Source: Escherichia coli (lineage in GTDB: Bacteria > Pseudomonadota > Gammaproteobacteria > Enterobacterales > Enterobacteriaceae). From it: 64,000 bases of DNA. Below the pieces are notes generated by a model. It saw only the letters and a list, made by a program, of their open reading frames with translations, had not been told where the DNA came from and did no database searches. This document shows, piece after piece, positions 1 through 64,000 of this stretch (position 1 is the first letter of the stretch; each line of letters starts with the position of its first letter). The DNA lies in the NCBI RefSeq assembly GCF_001677475.2, contig NZ_CP015229.1; one strand, 5' to 3'. Both the position numbers and the translations under genes were made by a program.

Positions 1-1
1 T

Positions 2-298
2 AAACCGCTTTTCGCGCTGATAGATGCGATGAACGAAGCTCTCGACAAGCAACGCTGGCGACGTCTTCCGGCGCTGCATCAGCAGTTGATGCGTCAGTTT
101 CACGATTACGCGGCGGCTGAAACTGACGCGCAACAGCTTGGTGCGGTGAAATCGCAACTTCATGCCGCGTTTAGCGCATTAATTGCCCGCCGCGAGCAGC
201 GTGCCGACGTGCTGAAAGCGCGCATGGAGCTGCATCAGCAGCGCCAGGAAGGCGTGCTGGCCTACTCAATTGTTCATTTACTTTCGGAGAAGCCATGA
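2..298 (+). CDS. lafD: Lateral flagellar (Flag-2) protein, LafD-like; 5' end probably lies upstream of the window
   Basis: Frame is open back to base 2; stop overlaps the next gene's ATG (ATGA at 295-298); sits directly upstream of FliK/FliL/sigma-28/MotA/MotB homologues. Name assigned by position only. Confidence 0.45.
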   Translation, partial: KPLFALIDAMNEALDKQRWRRLPALHQQLMRQFHDYAAAETDAQQLGAVKSQLHAAFSALIARREQRADVLKARMELHQQRQEGVLAYSIVHLLSEKP

Positions 299-1356
299 AT
301 CCGGCATTGCTTGCCACGCTCGGAACGCTTGCGGAAACCGCGTCTCTGAAAACGGATATTTTACCGCCGGTGAGCGGTGAAAATGCGCCCGCGTTTACGC
401 TGCCGAAAATGGCAGTCGCGGCGGTGGCGGAGCGCGTTCATAGCGCGAAAACCAGTCAGCAACAAGCCACGCACCCGCAGGAGAACGATCCGGCAACGAT
501 GCAGGCCTTAATGGCGCTGTTACTGCCGCAACCTGCCGCGCCGCATCAGGACACGCCGCCGCCGCGAAACGTGGCGACATCGCCGGTTATCCAGCAACTG
601 ACGAAAGCGGTGGTGCAAAACGCGCCGCAACGCCCGACGCAACAGCAGGAACTCACGCCGTTGCCGCCGCAGTTGCAGGCGCTGGTGAGCCAGTTGCCGC
701 AGGTAAAACCGGATCAGCATGCCAGACTGGCGACTTACGCCAGTGAAGATTTACATGCCATTGCGCCGACGCAGCCGCGCGTCTCAACACAGCCAGCTCG
801 CCCGAAACCTGAACTAACCCGTGTGACCTCGCGCCCGCAGGTTGAGCGTAAAACGGAAAAAGTGCCGGACAGCGAACCGGTTATTGCGCGTGCGGTGTTG
901 CAGGATAAGACGCCGGAACTGGTCAGCGATCATCAGGAGATTGTCGCCAAACCAGCCACGCTTTCGATGGACGAACTGGGTGAAAAACTGACGACGCTTT
1001 TCAAAGATCAGATCCACTTTCAGCTCAACAAACAACAGCAGATCTCCACCATCCGTCTCGATCCACCGTCGCTTGGCAAGCTCGAGATCGCCGTACAACT
1101 CGACAACGGCAAACTGATGGTGCACATCGGCGCGAACCAAAGTGAAGTTTGCCGCGCGTTACAGCAGTTTAGCGACGATCTCCGCCAGCATCTGACGGCG
1201 CAAAATTTTATGGAGGTGAACGTACAGGTTTCCTCCGAAGGGCAGTCGCAGCAACAACAACAGTCGGGCCATCAGCAGGAAGAGGTGAGTGCCGCCTTAC
1301 AGCTTGATGATGCGCCTCAATTTCAACAGAACGAATCCGTTTTGATCAAAGTGTAA
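295..1356 (+). CDS. lafE: Flagellar hook-length control protein, FliK-like (Flag-2 LafE)
   Basis: 353 aa, Pro/Gln-rich central region typical of FliK, conserved C-terminal part; start overlaps upstream stop. Confidence 0.7.
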   Translation: MNPALLATLGTLAETASLKTDILPPVSGENAPAFTLPKMAVAAVAERVHSAKTSQQQATHPQENDPATMQALMALLLPQPAAPHQDTPPPRNVATSPVIQQLTKAVVQNAPQRPTQQQELTPLPPQLQALVSQLPQVKPDQHARLATYASEDLHAIAPTQPRVSTQPARPKPELTRVTSRPQVERKTEKVPDSEPVIARAVLQDKTPELVSDHQEIVAKPATLSMDELGEKLTTLFKDQIHFQLNKQQQISTIRLDPPSLGKLEIAVQLDNGKLMVHIGANQSEVCRALQQFSDDLRQHLTAQNFMEVNVQVSSEGQSQQQQQSGHQQEEVSAALQLDDAPQFQQNESVLIKV

Positions 1357-1363
1357 AGGCAAT

Positions 1364-1831
1364 ATGAAGAAAATCGTGGTGGCGGGCGTGGTCAGCGCCG
1401 TTCTGGCGTTGGTGGTGGGGGCCGGAGCTGGATGGAGTGTCTGGCATCATTATGCTGGAAAAGGAAAACCGACTGCCGCCGCGCAGACGGAAACGGTGGA
1501 AACCCTGGATGAAAGTAAAAGCGTGTTTGTGACGTTGCCGGAAACCATTGTCACGCTGCATGACAACAACGGCGCGGACCATTATTTGTCGGCGGAATTA
1601 GTGATGGTAGTCGCCAGTGACAAAGAAGCGGAAAAAATAAAACATCAGGAGCCGCTGTATCAAAGTATTGCAGTTGAATGCCTGACGGAAATGAAATTTG
1701 AAGATTTGCGTGGCATGAAAATATCTGCCATCCGCAAACTGATTTCTGACGCGTTAAAGAAAGATCTTCAGCGTCGCAAAATGAGCGCACCGTATAAGGA
1801 TTTGCTGGTGAAAAAAGTGGTCTTCCAGTAA
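1364..1831 (+). CDS. lafF: Flagellar basal-body-associated protein, FliL-like (LafF)
   Basis: 155 aa, N-terminal transmembrane helix (IVVAGVVSAVLALVVGAG), FliL-like size, position between fliK-like and sigma-28-like genes. Confidence 0.65.
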   Translation: MKKIVVAGVVSAVLALVVGAGAGWSVWHHYAGKGKPTAAAQTETVETLDESKSVFVTLPETIVTLHDNNGADHYLSAELVMVVASDKEAEKIKHQEPLYQSIAVECLTEMKFEDLRGMKISAIRKLISDALKKDLQRRKMSAPYKDLLVKKVVFQ

Positions 1832-1850
1832 TCACCAGGCGGATATAAAT

Positions 1851-2567
1851 ATGCTACAGGATGTATTCGAGTCAGAAGAATTTGCTGCCACACCGGTATT
1901 AACCCCGCAGCAGGAGAGCCACTACTTGCAGGCCTATTTACCGTTGGTGCGTAAAGTGGTGCGGCAACTTGCCCCGCAGTGTAATTGCATTATTGACCGT
2001 CAGGATATGGAACAAACGGCGTTAATGGGGCTGCTTAACGCCATTCGTCGCTATGGGCAGCCGGATGAAGGTTTTGCGGGCTATGCCGTGCACCGTATTC
2101 GCGGCGCGATCCTGGATGAGCTGCGCGCTCTCGACTGGCGACCGCGCCAGCTGCGACAGAAATATCATCAGATGAAAGACCTGATTCGCGAAACGCGTAA
2201 AAAACTGGGTCACGAACCGGAGTGGTCAGAACTGGCCGTGGAAGGGATCTCGCATGAAGATTATCTCGAATATCAGCAACTGGAAGGGGCGGAAACACTC
2301 GCCAGTCTGGACGAACTGCTGAACGGTGAAGGGGCAGGCATTCCGCTTGTTGGCAGGGAACTGGAAGATCAGTTTGTCACCCAGCAAATGTTGCAACAGG
2401 CGCTTTCACAATTAAGCGAAAAAGAGCAACTGATCCTCTCCATGTATTACCAGCATGAGATGAATCTCAAAGATATTGCGCTGGTATTAGGGCTAACCGA
2501 GGCCCGAATTTGTCAACTGAATAAACAGATCGCGCAGAAAATTCGTGATTTTGTCTATCCGAATTAA
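1851..2567 (+). CDS. lafS: Sigma-28 (FliA-family) sigma factor for the lateral flagellar system (LafS)
   Basis: 238 aa; sigma-70 region 2-like segment and region 4 HTH (LSEKEQLILSMYYQHEMNLKDIALVLGLTEARICQL). Confidence 0.85.
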   Translation: MLQDVFESEEFAATPVLTPQQESHYLQAYLPLVRKVVRQLAPQCNCIIDRQDMEQTALMGLLNAIRRYGQPDEGFAGYAVHRIRGAILDELRALDWRPRQLRQKYHQMKDLIRETRKKLGHEPEWSELAVEGISHEDYLEYQQLEGAETLASLDELLNGEGAGIPLVGRELEDQFVTQQMLQQALSQLSEKEQLILSMYYQHEMNLKDIALVLGLTEARICQLNKQIAQKIRDFVYPN

Positions 2568-2579
2568 AGTGAAGAAATT

Positions 2580-3443
2580 ATGCAAAAAATATTAGGTTTA
2601 CTGGTGGTGCTCGGCTGCGTATTTGGCGGTTATTTTGAAGCGGGCGGGCAATTAGTGGCTATCTGGCAACCGGCGGAGATGATCATTATTTTGGGTGCCG
2701 GTTTCGGGGCGATGATTATTGGTAACCCGAAACATGTGCTGAAAGAGATTGCCCATCAAATTAAAGGCGTGATCAGTAAAAAACAGCTTGGGCCGGAATT
2801 TCAGCGCCAGCTATTAATGTGCCTGTATGAGTTGCTCGAAATGGTGCAAAACGGCGGCCTGCGCATGCTGGATCAGCATATCGAGCAGCCGGAGGAGAGC
2901 ACTATTTTCCAGAAATACCCGCTGGTGTTAACCCAGAAACGGCTGGTGACCTTTATTGCCGATAACTTTCGCCTGATGGCGATGGGTAAGATTGACGCTC
3001 ATGAACTGGAAGGCATTCTCGATCAGGAACTGGACACCGCTGAAGAGTCGCTGTTAACGCCGTCGCGCTCGCTGCAACGTACCGCCGAAGCGATGCCGGG
3101 ATTTGGTATTTGTGCAGCAGTGTTGGGGATCATCATCACCATGCAGTCGATTGATGGATCTATCGCCCTGATTGGCCTGAAAGTGGCGGCAGCGCTGGTA
3201 GGGACGTTTTTAGGCGTCTTTATCTGCTACTGCCTGATGGACCCGCTCGCCAACGCCATGGAACAACAGGCGCGGGCGGAGCATTCATTGTTGGAGTGCG
3301 TGCGTACCGTGCTGGTGGCGCAGGCGGGCGGTAAACCGACGCTGCTGGCGGTGGACGCCGGGCGTAAGCTGCTGCATCTGGCGTCCAAACCGACCTTCGC
3401 CAACCTCGACGCGTGGGTGAATGCGATGCTGGAGCAAGAATAA
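2580..3443 (+). CDS. lafT: Flagellar stator protein, MotA-like (LafT)
   Basis: 287 aa, multiple transmembrane helices, MotA/TolQ/ExbB-type C-terminal membrane segment; immediately followed by a MotB-like gene. Confidence 0.8.
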   Translation: MQKILGLLVVLGCVFGGYFEAGGQLVAIWQPAEMIIILGAGFGAMIIGNPKHVLKEIAHQIKGVISKKQLGPEFQRQLLMCLYELLEMVQNGGLRMLDQHIEQPEESTIFQKYPLVLTQKRLVTFIADNFRLMAMGKIDAHELEGILDQELDTAEESLLTPSRSLQRTAEAMPGFGICAAVLGIIITMQSIDGSIALIGLKVAAALVGTFLGVFICYCLMDPLANAMEQQARAEHSLLECVRTVLVAQAGGKPTLLAVDAGRKLLHLASKPTFANLDAWVNAMLEQE

Positions 3444-3445
3444 GC

Positions 3446-4369
3446 ATGAGAAAGACGGGCAACCGCCGCGAGCGTGGGGCAAAAACCACCATCGTCCGGC
3501 GGCAGATCAAAAAGAATCATGCCGGGCATCACGGCGGGGCGTGGAAGGTGGCGTTTGCCGACTTTACTTTGGCAATGATGGCGCTGTTTATGACCCTGTG
3601 GATTGTCAACAGCGTCAGTAAATCCGAGCGTGAAAGTATTATCGCCGCGCTGCACGGGCAGTCGATTTTTAACGGTGGCGGGCTGTCGCCGTTAAATAAA
3701 ATCAGCCCGCCTCATCCGCCGAAACCTGCCACCGTGGCGGTGCCGGAAGAGACGGAGAAGAAAGCGCGCGACGTCAACGAGAAAACGGCGCTACTGAAGA
3801 AGAAATCTGCCACCGAGCTTGGAGAGCTGGCAACCAGTATCAACACCATTGCCCGTGATGCGCATATGGAAGCGAATCTGGAGATGGAGATTGTCCCGCA
3901 GGGATTACGCGTGCTGATTAAAGACGACCAGAACCGCAATATGTTTGAACGCGGCAGCGCGAAGATTATGCCGTTCTTTAAAACGCTGCTGGTGGAGTTA
4001 GCGCCAGTGTTCGACTCGCTCGATAACAAAATTATTATTACCGGGCATACTGATGCGATGGCCTACAAAAGCAATATCTACAACAACTGGAACCTTTCGG
4101 GCGATCGCGTGCTTTCGGCCCGTCGGGTGCTGGAAGAGGCCGGAATGCCGGAAGATAAAGTGATGCAGGTGAGCGCGATGGCGGACCAGATGTTGCTGGA
4201 TGCCAAAAATCCGCAAAGCGCGGGCAACCGGCGCATTGAGATTATGGTGCTGACTAAAAGCGCGTCCGATACGCTGTATCAATACTTTGGTCAGCATGGG
4301 GATAAAGTGGTGCAGCCGCTGGTGCAAAAGCTGGATAAGCAGCAGGCGCTTTCGCAGCGAACGCGTTAA
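3446..4369 (+). CDS. lafU: Flagellar stator protein, MotB-like with OmpA-type peptidoglycan-binding domain (LafU)
   Basis: Single N-terminal TM (WKVAFADFTLAMMALFMTLWIV) and C-terminal OmpA-like domain (IITGHTDAMAY...NRRIEIMV). Start chosen at the ATG 3446, 2 nt after the lafT stop; the longest ORF begins at 3413. Confidence 0.8.
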   Translation: MRKTGNRRERGAKTTIVRRQIKKNHAGHHGGAWKVAFADFTLAMMALFMTLWIVNSVSKSERESIIAALHGQSIFNGGGLSPLNKISPPHPPKPATVAVPEETEKKARDVNEKTALLKKKSATELGELATSINTIARDAHMEANLEMEIVPQGLRVLIKDDQNRNMFERGSAKIMPFFKTLLVELAPVFDSLDNKIIITGHTDAMAYKSNIYNNWNLSGDRVLSARRVLEEAGMPEDKVMQVSAMADQMLLDAKNPQSAGNRRIEIMVLTKSASDTLYQYFGQHGDKVVQPLVQKLDKQQALSQRTR

Positions 4370-4405
4370 ATGCTGAATCTTTACGCATTTCTCAAACCCT
4401 GAAAT

Positions 4406-4425
4406 CACTGTATACTTTACCAGTG
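4406..4425 (+). promoter_or_regulatory. LexA (SOS) box upstream of dinB
   Basis: CACTGTATACTTTACCAGTG fits CTG-N10-CAG, about 15 bp upstream of the dinB ATG. Confidence 0.85.
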
Positions 4426-4439
4426 TTGAGAGGTGAGCA

Positions 4440-5495
4440 ATGCGTAAAATCATTCATGTGGATATGGACTGCTTTTTCGCCGCGGTGGAGATGCGCGACA
4501 ATCCCGCCCTGCGCGATATCCCTATTGCTATTGGCGGCAGCCGCGAACGTCGGGGGGTGATCAGCACCGCCAATTATCCTGCGCGTAAATTTGGCGTACG
4601 TAGCGCTATGCCGACAGGGATGGCGCTCAAATTATGCCCACATCTCACCTTGCTTCCGGGGCGCTTTGACGCCTACAAAGAAGCCTCAAATCATATCCGT
4701 GAAATCTTCTCGCGCTACACCTCGCGCATTGAACCGTTGTCACTGGATGAAGCCTATCTCGATGTCACCGATAGCGTCCATTGCCACGGTTCTGCGACCC
4801 TCATCGCCCAGGAAATCCGCCAGACGATCTTCAACGAGCTGCAACTGACGGCGTCTGCGGGCGTGGCACCAGTAAAGTTTCTCGCCAAAATCGCCTCCGA
4901 CATGAATAAACCCAACGGCCAGTTTGTGATTACGCCGGCAGAAGTTCCGGCATTTTTACAAACCTTGCCGCTGGCAAAAATTCCCGGCGTCGGCAAAGTC
5001 TCGGCGGCAAAACTGGAAGCGATGGGGCTACGGACCTGCGGTGATGTGCAAAAGTGTGATCTGGTGATTCTGCTTAAACGCTTTGGCAAATTTGGCCGCA
5101 TTTTGTGGGAGCGTAGTCAGGGGATTGACGAGCGCGACGTTAACAGTGAACGGTTGCGAAAATCCGTCGGCGTGGAACGCACGATGGCGGAAGATATTCA
5201 TCACTGGTCTGAATGTGAAGCGATTATCGAGCGGCTGTATCCTGAACTTGAACGCCGTCTGGCAAAGGTAAAACCTGATTTACTGATTGCCCGCCAGGGG
5301 GTGAAATTAAAGTTCGATGATTTTCAGCAAACCACTCAGGAGCATGTCTGGCCGCGGCTGAATAAAGCTGACTTAATCGCCACCGCGCGTAAAACCTGGG
5401 ATGAACGCCGTGGCGGGCGCGGTGTGCGTCTGGTGGGGCTGCATGTGACGTTGCTTGACCCGCATATGGAAAGACAACTGGTGCTGGGATTATGA
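4440..5495 (+). CDS. dinB: DNA polymerase IV (Y-family translesion polymerase)
   Basis: 351 aa; N-terminus [33 protein letters not shown] is the E. coli DinB sequence as recalled. Confidence 0.97.
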
Positions 5496-5546
5496 TGTAT
5501 ACTATTATGTCTATTCTGGTGTGCATTATTATGAGGGGATCACTGT

Positions 5547-5840
5547 ATGCATCGAATTCTCGCTGAAAAATCGGTCAATATCACTGAGTTACGTAAAAAC
5601 CCAGCTAAATACTTTATTGATCAACCGGTTGCGGTTCTTTCTAATAATCGCCCCGCAGGATATCTCTTAAGTGCCAGCGCATTTGAAGCGTTAATGGACA
5701 TGCTTGCTGAACAAGAGGAGAAAAAACTGGTGAAGGCGCGCTTCCGTCCGAGTGCCGCAAGATTAGAGGAAATTACACGCCGCGCTGAACAATATCTTAA
5801 TGATATGACGGATGATGATTTCAATGACTTTAAGGAATAA
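5547..5840 (+). CDS. yafN: Type II antitoxin YafN
   Basis: 97 aa, Phd/YefM-like antitoxin, immediately upstream of yafO in the dinB operon. Confidence 0.88.
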   Translation: MHRILAEKSVNITELRKNPAKYFIDQPVAVLSNNRPAGYLLSASAFEALMDMLAEQEEKKLVKARFRPSAARLEEITRRAEQYLNDMTDDDFNDFKE

Positions 5841-5842
5841 GG

Positions 5843-6241
5843 ATGCGGGTATTCAAAACAAAACTTATTCGCCTGCAACTTACAGCAGAGGAACTTGATG
5901 CGTTAACGGCGGATTTTATTTCCTATAAGCGTGACGGTGTTTTGCCAGATATATTTGGTCGCGATGCACTCTACGACGACTCGTTTACCTGGCCATTAAT
6001 CAAATTTGAGCGAGTTGCTCATATTCATCTGGCAAATGTGAATAATCCATTTCCGTCACAGTTGCGCCAATTCAGCAGAACGAATGACGAAGCGCATTTG
6101 GTATATTGTCAGGGTGCGTTTGATGAGCAAGCATGGTTGCTCATTGCCATTCTGAAACCTGAACCTCATAAACTGGCTCGAGATAACAACCAAATGCATA
6201 AAATTGGGAAAATGGCAGAAGCGTTTCGCATGCGTTTTTGA
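5843..6241 (+). CDS. yafO: Type II toxin YafO (ribosome-dependent mRNA interferase)
   Basis: 132 aa, 2 nt after the yafN stop; conserved dinB-yafN-yafO-yafP order. Confidence 0.88.
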   Translation: MRVFKTKLIRLQLTAEELDALTADFISYKRDGVLPDIFGRDALYDDSFTWPLIKFERVAHIHLANVNNPFPSQLRQFSRTNDEAHLVYCQGAFDEQAWLLIAILKPEPHKLARDNNQMHKIGKMAEAFRMRF

Positions 6242-6250
6242 ATTTATATT

Positions 6251-6703
6251 ATGAATAACATACAAATAAGAAACTATCAGCCTGGCGATTTTCAGCAACT
6301 ATGCGCTATTTTCCTTAGAGCGGTTACGATGACCGCCAGTCAGCATTATTCACCACAACAAATTGCCGCCTGGGCGCAGATTGACGAATCTCGCTGGAAG
6401 GATAAACTCGCGAAATCACAAGTGCGGGTTGCCATCATTAATGCACAACCGGTTGGTTTTATTTCCCGCATTGAACATTATATCGATATGTTATTTGTTG
6501 ACCCTGAATACACCCGCCGTGGGGTTGCCAGCGCTTTGTTAAAACCTTTGATTAAGTCTGAATCCGAACTTACAGTGGACGCCAGCATAACCGCAAAACC
6601 ATTTTTTGAACGTTATGGTTTTCAGACAGTTAAGCAGCAGCGCGTTGAATGCCGGGGAGCGAGGTTTACTAATTTTTATATGCGTTATAAACAGCAACAT
6701 TAA
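6251..6703 (+). CDS. yafP: GNAT-family N-acetyltransferase YafP
   Basis: 150 aa, GNAT-like motif region (RRGVASALL); last gene of the dinB operon. Confidence 0.88.
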   Translation: MNNIQIRNYQPGDFQQLCAIFLRAVTMTASQHYSPQQIAAWAQIDESRWKDKLAKSQVRVAIINAQPVGFISRIEHYIDMLFVDPEYTRRGVASALLKPLIKSESELTVDASITAKPFFERYGFQTVKQQRVECRGARFTNFYMRYKQQH

Positions 6704-6872
6704 ATCCAGCTTGCAATGAAAATAACGCCCGCCTAATATGTGCGCGTTTTGTTATTCCACAAACTGCAAGGAGGTAAATCATGACAAATCCTTTATCAAT
6801 GACTCTTTGCAGACCTTTCCAGGATTAATTCTTTTTTTTCTTGCCCTGGATCCGTCTGCCATTTCCTGATTT

Positions 6873-7008
6873 TTATATTTATATACTCTAAATAATTCGA
6901 GTTGTAGGAAGGCGACAAGCGAGTGAATCCCTAGGAGCTTACGAAAGTAAGTGACTGGGGTGAACGAACGCAGTCGTAGTACATGCAACTTGAAGTATGA
7001 CGAGTATA
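6873..7008. repeat. ERIC/IRU element (enterobacterial repetitive intergenic consensus), copy 1
   Basis: Contains GTGAATCCCTAGGAGCTTAC and AAGTAAGTGACTGGGGTGAACG, matching the ERIC primer sites; imperfect palindrome; second copy at 25753-25880. Confidence 0.85.
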
Positions 7009-7009
7009 A

Positions 7010-8161
7010 ATGGAATGGTACATGGGCAAATATATTCGTCCCTTATCCGATGCGGTATTTACCATCGCATCTGATGACCTGTGGATCGAGAGTTTAGCGA
7101 TCCAACAATTACACACCACGGCAAATTTACCCAACATGCATCGCGTAGTGGGGATGCCAGATTTACACCCCGGACGTGGCTACCCGATTGGCGCAGCGTT
7201 CTTCTCCGTAGGTCGTTTTTACCCGGCGCTGGTCGGCAATGATATCGGCTGCGGCATGGCGCTATGGCAAACAGATATTCTCGTGCGCAAGTACAACGCC
7301 GATAAGTTTGAAAAGCGATTATCAGCTTTGGATGACGTTGCTGAAGAAAGCTGGCTGGAGGAAAACCTGCCGTCAGCGTTTGCACTACATCCGTGGCGCA
7401 GCTCGCTTGGCTCCATCGGCGGTGGCAATCACTTCGCTGAACTGCAACAGATTGATCAAATTATCGACGCGGAACTGTTTGCACTGGCAGGTCTGGATGC
7501 GCAGCATCTGCAACTGCTGGTTCATAGCGGATCGCGTGGTCTGGGGCAGTCTGTTTTACAAAAACATATTTCCACATTCTCGCATCATGGTTTGCCGGAA
7601 GGCAGTGATGACGCGATGCGCTATATCGTGGAACATGACGATGCGCTGGCGTTTGCTCGCATTAATCGCCAGATGATCGCCCTGCGCATAATGCAACAGG
7701 TGAAGGCTACGGGAAGTCCGGTTCTGGATGTGGCGCATAACTTCATTACCGCGAGTAAAATTGGCGATCAACAAGGCTGGTTACACCGTAAAGGGGCTGC
7801 GCCAGATGACAGTGGCCTGGTGGTTATCCCCGGTTCACGCGGTGATTACTCATGGCTTGTACAGCCTGTCAGTAGCGAAGAAATATTGCATTCGCTGGCG
7901 CATGGGGCAGGACGTAAATGGGGGCGCACCGAGTGCAAAGGACGGCTGGCAGCGAAATACACGGCGACGCAACTTACGCGTACTGAACTTGGCAGCAGGG
8001 TAATTTGTCGCGATAAACAGCTCATCTTTGAAGAGGCGCCGCAGGCCTATAAATCGGCAGAAAGCGTGGTGCAATGTCTGGTGCAGGCCGGTTTAATTAT
8101 TCCTGTCGCGCGGCTGCGCCCGGTGCTGACACTCAAAAACAGTGGAGGGAAAAAAGGATGA
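7010..8161 (+). CDS. RtcB-family RNA ligase paralogue (RtcB2-like), full length
   Basis: 383 aa; GGGNHF motif and HNF motif region typical of RtcB; stop overlaps the prfH start (ATGA at 8158-8161). The K-12 counterpart (ykfJ) is a pseudogene. Confidence 0.8.
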
Positions 8162-8772
8162 TCTTGCTACAACTCTCCTCAGCCCAGGGACCGGAAGAAT
8201 GCTGCCTCGCAGTCAAAAAGGCGTTGGACAGGCTGATTAAAGAAGCATCCCAACAGCGTGTTGCGGTAACGGTGCTGGAGACAGAAACGGGCCGCTACTC
8301 TGATTCGCTGCGTTCAGCGCTGGTTTCTCTGGATGGCGACAACGCATGGGCATTAAGCGAAAGCTGGTGCGGCACTATTCAGTGGATTTGTCCGAGTCCG
8401 TATCGGCCTCATCATGGGCGCAAAAACTGGTTTCTGGGCATTGGGCGTTTTACCGCTGATGAGCAGGAACAATCGGATGCAATCCGTTATGAGACGCTGC
8501 GTTCGTCGGGGCCGGGCGGTCAACATGTCAATAAAACCGACTCGGCGGTACGCGCCACGCATCTGGCTACCGGAATTAGTGTGAAGGTTCAGTCAGAGCG
8601 CAGCCAGCATGCTAACAAACGGCTGGCGCGATTGCTGATCGCCTGGAAGCTGGAACAACAGCAACAGGAAAATAGCGCGGTGCTGAAATCGCAGCGGCGA
8701 ATGTTCCATCACCAGATTGAACGTGGCAACCCGCGACGGACATTTACAGGGATGGCTTTTATCGAAGGATAA
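8158..8772 (+). CDS. prfH: Peptide chain release factor homologue PrfH
   Basis: 204 aa from [15 protein letters not shown]; GGQ motif present ([17 protein letters not shown]); the longer ORF from 8074 overlaps rtcB and is taken as an extension artefact. Confidence 0.88.
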
Positions 8773-8784
8773 TGAAGGATGAAA

Positions 8785-8817
8785 CTGCCGGAAGGCGATT
8801 AAACGCCATCCGGCAGC
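8785..8817. terminator. Bidirectional hairpin between convergent prfH and pepD
   Basis: Inverted repeat CTGCCGGAAGGCG...CGCCATCCGGCAG between two convergent stops. Confidence 0.6.
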
Positions 8818-8828
8818 AAATCAAATAA

Positions 8829-10286
8829 TTACTTCGCCGGAATTTCTTTCAGCAGTTCAGTCAGCAGTGTCCAGTAATGACCTACGCTTTCGATGTGAAC
8901 TTGCTCATCCGGAGAGTGTGGACCGGTGATAGTTGGCCCGATAGACACCATGTCCATTTCCGGATACGGTTTTTTGAACAGACCACATTCCAGGCCCGCG
9001 TGGATAATCTGGATGTTCGGCGTCTTGTTGAACAGGCGCTGATAGGTTTCACGTACCAGATGCATCACCGGAGAATTAGCGTCCGGCTGCCAGCCAGGAT
9101 ATGCGCCTTTCGCTTCGGTTTTCGCGCCAGCCAATTTACCCAGCGAATCCAGCATGCTCACCACGTAGTCTTTACCGCTGTCGATCAGAGAACGGATCAG
9201 ACAGTGAATTTCTACGTTATTGTCAGTCATGGTCACCACACCGACGTTCAGGGAGGTTTCGACCACACCTTTTGCCACGTCGGAGTTGCGGATCACACCG
9301 TTCGGGGTGGCGTTCAGTAGACGAATAAAGGTATCGCGAGATTTCGCAATCAGGGCAGCTTTATCGTTCGCTACAGAGTCCAGCAACAAGGCCAGATTTT
9401 TCTCTTTCTCTGCCAGCTCGTTTTTCAGGATATCCTGATAGGTATTCACCAGAGATTTCAGGGCGTCGACTTTATCAGCTGCGACAGCAATGGTCGCAAA
9501 GGCTTCACGCGGGATGGCGTTACGCAGTGTGCCGCCGTTGAAATCAATAAGACGCAGGTCCAGTTCTTCTGCATGACCCGCCAGGAAGCGCACCAGCAGT
9601 TTGTTGGCATTACCCAGGCCAACGTGGATTTCACCGCCGGAGTGACCGCCTTTCAGACCTTTTAAGGTTAACTTGAAGGTTTCAAAACCAGCTGGAACCG
9701 CTTCACGATCTAAATGCAGGTTGGAGGTGAAGTCGATACCCCCCGCACAACCCATGTAGATTTCACCTTCTTCTTCGGAGTCGGTGTTAATCAAAATATC
9801 AGCCTGCAACCAGTTGCTCTGTAAGCCGAACGCACCGTCCATACCTGCTTCTTCGGTCATGGTCAGCAGCACTTCCAGCGGGCCGTGAACCACGTTTTCG
9901 TCAGCCAGAACCGCCAGTGCAGAGGCCATACCAATGCCGTTATCCGCACCCAGCGTGGTACCGCGCGCTTTAACCCATTCGCCATCAATATAAGGCTGGA
10001 TAGGATCTTTAGTGAAGTCATGCACGGTGTCGTTATTTTTCTGCGGCACCATATCGAGGTGGGCCTGCAAGACGACCGGTTTACGATTTTCCATACCTGC
10101 GGTAGCAGGTTTACGAATCAGGATATTACCTACCTGATCGCGTTCGACATGGAAACCTTTCTCTTTTGCCCAACCAACAATGTATTCAGCGAGTTGCTCT
10201 TCATGATAGGACGGGTGAGGAATAGAACAGATTTTGGCAAAAATATCCCACAGCGGCTGTGGAGATAATTGAGACAGTTCAGACAC
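8829..10286 (-). CDS. pepD: Cytosol non-specific dipeptidase (aminoacyl-histidine dipeptidase), M20 family
   Basis: 485 aa; N-terminus MSELSQLSPQPLWDIFAKICSIPHPS as recalled for E. coli PepD. Confidence 0.95.
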   Translation of the reverse strand: MSELSQLSPQPLWDIFAKICSIPHPSYHEEQLAEYIVGWAKEKGFHVERDQVGNILIRKPATAGMENRKPVVLQAHLDMVPQKNNDTVHDFTKDPIQPYIDGEWVKARGTTLGADNGIGMASALAVLADENVVHGPLEVLLTMTEEAGMDGAFGLQSNWLQADILINTDSEEEGEIYMGCAGGIDFTSNLHLDREAVPAGFETFKLTLKGLKGGHSGGEIHVGLGNANKLLVRFLAGHAEELDLRLIDFNGGTLRNAIPREAFATIAVAADKVDALKSLVNTYQDILKNELAEKEKNLALLLDSVANDKAALIAKSRDTFIRLLNATPNGVIRNSDVAKGVVETSLNVGVVTMTDNNVEIHCLIRSLIDSGKDYVVSMLDSLGKLAGAKTEAKGAYPGWQPDANSPVMHLVRETYQRLFNKTPNIQIIHAGLECGLFKKPYPEMDMVSIGPTITGPHSPDEQVHIESVGHYWTLLTELLKEIPAK

Positions 10287-10546
10287 GTTAAGTCTCCTTG
10301 TCGATCACCCGCAAAACAGTATTGCAGGTCACAGGGTTAGCAGAAAATGTTGTCAACACAAGACAGGCTTGCGAGATATGTTTGAGAATACCACTTTATC
10401 CCGCGTCAGGGAGAGGCAGTGCGTAAAAAGACGCGGACTCATGTGAAATACTGGTTTTTAGTGCGCCAGATCTCTATAATCTCGCGCAACCTATTTTCCC
10501 CTCGAACACTTTTTAAGCCGTAGATAAACAGGCTGGGACACTTCAC

Positions 10547-11005
10547 ATGAGCGAAAAATACATCGTCACCTGGGACATGTTGCAGATCCATGCACGTAAA
10601 CTCGCAAGCCGACTGATGCCTTCTGAACAATGGAAAGGCATTATTGCCGTAAGCCGTGGCGGTCTGGTACCGGGTGCGTTACTGGCGCGTGAACTGGGTA
10701 TTCGTCATGTCGATACCGTTTGTATTTCCAGCTACGATCACGACAACCAGCGCGAGCTTAAAGTGCTGAAACGCGCAGAAGGCGATGGCGAAGGCTTCAT
10801 CGTTATTGATGACTTGGTGGATACCGGTGGTACTGCGGTTGCTATTCGAGAAATGTATCCAAAAGCGCACTTTGTCACCATCTTCGCAAAACCGGCCGGT
10901 CGCCCGCTGGTTGATGATTATGTTGTTGATATCCCGCAAGATACCTGGATCGAACAGCCGTGGGATATGGGCGTCGTATTCGTCCCGCCAATCTCTGGTC
11001 GCTAA
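10547..11005 (+). CDS. gpt: Xanthine-guanine phosphoribosyltransferase
   Basis: 152 aa; [23 protein letters not shown]; PRPP-binding motif [11 protein letters not shown]. Confidence 0.95.
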
Positions 11006-11012
11006 TCTTTTC

Positions 11013-11045
11013 AACGCCTGGCACTGCCGGGCGTTGTTCTTTTTA
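11013..11045 (+). terminator. Rho-independent terminator downstream of gpt
   Basis: Hairpin AACGCCTGGCACTGCCGGGCGTT followed by a T-run. Confidence 0.75.
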
Positions 11046-11096
11046 ACTTCAGGCAGGTTACAATAGTTTCCAGTAAGTATTCTGGAGGCTGCATCC

Positions 11097-12341
11097 ATGA
11101 CACAGGCAAACCTGAGCGAAACCCTGTTCAAACCCCGCTTTAAACATCCTGAAACCTCGACGCTAGTTCGCCGCTTTAATCACGGCGCACAACCGCCTGT
11201 GCAGTCGGCCCTTGATGGTAAAACCATCCCTCACTGGTATCGCATGATTAACCGTTTGATGTGGATCTGGCGCGGCATTGACCCACGTGAAATCCTCGAC
11301 GTCCAGGCGCGTATTGTGATGAGCGATGCCGAACGTACCGACGATGATTTATACGATACGGTGATTGGCTACCGCGGCGGCAACTGGATTTATGAGTGGG
11401 CTACCCAGGCGATGGTGTGGCAACAAAAAGCCTGTGCGGAAGAAGATCCGCAACTCAGTGGTCGACACTGGCTGCATGCGGCTACGTTGTACAACATTGC
11501 TGCCTATCCTCATCTAAAAGGAGATGACCTGGCCGAGCAAGCGCAGGCTTTGTCAAACCGCGCCTATGAAGAGGCCGCTCAGCGTCTGCCGGGCACGATG
11601 CGGCAGATGGAGTTTACCGTACCCGGCGGTGCGCCCATCACCGGCTTTTTGCATATGCCGAAAGGCGATGGCCCGTTCCCGACAGTATTAATGTGTGGTG
11701 GTCTGGATGCGATGCAGACGGACTATTACAGCCTGTATGAACGTTATTTTGCGCCGCGCGGCATTGCGATGCTGACTATTGATATGCCGTCGGTGGGCTT
11801 TTCTTCAAAATGGAAGCTCACCCAGGACTCCAGCCTGTTGCATCAGCACGTCTTAAAGGCGCTGCCTAACGTACCGTGGGTAGATCACACTCGCGTCGCG
11901 GCCTTTGGTTTCCGTTTCGGCGCTAACGTTGCCGTACGTCTGGCATACCTTGAATCGCCGCGTCTGAAAGCGGTTGCCTGTCTTGGTCCGGTAGTTCATA
12001 CCCTGTTGAGTGATTTTAAGTGCCAGCAACAGGTGCCGGAAATGTATCTTGACGTTCTGGCGAGTCGTTTGGGGATGCATGATGCTTCCGACGAAGCGTT
12101 ACGCGTGGAGCTGAATCGCTATTCATTAAAAGTGCAAGGATTGCTGGGACGTCGTTGCCCAACGCCAATGTTATCAGGCTACTGGAAGAACGATCCGTTC
12201 AGCCCGGAAGAGGACTCACGCTTAATCACCTCATCATCTGCTGACGGTAAATTATTAGAGATCCCATTTAACCCGGTGTATCGGAATTTTGACAAAGGCC
12301 TTCAGGAAATCACAGACTGGATCGAAAAACGATTGTGTTAA
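11097..12341 (+). CDS. frsA: Fermentation/respiration switch protein, alpha/beta hydrolase
   Basis: 414 aa; conserved position between gpt and crl; sequence recalled as FrsA. Confidence 0.9.
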
Positions 12342-12800
<459 letters not shown>

Positions 12801-12810
12801 GTGAAATGTG

Positions 12811-12829
12811 CCGGATGCATCACATCCGG
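12811..12829. terminator. Bidirectional hairpin between convergent crl and phoE
   Basis: CCGGATGCATCACATCCGG hairpin between the two stop codons; REP-like. Confidence 0.6.
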
Positions 12830-12838
12830 CAATAATCA

Positions 12839-13894
12839 TTAAAACTGATACGTCATCCCAACCGCGACAATATCATCATTATTAATATTCAATTTGTTAT
12901 CGCTATCCAGTTGGTTGATTTTATAATCAACAAACGCTGACATATTTTTGTTGAAATAATATGTAGCACCGACGTCGATATAATTGACCAGATCTTCATC
13001 ACCGATACCTTCAATATCTTTCCCTTTCGATAAGACATAACCCAGCGATGGACGCAGACCAAAGTCAAACTGATATTGAGCGACCGCTTCAAAGTTCTGT
13101 GTCTTATTGGCAAAGCCGCCAGTTATTGGCGTCATTTTGCGTGTTTCAGAATAGAAAGTTGCCAGATAAATATTATTGGCATCGTATTTCAGACCTGTTG
13201 CCCATGCTTCTGCACGCTTGCCTGTGCCACGGCTTTGCAGATTCTGCTCGTTGGTGCGATCTGAGTTGGTATAGGCCCCACTAATGGCGAAATCGCTGCC
13301 GCCAAAGTCATATGTCAATGACGTGCCGAAGCCATCGCCGTTTTGCTTTTTAACGTCGCGGTTTTCGTTTTTCCCTTGATATTGCAGGGTTAAGTTCAGG
13401 CCATCGATAACGCCGAAGAAGTCGGTGTTCCGATACGTCGCCAGACCGCTGGCGCGTTTGGTCATGAAGTTGTCGGTCTGCGCCGAGGAGTCGCCACCAA
13501 ATTCCGGGAACATATCGGTCCAGGCCTCAACGTCATACAACGCGCCCAGGTTACGACCATAATCGAAAGAACCCAAATCTTTATATTTCAACCCGGCAAA
13601 AGCGAGACGCGTTTTTTGCTGTGCAGTATCACTCTCCGCTTTATTACCGGCAAACTCCGCTTCCCACCGACCATAACCCGTCAGTTGATCGTTAATTTGT
13701 GTTTCGCCTTTAAAACCAAAACGGATATAACTCTGGTCGCCATCTTTACTGTCGTTATCACTCATATAATGCATGGCTTTAACTTTGCCATAGACATCCA
13801 GTTTATTACCGTCTTTGTTATATATTTCTGCGGCCTGTACGGATGCAGATGCCACAATGCCCATCACCACTAATGCCAGAGTGCTCTTTTTCAT
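12839..13894 (-). CDS. phoE: Phosphate-starvation outer-membrane porin PhoE
   Basis: 351 aa from [21 protein letters not shown]; porin C-terminus ...AVGMTYQF; Pho box upstream. Confidence 0.93.
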
Positions 13895-13974
13895 TTTCAT
13901 TCCTGATTTTAATTAACGCGCGAATATTCAGCGGGAGAGTCCCGTTGAAAACAGGAAAGTTTTTAACCTGAGAT

Positions 13975-13993
13975 TGTTAAAGATATATTACAG
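13975..13993 (-). promoter_or_regulatory. Pho box (PhoB binding site) of the phoE promoter
   Basis: Minus-strand sequence CTGTAATATATCTTTAACA upstream of phoE; two CTGTAAT-like half sites. Confidence 0.8.
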
Positions 13994-14181
13994 ATTAATA
14001 ATATTCTTAAAATGTGGTAATTTATTAAATCTGTAATAAAAGCGTAAACAACTGCCGCTAGGCTTGCTGATCCCGCGCAACAAAACGCCATGCTTTGCTC
14101 GCAGATGGTTGGCAACCGACGACAGTCCTGCTAAAACGTTCGTTTGATATCATTTTTCCTAAAATTGAATGGCAGAGAATC

Positions 14182-15285
14182 ATGAGTGACAGCCAGACGC
14201 TGGTGGTAAAACTCGGCACCAGTGTGCTAACAGGCGGATCGCGCCGCCTGAACCGTGCCCATATCGTTGAACTTGTTCGCCAGTGCGCGCAGTTACATGC
14301 CGCCGGGCATCGGATTGTTATTGTGACGTCGGGCGCGATCGCCGCCGGACGTGAGCACCTGGGTTACCCGGAACTGCCAGCGACTATCGCCTCGAAACAA
14401 CTGCTGGCGGCGGTAGGGCAGAGTCGACTGATTCAACTGTGGGAACAGCTGTTTTCGATTTATGGCATTCATGTCGGGCAAATGCTGCTGACCCGTGCTG
14501 ATATGGAAGACCGTGAACGCTTCCTGAACGCCCGCGACACCCTGCGTGCGTTGCTCGATAACAATATCGTTCCGGTAATCAATGAGAACGATGCTGTCGC
14601 TACTGCGGAGATTAAGGTCGGCGATAACGATAACCTTTCTGCGCTGGCGGCGATTCTGGCGGGTGCCGATAAACTGTTGCTGCTGACCGATCAAAAAGGT
14701 TTGTATACCGCTGACCCGCGCAGCAATCCGCAGGCAGAACTGATTAAAGATGTTTACGGCATTGATGACGCACTGCGCGCGATTGCCGGTGACAGCGTTT
14801 CAGGCCTCGGAACTGGCGGCATGAGTACCAAATTGCAGGCCGCAGACGTGGCTTGCCGTGCGGGTATCGACACCATTATTGCCGCGGGCAGCAAACCGGG
14901 CGTTATTGGTGATGTGATGGAAGGCATTTCCGTCGGTACGCTGTTCCATGCCCAGGCCACTCCGCTTGAAAACCGTAAACGCTGGATTTTCGGTGCGCCG
15001 CCTGCGGGTGAAATCACGGTAGATGAAGGGGCAACCGCCGCCATTCTTGAACGCGGCAGCTCCCTGTTGCCGAAAGGCATTAAAAGCGTGACTGGCAATT
15101 TCTCGCGTGGTGAAGTCATCCGCATTTGCAACCTCGAAGGCCGCGATATCGCCCACGGTGTCAGTCGTTACAACAGCGATGCATTACGCCGTATTGCCGG
15201 ACACCACTCGCAAGAAATTGATGCAATACTGGGATATGAATACGGCCCGGTTGCCGTTCACCGTGATGACATGATTACCCGTTAA
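14182..15285 (+). CDS. proB: Glutamate 5-kinase
   Basis: 367 aa from [19 protein letters not shown]; amino-acid kinase fold plus C-terminal PUA-like region; the ORF from 14095 is a 5' extension. Confidence 0.95.
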
Positions 15286-15296
15286 GGAGCAGGCCG

Positions 15297-16550
15297 ATGC
15301 TGGAACAAATGGGCATTGCCGCGAAGCAAGCCTCGTATAAATTAGCGCAACTCTCCAGCCGCGAAAAAAATCGCGTGCTGGAAAAAATCGCCGATGAACT
15401 GGAAGCACAAAGCGAAATCATCCTCAACGCTAACGCCCAGGATGTTGCAGACGCGCGTGCCAATGGCCTTAGCGAAGCGATGCTTGACCGTCTGGCACTG
15501 ACGCCCGCACGGTTGAAAGGCATTGCCGACGATGTGCGCCAGGTGTGCAACCTCGCCGATCCGGTGGGGCAGGTGATTGATGGTGGTGTGCTGGACAGCG
15601 GTCTGCGTCTGGAGCGTCGTCGCGTACCGCTGGGGGTGATTGGCGTGATTTATGAAGCTCGCCCGAACGTGACAGTTGATGTCGCTTCGCTGTGCCTGAA
15701 AACCGGTAACGCAGTGATCCTGCGCGGTGGCAAAGAAACCTGTCGCACTAACGCTGCAACGGTGGCGGTGATTCAGGACGCCCTGAAATCCTGCGATTTA
15801 CCGGCGGGTGCCGTGCAGGCGATTGATAATCCTGACCGTGCGCTGGTCAGTGAAATGCTGCGTATGGATAAATACATCGACATGTTGATCCCGCGCGGCG
15901 GGGCTGGTTTGCATAAACTGTGCCGCGAACAGTCGACGATCCCGGTGATCACTGGTGGTATAGGCGTATGCCATATTTACGTTGATGAAAGTGCAGAGAT
16001 CGCTGAAGCCCTGAAAGTCATCGTCAACGCGAAAACCCAGCGTCCGAGCACATGTAATACGGTTGAAACGTTGCTGGTAAATAAAAACATAGCAGATAGC
16101 TTCCTGCCCGCATTAAGCAAACAAATGGCGGAAAGCGGCGTGACATTACACGCAGATGCAGCTGCGCTGGCGCAGTTGCAGACAGGCCCCGCGAAGGTGG
16201 TGGCGGTTAAAGCCGAAGAGTATGACGATGAGTTTCTGTCATTAGATTTGAACGTCAAAATCGTCAGCGATCTTGACGATGCCATCGCCCATATTCGTGA
16301 ACACGGCACGCAACACTCCGATGCGATCCTGACCCGCGATATGCGCAACGCCCAGCGTTTTGTTAACGAAGTGGATTCGTCCGCTGTTTACGTTAACGCC
16401 TCTACGCGTTTTACCGACGGCGGCCAGTTTGGACTGGGTGCGGAAGTGGCGGTAAGCACACAAAAACTCCACGCGCGTGGCCCAATGGGGCTGGAAGCGC
16501 TGACCACTTACAAGTGGATCGGCATTGGTGATTACACCATTCGTGCGTAA
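15297..16550 (+). CDS. proA: Gamma-glutamyl phosphate reductase
   Basis: 417 aa, aldehyde dehydrogenase-type fold, immediately downstream of proB. Confidence 0.95.
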
Positions 16551-16664
16551 ATAAAACCGGGTGATGCAAAACTAGCCATTTGATTCACAAGGCCATTGAC
16601 GCATCGCCCGGTTAGTTTTAACCTTGTCCACCGTGATTCACGTTCGTGAACATGTCCTTTCAGG

Positions 16665-16740
16665 GCCGATATAGCTCAGTTGGTAGAGCAGCGCATTCGT
16701 AATGCGAAGGTCGTAGGTTCGACTCCTATTATCGGCACCA
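16665..16740 (+). tRNA. thrW: tRNA-Thr (anticodon CGU)
   Basis: 76 nt GCCGATATAGCTCAGTTGGTAGAGCAGCGCATTCGTAATGCGAAGGTCGTAGGTTCGACTCCTATTATCGGCACCA; cloverleaf with CGT anticodon and encoded CCA end. Confidence 0.95.
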
Positions 16741-16754
16741 TTTAAATCAATAAG

Positions 16755-17021
16755 TTACACATCATTAGTACCTTCCTTATTTCTTGACTGGGACAAATTT
16801 GGGACCGATGGGTTCAGAATCGAGTCTATTTGCCGTGCGTGTTCGGTAAGGTGATTAGGTGCGAGGTGAGCATATCGACGAACCATTTCAAGAGTTTCCC
16901 ATCCTCCCATTTCTGTAAGTGCAAGAAGAGAAACACTGGACTGAACCAGCCTGCTTGCCTTTGCTATCAAAGTACCTTGAGGACCAGATGATTTCTGGCG
17001 ATATTTACAGCGCGTCCGCAA
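16755..17021 (-). pseudogene. Tyrosine-recombinase (phage/P4-type integrase) C-terminal remnant
   Basis: Only about 50 C-terminal residues are integrase-like ([34 protein letters not shown], with the catalytic Tyr region); no N-terminal or core domains upstream; adjacent to the tRNA attachment site. Confidence 0.65.
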
Positions 17022-17107
17022 TGAGTTTTTCTCCGTGCCGCCAGTGACGTTCCCCGCTTTTTCAGTGCGGCGATAATATCAGCGGGATGCCAGTCCTGTT
17101 GTGTCAT
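16966..17107 (-). pseudogene. Ner/Nlp(SfsB)-like HTH regulator, 5' fragment fused to the integrase remnant
   Basis: Begins [24 protein letters not shown], matching the Ner/Nlp N-terminus as recalled, then diverges and stops after about 46 codons; a Ner-like segment (LIAKA) continues in the integrase-remnant frame. Confidence 0.45.
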
Positions 17108-17574
17108 ACAACCACCTCGCTGATAAATTTTACGCCGTCGGCGGTGCGCAGCCAGCGCGGGGCTTTGAGTCCTTCCATGAAATACCAGACCAGTTCACAC
17201 AACAGCCCGGTCAGGGTTTGTTCCGTTTTTGGTTCCGCCGGGCGTTCCAGCAGAAGCTGGAGTAGTGCGAGGCAGTATTCGCACAAGGAATCTGGTTCGG
17301 AAATAAAGTGCTCTGGTGTGGCGGGAAGGGTATCAACGGTCAGGCTTTCAATCAGATGCGGCGGGATGGGGTCGTGCAGCGTGGGGTGCAATAGCGCAAG
17401 AGCCGCGTGAAGCCGTCCGCAGAGCGCTAGCCGTAGCGCGGGATCGTCGGTTTCGATCAGGGTTTCGGCGAAGCGGGCGCAGTAATCGGCAAGGACAGTA
17501 AAATCCGTGGTGGCATTGAAGGGGGCGGACAGCAGATCGAGTAAATCGCAGTCAGGGGTGAGGGTTGTAGCCAT
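17104..17574 (-). CDS. Hypothetical protein, 156 aa, acidic and Leu-rich, no recognised domain
   Basis: ORF with an AGGAGA Shine-Dalgarno about 7 nt upstream of the ATG at 17574 (longest ORF starts at 17628); stop overlaps the ATG of the Ner-like fragment (ATGA); GC-rich relative to the neighbouring RT gene. Confidence 0.5.
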   Translation of the reverse strand: MATTLTPDCDLLDLLSAPFNATTDFTVLADYCARFAETLIETDDPALRLALCGRLHAALALLHPTLHDPIPPHLIESLTVDTLPATPEHFISEPDSLCEYCLALLQLLLERPAEPKTEQTLTGLLCELVWYFMEGLKAPRWLRTADGVKFISEVVV

Positions 17575-17917
17575 AGGGCGTCTCCTGTAACGGTTTATTA
17601 TGTCCGCCACTAGAGAGGCTAATCTCATGGGGGGCGGAACCGGACGGGGTTAGCCTTACCGGCGTTACAGGAAACCGGCGCGTCTTGCGACGCCCCCGCC
17701 CGGCCCGCCATTGAGGTGTAGCCGAACGCACGACACAAAAAAGACGCTGGTGCGTCAAGTGTCGCCTGTAACGGTTTTCAGGAGGCTAATCCCGACGCCT
17801 GATTTTGCAGGCGCGGGAGAAAGATACTGCGATTGGTCATGAGTGGCAAGGGCTACATCCTGTTTACCGACATCTCACGCAAAAATACCCTGATTATTAA
17901 TAGCGAAAATCAGTTTC

Positions 17918-20900
17918 TTATTTTGGCGGTAGCTTTTTGCGGTTCTTTGCCAATTGGAATCCTTCAGGTAACGGTTTGAATTTATCGCCGCCTTTAGGCC
18001 AGCGTTTTGCCCTGCTCTGAAATGCCCTTAACGAGTCGATATCCAGTGTTGCAGCGATCACAAAGTCATTATCGCCGCCCTTCACACGAGCAATATCACG
18101 CATAAAGGGTTCTTTTGCCGGGGAACGTACGCGACTATCGCCGTATTTTCGGTTATTCACTAAAATGGTATAGGCATGAATATCCAGCGCTGCTGATTCA
18201 ATCAACGATGCAAACGTATCCAGATCTTTATTCCAGCTCAATACCATTAATGCATCGAGCGCGCCCTGAAAACGGATCCTCGCTTTACTATTCTGGAGTT
18301 CAGAGCAAATCATAACGCCAAAATTGACGCCGTGATGAATATATACCGGCTTACGTTGTTTAACATTAAGTGTCGAGTCCCAAGACTTACCATAAGTTGA
18401 AAATAATGCCTCATCTTCACCTACGGCGGGTTCCAGCTTGGGTTGCCATATTTTGACACTCGCTGGATAGCCGAGTCTGTTATCTGAAAGGACAAGTACG
18501 GCCTCACTCTTCAGTTGATTATCGCCTAAGTGGCGGTATTCTGTTCCCGCAATTAGACTGATACCCGCCGAACTCAAACGATCAGCAATACTGTTAACCC
18601 AGCGTAACGGGATTGAAAGCTCGGGGAATAAAACATAATCAGGTTTAGGAGATAGTTTCAATGTTGCATTAACCAGTTCAGAAATCCGCTGGTACCTTGA
18701 ACGGGACAAGTTAGATTTATTGCAGGCCATTTTAGCCCAGTCGTCTTCCTCTGTTTTAATGCTGGTTAGCGCAACGACAATTTTATGTTTCCTGTCAGTG
18801 CCAATATGAATGAATTTCTTAGGCCGAGCTTTTTTTGTCGCTTCATCTGAGTCCTGCTCCGATGCTAGTAACGTCGGTTTGATCCATACACCGCGTAATG
18901 CTTGAGTATATTTTGCCCAAACGGTGGACGGTCTCTCATCTGGTTTTTTGTCGGATGTAGAGGGTAATCCAACACATTCGGGGGCCAGTTCTGATATTTC
19001 AGCGGGAGTTAAAGGACGTGTAGGGAAAATGTAAGGTAGGTAACTTTCGTTCTTACGATTTCCTTTAGCCACTTTTTCCAGTCGGGTATTCTTGGTTGAT
19101 TTCAAAAATAGCTTAATAACGTCAATATCAATAAGCGATGAGTCCCTCATTAATTTCAGTATTTTAACTTCTTTTTTACGATCACGCTGATTAACAAGTT
19201 TTTCTGCCGACTGACTCTTTACGATCTGTTTATAAGGTTCCTTTGCTAAATCAGCTCGAGCTACCAATGGCGCTTTTAAATAAAAATCTGCTGAATCAAA
19301 GCGAAGATCCAGTAAATCCTTTAGATTTGTCAGACTTTGTGAAATATGATTAAAAAATGTATCCGCAAGGCACTCTTCTTTCTTTGAACGTTTATCAAGA
19401 AATAATCTGTCAGGACTGTAATATCGTGTCGCTGCATCAACAAATAGCCAGCTTAATGTGCCTTTTATACAGCGCCAAAGATCATTTACTGCTCGAGTTT
19501 TGCAACCATTTATAGTCACTTCCTTACCTGAAGTAATCACCGATGCCAACAGGTTGATGGACTCGTAAGCTTTAAGTACAATTTTTTCCGCGTGCTGCCA
19601 TTCATTCATACTGATAGCAAAGCCAAGCAGCCTTGGCAGATAACTAAAATGTGCAAATAGATTATCAGCCCTAAGAATATGGTTGTAGGCAAACTGATAA
19701 AACTCTTCCCGCTGTTCTTTCCATTCACTTGGAGACAGATCTCGTGCCAGTGTTTCAACGTAGCGTAATTGCAGTGACCAGCCCAAACGACGAATGGTTA
19801 ATCCATCCGCACGGCGCAGAGTATCGGCATTTTCACCTACACTACCGGCAGCGGAAAGGACTTTAGCTGCGGTGGAGTGTTCCAGTTGATCCGGTGAAGG
19901 CATCAAGCGGTGTTCACTAGAAAGCTCGTAGATCTCCTTTTCGATACTGTCGAGCAGATCTATTCCTGCCCTCCCTTGAAGCACGAAAAGTTTTTGCTTA
20001 TCGGATTGTAACTGGATGGTGGTCTTACCCTGGAAATGCTCGCCCTGCTGTATTTGCCATATTTGTTTTTTCTCGTTTTTCAGATAAACGCAATCATTGC
20101 CAAGCCTATCTTGCAGCAATAACATAAATTCGTGATTATTAGTAATTTTACCTGTATCGCGTATTACAAGGAACATATCATCGACATAACGACCGTAGTG
20201 AATTGGCGACAGTTTTTCAATGACTAATTTATCCCAATGGTGTAGCAATATATTGGAAATGATCCGACTGGCTGTTAATCCAATGACCAGACCACCATTA
20301 ATAACAGGTGTTTTGTACGCTATTTTTTTTCCAAATGCCGCTGCGCCGTCAGACCAGTGCTTTAAGAATACAGCTAACTGTGCAGTAAACGCTTTTTCAT
20401 GCTCAGTCAGTTTTATGTTTAGTGTGTTATAGAGATCATCAGAGGTTATAGCCAGTGGATCAATAAAATGATAGTAACTTTTTAAATCCAGTGAGGCGGC
20501 GATAATGTCACGATCTTTTTCCAACTCGTCACGTATAGCTTTTAAGCCATCACCACGCCATTTTTGGTAGGGCTGGAAATAGGGGCTAAAAGAACCCACG
20601 GCACTGATATGGAATGGATTATCCTGCTCATTGCTAAATAATTCATCATTACGAATACGTTTTAGCCGCGCGCCATAACAACAGTTGTCTAAGCTGGCAT
20701 CAAATTTATGCCCGACCATATTAATCCATAGTGCAGAGATAATGTGACTATCAACCGGGAAGTCACCAATAATACGAAACTCTGGTATCAGATCAAAATT
20801 ATTAAATAAATGGTCGGCTGCTCGTTTAGGATTAGAAAAGTGGACGTGTCCATTTTGGAATTCATGTTTTTTCTTTGTGGTTAATTTTTTCGGTAACAAA

Positions 20901-21127
20901 CGAAATTTGCCAATCAACTTCTTATTGCTACTGAATCCATCTTCGCTCTGCAAAATATCTAAGAGTTCTTGCAGGTTTTCAATTAATTCCTGCTCATACT
21001 CGGCAAATTTGATAGCAACAGGAAATGTATTCTCAAAGAAGCTATCGGCTTTGGCTTTCCGGTAAGCGACCAGAAGGTCTTCAATCGTCAGATCATCCCA
21101 GCCAGTGAAAGTTGCCTGATATGTCAT
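17918..21127 (-). CDS. Reverse transcriptase fused to a C-terminal nitrilase (CN-hydrolase) domain; UG/Abi-type defence-associated RT (DRT type 1 / UG1-like architecture)
   Basis: 1069 aa. RT motifs: motif A ASLDLKSYYHFID, motif B GLVIGLTASRIISNILL, motif C YGRYVDDMFLV (about aa 310-320). C-terminal ~280 aa carry a nitrilase-like Glu/Cys pattern (VLFPELSIP ... GVMICSELQ). AT-rich gene in an island next to a tRNA. Confidence 0.85.
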   Translation of the reverse strand: MTYQATFTGWDDLTIEDLLVAYRKAKADSFFENTFPVAIKFAEYEQELIENLQELLDILQSEDGFSSNKKLIGKFRLLPKKLTTKKKHEFQNGHVHFSNPKRAADHLFNNFDLIPEFRIIGDFPVDSHIISALWINMVGHKFDASLDNCCYGARLKRIRNDELFSNEQDNPFHISAVGSFSPYFQPYQKWRGDGLKAIRDELEKDRDIIAASLDLKSYYHFIDPLAITSDDLYNTLNIKLTEHEKAFTAQLAVFLKHWSDGAAAFGKKIAYKTPVINGGLVIGLTASRIISNILLHHWDKLVIEKLSPIHYGRYVDDMFLVIRDTGKITNNHEFMLLLQDRLGNDCVYLKNEKKQIWQIQQGEHFQGKTTIQLQSDKQKLFVLQGRAGIDLLDSIEKEIYELSSEHRLMPSPDQLEHSTAAKVLSAAGSVGENADTLRRADGLTIRRLGWSLQLRYVETLARDLSPSEWKEQREEFYQFAYNHILRADNLFAHFSYLPRLLGFAISMNEWQHAEKIVLKAYESINLLASVITSGKEVTINGCKTRAVNDLWRCIKGTLSWLFVDAATRYYSPDRLFLDKRSKKEECLADTFFNHISQSLTNLKDLLDLRFDSADFYLKAPLVARADLAKEPYKQIVKSQSAEKLVNQRDRKKEVKILKLMRDSSLIDIDVIKLFLKSTKNTRLEKVAKGNRKNESYLPYIFPTRPLTPAEISELAPECVGLPSTSDKKPDERPSTVWAKYTQALRGVWIKPTLLASEQDSDEATKKARPKKFIHIGTDRKHKIVVALTSIKTEEDDWAKMACNKSNLSRSRYQRISELVNATLKLSPKPDYVLFPELSIPLRWVNSIADRLSSAGISLIAGTEYRHLGDNQLKSEAVLVLSDNRLGYPASVKIWQPKLEPAVGEDEALFSTYGKSWDSTLNVKQRKPVYIHHGVNFGVMICSELQNSKARIRFQGALDALMVLSWNKDLDTFASLIESAALDIHAYTILVNNRKYGDSRVRSPAKEPFMRDIARVKGGDNDFVIAATLDIDSLRAFQSRAKRWPKGGDKFKPLPEGFQLAKNRKKLPPK

Positions 21128-21422
21128 GCGTTATCGTCCTTAGATTAAAGTCTGTACAGAATTAGCCAGCCGTTTCATGCCCGAAGGAGGTGCTCTTGAC
21201 ACCAGTAATCCATCAGTGAGGCTGGCAATAATTTTGATTTGTATCCATGTTACACGCTCCCCGCAACCAGTCCGAGCATATATTTGTCACATTTTTCCCG
21301 AAAGTGATTAAGTTTGAATTTTTTGTTTAATGTCGATTTTTAGTCGACAAAATGAGGAATAAGTAAATTATTTCTTGCTGTGGCGTATCCCTGAACCTAC
21401 ACTGGTTTAAATATTTGTACTA

Positions 21423-22226
21423 ATGTCTATTCAGGGGCGACATTTGCCAAATTATCTAAACTGGCTGATGCAGAATACGCTACCCGGTCAGGTGCTGCTC
21501 CAGTCATGGCTTACCCGCAACGGCGTAGATCGTAAGCTCTCTTACCTCTATGTCCAGAATGGCTGGCTCAGGCGGATCGCTCACGGCGTATACTGCCGGA
21601 CGGGTCGTGAACCGGACTGGGTGGACGCGGTTTACTGCCTGCAAACACAGTGGGAAAAGCCAGTACGGGTGGCGGGGCTAACCAGCCTTGCGCTTCAGGG
21701 CCATGCGCACTATACCGAACCGGGTAAGCCGCAAATCTGGCTCGCGCTTCCGGCTTACGTCAAACTGCCGGGATGGTTTGCTGCCTTCGAACAATCTGCA
21801 ACATTTATCACGCTGTATACATCGGGCCTTACCGTTGATGTCACGTCATTTACTACGGAACTGAAAATTGGCGACCGGCAGTTAGCAGGCAGTGCCCCGG
21901 AACTGGCCGCGTATGAGATCGCCTGCGGCGTTCCTTCGTTGATATCGTTCGAACATGCCGATGCTCTGTTTCAGGGGATGAATCTTCTCAGCCCGCGTAA
22001 ATTGCAGGCGTTACTCTGCGCCAGTCATTCGGTTAAAACCAACCGGGTGATGCTTTACCTTGCCCGGCGTAATGGACACCCTTATTTTCAGTATATTGAT
22101 CAAAGCGGTATAGAAACAGGTACGGGAAAGCGGCAAATCATACCCGGCGGCTGGCTGGAGCCGGATTATCAAATTACTGTTCCACGCGAATTTAAACCGG
22201 AAGGAGTCGAAGATGGATCTGCGTGA
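21423..22226 (+). CDS. AbiEi-family antitoxin / transcriptional regulator (type IV TA, abortive infection)
   Basis: 267 aa; N-terminal winged-helix pattern (LTRNGVDRKLSYLYVQNGWLRRIAHGVYCRTG) typical of AbiEi; overlaps the downstream nucleotidyltransferase gene by 14 nt. Confidence 0.65.
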   Translation: MSIQGRHLPNYLNWLMQNTLPGQVLLQSWLTRNGVDRKLSYLYVQNGWLRRIAHGVYCRTGREPDWVDAVYCLQTQWEKPVRVAGLTSLALQGHAHYTEPGKPQIWLALPAYVKLPGWFAAFEQSATFITLYTSGLTVDVTSFTTELKIGDRQLAGSAPELAAYEIACGVPSLISFEHADALFQGMNLLSPRKLQALLCASHSVKTNRVMLYLARRNGHPYFQYIDQSGIETGTGKRQIIPGGWLEPDYQITVPREFKPEGVEDGSA

Positions 22227-23133
22227 TAGCTATACCCGGCAGGTCAAACTGTTGATGGCCGCTCTGCCGCATGTGGCGAAGGAGTCCTGTTTCGCGTTGA
22301 AAGGCGGCACGGCAATCAATTTGTTTGTGCAGGATTTTCCCCGTCTGTCGGTGGATATCGATCTGGCGTATAAGACTTTTGCGGATCGCGATACCGATTT
22401 GACGGCGATCAACGACGCTTTGAAGAGAATTACTGCATCGCTGAACAGTAAACCGGGGATTACCGCGATTCGGCAGGAAAATAAAACGGATGAAAAGCGC
22501 ATCATTGTGAATACGGCTGATGCCCAGATTAAGATCGAGGTTAGTCCGGTCTGGCGTGGGCTGTTGTTGCCTCCGGCAGAAATGTCGGTGTGCGAACGTG
22601 TGGAAATGGAGTATGGCTTCACCACTATGAGTGTCGTTTCGCTGGCGGATCTTTATGGCGGTAAAATCTGCGCAGCGCTTGATCGTCAGCACCCGCGCGA
22701 TCTGTTTGATGTGCTGAATATGCTGGAGAAACCGGGACTGATGCGGGAGATCTTTGACGGTTTTCTTTGTTATCTGGCAGGCCATCCCCGCCCCATTGCC
22801 GAGTTGCTGGCCCCAAACTGGGATACAGAGCGGATCACGACGCTGTATGCCCAGGAATTTTCGGGGATGACTCAGCAGGAAACGTCGCTGGAATCGCTGC
22901 TGTCAGTAACGACTTTGCTGCCGCAGGCGTTGAAGTCACATCTTACGGATCTGGATCGCGAGTTCTTGCTCAGTTTTAAGCAAAACAGCCCTGACTGGTC
23001 GCGGTATCGCTATCCTGAAATTCAGCATCTTCCGGCTATTCGCTGGAAGCAACGCAATCTGGCGGTGCTTAAAGATAAAAATCCGGCGAAGTATGTGGCG
23101 GCGGTGAATAAGCTAGAGAGGGTGCTGGAGTAA
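22213..23133 (+). CDS. AbiEii/AbiGii-family nucleotidyltransferase toxin (DUF1814)
   Basis: 306 aa; N-terminal LKGGTAINLF and DIDLAY motifs of the AbiEii nucleotidyltransferase fold; translationally coupled to the upstream AbiEi-like gene. Confidence 0.75.
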   Translation: MDLRDSYTRQVKLLMAALPHVAKESCFALKGGTAINLFVQDFPRLSVDIDLAYKTFADRDTDLTAINDALKRITASLNSKPGITAIRQENKTDEKRIIVNTADAQIKIEVSPVWRGLLLPPAEMSVCERVEMEYGFTTMSVVSLADLYGGKICAALDRQHPRDLFDVLNMLEKPGLMREIFDGFLCYLAGHPRPIAELLAPNWDTERITTLYAQEFSGMTQQETSLESLLSVTTLLPQALKSHLTDLDREFLLSFKQNSPDWSRYRYPEIQHLPAIRWKQRNLAVLKDKNPAKYVAAVNKLERVLE

Positions 23134-23538
23134 TATTCTTAGCGCTGTTCAGGGACTCTGAATTGGGCCATGATGCTTTGGTTATATGAATAACTTCGTG
23201 GCCATAACTCAAACATATTCATTTAATTCAATACATAGCACCATCGAGTAAGAGATCGCTGAGTCATTAGACGATCTCTGCTCGTGGAAATACGAAACTA
23301 TCTCTTTCCAAAGCTGATCTGAATAACATTATCTGGAGCATCATTATTAGACCTGATGATCTCATGCTCAATAAAATCCCCCCATTTCAAAAAAAGATCC
23401 CGTAATTTTTCCGCCTGCTGCCCGACCTGATAAGTTCTGATTAATCTGTCTTTCGGAACATGATTCAACAGAAGTTCTATAAGCCGTTCTGGCGCATCCA
23501 GATACTCAGCACAGCCTGTAGAGTGCAGGTGCAGACAT

Positions 23539-24438
23539 TTAAGCCAATTGCTGCCGCCATTCCTTGACGTGGTCAATCAGGGCGCGGAGCTTTGGTGCAA
23601 TATTGCGACGCTGTGGGAAATACAGATAGAAGCCCGGAAATTGTGGAAGAAAGTCATCAAGCAGCGATACAAGCTTACCGCTTTCAATATATGGCCTGAA
23701 CGTTTCCTGAGTGGCAATTGTTATTCCTCCGCCGGCAAGAGCCAGCCTCAACATCAGACGCAGATCATTCGTCGTAATCTGCGGTTCAATCGCAAGGTCG
23801 AAAGCTCTACCGTTTTCTTCAAATGGCCAGCGATAAGGAGCAACCTCCGGGGACTGACGCCAGCCGATACACTTATGATTCACAAGTTCACGCGGGTGAA
23901 CAGGTGTGCTGTTGGCTGCGAGATAGGAGGGAGAGGCAACGACCATTTCACGCTGCCTGGCGGTAAGGGGAACAGCAATCATGTCTTTTTCAATGACCTC
24001 TCCGAGCCTTACGCCAGCATCGTAACCTGCGGCAACGATATCGAATTCCTCATCCGTGACAACAATATCAAGCGTAACGGCTGGATTGGCAGCTGCAAAC
24101 GAAGCGATTAGCGGACCTGAAAGAAATTCTTCTGCTATCGACGTCACCGCGATTCTGAGATGTCCACGTGGTACATGGTCAGAAACCATCTCTTCGAACG
24201 CTGCCTCAATACCGGATAAAGGTAATGACAACGATTTATGCAGCCGTTCTCCCGCTTCCGTCAAATTAACTGAGCGCGTGGTCCGCATTACAAGCATTGT
24301 CCCGAATGCATCTTCAAGGCGTCTTATTCCCTGACTGACCGCTGAACGGGTAACGCCCAGTCGTGCGGCGGCTTTACTGAAATTACTCTCTTCTGCTACC
24401 GCGATAAAAATGGGTAAAAGATTAAGATCGATTTTCAT
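23539..24438 (-). CDS. LysR-family transcriptional regulator
   Basis: 299 aa; N-terminal HTH (FSKAAARLGVTRSAVSQGIRRLE) and LysR substrate-binding domain; divergent from an SDR gene. Confidence 0.85.
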   Translation of the reverse strand: MKIDLNLLPIFIAVAEESNFSKAAARLGVTRSAVSQGIRRLEDAFGTMLVMRTTRSVNLTEAGERLHKSLSLPLSGIEAAFEEMVSDHVPRGHLRIAVTSIAEEFLSGPLIASFAAANPAVTLDIVVTDEEFDIVAAGYDAGVRLGEVIEKDMIAVPLTARQREMVVASPSYLAANSTPVHPRELVNHKCIGWRQSPEVAPYRWPFEENGRAFDLAIEPQITTNDLRLMLRLALAGGGITIATQETFRPYIESGKLVSLLDDFLPQFPGFYLYFPQRRNIAPKLRALIDHVKEWRQQLA

Positions 24439-24536
24439 TGTTTAATGCCGCTAACCACTGAGTACATTGAAAGCAGGATACTGGAACCAATCATAAAGTT
24501 CTATTATCTCTCCGAACACATTTGAAGGAGAACGTA

Positions 24537-25259
24537 ATGGATAAGGTCATATTAATCACCGGCGCATCAAGTGGTATTGGGGAAGGTATTGCCAGAGAAC
24601 TGGGAACGACAGGTGCGAAGGTTTTACTGGGCGCACGCAGAGTTGAGCGTATCGAAGCCATTGCAACCGAAATCTGCCTCGCAGGAGGAATTGCTAAAGC
24701 GCGGGAGTTGGATGTCACAGACCGACAGTCCATGGCCGATTTCGTGCAAGCAGCGCTGGATAACTGGGGGCGAGTTGATGTTCTTATCAATAATGCGGGC
24801 GTTATGCCGCTTTCACCGCTTGCAGCAGGAAAACAGGATGAATGGGAGCTCACTATTGACGTGAATATCAAAGGTGTACTGTGGGGAATTGGCGCTGTAC
24901 TTCCGGTGATGGAAGCACAGGGTTCCGGTCAGATAATCAATCTTGGTTCTATTGGTGCCCTTTCTGTTGTGCCCACAGGCGCAGTCTATTGTGCATCAAA
25001 ATTTGCAGTACGGGCTATTTCTGATGGCTTACGGCAGGAAAGCTCGAAAATCCGTGTGACCTGCGTAAATCCTGGCGTTGTCGAAAGTGAACTGGCTTCA
25101 ACCATTACCCATGTGGAAACCATGAAGGCAATGGACGCCTACCGTTCTGTTGCACTTCAACCCGCGGATATTGCCCGTGCTGTAAGGCATATTATTGAAT
25201 CTCCCGAAAGCGTTGATACAACCGAAATTACCATCAGACCCACTGCATCTGCAAACTGA
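24537..25259 (+). CDS. Short-chain dehydrogenase/reductase (SDR) family oxidoreductase
   Basis: TGASSGIG Rossmann motif and the S...YxxxK catalytic pattern (YCASK); start taken at MDKVILITG. Confidence 0.85.
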   Translation: MDKVILITGASSGIGEGIARELGTTGAKVLLGARRVERIEAIATEICLAGGIAKARELDVTDRQSMADFVQAALDNWGRVDVLINNAGVMPLSPLAAGKQDEWELTIDVNIKGVLWGIGAVLPVMEAQGSGQIINLGSIGALSVVPTGAVYCASKFAVRAISDGLRQESSKIRVTCVNPGVVESELASTITHVETMKAMDAYRSVALQPADIARAVRHIIESPESVDTTEITIRPTASAN

Positions 25260-25470
25260 AGAATAACTTTTACATTCACGTTTTATTAAATATGTCAGAA
25301 GGAAAATTTATATCCACCTGTTTTGCATAGCAAGATGCATTATGTATTGCTCACCCCGAAGGAGATGAAGTTTTAATTACAGAAGGAGTATTTTCTCTTG
25401 GAGTAAATATGGCTCATGTTTAATGCCTATGTATATAAAACTCATCCTCTCAATTGTCAGGAGAATTAAC

Positions 25471-25701
25471 ATGAATACTATCTGTTCTTTAATTGTTGTG
25501 GTTACACTGTCTTTATTATCATTCAGTAGCGTCGCCAAAACGATTACTGCCGTCGGTTCAACCATCGACAGCACTGAAAAAGAAATTTCTTTACAGGCAG
25601 AAAAACAAGGAAAATCATATAAAATTCTGGGCGCATTTTTCAAGAACAGAGTTTATATTATAGCAAAGTTAACACCAGTCAGTAAAAATGATGCTTCATA
25701 A
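25471..25701 (+). CDS. Small secreted DUF1471 (YdgH/BhsA/McbA-like) protein
   Basis: About 76 aa with a signal peptide (MNTICSLIVVVTLSLLSFSSVA) and a mature part resembling the BhsA/YhcN family; boundaries uncertain. Confidence 0.5.
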   Translation: MNTICSLIVVVTLSLLSFSSVAKTITAVGSTIDSTEKEISLQAEKQGKSYKILGAFFKNRVYIIAKLTPVSKNDAS

Positions 25702-25752
25702 GGCTCATGATATAATTTTTAAGACATGATCAAGAAGCACGTTTATTTATTC

Positions 25753-25880
25753 ATATACTCTAAATAATTCAAGTTGCAGGAAGGCGACAAGTGAGTGAAT
25801 CCCCAGGAGCTTACAAAAGTAAGTGACTGGGGTGAATGAACGCAGTCGCAGCACATGCAACTTGAAGTATGACGAGTATA
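25753..25880. repeat. ERIC/IRU element, copy 2
   Basis: Over 90% identical by eye to the copy at 6873-7008 (GTGAATCCCCAGGAGCTTAC ... AAGTAAGTGACTGGGGTGAATG). Confidence 0.85.
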
Positions 25881-26031
25881 ATTATCATTATTATGGCCAT
25901 GGAATACCTGACAAATGACGCTACCCCAACCTTCTGTACCAGTCGTTCTGCTAATTCTACCGATGCTTCGGTCTGGAGTGGTAGAGTAATATTAGACACA
26001 GTTTTATTTTCTCTCTTTTTCGAGGGCTGTA

Positions 26032-26297
26032 TATGAACAGGAAGAATACATCCCTAAGCGGTTAATGCTGGCGTAATCAATAGACCAGCATTAATCACAG
26101 ATGATTATCAATCAGACAGAAATGGTTAAATCGTCGAATTCATAATTAATACTTTTTGTAACGCCGCTGAATAGCTTGAAAAGGATGTATATTTTAAATA
26201 TCAGTGAAGTGAACAGTTTATTGCCGTTATTAATAGAAATGGAGGAATAAATACGCGTATTCTACTATTGCAACAAAAACAACGATATTGATCATTT
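26032..26297. repeat. Intergenic repeat module, intact copy (two halves contiguous)
   Basis: First half matches 44674-44784 and second half matches 45478-45622 (for example TATTTTAAATATCAGTGAAGTGAACAGTTTATTGCCGTTATTAATAGAAATGGAG); contains an internal inverted repeat TTAATGCTGG...CCAGCATTAA. Confidence 0.7.
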
Positions 26298-26527
26298 TTC
26301 ATAATGAAGTAACCTGACAGATATAAAAATGTTGATTGAGGCTAAATGCCCGGATGAAGGTTGTCGAGGGAGCCAGGTTGTTTTTTCTTTTGGATGATCT
26401 CCATTGCTGGATAGTCCCCTTGTACAGATAAGTCTGCTCTTTCTCGCTCAAAGCAGACCCTGGAATTGAACGCAGAGTGACTACCTGACACAATATTGCA
26501 CCGTGAAGAGTCGGTCGTTGTTAACGT

Positions 26528-27412
26528 TCAGATTTTCAATGTATCAATGACCATCCGCAGAGCGGGGGAGACGTTGCGATGAGGGTAATAGAGAAACAAT
26601 CCCTCCATTCGCAGGCTGTAACGCTGCAACACTCTGATAAGCTTACCGTGTTCTAAATCATCCGCGACCAGTTCAACAGGAACATAGGCCAATCCGAGGC
26701 CCAGCCGGGCTGCTTCTGCTTCCATATAGCTGTCGGATAAGGCCCATTGCCCTTCAGGGCGATGAGTGATTTTTTTATCATCCTGATTGAGTTCCCACTG
26801 GTATACGCTGCCGTCGGCAAACTGATAGGCGATACAGGGATGCGCCTTTAAATCCGCCGGGGTTTGCGGAAAACCATAGCGACGAAAATGTTCCGGAGTC
26901 CCCACAATTGCCATCTCCATATCGGGCGTGATGCGTACCGCGACCATGCCCTGACCGACTTCAGGCCCCAGGCGGACACCTGCATCGAATCTTTCCTCGA
27001 TGATATCGACGAACCGGCTCTCATTTATCAGTTCAAGCCGGATATCAGGATATCGCTGTTTAAATACCGCCAGCTTTGGCAGCAGGCATTTATCAATCGC
27101 GTGCTGGCTGGCATTGATACGCACCGTGCCGGAGGGCGTCTCTCGATAGTGCGCCAGCGTGGCAAGCCCAAGATCTAACATTTCAAATCCAGATGCCGTC
27201 TTCTGGTAGAGCTGCTCGCCTGCTTGTGTCAGCGACAGTTTACGCGTGGTGCGCACTAGCAGCTGGACGCCCAGCCTTTCTTCAAGCTCGCGAACAGAAC
27301 GGCTGACTCCTGACTGAGCAAGACCCAGCCGCTGAGCTGCTGCGGTAAAGCTGCCTTCCCGCACCACCTGCATAAACAGGTACAGCTCGTTGTAGTTCTC
27401 CCTTTTCGCCAT
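26528..27412 (-). CDS. LysR-family transcriptional regulator (position of K-12 yagP)
   Basis: 294 aa, HTH (FTAAAQRLGLAQSGVSRSVRELE); divergent from a hydrolase/MFS gene pair. Confidence 0.85.
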   Translation of the reverse strand: MAKRENYNELYLFMQVVREGSFTAAAQRLGLAQSGVSRSVRELEERLGVQLLVRTTRKLSLTQAGEQLYQKTASGFEMLDLGLATLAHYRETPSGTVRINASQHAIDKCLLPKLAVFKQRYPDIRLELINESRFVDIIEERFDAGVRLGPEVGQGMVAVRITPDMEMAIVGTPEHFRRYGFPQTPADLKAHPCIAYQFADGSVYQWELNQDDKKITHRPEGQWALSDSYMEAEAARLGLGLAYVPVELVADDLEHGKLIRVLQRYSLRMEGLFLYYPHRNVSPALRMVIDTLKI

Positions 27413-27598
27413 TGAAACATCCCCCCTTCATGCCGGCAATCTCCGCATTAATTTATAACAATATGGTATTAATCTTAGCATTAATCGCCCCCTAATCAGC
27501 ACTAATTCTGCTCATTATAATGACCCCATCAAAGCAAAGCACCGCAGCGTTGTCCGTCGGAAACCTGTATCTCTCTGTTGTTTTTTATGGGGATTTTT

Positions 27599-28735
27599 AT
27601 GAAAGCCTTCACCCGAACGCTAAAAACCGCGATGCCGACCATGTTGCTTTTCGCATCATTAAGTGGAGTCACGACAATGAGTTATGCTGATTCAACCAAT
27701 CCTAATGCCCCTGTGTCCATGACAGATAAATGGGATAAAACGTTCGCCGAGAGCCAGAAAGTCGATCACCGTAAAGTCTCGTTCCCGAACCGATATGGCA
27801 TCACCTTAGTGGGCGATCTTTACCTGCCTAAAGACCGTGGCGATCGCAAACTGGCGGCGATTGCGGTCAGTGGGCCATTTGGCGCGGTGAAAGAGCAATC
27901 CAGCGGCTTGTATGCGCAGACGCTGGCGGAACGAGGGTTTGTTACCCTGGCGTTCGATCCTTCTTACACCGGGGAAAGCGGCGGCTATCCGCGAAACGTC
28001 GCCTCACCGGATATCAACACTGAAGATTTCAGCGCGGCGGTGGATTTCTTAGGGCTGCAAAAAGAGGTAGATCGCAACCGTATCGGGCTGCTCGGTATTT
28101 GTGGCTGGGGCGGCATGGCGCTGAACGACGCGGCGATGGATACCCGCGTTAAAGCGGTAGCTACCAGCGTGATGTATGACATGAGCCGGGCGATGGGTCA
28201 TGGTGTGGGGGATGGCAAAGACCGTTATTCTATCGCCGACCGTCGTGCTGTTCTGCAATATCTGAATGAACAGCGCCGGAAGGATGCGCAGAGCGGAACG
28301 TTCGCTCACGGTGGTCATGATATTAATGTCGATAGCAACGGCAAGGTCAGTGCTGGCGAGCGCATTCTGCCAGAAACGCTGCCGGCAAATCCTCATCCGG
28401 TACTGAAAGAGTTCTTTGACTACTATCGCATGCCGCGCGGCTTCCACGAACGTTCCGTTAACTCTACCGGGGCGTGGACGGCAACGATGCCGCTGTCATT
28501 TATGAATATGCCGCTGTTGAGCTACGCCAGTGAAATCACCATTCCGACGCTGATTGTGACCGGTGAGAAAGCACATTCACGTTATTTTGCTGAAGATGCT
28601 TACAAGGCGGTTGGCAGTAAAGACAAAGAGCTGGTGGTGGTACCAGGGGCAAATCACGTGGACCTGTACGATAACGTGGCCGGAAAAATACCTTTCGCGA
28701 AGTTCGAACAATTTTTCCAGACCAAACTGAAATAA
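27599..28735 (+). CDS. Secreted alpha/beta-fold hydrolase
   Basis: Signal peptide, then an alpha/beta hydrolase-like core (GICGWGG nucleophile-elbow-like motif); start taken at MKAFTRTLK. Confidence 0.7.
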   Translation: MKAFTRTLKTAMPTMLLFASLSGVTTMSYADSTNPNAPVSMTDKWDKTFAESQKVDHRKVSFPNRYGITLVGDLYLPKDRGDRKLAAIAVSGPFGAVKEQSSGLYAQTLAERGFVTLAFDPSYTGESGGYPRNVASPDINTEDFSAAVDFLGLQKEVDRNRIGLLGICGWGGMALNDAAMDTRVKAVATSVMYDMSRAMGHGVGDGKDRYSIADRRAVLQYLNEQRRKDAQSGTFAHGGHDINVDSNGKVSAGERILPETLPANPHPVLKEFFDYYRMPRGFHERSVNSTGAWTATMPLSFMNMPLLSYASEITIPTLIVTGEKAHSRYFAEDAYKAVGSKDKELVVVPGANHVDLYDNVAGKIPFAKFEQFFQTKLK

Positions 28736-28810
28736 AACCTCTCCTGAATTGATGCAAAGCCACCGGTCTATGGCAGGTGGCTTTTATCCTGATCTTTGTG
28801 AAATTTCACT

Positions 28811-30004
28811 ATGTCGACACTAAGCCAAACACTATCACCTCATCATCAGCGCGCATACTGGGGCGGTATTTTTGCCATGACCCTGTGCGTGTTTGTGCTG
28901 ATTGCTTCTGAATTTATGCCCGTCAGCCTGCTCACGCCGATTACCCGCGATTTAGGCGTGACGGAGGGGCTTGCAGGGCAGGGGATTGCTATCTCCGGCG
29001 CGCTGGCGGTTCTGACCAGCCTGACGCTTTCAACGCTAGCTGGAAAGATGAATCGTAAGTTCCTGCTGCTGGGGATGACGGTTCTGATGGCCGTATCGGG
29101 GCTTATTATTGCGCTGGCTTCCAGTTATCTGATGTATATGGTCGGTCGTGCGATGATTGGGGTGGCCATTGGCGGTTTTTGGTCGATGTCAGCGGCAACG
29201 GCGATTCGTCTGGTGCCGCAGCATCAGGTTACGCGTGCGCTGGCGATTTTCAACGCCGGTAATGCGCTGGCGACGGTCGTGGCCGCGCCGCTGGGAAGCT
29301 ATCTGGGGGCCACGGTCGGATGGCGAGGCGCTTTCTTGTGCCTGGTGCCTATCGCGGTTGTCGCCTTTATCTGGCAGTACATCAGCCTGCCCAGTATGGA
29401 TGCGAATAAAAGCCACACGTCAGCTGGCGATGTATTCCGCATACTTAGCCGCCGCGTGATTGCGGTTGGCATGCTGGCCTGCGGCCTGTTTTTCATGGGG
29501 CAGTTTGCACTATTCACCTATGTGCGCCCGTTTCTGGAGTCGGTGACACGGGTTAATTCCTTAGGCTTGTCGTTGATTTTGCTGATTATCGGCGTGGCCG
29601 GTTTTATTGGCACGCTGGTTGTTTCGGCATTTCTCAACAGAAAATTCTACCCCACGCTGATGGCCATACCCGGACTGATGGCCGTCATTGCTATCGGTCT
29701 GATGCTTACCGGGCATCACGTCTGGACGGTCTCGCTGCTGTTAGGACTCTGGGGCATGCTGGCCACCGCCGCGCCAACCGGATGGTGGACATGGATTGCG
29801 CGTACGTTGCCTGACAACGCCGAAGCCGGAGGCGGCCTCATGGTCGCGGTGATTCAGCTCGCCATCGCCCTTGGATCAACGGCAGGAGGCATCGTGTTTG
29901 ACCGCCTTGGCTGGCAGAGTACGTTTGCCATGAGTAGCGTGCTGCTCCTTTGCGCGGGCGTACTGACCTTTGTTACCGCACGCCAGAAGGCCGGTGCGTT
30001 TTAG
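28811..30004 (+). CDS. MFS-family transporter
   Basis: 397 aa, about 12 predicted transmembrane helices, MFS-like loop motifs. Confidence 0.8.
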   Translation: MSTLSQTLSPHHQRAYWGGIFAMTLCVFVLIASEFMPVSLLTPITRDLGVTEGLAGQGIAISGALAVLTSLTLSTLAGKMNRKFLLLGMTVLMAVSGLIIALASSYLMYMVGRAMIGVAIGGFWSMSAATAIRLVPQHQVTRALAIFNAGNALATVVAAPLGSYLGATVGWRGAFLCLVPIAVVAFIWQYISLPSMDANKSHTSAGDVFRILSRRVIAVGMLACGLFFMGQFALFTYVRPFLESVTRVNSLGLSLILLIIGVAGFIGTLVVSAFLNRKFYPTLMAIPGLMAVIAIGLMLTGHHVWTVSLLLGLWGMLATAAPTGWWTWIARTLPDNAEAGGGLMVAVIQLAIALGSTAGGIVFDRLGWQSTFAMSSVLLLCAGVLTFVTARQKAGAF

Positions 30005-30183
30005 TCCGGCGAGGGGGCGCGTTGCTGAATAAGTTACACACGGCGATGAGCGCCCACTATGGGTTGGGCGCTCTTTTAAACGATTTAGGTGATTTTCTAA
30101 AACGGCTACTGCAAATTTTTCTCTTAATTTATGGGTATTTCCCCCGGAGGCGAGAAAGCGCTCTCCACGCCCGGCCGCAAGGA

Positions 30184-31140
30184 TCAGGACGACGGGGGCA
30201 GGCATGAATCCTCCTCCAGATGGAGACGTACAGAGGCAACTTCTGCCAGCACAGAGAGGGCCAGTGTATGCGCATCCCGGGCTTTGGGGAATATCCCGAT
30301 GGGTGCCCGGATTTGCGCTGTCTCCTCCCTGGACCATCCCAGCTCGTGGAGCTTTTGCAGACGTAAAGTGTGGGTTCGATAGCTGCCCAATGCGCCGAGA
30401 TAAAAGGGTTTTGCCTCTCGCGCGGCCTGCAACACTGGCAGCTCCCGGTTGAGATCATGGCACAGCAAAATGACCGCCGTATCGGTATCGATCTGAGCGC
30501 TGGCTGAGGCCGGAAAAAGATCGAAGATATGGTTGTCATAGCCTGTGGCTGCTGCAAGACTCGCGGTTGCCTGCGCCTCAAGAGAACCTCCGTAAATCAA
30601 CAGCCTGACGCATGGCCTGAACCCTACCTCAAAGCCATTGAGATTCCAGCCCGTTCGGGTTTGCGTGGGCAGGCACACCAGCGATTGTGCTTGCGGATCA
30701 TAGCGCAGCCCCGCCGGTTTTCTCTGTTCCAGGCGGTTCAGCACGGCGAGCAGAGGCTGTGCCGTGCGTAGTTTATGGAGCGTCAGCGTGATCCCACCGC
30801 CGCAGGGCAGAACGATGTCAAACCACGGCGAACCTTCGCCATAGCGAATTTCGCGATCGCAGCCTGAGCCCATCATCTCCAGCGCTTCAAAAGCGGCAGC
30901 GGCCTCCACGCAGCCGCCAGAGACAAAACCGCAGTAACGACCATCTTCGCGCACCACCATCTGCGCCCCGAGCGGGCGCGCCGCGCCGCCGCGTATCTCC
31001 ACCAGCGTCACCAGCACCGCTCCTTTACCGGACATTAGCGCCTCTACGGCGAAGCGCAGAATGGTCCGGTGGTCATCGGTGAGAAACGCCTGCTCTGGCT
31101 TATGCCAGTGTTCGTCTTTGTCAAAAAGCGGGTATGACAT
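30184..31140 (-). CDS. paoD: Molybdenum cofactor insertion chaperone, XdhC family
   Basis: 318 aa; last gene of the paoABCD operon; XdhC/CoxI-like. Confidence 0.85.
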   Translation of the reverse strand: MSYPLFDKDEHWHKPEQAFLTDDHRTILRFAVEALMSGKGAVLVTLVEIRGGAARPLGAQMVVREDGRYCGFVSGGCVEAAAAFEALEMMGSGCDREIRYGEGSPWFDIVLPCGGGITLTLHKLRTAQPLLAVLNRLEQRKPAGLRYDPQAQSLVCLPTQTRTGWNLNGFEVGFRPCVRLLIYGGSLEAQATASLAAATGYDNHIFDLFPASASAQIDTDTAVILLCHDLNRELPVLQAAREAKPFYLGALGSYRTHTLRLQKLHELGWSREETAQIRAPIGIFPKARDAHTLALSVLAEVASVRLHLEEDSCLPPSS

Positions 31141-31149
31141 TGTTCCTCC

Positions 31150-33348
31150 TTAAACCACATCCGGCAGCTTATCGAGCAGCTTATCCAGAGTGATGGGATA
31201 ATCCCGTACCCGAATACCGGTGGCGTTATACACCGCGTTGGCGATAGCCGCGCTCACGCCGCACAGGCCCAGCTCACCGACACCTTTGGCCTTCATCGGG
31301 GAGGATATGGGGTCGGTATCATCCAGGAAAATCACCTCCTGTTTTGGGATATCCGCATGGACCGGCACCTCATACCCCGCCATATCGTGATTAACGAAGT
31401 AGCCCAAACGGTCATCCACCGCCAGCTCCTCCATCAGTGCCGCGCCCATGCCCATAGTCATTGCGCCAATGACCTGGCTGCGTGCAGTTTTCGGATTCAG
31501 GATGCGTCCTGCAGCACACACAGCGAGCATACGCCGGACCCGAACTTCTCCCGTCGCGCTATGCACGCCGACCTCCACAAAATGCCCGGCAAAGGTCGAC
31601 TGCTGGTACTCCTTGCTCAGTGTTCCGAATTCAATGCTCTCTTCCGCTGTCAGTCTGCCGCCTGCGGTGGCCTCACGTAGCGTGGCGCTACGGGTACCGT
31701 TGGTAATCTTGCCGTCGGCAAACTGCGACTGCTCAGGATCAAACCCGACAGCCGAGGCAATCATTTCGCGAAGTTTCACGCAGGCGGCGTAAACGCCAGA
31801 GGTGGAGGTATTCGCGCCCCATTGTCCGCCAGAACCCGCAGAAACCGGGAAACTGGAATCGCCGAGGTGAACCGCAACCTGCTCCAGCGGTACGCCAAGC
31901 ATTTCCGCTGCCGTCTGGGCCAGAATGGTGTAGCTGCCGGTGCCAATGTCGGTCATGTCCGTTTCTACGGTAACGGTGCCGTTTTGTTCGAGGTGAACCC
32001 GAGCACCCGATTTTTCCAGCAGATTATTGCGGAAGCCCGCCGCAACACCGTGGCCGACTAGCCACTCCCCGTCGCGCACCTGTCCGGGTGTGGCGTTGCG
32101 CTGCTTCCAGCCAAATTTATCCGCTCCGGTGCGCAAGCACTCGATAAGCTGACGGCGAGAGAAGCGGCGCGTCGGGTCGGCGGGGTCAACCTGAGTGTCA
32201 TTCAGGATGCGAAACTCGACGGGATCGATGCCCGCTTTTTCCGCCAGTTCGTCGATCGCGATTTCGAGCGCCATCAGACCGGGGGCTTCGCCGGGCGCAC
32301 GCATGGCGTTCCCTTCCGGCAAATCAAGCGTGGCGAGCCGCAGGCCGGTATGACGGTTTGCCCCTGCGTAGAGTAATTCGCTTTGCTGTACCGCCGTTTC
32401 CGGCGTGCCGCCGGGCAGGTTTCCGGACCAGCTTTCATGTGAGATAGCGGTGATTTTCCCGCTCTGGTCAGCACCGATACGCAAGTGCTGAAGGGTGGCG
32501 GGGCGGTGCGTGGTGTTATTGGGAATAGTGGGGCGGGGGAGCATCACTTTAACCGGACGTTTCACCGCACGGGCAGCGAGGGCCGCCAGCAGCGCATCGC
32601 TTCTCAGGAACAGCTTGCCGCCAAACCCTCCTCCGATATACGGGGAGATAATACGCACATTCTCCACGGGCACTTTCAGCGTTTTTGCCAGATCGGTGCG
32701 GCACCAGTCAATCATCTGATTTGAGGTCCAGAGGGTAAGCTTATTTCCATCCCAGACGGCCATCGAGGCATGTGGCTCCATCGCCATATGGCTCTGGTCC
32801 GGGGTCGTGTAGGTAGCATCAATCTTCACCGCAGCGGAGGTGAAAGCCCCGTCAAAGTCACCGACGTTTTTGTCGGGCGTGTCTTCCGGCGGCTGATTGA
32901 CGGCCTGTTTTTCGTCCGCCAGGGAGTAAGCTCCTTTATTACGGCGATAGTGCGCCTGCAACAGCGAGGCCGCCGCTCGCGCCTGTTCGAAGGTCTCGGC
33001 CACTACCAGCGCAATGGCCTGATGATAGTGCTCAATAGTGGGGCCGCCTAACAGCCTGGCGGTGTTTTTGTCGCCTTTGTCGAGTGCCCCGGCGTTACTG
33101 GCGGTAATGACAGCCAGTACGCCCGGCGCTTTTTGCGCGGCGTCCGTATCAAGGGCGGTGAGGCGTCCTTTGGCAATGGCGGAACCGACGATATAGCCAT
33201 AGGCGGCGTTGGGGGCTTCTTCATGCCATTCGTAGGCGTAGCGTGCCGTGCCGGTAGTTTTCAGCGGTCCGTCGATGCGGTCATGGGGACGACCGACAAC
33301 CTTCAGCTGATCGATCGGGTTTTCCCCTGCGGGTTTATCAAATTTCAT
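31150..33348 (-). CDS. paoC: Periplasmic aldehyde oxidoreductase, molybdopterin-binding large subunit
   Basis: 732 aa, xanthine dehydrogenase/aldehyde oxidase-family molybdopterin domain. Confidence 0.9.
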
Positions 33349-34301
33349 GCCTGTGCCCTCGCTTCAGCCAGTACGGAGGCAAGCGTTCGCTTCGCCAACA
33401 GGAGTTTAAAGGTGTTTTCAGCGGTGGGATGGGCGCTGGCGAACAGCGCGTCATATACGGCCTGCGCCCCCTGGGATAGCTGAGCATCCGCAGCCTCAAT
33501 GCGCCAGGGCTTATGTGCTACTCCGCCCAGCGCGACGCGCCCGCTGCCGTCAGGCTGAATAATCGCTGCGACCGATACCAGGGCAAAGGCGTAGGAGGCG
33601 CGATCGCGCACCTTACGGTAAATATGTTTTCCGCCGAGCGGCGGAGGTAATGTCACCGCAACGATAAGCTCACCGGGAAGCAGGGCGGTTTCAATGTGCG
33701 GCGTTTTCCCCGGTGGGTGATAAAAATCAGCCAGTGTGATACTGCGAGTCTTTCCCTCCGGCGTGATGGTTTCCACCACCGCATCCAGCAACCGCATTGC
33801 GACCGCCATATCGCTCGGATGGGTGGCAATGCAGGCTTTGCTTACGCCTACCACCGCGTGCTGACGGCTAAAGCCTTCAAGTGCCGCGCAGCCGCTCCCG
33901 GGCAGGCGCTTATTGCAGGGCTGATTGGTGTCGTAAAAATAGGGGCAGCGCGTGCGCTGGAGCAGATTACCTGCGGTGGTTGCCTGATTACGTAACTGAC
34001 CAGACGCGCCAGCGAGCAGAGCGCGGGAGAGTACCGCGTAATCACGACGCACGCGCTCGTGAGCCGCCAGGTCGGTGTTCCGTACCAGTGCGCCGATGCG
34101 CAGCCCACCCGCGTCGGTCACTTCAATCTTATCGAGCCCGAGCCCGTTCACATCGATAAGGTGGGTGGGCGTTTCAATTTCCAGCTTCATCAGGTCCAGC
34201 AGATTGGTCCCGCCAGCGATAAATTTTGCGCCGGGTACGCGCTGAGCGCTAAGTGCCGCCTCGGCCGGGGTGTTCACTCGTTCATAGGTAAACGCCTTCA
34301 T
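33345..34301 (-). CDS. paoB: Aldehyde oxidoreductase FAD-binding subunit
   Basis: 318 aa, FAD-binding domain of the CO-dehydrogenase/xanthine dehydrogenase type; overlaps paoC by 4 nt. Confidence 0.9.
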
Positions 34302-34987
34302 GATTTTATCTCCCCCGCAGCGTCTTCAATGGCGGCAAGGATGTTAGCGTATGCTCCACAGCGACAGATGTTACCGCTCATACGTTCACGGATCTCATCG
34401 GCCGTTCTTTCTGGAGGGGAAACCAAATCGACCGTGACGTGACTGGGAATGCCGTCCTGAATCTCTTTTAGCACCGCTACTGATGAGCAAATTTGCCCGG
34501 AGGTGCAGTAGCCGCACTGGAAGCCATCATGCTTGATAAAGGCCGCCTGCATGGGGTGAAGATTATCTGGTGAACCCAGGCCTTCAATGGTGGTGATCTC
34601 GGCCCCCAGATGCATGACTGCAAGCGTCAGGCAGGCATTAAGCCTGCGACCATTGACCAGCACGGTACAGGCTCCGCACTGTCCGTGATCGCAACCTTTC
34701 TTGGTACCGATCAGATGCAGATTTTCACGCAAAGCGTCCAGTAGCGTGGTTCGGGTATCCACCTCAAGCTGCTCGGTTTTGCCGTTCACCTTAAGTGTCA
34801 GGGGCATTATCTCTGGCGCGGGTGTAGCTGCCGGAACGCTTGCCGCAAACGTAGAATGAGGATAAACCACGGCGGTCGCCGCCGTTGCGGCGCTCACTTT
34901 AATCAGATCGCGACGGGTCAAACTAAAATCGTGCGGCTCGTGCTTCCCAACCCGATTATCTTCGGGGTATTCGCTTTGGTTGCTCAT
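34298..34987 (-). CDS. paoA: Aldehyde oxidoreductase [2Fe-2S] subunit with Tat signal
   Basis: 229 aa; twin-arginine motif ([17 protein letters not shown]) and two Cys clusters for 2Fe-2S centres. Confidence 0.9.
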
Positions 34988-35404
34988 ACCAGGCCTCCGG
35001 TATTCTAATGGGGAAAATAAGAGTGCGTTGCGAGAGTGCTGATGCTTTTTTAAACGTTAAGCATAGTCGGCGACAGCAGGAGGATTATTCTTAAAACGCG
35101 AATGCAGCTATGAGCCCGGCTAATAAATTCATGTTCGCCGGGATGTTGATGATGATGGGAGCTGGTTTATTGCTTTAGTTGTACGATGCAAAAACCGATA
35201 AGGAAACCTGTGATTGTCAGCTCTGCATCACCCTGCAAATCTTTGTCACTTCTAATATAAAAATATGGAGAAATGATGGTGCTTATATTCATTGGCGATT
35301 AGGAAACCATCTTGTTATACAAAACAATACAGTTCTTTACATTTGCTTTGTTTTATGAATACTCCTAAAGAGGTGTATAACATAATGGTACAAGCAGGGT
35401 AGAT

Positions 35405-36019
35405 ATGAATATATTTGAACAAACTCCACCGAACCGCAGACGTTACGGTCTTGCTGCATTCATTGGGCTGATTGCTGGCGTTGTTTCCGCATTTGTGAAG
35501 TGGGGGGCTGAAGTTCCATTGCCGCCACGTAGCCCGGTGGATATGTTTAATGCAGCGTGTGGCCCGGAATCATTAATCAGGGCTGCTGGGCAAATTGATT
35601 GCTCCCGTAATTTTCTCAATCCTCCGTATATTTTTCTTCGGGATTGGTTGGGGCTGACAGATCCAAATGCGGCTGTTTATACCTTCGCCGGGCATGTCTT
35701 TAACTGGGTTGGTGTAACGCACATAATCTTTTCGATAGTTTTTGCCGTTGGTTACTGTGTGGTCGCCGAAGTATTTCCGAAAATTAAACTTTGGCAGGGT
35801 TTACTGGCAGGTGCTTTAGCCCAACTTTTTGTTCATATGATTTCTTTCCCTCTCATGGGACTGACGCCACCTCTGTTTGATCTTCCGTGGTATGAGAATG
35901 TCTCTGAAATTTTTGGACATTTAGTCTGGTTCTGGTCTATTGAAATTATTCGCAGAGATTTACGAAACAGAATTACTCATGAGCCAGACCCTGAGATCCC
36001 TTTAGGCTCAAACAGATAA
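35405..36019 (+). CDS. yagU: Inner-membrane protein YagU (DUF1440)
   Basis: 204 aa, several TM helices; conserved position after the pao operon. Confidence 0.8.
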
Positions 36020-36033
36020 TGTAATGAATGATA

Positions 36034-36060
36034 AAAATGGCGCAAATACAGCGCCATTTT
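36034..36060 (+). terminator. Hairpin terminator downstream of yagU
   Basis: AAATGGCGCAAATACAGCGCCATTT stem-loop followed by a T-run. Confidence 0.65.
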
Positions 36061-36265
36061 TATAGGTTAAAAACATTGCTTTTTATATTCTGATGCAGCT
36101 AGTCAGTGAGCATATCGCGCCACTTCAGGATGATGTAGATCCGAAGAACGCTACAGAAGAGAGGCATTGTTGCTGGCAAATAGAAGAAGTTTCGGGTTTT
36201 GTTGCCCCTAAAAACGAAGCCCCGCTATTACAGTAGGCGGGGCAGTGCAATTAATTATTGCATAT

Positions 36266-36595
36266 TTATAACGGTGTCAGCCCGTATTTAGCTCTTGCAC
36301 GATTGCAAGCCTCATTGACTTCTCCATTTTCACCAGACATGGCGAATTCTCTGCATGTGGACGATCGATTTTTATATATCGTGCAGCAGGCATTTTTGCC
36401 CGGGGTTCCTGCAAGGGCAATACATCGGGGGTTTTTCTGATTGGTACCGCTCATGCATCGGTGAAAAGGGGATATTTGTTCAGTGAGCCTGGCGGGAATG
36501 GTACCGCCAGCATCGTCGGCTTCGGCCCAGTAAAAAGAGACGCGGAAAAATGCACAACAGGCACCACACGTCATGCATGGATTCAGATTGCTCAT
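36266..36595 (-). CDS. ykgJ: Cys-rich Fe-S/Zn-binding protein YkgJ
   Basis: 109 aa, CxxCxxCC motif at the N-terminus ([17 protein letters not shown]). Confidence 0.8.
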
Positions 36596-36907
36596 AATTC
36601 ACCAGTACAGCTATAAATCGTAAAGAGAACAGCGGTACATCGTATGTAAGAACGTACCGCGGTTGGCTGGTGAACTTTCGATAGTGTGAGTATTGAATGA
36701 TTTCCAGCCGTTACCGATTTTACGTACTAATTCGTGAAGAAACCACTCGTTAGCAGGCTGCCTGGTACCTTTCCGTGTCTCCTGAACACTATGGTGTACA
36801 TATGAGAAAGCCCATCATTACAGGTGACATTGACGATCGCTTCCACATTATTTAAACGATTTTTGAGTCTCTGAGGTGGAATTCTTCCCTCGACCGATGG
36901 ATAAGTA

Positions 36908-37618
36908 TCAGTCCGCCGAAGGGGGCTTAGCCGGACAGGAATTGCTAATCTTAATGAATTTGTCGTTATAGACCAGATAATGATTCCCCGGCTGACGTAA
37001 CTCAGGCTGATGAACCACGTCTCCCGGACGTAGATACCAGGCGTCGCCTTCCTCTTCGGTCGAATCACATCCTGGTTTAATCAGTAGCTTAAACCACGTG
37101 TTGCCGGTGTTACTTACCGTTCCTGTCACCTGGTCGAAGGACCATTTAAACTGAACCTGACGTGGTCGTACTACCAGAATGGTATCCATCACCACCACCG
37201 GCTCCGTGCTGACCTCGCCGCCGGTTGGGCTGCGTCTTGTCTGGTTACGAGTGGGGACCTCGCGAAATGAGACCCGGTAGTAGCGCTCGCGGTTATCCCG
37301 TGGCCCATGATAGTAAAATTTAAAATACTCGCTCTCACCAGCCTGCAACGCCAGCTGGCGGGGGGCGAAAAGCAGTTCACCATCCACCGGTCGGGTGCGC
37401 AATTCACTGCTGCCTGGGCTATCAATAGCACTGATGGAAATACGGTATATCCGTGCGCTTTTGTTGTTATTCACTACACGTTTGCTGACAAAGTCAGACT
37501 CGGACGGCAGCGAAAATGTCAGATTGCCGACCGAAATCGCCTGTGTCAAAGGTGCCGCCAGCATACAGACCGCTGTCAGCAGGGCCTTAGTTAATGTTAC
37601 GCCACGTCGCCTGAACAT
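36908..37618 (-). CDS. ecpE: E. coli common pilus periplasmic chaperone EcpE
   Basis: 236 aa from [20 protein letters not shown] (signal peptide); last gene of the ecp operon. Confidence 0.8.
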
Positions 37619-39230
37619 GAATTTCTCCTGAAGCGCTGACTTCGCCAAACCAGCCGTTATCATCTATCGTACGCAGCGAAATGGCGTTATCCATTGGAAT
37701 CGAAAATTTGACTGTGGTCTTATCCATCTGCCCCACTTCGCCAGAGATATCAGTCCACGGTGTGGTCAGCCACAGCGCATCGGTCATATCCCGCCAGCTA
37801 TCATCGCACCCGGCATCGTAGGTTTTTGTAGCTCCGTTGCGGGTAATAAAGGAAAGCGTCGCCGGGAACGGTACTTTCGCCTTACCGTCATCGGAGCTGA
37901 AGACACAATAGGAGCGCCCGCCAATCACCTGCGCGGGTCCGGTCACCTTGATCAGCACTTCGTCGGCAGCTGTTTTACCGCTGGTGGTTACGATATAGCC
38001 GAAATCGAGTGCCGACTCGCCGCTGCCGACATATCCCTCCCGCGACGGTGTCTGAGTATATTCATCGGAGATAATACTGATGCTGAAATCACGGGGTTTG
38101 ATAAGCAGCGTGTTGGAGGTAGAAAATTCATACCAGCCAGACTCCGGTGATGTGGTGTTCTGAAAGCGAAAGTTGAACAGATCTTTGGTGTTGATATCGC
38201 TGATCCCGAGGTTCACCATCTGCTTAAAGAAGTTGCTCGAGAAGAAAACATAGATCGAGTCTGCGCTCTTCATCTCGTTGAAGGTGTAGTAATAGGCAGT
38301 ATTGCTCACCGGTTTCCATGAACTGCCATTCAGACTGAACTGCATATCGTACGCCCCGACGGCCGAGGCTAACGACGAGTTGGCGATCGCCGGGAATATA
38401 TGGATTGAGGTGTTGCTGAGTCCGTTTGTTTGCAGGGTGTAGTTGACCATCTTACAACTTAATCCTGAAAGGCTGCCGATGGTTTGTGTCCGGCAGTCGG
38501 CGTTCCCTTCGCCCAGAGTCGGTACTCCGTCGCTGTTGATAAATACCTCCGCCAGCGAGTGGGTATTTATTAACCGCAGATTTGCTGCTTTCGTATGGGT
38601 GACGTTGCGAACATACCAGTTGCCGGAGGCCTGATCCTTACAGCGTGCGCCGCTGCTGGCGTCATAGTTCACAGAGGTCTGGCAGGCATTGATGGTCATT
38701 GTAAAGCTGCTGCCGACGGGCATTTGTTGCATATACTGGTAAAACGCGTCTGACAACATGCCGTGCATCCACTTCGCGCCGCCGCTGGTCACCGTCGCGC
38801 CATAAAATCCACTGGCGTCGGTGGTTTGCGGCAGGATAAGACTGGTGGTCATATTACACCCTGCGTACCAGTTGATGCAGCGTAAGCCAGTTAAAGGAGA
38901 TGATACCGGCGAATTTTCCAGCCACATATCAAACTTCCAGTTGGTATAGAGGCCGGTGTTGTAACCGTTATCAATGTAGCCGAGGCTTTGCTGATAAATG
39001 GTTCCTGAGCCAGTGTATTTTAAACCGGTCCAGCGGTTAGCACCGGTCAGGCGCGGATCCAGCGCCCCGCCAGGCGTGACGAAAAAGTTGTCGTCTGAGT
39101 TGTTTTCGACAAACACAAACTCGCTTGCCGGTGCATCCGCCCAGGTTGTTTTGCTCACTGCAGCTCTGAGCGCGGTTGCTGGCCAGATTAACGCAAATAT
39201 TATCATCGCTATCAGTAGGTTAACTCTCAT
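37587..39230 (-). CDS. ecpD: E. coli common pilus tip adhesin EcpD
   Basis: 547 aa, signal peptide; synteny. Confidence 0.85.
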
Positions 39231-41745
39231 TCTCTTCTCCTGTCTGCTTCACGGCTGCCCACGATGAGAGGCCGCTGCAGACCACATCACCGACCCAGAC
39301 GGCACCGCGCGCCTGGTTGAGTTCCAGTGCCACTTCGCAGGTTTTATTGCCACTGTAGCGAAAATCGATAGTGGGGTATTTCTTGTCCACATCCATGACA
39401 AACTCGCCGTTTTCATCGGTTCGGGTTCGGCCGATATGGTTGTTAATCCGTGCGTTAGCCAGCAGTGTGCCGTCTTCCGCACGGATACGGCCGGAGACGG
39501 TAACCATCTGCTTCACCTCTGGCTCAATGACAGCGACATTGCCTGGATAGAGAGTCAGATGACTTTTGCGGCCGCTGACGATATCGTAACTGTCGAGTGA
39601 GTTTTTGCTGTTCTGTAACTCCACCTCATATCTTCCATAGGGAGAGAGCGGGAGATAGTTACGCTTGCCGTTAAGCGGGAAAATCCGCCCGTTGATTTTG
39701 GCGCTGATCTGACCGTCGTCCTCCAGCCCTGTGTTGAATATCACCCCAGCGTTGCCATCAGTCCGCCCGCTGGCAGCAATGTTTTTACCCTGCCAGCCGA
39801 CGCTGCCATTGGCGGTCAAGTTGGTATTGACGTAGCCGTCCGCCGCGCTATTGACGTTCAGCGTTCCGCTGGCGTAACGAGCGTCGAACTGTGCATACGC
39901 CCCACCGCTGAGGGTTTTGTCATCACCGGTATCGCCGGAGATGGCACGTGACAGATTGGCACCAACAGTGCGAATGGTTCCTTCATCAAACTGTTTGCGT
40001 GCTGACAGGTTTGCCATGGTGTAGCCGTTTTGATGGGTCATCCCTGCGCTAAACCAGTTGCCCAGTGGGAGCGAGAGATCGAGAGCGATATATTTCCCGG
40101 TATTGGCGTTGCTGTCGCCGTTGTTATAGCGCTGAATACCGGCCCGCAGGCCAAGCGAACCAAAGTTACCGCTGTAGACATTTTGATAGTAATCTGCTGT
40201 GTAATAATGGTTGTTGTAACGGCGGTCATCATTGTAGCTGATGCTGAATGTGCCCAGCTTCGACCACAGTGAGTTCAGGTTGAGTGTGCCGCCGATAGCA
40301 CGGTTGTCGGCATCGCTACGTCGCAATTGATTGCCAATGCGGGTTTTTTCCTGATTAACCCACAGCGAACTAAAGCCTCCCGGTAGAGTGGCGCTGATGC
40401 TGCCGATGCTGCTCCATGAGCTGTCACTGGCCAGCATATTTTGCAGGTTAACGTTGATTGCCCCCCCAAGCGGCAGCGTCAGACGGGTTTCACCCACCGC
40501 CTGATTATCGTATCCATATCCCGTTGCCGCCCAGCTAAGCGTACTCAATGAGCCGGAGGTCGAGGCACCTGCTAGCCAACTCTCTTTAGCTGGTCGCGTC
40601 TTTTTCCCGTTTTCCGACCAGCGATCCATATGAAAGCTACCGCCCCATATCTGCCACGCCAGTGGTGCACCGACTCCGCGCCCCCGGCTAAACAGCTTAT
40701 TGACCCGCTGGGTGCGTTTGCTGATCACGCGACCATTAACGATCACCTCAACTTCCACATCGTAAATACCGTACGGTAGACCCCGGGTATCCACTTCATG
40801 ATTGCCCATGGTGAAGTTCTGAACGCTTAGTAGCCGCCCATCACGGGTGAGATGTACTTCACCCGCCGCCGGTAAAAAGGCGATCACTGGCGTGGCAGAC
40901 TGGCTGCTGTCGAAGATGGTGGAGCTGGCCTGGTTTCCCCAGGAAAGGCCGTAAATCTTTCCTGCTGAAATGGCGGTCATCGGCCCTAAGGACTGCAAGT
41001 TCCAGGTGTCGAGCATTCCACCGGCAAATCGGTGACCGGCAAAATCGCGTTCGTACATCGCTTTATATAATTCACTGTCCTGTTGACCGCTACCGATCCC
41101 ATACAGCGAGCCGTCGAGCACCACGTGATGTTCGCGCAGCGCAGTAACGTTATTCAGCGACAGATAGCTGGATGTGTTGCTCCCGCCGTTACGCAACTGG
41201 TTGTTATAGACGCCGAAGTTATAGCTCAGATTACTGCTGAGGGTGTTAACACTGGACTGCCCGATGTCTTCGCTACGTGAGCGTAGTACGGTGCCCAGCG
41301 CTTCGCGCTTGACCACCAGCTGCAGCAGCAGTTGGCGCAAGCTGAGATCCAACTGCGCGTTGTCAGTCAGGGGGATGGTAAGGGCCTCATTGAACGGGGC
41401 GTTCGCCAGAGCCATCAGCTGCTGTCGAGTTTGTTCGCTGACACTGGCGTTATCTTCACTCTCTTCCAGCTGTATTTTCCGGATGCGTAGCTGTCCATCA
41501 TCCAGCCAGATAAAAGCGCTGCCGATTCGCTGATCGTCCTGGCGACCCTGGCTACCGGCGAGATGAATATAGAGCGGGACGCTCATGCCGTCCTGAAGCG
41601 CCTGACTGAAGGCCTGCGGAATAATCACCCCACCTATTTGCTGCGCACTTATGTCAGCAGCGCTGGCATCGGGTTGAACGAACAAAAAGACCATGCCGAA
41701 GGCAAACTGGGCTTTCAGTCCTGGGGAGAACCGTCGTAAAGGCAT
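39220..41745 (-). CDS. ecpC: E. coli common pilus outer-membrane usher EcpC
   Basis: 841 aa, usher-sized beta-barrel protein with signal peptide. Confidence 0.85.
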
Positions 41746-41770
41746 TGTCGTTATCCATCTGCACAGCTAT

Positions 41771-42439
41771 CTATTTCACGGGAATGAACTTATCACCCTG
41801 CCAAAGTGCAACCCGTCCTTTGTTATCCGCCGTGTCCACGCGGGTAAAACGACGCGACTTGCCCGGCATCAGGTAGTAATTCTCTTTACACTCCTTACCA
41901 TTGGCGGCTTTCAGGCAGGGGCCGTAAGCGAGGATCCGCAGCGTCGCATTTCCTGTATTTGTCAGGGAGCCGTTGGCGTACTGAAAGTGGTAGTTCGCCT
42001 GGCGGGGGGCGACGACCAGAATGGTGCCGATGCGGGCGGAAGCAGTGGCCACAGCGCTGCGGTTGGCATTATCGCGCTGTGCATCACTGAGGGCCTGATC
42101 AAACCAGACAATGCGGTAGTAGCGCTCTTTTTCATCTGCAGGTCCCTTATAGAAGAAGCGGATCACTTCGCTGGCTTGGGCGGGTAGCAGCAAGCTGGCG
42201 GGAGTGAGTAGCAACTCATCCGGCTTGTCCATTGAGATAACCTGCCCGTCGTCAAGCGGTGAAGAGAGCCGTTCGAGACGGATATTGATAAGGCGACCAC
42301 TGTCGGTACTGTTTTTGATCGTTTTGCTCAGCGTGCTGCTGTCACTGTTCATAAACGATGATATATCGCCGACATCTAGCGCCTGGGCCGGAGATATTCC
42401 GGAAAACAGCAGAGCGAGAGGCAGAAGGTGCTTTTTCAT
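41771..42439 (-). CDS. ecpB: E. coli common pilus chaperone EcpB
   Basis: 222 aa, signal peptide; synteny. Confidence 0.85.
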
Positions 42440-42496
42440 AACAATTCCGTCCAGGAATAAAGCAGGGGGGCTACCCCTGCTGGTACATCAGAGAGA

Positions 42497-43084
42497 TTAA
42501 CTGGTCCAGGTAGCGTCGAACTGTACGCTAACGTCGCCGCTCCAGATGCCTTCCGGTAGAGTGCTGTAATCGGTTACTGCGGTGGTACCATTGGTGGTGC
42601 CGCTGATGATGGAGAAGGTGAAACCATCCTGTGCGGTGGTACGATTGCTGGCATTGTAACCGTTAGCCAGCGGGCTAAGGTTGCCGCCCAGTACGCCGTT
42701 GGCGGTATCGATCATCACGGTATCGCCAGTTTTTTCGACTGCCGCGCCGTTATAATCCACGCCCACATTCAGTGTGGAACCTGAGGTATCCAACTGGGTT
42801 AATGTGTTGGTGATAAGACGTGAGGTCAGTTTAAAGGCGGTAGCCGTTGAGTCACCCTCGATAGCCACGTCAAATAGACCTTTCTGTGAGTTAAAACCTT
42901 TAATGCCTTCGGCATACTGGAACGCCAGGCTACCGAGTGGCGTCACAACCAGTTTACTGGTGGTGTCTTTTTTGGCTGTTGCCGACCAGGTCGCTACAGC
43001 CTGAGCTGTTACGTCAGCAGCCTGCGCCACACCCATGCCGGTAAACACCGTTACCAGAGCTATTGCCAGAACCTTTTTTTTCAT
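42497..43084 (-). CDS. ecpA: E. coli common pilus major pilin EcpA (MatB)
   Basis: 195 aa; [30 protein letters not shown]... recalled as EcpA. Confidence 0.9.
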
Positions 43085-43158
43085 TGCATTTCTTCCCGAG
43101 TTGAATTGAGGACGTGATGTCCCTGTGAGTCATTTTTTAAAACTAACTTGCCTGGAGT

Positions 43159-43770
<612 letters not shown>

Positions 43771-44150
43771 TTACAGGTGCATTCAGTTTCATTAGTAAAC
43801 CGGAAGTAAATAAGATACGTAGCACATATCAATAAAGGTTAAACGAGATTAAGTTTAATTATTTTCGATTGGGCTTAAATTTATGTTTTTTTCCCGATGA
43901 GTGTCAATATGTGAACGGAAAAGGAATTCAATGGTTAAGTCAATATTTAGAAAAACTGAAAATATTGCTTTTTTGATAAGAAGAAAAAGACATTTGGTTT
44001 CATAAGGTTATTGGCAATATAACGTTCATTTCTTACTTGCATTTTATATTGGTCAGGAATTTTGCCCTGAAGTGTTAGGAATAGTCTTAATGCGCTGTGT
44101 GATGGACTAGTAAAAAAACAAGTTTTAAGGGTAAGGGATAGAATATAAAA

Positions 44151-44378
44151 CTATGATGAGCTGCCATTGAAGATGATTTGCCAATCAGTAAGATATTTTA
44201 ATGGATTAACATGCCGCACAAAATGGTTATAGGTGTTCATTCCAATAAGTGATGGAAAATTGAACCGGGTTATGTACATCATCTGTTCGGTAAGCCCCCT
44301 AAGAGCCAAATTAAGTGAAGTTAAACGAAGGCTGCCAGCTGTCACAGGAACGATGGCCTTTTTGTCAGGGCACTGCAT
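44151..44378 (-). CDS. ykgL: Small hypothetical protein (YkgL-like)
   Basis: 75-aa ORF between ecpR and ykgO, where K-12 has ykgL; no domain recognised. Confidence 0.4.
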   Translation of the reverse strand: MQCPDKKAIVPVTAGSLRLTSLNLALRGLTEQMMYITRFNFPSLIGMNTYNHFVRHVNPLKYLTDWQIIFNGSSS

Positions 44379-44673
44379 TCAGTCATCTGTGCGCATTACT
44401 CTAACTGGCACTCGAACGTCGGCGATGGGGTTGCCGGTGGATCAGGCTGTTCCTGTGGCGTAAACGTTTTTATGTTAGTACCAACAGATTTACCACATTT
44501 ATCATCTTAACAGTTTGAGTGAAAATGCAGGCTGCGCCGCAAAGGGAGGAGACTGAGTGGCGTGTTCAGTCTAAAAGAGAGTTGATGCCAGCATACAGGG
44601 GCGAAGCTGGTCAACAAGTCAACATTAAGATAATGGAATATTCGGAGAGAAACGTCAGGCAGTTGGCCTCAAA

Positions 44674-44784
44674 TGAACAGGAAGAATATATCCCCAGGAA
44701 AATTAATGTTGGTGTTATAAACACACCAACATTAATCCGATCTGATTATTAATCAGACAAATATCGTTAATCCGTCGAATTTTG
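44674..44784. repeat. Intergenic repeat module, split copy, first half
   Basis: Matches 26032-26140 (ATGAACAGGAAGAATA...CCGTCGAATT); ykgO/ykgM follow directly. Confidence 0.7.
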
Positions 44785-44786
44785 AA

Positions 44787-44927
44787 TCAACGTTTTTTCT
44801 TACGACCCTGAACGGCCTTAAAACGTGGATTAGATTTACAAATCACATATAGCCGTCCTTTTCGCTTCACAATCTGACAGTCTGGATGGCGTTCTTTTGC
44901 GGTACGCAGAGAGTTAAGGACTTTCAT
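44787..44927 (-). CDS. ykgO: 50S ribosomal protein L36 paralogue, zinc-independent type
   Basis: 46 aa [46 protein letters not shown]; start overlaps the ykgM stop by 1 nt. Too short for the ORF track; found by manual translation. Confidence 0.9.
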
Positions 44928-45193
44928 CACGCCCCCTTTTTCGTGCTAACAAAACGACCAAAACGTTGGGTGAATCGTTCAACATTTCCTTCTGATGCCA
45001 CTGTTCTCAGCTTCCCTGTATAGAACGGGTGCGATTTAGAAGAGACATCAATTGTCACGTACGGATACGTTACGCCATCCAGCTCAATCTCCCGGTCTGT
45101 TTTGATAGTCGAGCCGATTTTAAAGTACTCATCAACACTGGTGTCGTGGAACACCACAGTACGATACTCAGGATGGATATTGGGTTTCATCAT
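44927..45193 (-). CDS. ykgM: 50S ribosomal protein L31 paralogue, type B (zinc-independent)
   Basis: 88 aa starting [19 protein letters not shown], no Cys zinc ribbon; Zur box immediately upstream. Confidence 0.92.
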
Positions 45194-45198
45194 TTTTA

Positions 45199-45221
45199 CC
45201 TGTTATGTTATAACATAACCG
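45199..45221 (-). promoter_or_regulatory. Zur box in the ykgM promoter
   Basis: Near-perfect palindrome TGTTATGTTATAACATAAC 6-28 bp upstream of the ykgM start. Confidence 0.85.
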
Positions 45222-45477
45222 TAAAGATACATGCTCATCCGGATCATTTCAACACCCAATCCCTGTGACCCTTTGTGGATGTGGAATTTCCGCAACGGGG
45301 AACTCTGGCATTGTTAGCAGCCATTGGTGACGCTCCCATAAACGCCTGGATGAGTGATTGATGATGGTTTTGCTGAGAGTATGGATTTTTCGAGAATGGA
45401 GGTTATCTCTACTTTACTGGCCGATGATTTATCGCAGTATGATTGATTACCTGACAGCGTGTATTCCTCTCCCACGG

Positions 45478-45622
45478 ATATAATAATTACTTACAAAAAG
45501 GGAGAGGATGCATATTTTAAATATCACTGAAGTGAACAGTTTATTGCCGTTATTAATAGAAATGGAGAAATAAATAGGCGTATTCTACAATTGCGACAAA
45601 AACAACGATATTAATCAGTTTA
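45478..45622. repeat. Intergenic repeat module, split copy, second half
   Basis: Matches 26141-26297 (TATTTTAAATATCACTGAAGTGAACAGTTTATTGCCGTTATTAATAGAAATGGAG...AACAACGATATT). Confidence 0.7.
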
Positions 45623-46135
45623 TGACTGATTTGTTGTACTTTATTCTCTTTCATTGGTACTTCCTCGCTTTAAAAAAGAGTGCACTTCGTAAGTGCCCTT
45701 ATATAAATAACGAGTTTGGTCAACCAATTTTTTGACATGTATCACAAATTTGAATAGATGTATTACATCAACTATCTTTTATTGCACCAACGTCATTGAT
45801 ATATGTCGCCTGAAGTCAGTTCCGGGAATGAGTCTGATCTCAAGATTGGCCCAGTCCTGGCGTTGATTGGCGCTGAGGAGCATATCGCATCTCATCATAA
45901 TGTCGTATCTCCTGGGGTGTTATACAAGATATCGTTGTTGGTGACCTGGGAGAGGAATTGAGTTCTATTAAACCGTCAACTATGCCGGATACATACTGGA
46001 TTACACTGCAGGCACGCCTTATGAGAGAACGTGCCGCAGTGACGGGTTAATTATCTGAAAGAATTTGTGAGGCTGTATCGGTTACTCATTGATTTGATAG
46101 TTTTACTCTCGGGAGAGTAATAGATATTTAATCCA

Positions 46136-46379
46136 TTAACGGAAACCAGTGAGTTCCTTTCGATGTCTGAATTTCCTTGGCGTGACATAGGTATATCCTG
46201 TAATTACTAAACCAATATTTTGTGAGCGACGTTTATAATATTCGAGTTCTTGCTCAGAGATGGTTCCATCAGGATTAGCTGACCAGGTCGTCATAGGAGC
46301 CATAACGATACGATTACATGGCTTTGTTTTTTTCTGTCAGCATAAAAGGAGGAAACAGTGATAAGTGTTTATTTGTCAT
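46136..46379 (-). pseudogene. Old-yellow-enzyme/NADH:flavin oxidoreductase family N-terminal remnant (frameshifted, truncated)
   Basis: Manual translation gives MTNKHLSLFPPFML... then, after a frame change, MAPMTTWSANPDGTISEQELEYYKRRSQNIGLVITGYTYV, resembling the OYE N-terminus (xMAPMT...EYY...GLIIT); stop after about 55 codons. Confidence 0.35.
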
Positions 46380-46672
46380 GACAATACCTCAAATGTTTAT
46401 CTGATTTTGATGCGTATATTTTAACTGGTTAGTTGTTACCAGCTTTGGAACCAAGATTTTTGGCTTTGTTTTTATTTATAATTACTGTTAGTGCTTTTAT
46501 TGAATTTATGGTGGAGAAAAGAGTAAAAAAAGAAAGTTAATGATGTGTGTCAGAATATCGGTAAGAAGAATGACGCAATCGTGAGGATACGTTTATTCAT
46601 AATAAATCTCCTGAAAGTTTAGAATTATTTTCTATACAGCCAGATTATCATTGTTACTAATAATGTGGTTAA

Positions 46673-48616
<1,944 letters not shown>

Positions 48617-49165
48617 TTATCGTTCATGAGAAGCATAACGTAAAGAGAAGAGCTCGATTAGACGGCAGGATTTGTCAGGGGTTATGAACGAAATTCATAA
48701 ATCTGTTTGAGTGTTGCGATGGGTAGTGCAAGTTCGATATCTCCGCAATTTACAGTCCGATGAAGGAAAATGAATATCCATAAAAAATATATTGGTTTAT
48801 CCTGGTATATATACCTATTTCGACGTATTTCCAATAGTTGTTAATTAAAGGCAGGTCATTATTATTCACTCTGAATAATGAATTATTCACTGTCCGCAGA
48901 GTAAAAATATAACTTAGGTATCTATTTAATGACTTGCACAAAAAGCTAAATTTTCACCCATAAATAAAAATATAATCCCGCGCCCAACCACCTGATGAGT
49001 GGCTACAGGCACTGGATATATTAGGTGGCGGTGTACTTTCTTACATAAAGGTATTTCCTTTTCTGCGGAAAAGGAAACCGGGAAATCCCCGGCTTTTCTG
49101 ACAAGCAGACACCATTATTTGTGTCTGCCTATGTTCGTTAATTCGTTCATCAGGAAATTATCTCA

Positions 49166-52100
49166 ATGTCACGTTATAAAACAGGTCATAAACAACCACG
49201 ATTTCGTTATTCAGTTCTGGCCCGCTGCGTGGCGTGGGCAAATATCTCTGTTCAGGTTCTTTTTCCACTCGCAGTCACTTTTACCCCAGTAATGGCTGCA
49301 CGTGCGCAGCATGCGGTTCAGCCACGGTTGAGCATGGAAAATACCACGGTAACTGCTGATAATAATGTGGAGAAAAATGTCGCGTCGTTTGCCGCAAATG
49401 CCGGGACATTTTTAAGCAGTCAGCCAGATAGCGATGCGACACGTAACTTTATTACCGGAATGGCCACCGCTAAAGCTAACCAGGAAATACAGGAGTGGCT
49501 CGGGAAATACGGTACTGCGCGCGTCAAACTGAATGTCGATAAAGATTTCTCGCTGAAGGATTCTTCGCTGGAAATGCTTTATCCGATTTATGATACGCCG
49601 ACAAATATGTTGTTCACTCAGGGAGCAATACATCGTACCGACGATCGTACTCAGTCAAATATTGGTTTTGGCTGGCGTCATTTTTCAGGAAATGACTGGA
49701 TGGCGGGGGTGAACACCTTTATCGACCATGATTTATCCCGTAGTCATACCCGCATTGGTGTTGGTGCGGAATACTGGCGCGATTATCTGAAACTGAGCGC
49801 CAATGGTTATATTCGGGCTTCTGGCTGGAAAAAATCGCCGGATATTGAGGATTATCAGGAACGCCCGGCGAATGGTTGGGATATCCGCGCAGAGGGCTAT
49901 TTACCTGCCTGGCCGCAGCTTGGCGCAAGCCTGATGTATGAACAGTATTATGGCGATGAAGTCGGGCTGTTTGGTAAAGATAAGCGCCAGAAAGACCCGC
50001 ATGCTATTTCTGCCGAGGTGACCTATACGCCAGTGCCTCTTCTGACACTGAGCGCCGGGCATAAGCAGGGCAAGAGCGGTGAGAATGACACTCGCTTTGG
50101 CCTGGAAGTTAACTACCGAATTGGCGAACCTTTGGCGAAACAACTCGATACGGATAGCATTCGCGAGCGTCGGGTACTGGCAGGCAGCCGCTATGACCTG
50201 GTTGAGCGTAATAACAACATCGTTCTTGAGTACCGCAAATCTGAAGTGATCCGTATTGCTCTGCCTAAGCGTATTGCAGGTAAGGGCGGGCAGACGGTTT
50301 CCCTGGGGCTTGTGGTGAGTAAAGCAACTCACGGTCTGAAAAATGTTCAATGGGAAGCGCCGTCTTTGCTGGCCGCAGGCGGAAAAATTACGGGGCAGGG
50401 TAATCAGTGGCAAGTGACGCTCCCGGCTTACCAGGCAGGCAAAGACAATTATTATGCGATTTCTGCGGTTGCCTACGATAACAAAGGCAATGCCTCAAAA
50501 CGCGTGCAGACAGAGGTGGTCATTACCGGAGCAGGTATGAGTGCCGAGCGCACGGCGTTAACGCTTGACGGTCAGAGCCGTATCCAAATGCTTGCTAACG
50601 GTAGTGAGCAAAAGCCACTGGTGCTTTCTCTGCGCGACGCCGAGGGGCAGCCAGTCACGGGCATGAAAGATCAGATCAAGACTGAGCTGACGTTCAAGCC
50701 AGCTGGAAATATTGTGACTCGTACCCTGAAGGCCACTAAATCACAGGCAAAGCCAACTCTGGGTGAGTTCACCGAAACTGAAGCAGGGGTGTATCAGTCT
50801 GTCTTTACTACCGGAACGCAGTCAGGTGAGGCAACGATTACTGTTAGCGTTGATGGCATGAGCAAAACCGTCACTGCAGAACTGCGGGCCACGATGATGG
50901 ATGTGGCAAACTCCACCCTGAGCGCTAACGAGCCGTCAGGTGACGTGGTTGCTGATGGTCAGCAAGCCTACACGCTGACGTTGACTGCGGTGGACTCCGA
51001 GGGTAATCCGGTGACGGGAGAAGCTAGCCGCCTGCGACTTGTTCCGCAAGACACTAATGGTGTTACCGTTGGTGCCATTTCGGAAATAAAACCTGGGGTT
51101 TACAGCGCCACGGTTTCTTCGACCCGTGCCGGAAACGTTGTTGTGCGTGCCTTTAGCGAGCAGTATCAGTTGGGCTCATTACAACAAACGCTGAAGTTTG
51201 TCGCCGGGCCGCTTGATGCAGCACATTCGACCATCGCCCTGAATCCGGATAAACCGGTGGTTGGCGGTACAGTTACGGCAATCTGGACGGCAAAAGATGC
51301 CAATGACAACCCTGTGACCAGCCTCACGCCGGAAGCGCCGTCATTAGCGGGTGCCGCTGCTGTAGGTTCTACGGCATCGGGCTGGACAAATAATGGTGAT
51401 GGGACGTGGACTGCACAAATTACTCTCGGCTCTACGGCGGGTGAATTAGAAGTTATGCCGAAGCTAAATGGACAGGATGCGGCAGCAAATGCGGCAAAAG
51501 TAACCGTGGTGGCTGATGCGTTATCTTCAAACCAGTCGAAAGTCTCTGTCGCAGAAGATCACGTAAAAGCCGGCGAAAGCACAACCGTGACGCTTATTGC
51601 AAAAGATGCACATGGCAACGCTATCAGTGGTCTTTCGTTGTCGGCAAGTTTGACGGGGACCGCCTCTGAAGGGGCGACCGTTTCCAGTTGGACCGAAAAA
51701 GGTGACGGTTCCTATGTTGCTACGTTGACTACAGGCGGAAAGACGGGCGAGCTTCGTGTCATGCCGCTCTTCAACGGCCAGCCAGCAGCCACCGAAGCCG
51801 CGCAGTTGACGGTCATCGCCGGAGAGATGTCATCAGCGAACTCTACGCTTGTTGCGGACAATAAGGCTCCGACCGTCAAAACGACGACGGAACTCACCTT
51901 CACCGTGAAGGATGCGTACGGGAACCCGGTCACCGGGCTGAATCCAGATGCACCAGTGTTTAGCGGTGCCGCCAGCACGGGGAGTGAGCGTCCTTCAGCA
52001 GGAAACTGGACAGAGAAAGGTAATGGGGTCTACGTGTCGACCTTAACGCTGGGATCTGCCGCGGGTCAGCTGTCTGTGATGCCGCGAGTGAACGGCCAAA

Positions 52101-53419
52101 ATGCCGTTGCTCAGCCACTGGTGCTGAACGTTGCAGGTGACGCATCTAAGGCTGAGATTCGTGATATAACAGTGAAGGTTAATAACCAACTGGCTAATGG
52201 ACAGTCTGCTAACCAGATAACCCTGACCGTCGTGGACAGCTATGGTAACCCGTTGCAGGGGCAAGAAGTTACGCTGACTTTACCGCAGGGTGTGACCAGC
52301 AAGACGGGGAATACAGTAACAACCAATGCGGCAGGGAAAGTGGACATTGAGCTTATGTCAACGGTTGCGGGAGAACACAATATTTCCGCTTCGGTGAATG
52401 GTGCTCAGAAGACGGTCACGGTGAAATTCAACGCGGATGCCAGCACCGGTCAGGCAAACCTGCAGGTAGACGCCGCTGCTCAAAAAGTGGCAAACGGCAA
52501 AGATGCCTTTACGCTGACGGCGAACGTTGAGGATAAAAATGGTAACCCTGTTCCAGGGAGCCTGGTGACCTTTAATCTGCCCCGGGGTGTCAAGCCGCTT
52601 ACAGGCGATAATGTCTGGGTGAAAGCCAACGATGAGGGGAAAGCAGAGTTGCAGGTGGTTTCAGTGACTGCCGGAACGTATGAGATCACGGCATCGGCAG
52701 GGAATAACCAGCCTTCGAATACGCAGACTATAACGTTTGTGGCCGATAAGGCGACCGCAACCGTCTCCGGTATTGAGGTGATTGGCAACTATGCACTGGC
52801 GGATGGCAAAGCCAAACAGACGTATAAAGTTACGGTGACTGATGCCAATAACAACCTGTTGAAAGATAGCGAGGTGACGCTGACTGCCAGCCCGGCAAAT
52901 TTAGCTCTGGATCCCGATGGGACGGCGAAAACTAATGAGCAAGGGCAGGCTATTTTCACCGCCACGACCACTGTCGCAGCGAAATATACACTCACGGCGA
53001 AAGTGGAACAGGCCAACGGTCAGGAATCGACGAAAACTGCTGAATCTAAATTCGTCGCGGATGATAAAAACGCGGTGCTCGCCGCATCATCTGATGTGAC
53101 TTCTCTGGTGGCGGATGGGGTACAGACCGCAACAATGACGGTTACCCTGTTCTCGGCAAATAACCCTGTTGGGGGGAATGTGTGGGTCGACATTGAGGCT
53201 CCGGAAGGAGTGACGGAGAAGGATTATCAGTTCCTGCCGTCGAAAAATGACCATTTCGTGAGCGGGAAAATCACGCGTACATTTAGTACCAGCAAGCCTG
53301 GTGTCTATACATTCACATTTAACGCCCTGACCTATGGCGGGTACGAAATGAAGCCAGTGAAGGTGACCATTACCGCGGTGGATGCCGATACGGCAAAGGA
53401 CGAGGAGGCGATGAAGTAA
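49166..53419 (+). CDS. fdeC: Intimin/invasin-family outer-membrane adhesin, full length (FdeC / EaeH)
   Basis: 1417 aa; N-terminal beta-barrel anchor region followed by many Ig-like repeat segments (recurring ...VTLTA/VTVTD...GNPV... blocks); position corresponds to K-12 eaeH. Confidence 0.88.
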   Translation: MSRYKTGHKQPRFRYSVLARCVAWANISVQVLFPLAVTFTPVMAARAQHAVQPRLSMENTTVTADNNVEKNVASFAANAGTFLSSQPDSDATRNFITGMATAKANQEIQEWLGKYGTARVKLNVDKDFSLKDSSLEMLYPIYDTPTNMLFTQGAIHRTDDRTQSNIGFGWRHFSGNDWMAGVNTFIDHDLSRSHTRIGVGAEYWRDYLKLSANGYIRASGWKKSPDIEDYQERPANGWDIRAEGYLPAWPQLGASLMYEQYYGDEVGLFGKDKRQKDPHAISAEVTYTPVPLLTLSAGHKQGKSGENDTRFGLEVNYRIGEPLAKQLDTDSIRERRVLAGSRYDLVERNNNIVLEYRKSEVIRIALPKRIAGKGGQTVSLGLVVSKATHGLKNVQWEAPSLLAAGGKITGQGNQWQVTLPAYQAGKDNYYAISAVAYDNKGNASKRVQTEVVITGAGMSAERTALTLDGQSRIQMLANGSEQKPLVLSLRDAEGQPVTGMKDQIKTELTFKPAGNIVTRTLKATKSQAKPTLGEFTETEAGVYQSVFTTGTQSGEATITVSVDGMSKTVTAELRATMMDVANSTLSANEPSGDVVADGQQAYTLTLTAVDSEGNPVTGEASRLRLVPQDTNGVTVGAISEIKPGVYSATVSSTRAGNVVVRAFSEQYQLGSLQQTLKFVAGPLDAAHSTIALNPDKPVVGGTVTAIWTAKDANDNPVTSLTPEAPSLAGAAAVGSTASGWTNNGDGTWTAQITLGSTAGELEVMPKLNGQDAAANAAKVTVVADALSSNQSKVSVAEDHVKAGESTTVTLIAKDAHGNAISGLSLSASLTGTASEGATVSSWTEKGDGSYVATLTTGGKTGELRVMPLFNGQPAATEAAQLTVIAGEMSSANSTLVADNKAPTVKTTTELTFTVKDAYGNPVTGLNPDAPVFSGAASTGSERPSAGNWTEKGNGVYVSTLTLGSAAGQLSVMPRVNGQNAVAQPLVLNVAGDASKAEIRDITVKVNNQLANGQSANQITLTVVDSYGNPLQGQEVTLTLPQGVTSKTGNTVTTNAAGKVDIELMSTVAGEHNISASVNGAQKTVTVKFNADASTGQANLQVDAAAQKVANGKDAFTLTANVEDKNGNPVPGSLVTFNLPRGVKPLTGDNVWVKANDEGKAELQVVSVTAGTYEITASAGNNQPSNTQTITFVADKATATVSGIEVIGNYALADGKAKQTYKVTVTDANNNLLKDSEVTLTASPANLALDPDGTAKTNEQGQAIFTATTTVAAKYTLTAKVEQANGQESTKTAESKFVADDKNAVLAASSDVTSLVADGVQTATMTVTLFSANNPVGGNVWVDIEAPEGVTEKDYQFLPSKNDHFVSGKITRTFSTSKPGVYTFTFNALTYGGYEMKPVKVTITAVDADTAKDEEAMK

Positions 53420-53455
53420 TTTTAAGAATATGAAAGTAGCATTCTAATAAACATT

Positions 53456-53482
53456 AATGGCGTTGACATATTCAACGCCATT
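53456..53482. terminator. Bidirectional hairpin between convergent fdeC and ykgA
   Basis: AATGGCGTTGACATATTCAACGCCATT stem-loop flanked by A/T runs. Confidence 0.65.
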
Positions 53483-53538
53483 ATTATTGAATTTCCAGAC
53501 AGTAGTCTCGTTATAAATTCATTTAGATATAGCGACAA

Positions 53539-54429
53539 CTAAACCGGACGAACGGGGATAAAAATTTCGCAAACAACATCATTGCTATCCTTTTCTACGA
53601 AATCTTCATTGTAATAAAACCGCTCAATATCACTGCCGTTGACTCTGGCTAACCCCCTGGCGGGTAATTCCATCAGATAGAGGTTTCGCGCCCATTCAGG
53701 GTAGTGCTCCCACTCACCTTCATAGCGGAAAGAGGCATACAGTCCTCGGTTAATTGTCCACTCTTTCGGCATCTCTGAATCGGTTTGTTTGCATACCGTA
53801 CCGGCAAAAGTTTCAACCGTGAGCAAATCGACCGATTTTGTTGACGGTTCAAACGTGGAGACGAAATAGATATCCGTCTTAAAATTCTTCATACATCTGG
53901 CTAAATGATGACGTCGTAGTTTGACTTCTTCATCCGGTGATTTAATCGACACTTCAATGTCATATTTAAATGAGTTGCCAAAAATAGGTGTCTCAGGAAA
54001 GTTGACTAATCTACACTCCGTCTTTTGCTGTTGACGTATTAAAAAAGAAGGGAAGATATTTGCGAGATCCCAATAATCACGGTGGCGGTATTCACGGGGA
54101 GAGCAGCGGAATAACTTTTTAAATTCGCGGCTGAATGACTGCTGTGAATCAAAATGCAAAGAGAGTGCAATATCAAGCATAGATTTCGCGGTGAGCCGGA
54201 CAAGAATGGCGGCACGACAAAGCCTTCGTTTGCGAATGTATTCTCCCAAAGGCACATGCATGAAATTTCGGAACAGAAGCTGGATGTTGCGTCTGCTGTA
54301 GCCAGATTTCTGTGCGATATCTTCGATTGAAATAGGGTGCTCAAGATTGCACTCAATCCACTCCAGGAGCTGCTGTAGAATCTTCTGCCTGATCATCACA
54401 TTCTCCATTAATTCTTCGTCATATCGCAC
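53539..54429 (-). CDS. ykgA: AraC-family transcriptional regulator with C-terminal effector domain
   Basis: 296 aa, N-terminal AraC HTH (IEDIAQKSGYSRRNIQLLF...SQQSFSREFKKLFRCSP). Confidence 0.8.
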   Translation of the reverse strand: MRYDEELMENVMIRQKILQQLLEWIECNLEHPISIEDIAQKSGYSRRNIQLLFRNFMHVPLGEYIRKRRLCRAAILVRLTAKSMLDIALSLHFDSQQSFSREFKKLFRCSPREYRHRDYWDLANIFPSFLIRQQQKTECRLVNFPETPIFGNSFKYDIEVSIKSPDEEVKLRRHHLARCMKNFKTDIYFVSTFEPSTKSVDLLTVETFAGTVCKQTDSEMPKEWTINRGLYASFRYEGEWEHYPEWARNLYLMELPARGLARVNGSDIERFYYNEDFVEKDSNDVVCEIFIPVRPV

Positions 54430-54629
54430 ATTTTCGTTATGCCCTGGGCCCTAAGTGTATCAAAAACAGCAAGGCCGAAGGCAAAAGTACTGGTAGCGTC
54501 TGCTTCGTTGTCCCCGAAAATAGAGAGGTTTCAGTCCTACATTATTAATGAATTTTTTGCATAAGTGATATCAAAATCCACATACTAATTTGAGGTTACG
54601 TTTTAACGTAGACTCATTGTTCATGCCTA

Positions 54630-55514
54630 ATGGAGGGACTGACAGTGGAATTTTCCGTATTAAGTAACAATCTGAAAATGCCGATGATGGGATTTGGTGT
54701 TTTTCAGGTTACCGATAAAAACGTGTGCAAACAGTCAGTGTTGAACGCTATCCGCACGGGTTATCGACTCATCGACACTGCAGCGGTATACGGTAATGAA
54801 GATGCCGTCGGTGAAGCCGTTCGTGAAGCTATATCTGAAGGTTTATGTACCCGAGATGAGTTATTTATAACGTCTAAATTGTGGGTGCAGGATATGTTGA
54901 ATCAGGATACGGCAGCAGCAGGTATTGAAGCATCATTAAAAAAATCGGGACTAGAATACTTCGACCTCTATTTATTGCATCAGGCTATGCGCGATTATTT
55001 CAGTGCGTGGCGTGCACTCGAAGATGCCTATGAAGAGGGCAAATTAAAAGCAATTGGGGTTTCCAATTTCTACCCTCATGTTCTGGCGAACTTTTGTGAA
55101 ACGGTAAGAGTTAAACCGATGGTCAACCAGGTCGAGTTGCATCCCTATTTTGCCCAACCAGAGGCGCTGGCAACCATGAAGTATTATAACGTGCAGCCTG
55201 AAGCATGGGCTCCGTTAGGTGGGGGACGACATAAACCCTTTGAAAATAATCTGCTTCAGAGTATTGCAGATGCCCATCAAAAATCGATTTCTCAAGTCAT
55301 TCTGCGTTGGAATATTCAACGGGGAGTGGTCGTTATTCCGAAATCGATACATCAACAGCGTATCGAAGAAAATTTTGCTATCTGGGATTTCTCACTGACA
55401 GAGAAAGAAATGGCACAAATTAGTTCGCTTGATTTGGGTTATGTTGGGGAGTCGGTAAAACATTTTAATCCTGAATTTGTTCGTGGTTGTCTTGCTGTAA
55501 AAATACATGATTGA
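54630..55514 (+). CDS. Aldo-keto reductase, paralogue of the gene at 47750-48601
   Basis: 294 aa, MPMMGFGVFQVTD...[14 protein letters not shown]; exact start uncertain. Confidence 0.8.
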   Translation: MEGLTVEFSVLSNNLKMPMMGFGVFQVTDKNVCKQSVLNAIRTGYRLIDTAAVYGNEDAVGEAVREAISEGLCTRDELFITSKLWVQDMLNQDTAAAGIEASLKKSGLEYFDLYLLHQAMRDYFSAWRALEDAYEEGKLKAIGVSNFYPHVLANFCETVRVKPMVNQVELHPYFAQPEALATMKYYNVQPEAWAPLGGGRHKPFENNLLQSIADAHQKSISQVILRWNIQRGVVVIPKSIHQQRIEENFAIWDFSLTEKEMAQISSLDLGYVGESVKHFNPEFVRGCLAVKIHD

Positions 55515-55673
55515 TATTAATCATGTATTTTACCTGAGACAACAAGAATCTTTTAACAGGGGAGTGATATTGATCTTCACTCTGTCATATCTCCGGTAAT
55601 ATGGCGTCAGGCTTCATCATCAGAAAGGGGGCCTGACGCCTGAAAAAGTGAACAACAGACAGTGTTCTGATTA

Positions 55674-56267
55674 TCAATCTTCAGTTTTTAACGTTGAACT
55701 GGATTCATTACTGTGTTGTTTAAGAATGTCCCGCGCCGAATCTGCCATTATCATGACAGCACCTGCCAGCATCAGAGTATCTTTCAATACCAGACGACCA
55801 GCACCAGATAAATAAGGGAAACCATGATGAGCGTCACCCAATGCGGGTACCCATGCCTCCGGGGTGGTGATTAAAAATGAGAGTGTTACCAGCGGCGTGG
55901 TAAATGCCATCAGCCCTCCCAATAAACCTAACCAGCGATTGACAGGATTAGCCAAAACCAGCAGAGCAATAATCACCTCCACGATGCCAAGACCGTTGGA
56001 AAAACCATAGGTATTATTAGCCGTTTGCCATGCCCTTGCTTCTGGTTTGTATTCGCCTTCGTGAGTCAGATACTGTTTATAGTCTTCTGGGTGTTCATAA
56101 AAGAACGACATTAGTGGACTGTTTGCGACGAATGGTGTAATGCTGTCTGCCTCGTAAGGGACAAACTTTAATAACCCAATCCACATAAAAACAATCGCAA
56201 TACTCAGACGAATCAATGTCAGGCCAATTTTATCTCCCCGACTTAACAGGTGCAGGTATCTTTCCAT
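55674..56267 (-). CDS. rclC: Reactive-chlorine resistance membrane protein RclC (DoxX-like)
   Basis: About 197 aa, multi-pass membrane protein; downstream of rclB. Confidence 0.85.
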   Translation of the reverse strand: MERYLHLLSRGDKIGLTLIRLSIAIVFMWIGLLKFVPYEADSITPFVANSPLMSFFYEHPEDYKQYLTHEGEYKPEARAWQTANNTYGFSNGLGIVEVIIALLVLANPVNRWLGLLGGLMAFTTPLVTLSFLITTPEAWVPALGDAHHGFPYLSGAGRLVLKDTLMLAGAVMIMADSARDILKQHSNESSSTLKTED

Positions 56268-56278
56268 TGTAAACATCC

Positions 56279-56515
56279 TTATTTATACAATACTGCTGTT
56301 GCGGTTGAATTATTATCAATTCGCATCGATGTGACTTTCCAGGATGAAGCATTATATTTTTTGGCCATATCAGCAATGGCATCCTCCAGAACTGTCGGTG
56401 ATGCTGATACTGACGAGACGCTGATATGTTTCAGAATTATTTTATCATCTGCATTGGTGGAAAATGCCATAACGCCAGATAATAGTGTTGCAAATAAAAC
56501 AGATTTTTTAAACAT
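56279..56515 (-). CDS. rclB: Reactive-chlorine resistance periplasmic protein RclB (DUF1471)
   Basis: 78 aa from MFKKSVLFATLLSGVMAFSTNA (signal peptide); the ORF extension to 56563 runs into the IS end. Confidence 0.8.
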   Translation of the reverse strand: MFKKSVLFATLLSGVMAFSTNADDKIILKHISVSSVSASPTVLEDAIADMAKKYNASSWKVTSMRIDNNSTATAVLYK

Positions 56516-56563
56516 ATAAAATACCATCAATGAAGTGATTAAGAAGTTAGGTAGTGCATCCAA

Positions 56564-56959
56564 TTAGTAGAACATGTGTTTTTCGATAAACGCTCCGATC
56601 ACTTTTTCGTGGATCTCAACTGAGCGTGAGAAGCAGATTGTTTTACGAGCCAACCGCTTAATGCGGGTGCGTAGCGTCAGATTATTACGCTCAATGCGTT
56701 GGGTGAATATTTTGCCGGTCAGATGCTTATTCTTCGGCACCTCCCGGCCATAGCTGCCCCAGTCATCGCTGGTCAGCATGCCGATGTTGAAGGGTGTAAG
56801 CAGTGCCAGTAGCTCCCGGCACGTTTGATCGGTTCGGGGACCAAAAGTGTAGGCCAGTACACCGCCTGTTTTGGTGTTGTACGCGTACCAGAGCCAGTGT
56901 TGCCGGGCTTTACTGCCAACGTAGCTCCATTGCTCATCAAGCTCGCAGATAAGCGCCAC
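56564..56959 (-). CDS. insB: IS1 transposase InsB' (ATG-bounded part; the InsAB' fusion frame extends upstream by frameshift)
   Basis: 131 aa with IS1 InsB similarity (DEQWSYVGSKARQ...YTQRIERNNLTLRT...). Confidence 0.8.
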   Translation of the reverse strand: MALICELDEQWSYVGSKARQHWLWYAYNTKTGGVLAYTFGPRTDQTCRELLALLTPFNIGMLTSDDWGSYGREVPKNKHLTGKIFTQRIERNNLTLRTRIKRLARKTICFSRSVEIHEKVIGAFIEKHMFY

Positions 56960-56985
56960 ATCAGCATGGGCAACAGGCGAAGACG

Positions 56986-57258
56986 TTATTCGCTTTGGCG
57001 CGAGTTTTTTAAAGTCCGGATGACGGTGTTAATACCAATTTTCAGTGTCCTGGCGGTATCGCGAACCCCGGCACCATTAAAGGCCATTTCAGTTATCAGC
57101 TCTTTCATACCCGGCTTACGTGCTTGATAAGTATAAGTGAGCTGAAACACACGGTGGCAGTCACGGCAGCGAAATCTGTCACGGCCTTTAGGGTTCTGAC
57201 CATGGCGGTAAACCTGAGCTGACTGACAACGGGGACAATGAATATTAACGCTGGCCAT
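56986..57258 (-). CDS. insA: IS1 protein InsA (zinc-finger/HTH transposition regulator)
   Basis: 90 aa MASVNIHCPRCQSAQVYRHG... with CxxC...CxxC and HTH; divergent from K-12 IS1A InsA but clearly the same family. Confidence 0.85.
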   Translation of the reverse strand: MASVNIHCPRCQSAQVYRHGQNPKGRDRFRCRDCHRVFQLTYTYQARKPGMKELITEMAFNGAGVRDTARTLKIGINTVIRTLKNSRQSE

Positions 57259-57397
57259 GAGATAACCTCAAAAGCCCGTATTATACATCAGATTCAACTA
57301 ATTAGAGACATCACCAGAAGTTATAAAGTAACAGGGAATTAATAAGATTCTTTTCTCTGAGACGCCAGAATATTTGTTCTGGCGTCTGATTTTGAGT

Positions 57398-58723
57398 TTA
57401 TTTAACTAATGAAAATAGATCATTGAGTGATTCGCTCATCGACGGATGAGTAAATATCTGATCGCGTAATATGCTATAAGGCAGCCCGGCATCCATCACC
57501 ATTTTCACTATATTGATCATCTCGTGGGAGTCAACACACAGCAGTGATGCTCCTAATATACGTTGGGTTTTATTATCAACAATCGCTTTTAATACCCCAC
57601 GGGTATCGTTCATCACTCTTGCGCGCGGAATTGCAGCTACAGGCAATGTCACCACCTGAATATCAGCACCACTCTCTCTGGCCTGTTCTTCTGTCATACC
57701 AACCCTGGACAGTGGCGGTGTCATGAATACGGAATAAGGCACATTTTTCCGATCATCAGTACTACGTCTGCCTTCTCCCAGCAACTCATCACGCACAATG
57801 CGGTAATCATCCAGTGAAATATAAGTAAATTGCAGCCCGCCGGTAACATCTCCCATCGCCCAAATATTGTCTGCGGTGGTATGTAATTGCTTGTCAACGA
57901 CAATTGCCCCACGTTCGTTTACTGCGATACCTGCATTTTCTGGATGTAACGAAGCGGTAGCCGGTTGACGACCGGAAGCTATTAACAGTGCATCCACCGC
58001 CAGTTGGGCGTGCTCGCTATGCACTTGCACTTGATTTTCATGGTGACTGATTCGCTCCACATGGGCATTGAGGATAATATCGACGCCCTGATCGCGTAAA
58101 ATCGTCGCGATATTATCAGCAATATCCCGATCTTCCCGAGGCAAAAACAGCGAAGCTGCTTCTAAAATGGTTACCTTGCTGCCAAAATTAGCGAACATAG
58201 AGGCGAACTCAACGCCAATATATCCGCCGCCCAAAATACCTAAATGCCCAGGCAATTCTTTTAGATTAAGTAATCCGGTGCTGTCATATACACCAGGCGT
58301 GGTGGTAATTCCAGGAATTGGCGGAACCACGGTTTGTGCACCGGTATTAATAAAAATTTTCTCGCCATGAATCTCCAGATTTCCCTCAGGCCGATGAACA
58401 CGCAGGCTATTATTATTGATAAACTCCGCCTGGCCGTCGATCACGTCGATATTGGGCATATCCGCAAGATTATGAAAATTCTTATTACGTAAAAAATTAA
58501 CCACTTCATTTTTACGCTGTATGGCACGGACAAAATCTGTGTGCTGCTGTGCGTCATGAACCAATGTTTTGGTTGGGATGCAGCCGATATTAATACAGGT
58601 CCCGCCATACATTGCATTTGATTGTTCGATGAGAGCCACTCGCCAACCTGCTTTTGCCAGCGTGACGGCTAATGTTTTTCCCGCCTTGCCAAAACCAATA
58701 ATAACTGCCTGATATTTATTCAT
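57398..58723 (-). CDS. rclA: Reactive-chlorine resistance flavoprotein disulfide reductase RclA
   Basis: 441 aa from MNKYQAVIIGFGKAGKTLA; FAD-binding GxGxxG and redox-active CxxxxC (GGTCINIGCIPTK). Confidence 0.9.
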   Translation of the reverse strand: MNKYQAVIIGFGKAGKTLAVTLAKAGWRVALIEQSNAMYGGTCINIGCIPTKTLVHDAQQHTDFVRAIQRKNEVVNFLRNKNFHNLADMPNIDVIDGQAEFINNNSLRVHRPEGNLEIHGEKIFINTGAQTVVPPIPGITTTPGVYDSTGLLNLKELPGHLGILGGGYIGVEFASMFANFGSKVTILEAASLFLPREDRDIADNIATILRDQGVDIILNAHVERISHHENQVQVHSEHAQLAVDALLIASGRQPATASLHPENAGIAVNERGAIVVDKQLHTTADNIWAMGDVTGGLQFTYISLDDYRIVRDELLGEGRRSTDDRKNVPYSVFMTPPLSRVGMTEEQARESGADIQVVTLPVAAIPRARVMNDTRGVLKAIVDNKTQRILGASLLCVDSHEMINIVKMVMDAGLPYSILRDQIFTHPSMSESLNDLFSLVK

Positions 58724-58948
58724 GATGATTTCCTGTCGAAACGCGTTCATTTGACATCATGACTATAGACGCAAAAGAGCAAATAACATTTCTTCACAAC
58801 GCTTGATATTTTGTCTTATCGTCTGGTATTTTCTTTTTCTTAATCAGAATCACAAAACAAAAATCATGATTAACTATTTGATGATATTACATTAATTATT
58901 TACTAAGATTGTTGGTGTTTGTAATCAAAAACCACTCAGGAGTCTGAT

Positions 58949-59803
58949 ATGGATGCCCTTAGCCGTTTGTTGATGCTTAACGCTCCACAAGGAACGATCG
59001 ATAAGAATTGCGTGTTAGGAAGTGACTGGCAGCTTCCACATGGTGCCGGGGAATTATCGGTTATTCGTTGGCATGCGTTAACGCAAGGAGCGGCGAAGCT
59101 GGAAATGCCGACGGGAGAGATTTTTACATTACGCCCGGGAAATGTGGTCCTGCTACCACAAAATTCAGCTCATCGCCTGAGTCATGTCGATAATGAATCG
59201 ACCTGTATTGTCTGTGGCACTCTTCGGCTGCAACATTCGGCGCGTTATTTTTTAACGTCTTTGCCGGAAACGCTGTTTTTAGCACCAGTTAACCACAGCG
59301 TGGAATATAACTGGCTGAGGGAGGCGATCCCGTTTTTACAACAGGAATCCAGATCGGCGATGCCGGGAGTGGATGCACTGTGTAGCCAGATCTGCGCTAC
59401 ATTCTTTACCCTCGCGGTGCGTGAGTGGATTGCACAGGTTAATACTGAGAAAAACATTCTCAGTTTGCTTCTGCATCCACGTCTTGGTGCGGTAATACAG
59501 CAAATGCTGGAAATGCCAGGACACGCCTGGACCGTCGAATCGCTGGCCAGCATCGCCCACATGTCCCGGGCAAGTTTTGCCCAGCTTTTCCGTGATGTTT
59601 CCGGAACCACGCCGCTGGCTGTATTAACAAAGTTGCGTCTACAAATAGCGGCCCAGATGTTTTCCCGGGAAACGCTCCCTGTTGTGGTGATCGCTGAGTC
59701 AGTAGGCTATGCCAGTGAATCATCTTTTCACAAGGCGTTTGTCCGCGAGTTTGGTTGTACCCCGGGCGAATATCGGGAAAGGGTCAGACAGCTTGCACCC
59801 TGA
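58949..59803 (+). CDS. rclR: Reactive-chlorine-sensing AraC-family activator RclR
   Basis: 284 aa; C-terminal AraC HTH; divergent from rclA. Confidence 0.88.
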   Translation: MDALSRLLMLNAPQGTIDKNCVLGSDWQLPHGAGELSVIRWHALTQGAAKLEMPTGEIFTLRPGNVVLLPQNSAHRLSHVDNESTCIVCGTLRLQHSARYFLTSLPETLFLAPVNHSVEYNWLREAIPFLQQESRSAMPGVDALCSQICATFFTLAVREWIAQVNTEKNILSLLLHPRLGAVIQQMLEMPGHAWTVESLASIAHMSRASFAQLFRDVSGTTPLAVLTKLRLQIAAQMFSRETLPVVVIAESVGYASESSFHKAFVREFGCTPGEYRERVRQLAP

Positions 59804-60321
59804 ATAAAACCGCCAGGAATCGGAGCAAAGATAATCCGCATTCCGGGTGTTGTGAGCCTTTCAGCTATTTATATTTCCAGGTTTTTTATATGTTTTTTTG
59901 AAGTGGTCTGGCTTAGTAATTAAATAAAAGATACAAACTAAATTGCTTCAATTAAATAAAATCCCGACTATTACTTGATACGTGATTATTGTCGGTAATT
60001 TTGTTTGTACACCATCAGTGTATATCTCAATAACCCCTGAATAAGTAGCTCTGAATAGGTATAAGGGATGTAGCCATTTTTAAATGGATTTCTTATGCCA
60101 AAAATGATCGTCGATTTCCCCATAAAATGTGAGCGATGCCGAAAGAAATAAAATTAGTTATTGCATTTGAAGTTTGGATGAAAGATTATCATTTGTCATA
60201 CAAATGAGGGGTGGTATGTTGCTAGCCAATTAAAAAAGAACGCCATATTTATTGATGATTGCTCCCCCGGAAGGGGGGAACCATCGGGCATAAATGGGCA
60301 TGAAGTAATGGAGTATTAGTT

Positions 60322-61041
60322 GTGAATGTCAATTTCTTTGTCACCTGTATTGGTGACGCCCTGAAATCAAGAATGGCACGAGACTCCGTGCTGCTACTGG
60401 AAAAACTCGGCTGTCGCGTAAATTTCCCGGAGAAACAGGGATGCTGCGGTCAGCCTGCGATCAATAGTGGTTATATCAAAGAAGCGATTCCAGGGATGAA
60501 AAATCTGATCGCCGCACTGGAGGATAACGACGATCCCATTATTTCACCGGCTGGCTCTTGCACCTATGCCGTAAAAAGTTACCCGACGTATCTGGCGGAT
60601 GAACCTGAATGGGCATCACGAGCCGAAAAGGTTGCCGCGCGTATGCAGGATCTCACCTCTTTTATTGTTAATAAATTAGGGGTAGTCGATGTAGGTGCCA
60701 GTTTGCAAGGGAGAGCGGTGTATCACCCATCTTGTAGCCTGGCCCGTAAGCTGGGGGTGAAGGACGAGCCACTTACGCTGCTAAAAAATGTGCGTGGACT
60801 GGAGCTGTTGACCTTTGCTGAACAGGATACCTGCTGCGGATTTGGCGGCACGTTCTCGGTCAAAATGGCCGAAATATCCGGCGAGATGGTGAAAGAAAAG
60901 GTTGCGCACCTGATGGAAGTCCGCCCTGAGTATTTAATTGGTGCTGACGTGAGTTGCCTGCTGAACATCAGTGGGCGATTACAACGGGAAGGGCAGAAAG
61001 TCAAAGTGATGCATATTTCTGAAGTGTTGATGAGCCGCTGA
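60322..61041 (+). CDS. ykgE: Cys-rich Fe-S oxidoreductase subunit YkgE (LutA-like)
   Basis: 239 aa, GTG start; MNVNFFVTCIGDALKSRMARD as recalled for YkgE. Confidence 0.9.
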   Translation: MNVNFFVTCIGDALKSRMARDSVLLLEKLGCRVNFPEKQGCCGQPAINSGYIKEAIPGMKNLIAALEDNDDPIISPAGSCTYAVKSYPTYLADEPEWASRAEKVAARMQDLTSFIVNKLGVVDVGASLQGRAVYHPSCSLARKLGVKDEPLTLLKNVRGLELLTFAEQDTCCGFGGTFSVKMAEISGEMVKEKVAHLMEVRPEYLIGADVSCLLNISGRLQREGQKVKVMHISEVLMSR

Positions 61042-61051
61042 GGATATAAAG

Positions 61052-62479
61052 ATGTCGATCAAAACCAGTAATACAGATTTTAAGACACGCATCCGTCAGC
61101 AAATTGAAGATCCGATCATGCGCAAAGCGGTGGCAAACGCGCAGCAGCGTATTGGGGCAAATCGGCAAAAAATGGTCGATGAATTGGGGCACTGGGAGGA
61201 GTGGCGCGATCGGGCCGCCCAGATACGTGATCATGTTCTGAGTAATCTCGACGCTTATCTGTACCAGCTCTCAGAAAAAGTGACGCAAAACGGCGGTCAC
61301 GTCTATTTTGCAAAAACCAAAGAAGACGCTACCCGCTACATTTTACAGGTTGCCCAACGCAAAAATGCCCGGAAGGTGGTGAAATCTAAATCGATGGTAA
61401 CCGAAGAGATTGGTGTCAATCATGTGTTGCAGGATGCTGGCATTCAGGTGATTGAAACCGATCTGGGTGAATATATTCTCCAGCTGGATCAAGATCCGCC
61501 CTCTCATGTTGTGGTCCCGGCAATTCATAAAGATCGCCATCAGATCCGTCGAGTGCTAAACGAACGTCTGGGCTATGAGGGGCCGGAAACGCCTGAAGCG
61601 ATGACCTTATTCATCCGGCAAAAAATCCGCGAAGATTTCCTCAGTGCTGAAATAGGTATTACCGGCTGTAATTTCGCGGTGGCAGAGACAGGTTCGGTAT
61701 GCCTGGTGACCAATGAAGGTAATGCGCGAATGTGTACCACGCTGCCTAAAACGCATATTGCAGTGATGGGAATGGAGCGTATTGCCCCCACGTTTGCCGA
61801 GGTAGATGTATTGATCGCCATGCTGGCGCGCAGTGCCGTTGGTGCACGTTTGACGGGATACAACACCTGGCTGACAGGACCGCGCGAAGCGGGGCACGTT
61901 GATGGTCCTGAAGAGTTTCATCTGGTTATTGTCGATAACGGACGTTCTGAGGTGCTGGCCTCTGAATTTCGGGATGTGCTGCGCTGTATTCGCTGCGGGG
62001 CTTGTATGAATACTTGTCCGGCATATCGCCATATTGGCGGTCATGGATATGGCTCTATTTATCCAGGGCCAATTGGTGCGGTGATTTCTCCGCTACTTGG
62101 CGGCTATAAAGATTTTAAAGATTTACCCTATGCCTGCTCTTTATGCACTGCTTGTGACAGCGTGTGTCCGGTGCGTATTCCGCTGTCAAAACTGATTTTG
62201 CGTCATCGTCGGGTGATGGCTGAAAAAGGGATCACCGCAAAAGCAGAGCAACGGGCGATAAAAATGTTCGCTTATGCCAATAGTCATCCAGGATTGTGGA
62301 AAGTCGGGATGATGGCTGGTGCTCATGCGGCAAGCTGGTTTATCAATGGCGGCAAAACACCACTCAAATTTGGCGCGATTAGCGAATGGATGGAAGCACG
62401 CGATCTTCCTGAAGCTGACGGAGAGAGTTTCCGTAGTTGGTTTAAGAAACATCAGGCGCAGGAGAAAAAGAATGGATAA
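61052..62479 (+). CDS. ykgF: Fe-S cluster-binding electron-transport protein YkgF (LutB-like)
   Basis: 475 aa; two 4Fe-4S ferredoxin-type Cys motifs (CIRCGACMNTCP, CSLCTACDSVCP). Confidence 0.9.
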   Translation: MSIKTSNTDFKTRIRQQIEDPIMRKAVANAQQRIGANRQKMVDELGHWEEWRDRAAQIRDHVLSNLDAYLYQLSEKVTQNGGHVYFAKTKEDATRYILQVAQRKNARKVVKSKSMVTEEIGVNHVLQDAGIQVIETDLGEYILQLDQDPPSHVVVPAIHKDRHQIRRVLNERLGYEGPETPEAMTLFIRQKIREDFLSAEIGITGCNFAVAETGSVCLVTNEGNARMCTTLPKTHIAVMGMERIAPTFAEVDVLIAMLARSAVGARLTGYNTWLTGPREAGHVDGPEEFHLVIVDNGRSEVLASEFRDVLRCIRCGACMNTCPAYRHIGGHGYGSIYPGPIGAVISPLLGGYKDFKDLPYACSLCTACDSVCPVRIPLSKLILRHRRVMAEKGITAKAEQRAIKMFAYANSHPGLWKVGMMAGAHAASWFINGGKTPLKFGAISEWMEARDLPEADGESFRSWFKKHQAQEKKNG

Positions 62480-63167
62480 TCGGAGCGAATTTTTGAATAA
62501 CGTTGCTCAGGCACTGGGTCGCCCGCTGCGACTTGAACCGCAAGCAGAAGATGCGCCGCTTAACAACTATGCTAACGAGCGGCTTACCCAACTTAACCAA
62601 CAGCAGCGCTGTGACGCGTTTATTCAGTTTACCAGCGATGTTATGTTGACGCGCTGTGAGCTGACCAGCGAGGCGAAGGCGGCAGAAGCTGCAATACGTC
62701 TGTGTAAAGAGCTGGGAGATCAGTCGGTCGTGATTAGCGGTGACACGAGGCTGGAGGAATTGGGGATTAGCGAACGTTTGCAGCAGGAATGCAATGCCGT
62801 TGTTTGGGATCCGGCGAAAGGTGCCGAGAATATCTCGCAGGCAGAGCAGGCTAAAGTGGGTGTCGTGTATGCTGAATATGGTTTAACCGAATCGGGAGGC
62901 GTGGTTCTTTTTTCCGCCGCCGAGCGCGGGCGTTCATTGAGCCTGCTCCCGGAATCTTCTCTTTTTATCCTGCGTAAAAGCACAATCCTGCCGCGTGTAG
63001 CGCAACTCGCAGAAAAATTGCATCAGAAAGCGCAGGCCGGTGAACGAATGCCGTCCTGCATTAACATCATTAGCGGCCCTAGTTCAACGGCGGATATTGA
63101 GCTTATCAAAGTCGTCGGGGTTCATGGCCCGGTGAAAGCGGTGTATCTGATTATTGAGGATTGCTGA
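62472..63167 (+). CDS. ykgG: LutC-like protein YkgG
   Basis: About 231 aa from MDNRSEFLNNVAQALG; start overlaps the ykgF stop. Confidence 0.85.
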   Translation: MDNRSEFLNNVAQALGRPLRLEPQAEDAPLNNYANERLTQLNQQQRCDAFIQFTSDVMLTRCELTSEAKAAEAAIRLCKELGDQSVVISGDTRLEELGISERLQQECNAVVWDPAKGAENISQAEQAKVGVVYAEYGLTESGGVVLFSAAERGRSLSLLPESSLFILRKSTILPRVAQLAEKLHQKAQAGERMPSCINIISGPSSTADIELIKVVGVHGPVKAVYLIIEDC

Positions 63168-63409
63168 GTGAGATATGAAGTCTGGACATAAACCTGAAGG
63201 CGGCATACGAGGTTGTGAATAGCGTTAAGGACAACCTGACTTAACCCCGTTCTGTCATGGTTATGCTCCTCTTCTTTAAATATCCTGGCATTAGTAATGC
63301 CAGGATATTTACAGTGAAAAAGACAGGCATCCATTCCTGAAAACGGGTTCCCTTCCCGGTCATTGTCACTTCAGTTTTATACAGGCACTCTCTATCAGAA
63401 TGCTGTTTA

Positions 63410-63847
63410 TTACTGCCCAGAGTTTTGTTGGTATTCATCTACCATTTTTTTGACAAGGCAAAACATTACAGAAATCACAATGCTTAGAAAAAATCCCAGA
63501 GCCAGGCAAATGGCAGCAGGGTATTTATTTTTTATTTCTGGTGAGCTTATAGTGACACAGCCATCACCGTTCGGATACAATGACCAGTTCCTGGTCAGGT
63601 ATATCATTTTTGTATAAAGCTCACTGTTAATTGCTGAAGGCGTTTGTATCTCATCGAGAACTTGCCTGCCATTATGGTATTCTGACGCATACCATTTGAT
63701 AATAGACGCATGCACGCGAGATATTTCCGCTTCAGCAGTTGGTAAATCGCTCTTATCTCCTGACCATTCCAGCTTTATTTCTCTGTTCTTGACATCTGGG
63801 CTGGTCTGAAAAAATGTAGTAATTCGCTGAATGACATCTTCAGTCAT
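63410..63847 (-). CDS. Hypothetical protein with C-terminal transmembrane anchor
   Basis: 145-aa ORF with C-terminal hydrophobic helix (AAICLALGFFLSIVISVMFCLV); in-frame stop upstream at 63929-63931; AT-rich; no recognised domain. Confidence 0.4.
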   Translation of the reverse strand: MTEDVIQRITTFFQTSPDVKNREIKLEWSGDKSDLPTAEAEISRVHASIIKWYASEYHNGRQVLDEIQTPSAINSELYTKMIYLTRNWSLYPNGDGCVTISSPEIKNKYPAAICLALGFFLSIVISVMFCLVKKMVDEYQQNSGQ

Positions 63848-64000
63848 TGTGGTCTGACAGGCAAAGTTATTATTGCTATCACAGTTAACAAGTATGCCTG
63901 GTGTTGTCTGATTTATTTTAGCTGTAACTCACTTTTATATTATCTTTATTGATATACAGAAACAACAGCACCATTGCCATACAGATAGCTATAATAAAAA

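Follow-up and report, generated by a model that had tools for sequence, protein, structure and literature searches.

IS1-family insertion sequences are ∼768 bp long and carry a terminal inverted repeat at either end (IRL and IRR), together with the genes insA and insB', which are connected through a frameshift at an A6C motif (PMC12903888). Their own promoter, which is weak and repressed by InsA, overlaps IRL, and the target duplications that they leave are 8 or 9 bp in length (PMC12903888). The rclABC genes constitute a single operon controlled by RclR, in which rclB and rclC mRNAs are less abundant than rclA mRNA and in which null mutants of rclB and rclC are sensitive to HOSCN (PMC12096828). 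What becomes of such an operon when an IS1-family element is placed between its first and second genes? Here, we describe this arrangement in the window, by which we mean the whole 64,000-nucleotide stretch of Escherichia coli DNA that was analyzed.

An IS1-family element between rclA and rclB

We named the rcl genes after their homologues in strains Z247, GF131, and PapRG-04-4, as annotated by RefSeq. The regulator gene rclR is divergent from rclA-rclB-rclC, and the native spacer between rclA and rclB is 108 bp long and AT-rich. The host locus consists of the following features.

58949-59803, plus strand: rclR, the divergent regulator of rclABC
57398-58723, minus strand: rclA, 441 aa, located upstream of the IS; public assemblies contain the identical protein
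57360-57387, no strand: native perfect hairpin in the rclA-rclB spacer, with a stem of 11 to 12 bp; also present in IS-free genomes
56279-56515, minus strand: rclB, 78 aa, downstream of the IS
55674-56267, minus strand: rclC, 197 aa

Between the spacer hairpin and rclB lies the element, with the features listed here in the direction of transcription of the operon.

57316-57323, no strand: right copy of the target-site duplication, AGAAGTTA, found by direct-repeat search
56550-57315, minus strand: IS1-family insertion sequence, IS1N-related variant, 766 bp, identified by sequence comparison and profile match
57293-57315, minus strand: IRL, the left terminal inverted repeat at the promoter-proximal end, reading GGTGATGTCTCTAATTAGTTGAA on the minus strand
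56986-57258, minus strand: insA, encoding a 90-aa zinc-finger/HTH regulator (IS positions 58-330)
57004-57010, minus strand: A6C (AAAAAAC) programmed -1 frameshift motif (IS positions 306-312)
56564-57258, minus strand: insAB', the transframe gene for the transposase, which is 231 aa long once the -1 shift has occurred
56564-56959, minus strand: insB' frame
56550-56572, minus strand: IRR, the right terminal inverted repeat at the end after insB', GGTAGTGCATCCAATTAGTAGAA, facing rclB
56542-56549, no strand: left copy of the target-site duplication, AGAAGTTA, found by direct-repeat search and single-copy in empty sites

The second reading frame of the element overlaps insA and is entered via the motif TTAAAAAACTC, where a -1 shift yields an uninterrupted InsAB' protein of 231 aa. 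This protein scored 261 bits on the NCBIfam equivalog profile NF033558 (transpos_IS1), for which the cutoff is 100, with an E value of 7.8e-78 and across profile positions 1-199 of 199, and its N-terminal part also matched NF050000, the IS1/IS1595 N-terminal zinc-binding domain. The DEQW, SDDW, and QRIER motifs of InsAB' align with those of the IS1A InsAB', the second motif reading (T/S)D(G/D)W across the pair; by analogy with the IS1 DDE literature, the three motifs would contain the putative D/D/E catalytic residues. The element thus combines the features by which IS1 is recognized, namely, the profile match, the size with imperfect inverted repeats, insA and insB' with an A6C frameshift, and an 8-bp target duplication.

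The terminal inverted repeats are imperfect, with 17 of 23 nt complementary, and both begin with GGT. Within the 64-kb window, either end sequence was found a single time, compared to 0 expected occurrences in shuffles. Both copies of AGAAGTTA directly adjoin the tips of the inverted repeats with no gap, and the ninth base outside the duplication differs between the two sides (A versus C), so the duplication is 8 bp long. For any one fixed pair of positions, the chance that two 8-mers match is 4^-8, or ∼1.5e-5; other two-copy repeats of 8 nt in the region occur at chance level, and none of them adjoins the ends of the inverted repeats. From the end of the IS (56550) to the ATG of rclB (56515) there are 34 bp, and the genes of the element share the minus strand and the direction of transcription with rclA-rclB-rclC.

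A first-pass annotation, made from the sequence alone, had described a 766-bp IS1-family element with IS1-like inverted repeats and insA/insB' open reading frames, flanked by a perfect 8-bp duplication, located between rclA and rclB at 34 bp upstream of rclB, and co-oriented with the operon. Our coordinates and the 261-bit match bear out each of these points, including the presence of AGAAGTTA twice and next to both tips. The span that it gave (56541-57323) was correct at its end but started one base early, the left duplication occupying 56542-56549.

Relatives and distribution of the element

The architecture of the element, with insA, insB', and the TTAAAAAACTC frameshift, is shared with classical IS1 (IS1A, IS1R, and IS1E of E. 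coli K-12 and R100). Classical copies are ∼768 bp long, have imperfect inverted repeats starting with GGT, and are flanked by 8- to 9-bp duplications, whereas the element measures 766 bp. The first-pass annotation had called InsA divergent from the K-12 copies of IS1, and we reached the same view: against IS1A (the K-12-type element, represented by the copy in strain Z247), identity was ∼54% at the nucleotide level, 45% at the amino acid level for the InsA part, and 44% for InsAB', and the sole blastn match between the two was the 11-nt frameshift site.

The nearest named element is IS1N, whose copy on a plasmid of Shigella dysenteriae ATCC 13313 is likewise 766 bp long and aligns without indels at 92.7% nucleotide identity (710 of 766 positions), leaving 56 substitutions. 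The two InsAB' proteins are identical at 223 of 231 residues (96.5%), and the A6C site is shared. IRL is the same in both except at position 8, the IRR tip reads GGTAGTGCATCC in the element and GGTGATGCTTCC in IS1N, and the IS1N copy that we examined is also flanked by an 8-bp duplication (CTAAATTG). By ISfinder convention, members of one isoform share at least roughly 95% of their nucleotides and 98% of their amino acids. With 92.7% and 96.5%, respectively, the element falls under this threshold, and we therefore rejected its assignment to the same isoform as IS1N and regard it as an IS1N-related but distinct element. Its protein counterpart in IS1N carries the PGAP name “IS1-like element IS1N family transposase,” and a literature search on IS1N returned nothing relevant to the present variant.

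How widespread is this variant? Of 5,426 complete E. coli genomes, 748 contained full-length matches (at least 80%), which were located on chromosomes as well as on plasmids, and the number of copies per genome among these 5,426 reached at least 40. Many complete E. coli genomes have copies that differ from the element by 1 base (99.9% identity). RefSeq labels these copies “IS1 family transposase, programmed frameshift” and not IS1N, and PLSDB labels them only “IS1 family transposase.” The sole base at which the element departs from the other aligned copy is a T in place of C at IRL position 8 (window position 57308); IS1N also has C at this position, and the T is private to the copy in the window. 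We note that this position falls in the region to which InsA and the transposase bind and in which the promoter lies, and the change might affect the activity of this copy.

Outside this set, the exact IRR of the element also occurs in Pluralibacter gergoviae and in the species representative of a cryptic-clade Escherichia. P. gergoviae ATCC 33028 has a full-length 766-bp copy of the variant at 728-1493 with no flanking direct repeat, which suggests that copies later rearranged with each other or that the structure is composite.

All six other independent copies of the variant for which we read the flanks have 8-bp duplications, each of a different sequence, which makes 8 bp the normal length for this variant. 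Two of the six insertions are in different prophage regions, one of which is a capsid/protease region; the other four are within or next to an Imm57 gene, bluF, an frv/PTS gene, and yjdJ. The occurrence of near-identical copies at many sites, each with its own duplication, suggests that the element is autonomous and mobile and apparently active.

Expression of rclB and rclC downstream of the insertion

Does the insertion alter the expression of the genes behind it? Insertions of classical IS1 exert strong polarity whichever way they are oriented. On the basis of this behavior and of the ∼400 nt of insB' RNA that would be essentially untranslated, polarity is a plausible expectation here as well, and RclR-dependent expression of rclB and rclC would likely be reduced. 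No promoter-like site in the rcl direction was predicted in the native rclA-rclB spacer, which agrees with rclABC being one RclR-controlled operon. We also considered whether the insertion destroyed an internal promoter of rclB and rejected this, as none was predicted in the native spacer. Across the junction between IRR and rclB, a consensus scan found no outward promoter, and the best -35/-10 pairs that could be picked out by eye matched at 3/6 plus 3/6 positions. The first-pass annotation had left the choice between polar effects and IS-derived promoters open; with neither a junction promoter nor a native-spacer promoter predicted, polarity is the likelier of the two.

The T-run of the native spacer hairpin is confined to the plus strand, which is antisense to rcl, and the hairpin therefore does not count as a canonical terminator of rcl transcription; in the sense RNA, it folds at -19.8 kcal/mol. 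The IS is located downstream of this hairpin and leaves the 34-bp rclB leader and the ribosome-binding region intact. An Rfam scan of the whole window at gathering thresholds returned no known RNA family at the rcl locus.

We consider it very probable that the locus is best explained by a recent transposition of an IS1N-related element into the rclA-rclB spacer. The comparisons show the anatomy and family of the element, the empty site with one AGAAGTTA in near-isogenic genomes, and how rare the insertion is, lowered rclBC expression being the part of this account that we infer. In this account, an element of a type common on E. coli chromosomes and plasmids jumped recently into the AT-rich 108-bp spacer, and a staggered cut at the target gave rise to the 8-bp duplication AGAAGTTA that is typical of the variant. 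Having no recognizable promoter of their own, rclB and rclC would rely on the RclR-controlled rclA promoter. The 766-bp insert would be mostly untranslated past insA, since frameshifting into insB' is expected to be rare, and it may act as a polar block in the way that classical IS1 does in both orientations. Such a block would lower the expression of rclBC that is induced by HOCl or HOSCN. Weak, InsA-repressed read-out from the IS promoter may add a low RclR-independent level, and rclA and rclR would be unaffected.

One alternative is that the insertion is functionally neutral, with transcription from the rclA promoter passing through the co-oriented IS and inducing rclBC adequately. Several features are consistent with this. 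Within the IS, the sense strand had no predicted intrinsic terminator, so substantial read-through could occur. A scan of the sense RNA in windows of 78 nt gave an unremarkable C/G ratio, with no marked C-rich, G-poor stretch and no strong C-over-G bias marking a Rho loading site, and is uninformative in this respect. Both the ribosome-binding region of rclB and the 34-bp stretch preceding its ATG are preserved, and the element is oriented with the operon. However, the strong polarity of classical IS1 in either orientation and the length of essentially untranslated insB' both weigh against full read-through, and the native transcript already falls after rclA (PMC12096828). We therefore hold neutrality to be rather unlikely.

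A second alternative is that a promoter of the IS, either through its own read-out or as a hybrid formed at IRR, uncouples rclBC from RclR and makes their expression constitutive, an outcome that might have been selected. The element has a perfect TATAAT at IS positions 31-36, upstream of insA, with no sense-strand terminator predicted between it and rclB. IS1 ends are able to create hybrid promoters in some contexts, and a second, independent IS1 insertion is found 2 bp away in strain Z247. However, the scan described above detected no promoter-like site leading from IRR into rclB, and the IS1A in Z247 has the opposite orientation, so that no promoter mechanism could be common to the two insertions. 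The IS1 promoter is, in addition, weak and repressed by InsA (PMC12903888). Taken together, these data make an IS-derived promoter an improbable explanation, and reduced, polar expression of rclBC continues to be the reading that we prefer. Our search of the literature on IS insertions in rclB found none.

Occupancy of the spacer in other genomes and age of the insertion

Two draft genomes, GCA_966519355.1 and GCA_019138635.1, were found by exact-protein look-up with the RclA of the window and differ from it by 0 to 3 SNPs over 9.3 kb of flank. On the rclA side, 5,408 bp of flank align with GCA_966519355.1 at 100%, and on the rclB side, the alignment of 3,926 bp contains 2 mismatches; for GCA_019138635.1 (99.95% identical), there are 3 mismatches on the rclA side and 0 on the rclB side. 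In both of these near-isogenic drafts, the two flank alignments overlap by exactly 8 bp, and the site reads ...GTGATTAAGAAGTTATAAAG..., with a single AGAAGTTA and no IS. The empty site of near-identical relatives and of strain GF131 reads ...GTGATTAAGAAGTTATAAAGTAAC..., again with one AGAAGTTA. Comparison with insertion-free strains was one of the checks that the first-pass annotation had proposed, and it named a single AGAAGTTA with element ends located elsewhere as an outcome that would speak against its reading; we found AGAAGTTA to be single in those strains and the ends to be where it had placed them.

Among contigs that encode an identical RclA, 23 of the 23 that we read have the uninterrupted gene order with rclB 108 bp after rclA, and the same is true for 24/24 contigs with an identical FdeC. 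Of the 5,426 complete E. coli genomes, 5,066 have a contiguous empty site; the IS is absent from this rclA-rclB site in all 5,426. In 54 complete genomes there was a match but no contiguous (at least 80%) empty site; of these, we examined Z247 and one plasmid case. The insertion junction reads GAAGTGATTAAGAAGTTA followed directly by GGTAGTGCATCC, and a scan of the GTDB species-representative genomes for an exact 39-nt junction sequence gave 0 matches.

Against the best of the 5,426 complete E. coli genomes, the chromosomal backbone of the window (1-56541) reaches only 96.4 to 97.6% identity, yet a few drafts (GCA_966519355.1, GCA_019138635.1, and GCA_012921415.1) are essentially identical to it; the lineage seems to be unrepresented among complete genomes. 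A defense island at 16665-23133 adjoins a tRNA-Thr(CGT) gene (16665-16740). It contains Rfam matches to C4 antisense RNA (17627-17715, minus strand) and isrK (17737-17814, minus strand), a gene for a 1,069-aa RT-nitrilase (17918-21127, minus strand) that PADLOC matched to RT_UG5-nitrilase (DRT) with 1032 bits, and an AbiEi/AbiEii pair (21423-23133, plus strand). The Rfam family IS009 RNA (RF02111) was matched at 36025-36223 on the plus strand with 193.5 bits, directly downstream of a yagU-like open reading frame (35405-36019). Between ykgR and fdeC (∼44000-47700), the window has ∼3.9 kb less DNA than strain PapRG-04-4 and lacks genes for a flavin oxidoreductase, an alpha/beta hydrolase, one LysR regulator, and one aldo/keto reductase; this short form is also found in relatives with an identical FdeC.

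The empty site in relatives separated by 0 to 3 SNPs, the absence of the insertion from all 5,426 complete genomes, and the difference of one base from other copies strongly support that the insertion is recent, unrearranged, and specific to the strain or to a narrow lineage, as judged from sequence comparison. The words “recent” and “unrearranged” in the first-pass annotation hold up well in light of this comparison.

The spacer has been entered by other elements. In E. coli Z247 (NZ_CP021207.1), an IS1A at 1899-2666 occupies the same spacer at the equivalent of window positions ∼56540-56547, flanked by an 8-bp duplication (TAAGAATT) that is offset by 2 bp from the AGAAGTTA target. It is another isoform, in the opposite orientation and in an unrelated strain, and it represents an independent event. 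In a separate observation, rclA is found alone at 154 places on E. coli plasmids. In the 2244-5229 region of p13C1065T-2 (NZ_CP019261.1), rclA is bounded by IS26 on the rclB side and by IS1SD on the rclR side, and in this plasmid, the one examined, the IS26 boundary is ∼20 bp from the insertion point in the window.

Could the spacer be a recurrent landing site for IS elements, its occupation being selected for uncoupling or silencing rclBC with respect to rclA? Within ∼22 bp there are three independent events, namely, the IS1N-like element, the IS1A of Z247, and the IS26 boundary on the plasmid. IS1 prefers AT-rich DNA, and this preference is the simplest reading of the clustering in the spacer; selection on the site is, in our opinion, quite improbable. 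If it were true and the insertions were enriched beyond what AT-richness provides, it would point to selection on the ratio of rclA to rclBC expression. An assembly artifact (a misplaced repeat copy) or an old insertion fixed in the lineage is scarcely credible: the junction has 0 matches among GTDB species representatives and was not seen among the contigs with exact RclA or FdeC proteins, but real transposition is marked by just such an exact 8-bp duplication of a sequence that near-identical genomes have once, a mark that misassembly does not create, and relatives with 0 to 3 SNPs over 9.3 kb that lack the IS exclude an old insertion.

A recent transposition of the IS1N-related element is thus the reading that we retain. 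It is an ordinary and already-known kind of event, in which a widely annotated IS1-family element entered a known operon by a standard mechanism; what is new is confined to where the element landed in this strain, and the event adds nothing new on IS1 biology or on the Rcl system. For this strain, the insertion is a clean, strain-specific typing marker. If the insertion is polar, it could reduce or decouple the tolerance to HOCl and HOSCN that depends on RclB and RclC while leaving the RclA reductase intact, and the strain would be a natural polar mutant that can be compared with near-isogenic relatives carrying the empty site.
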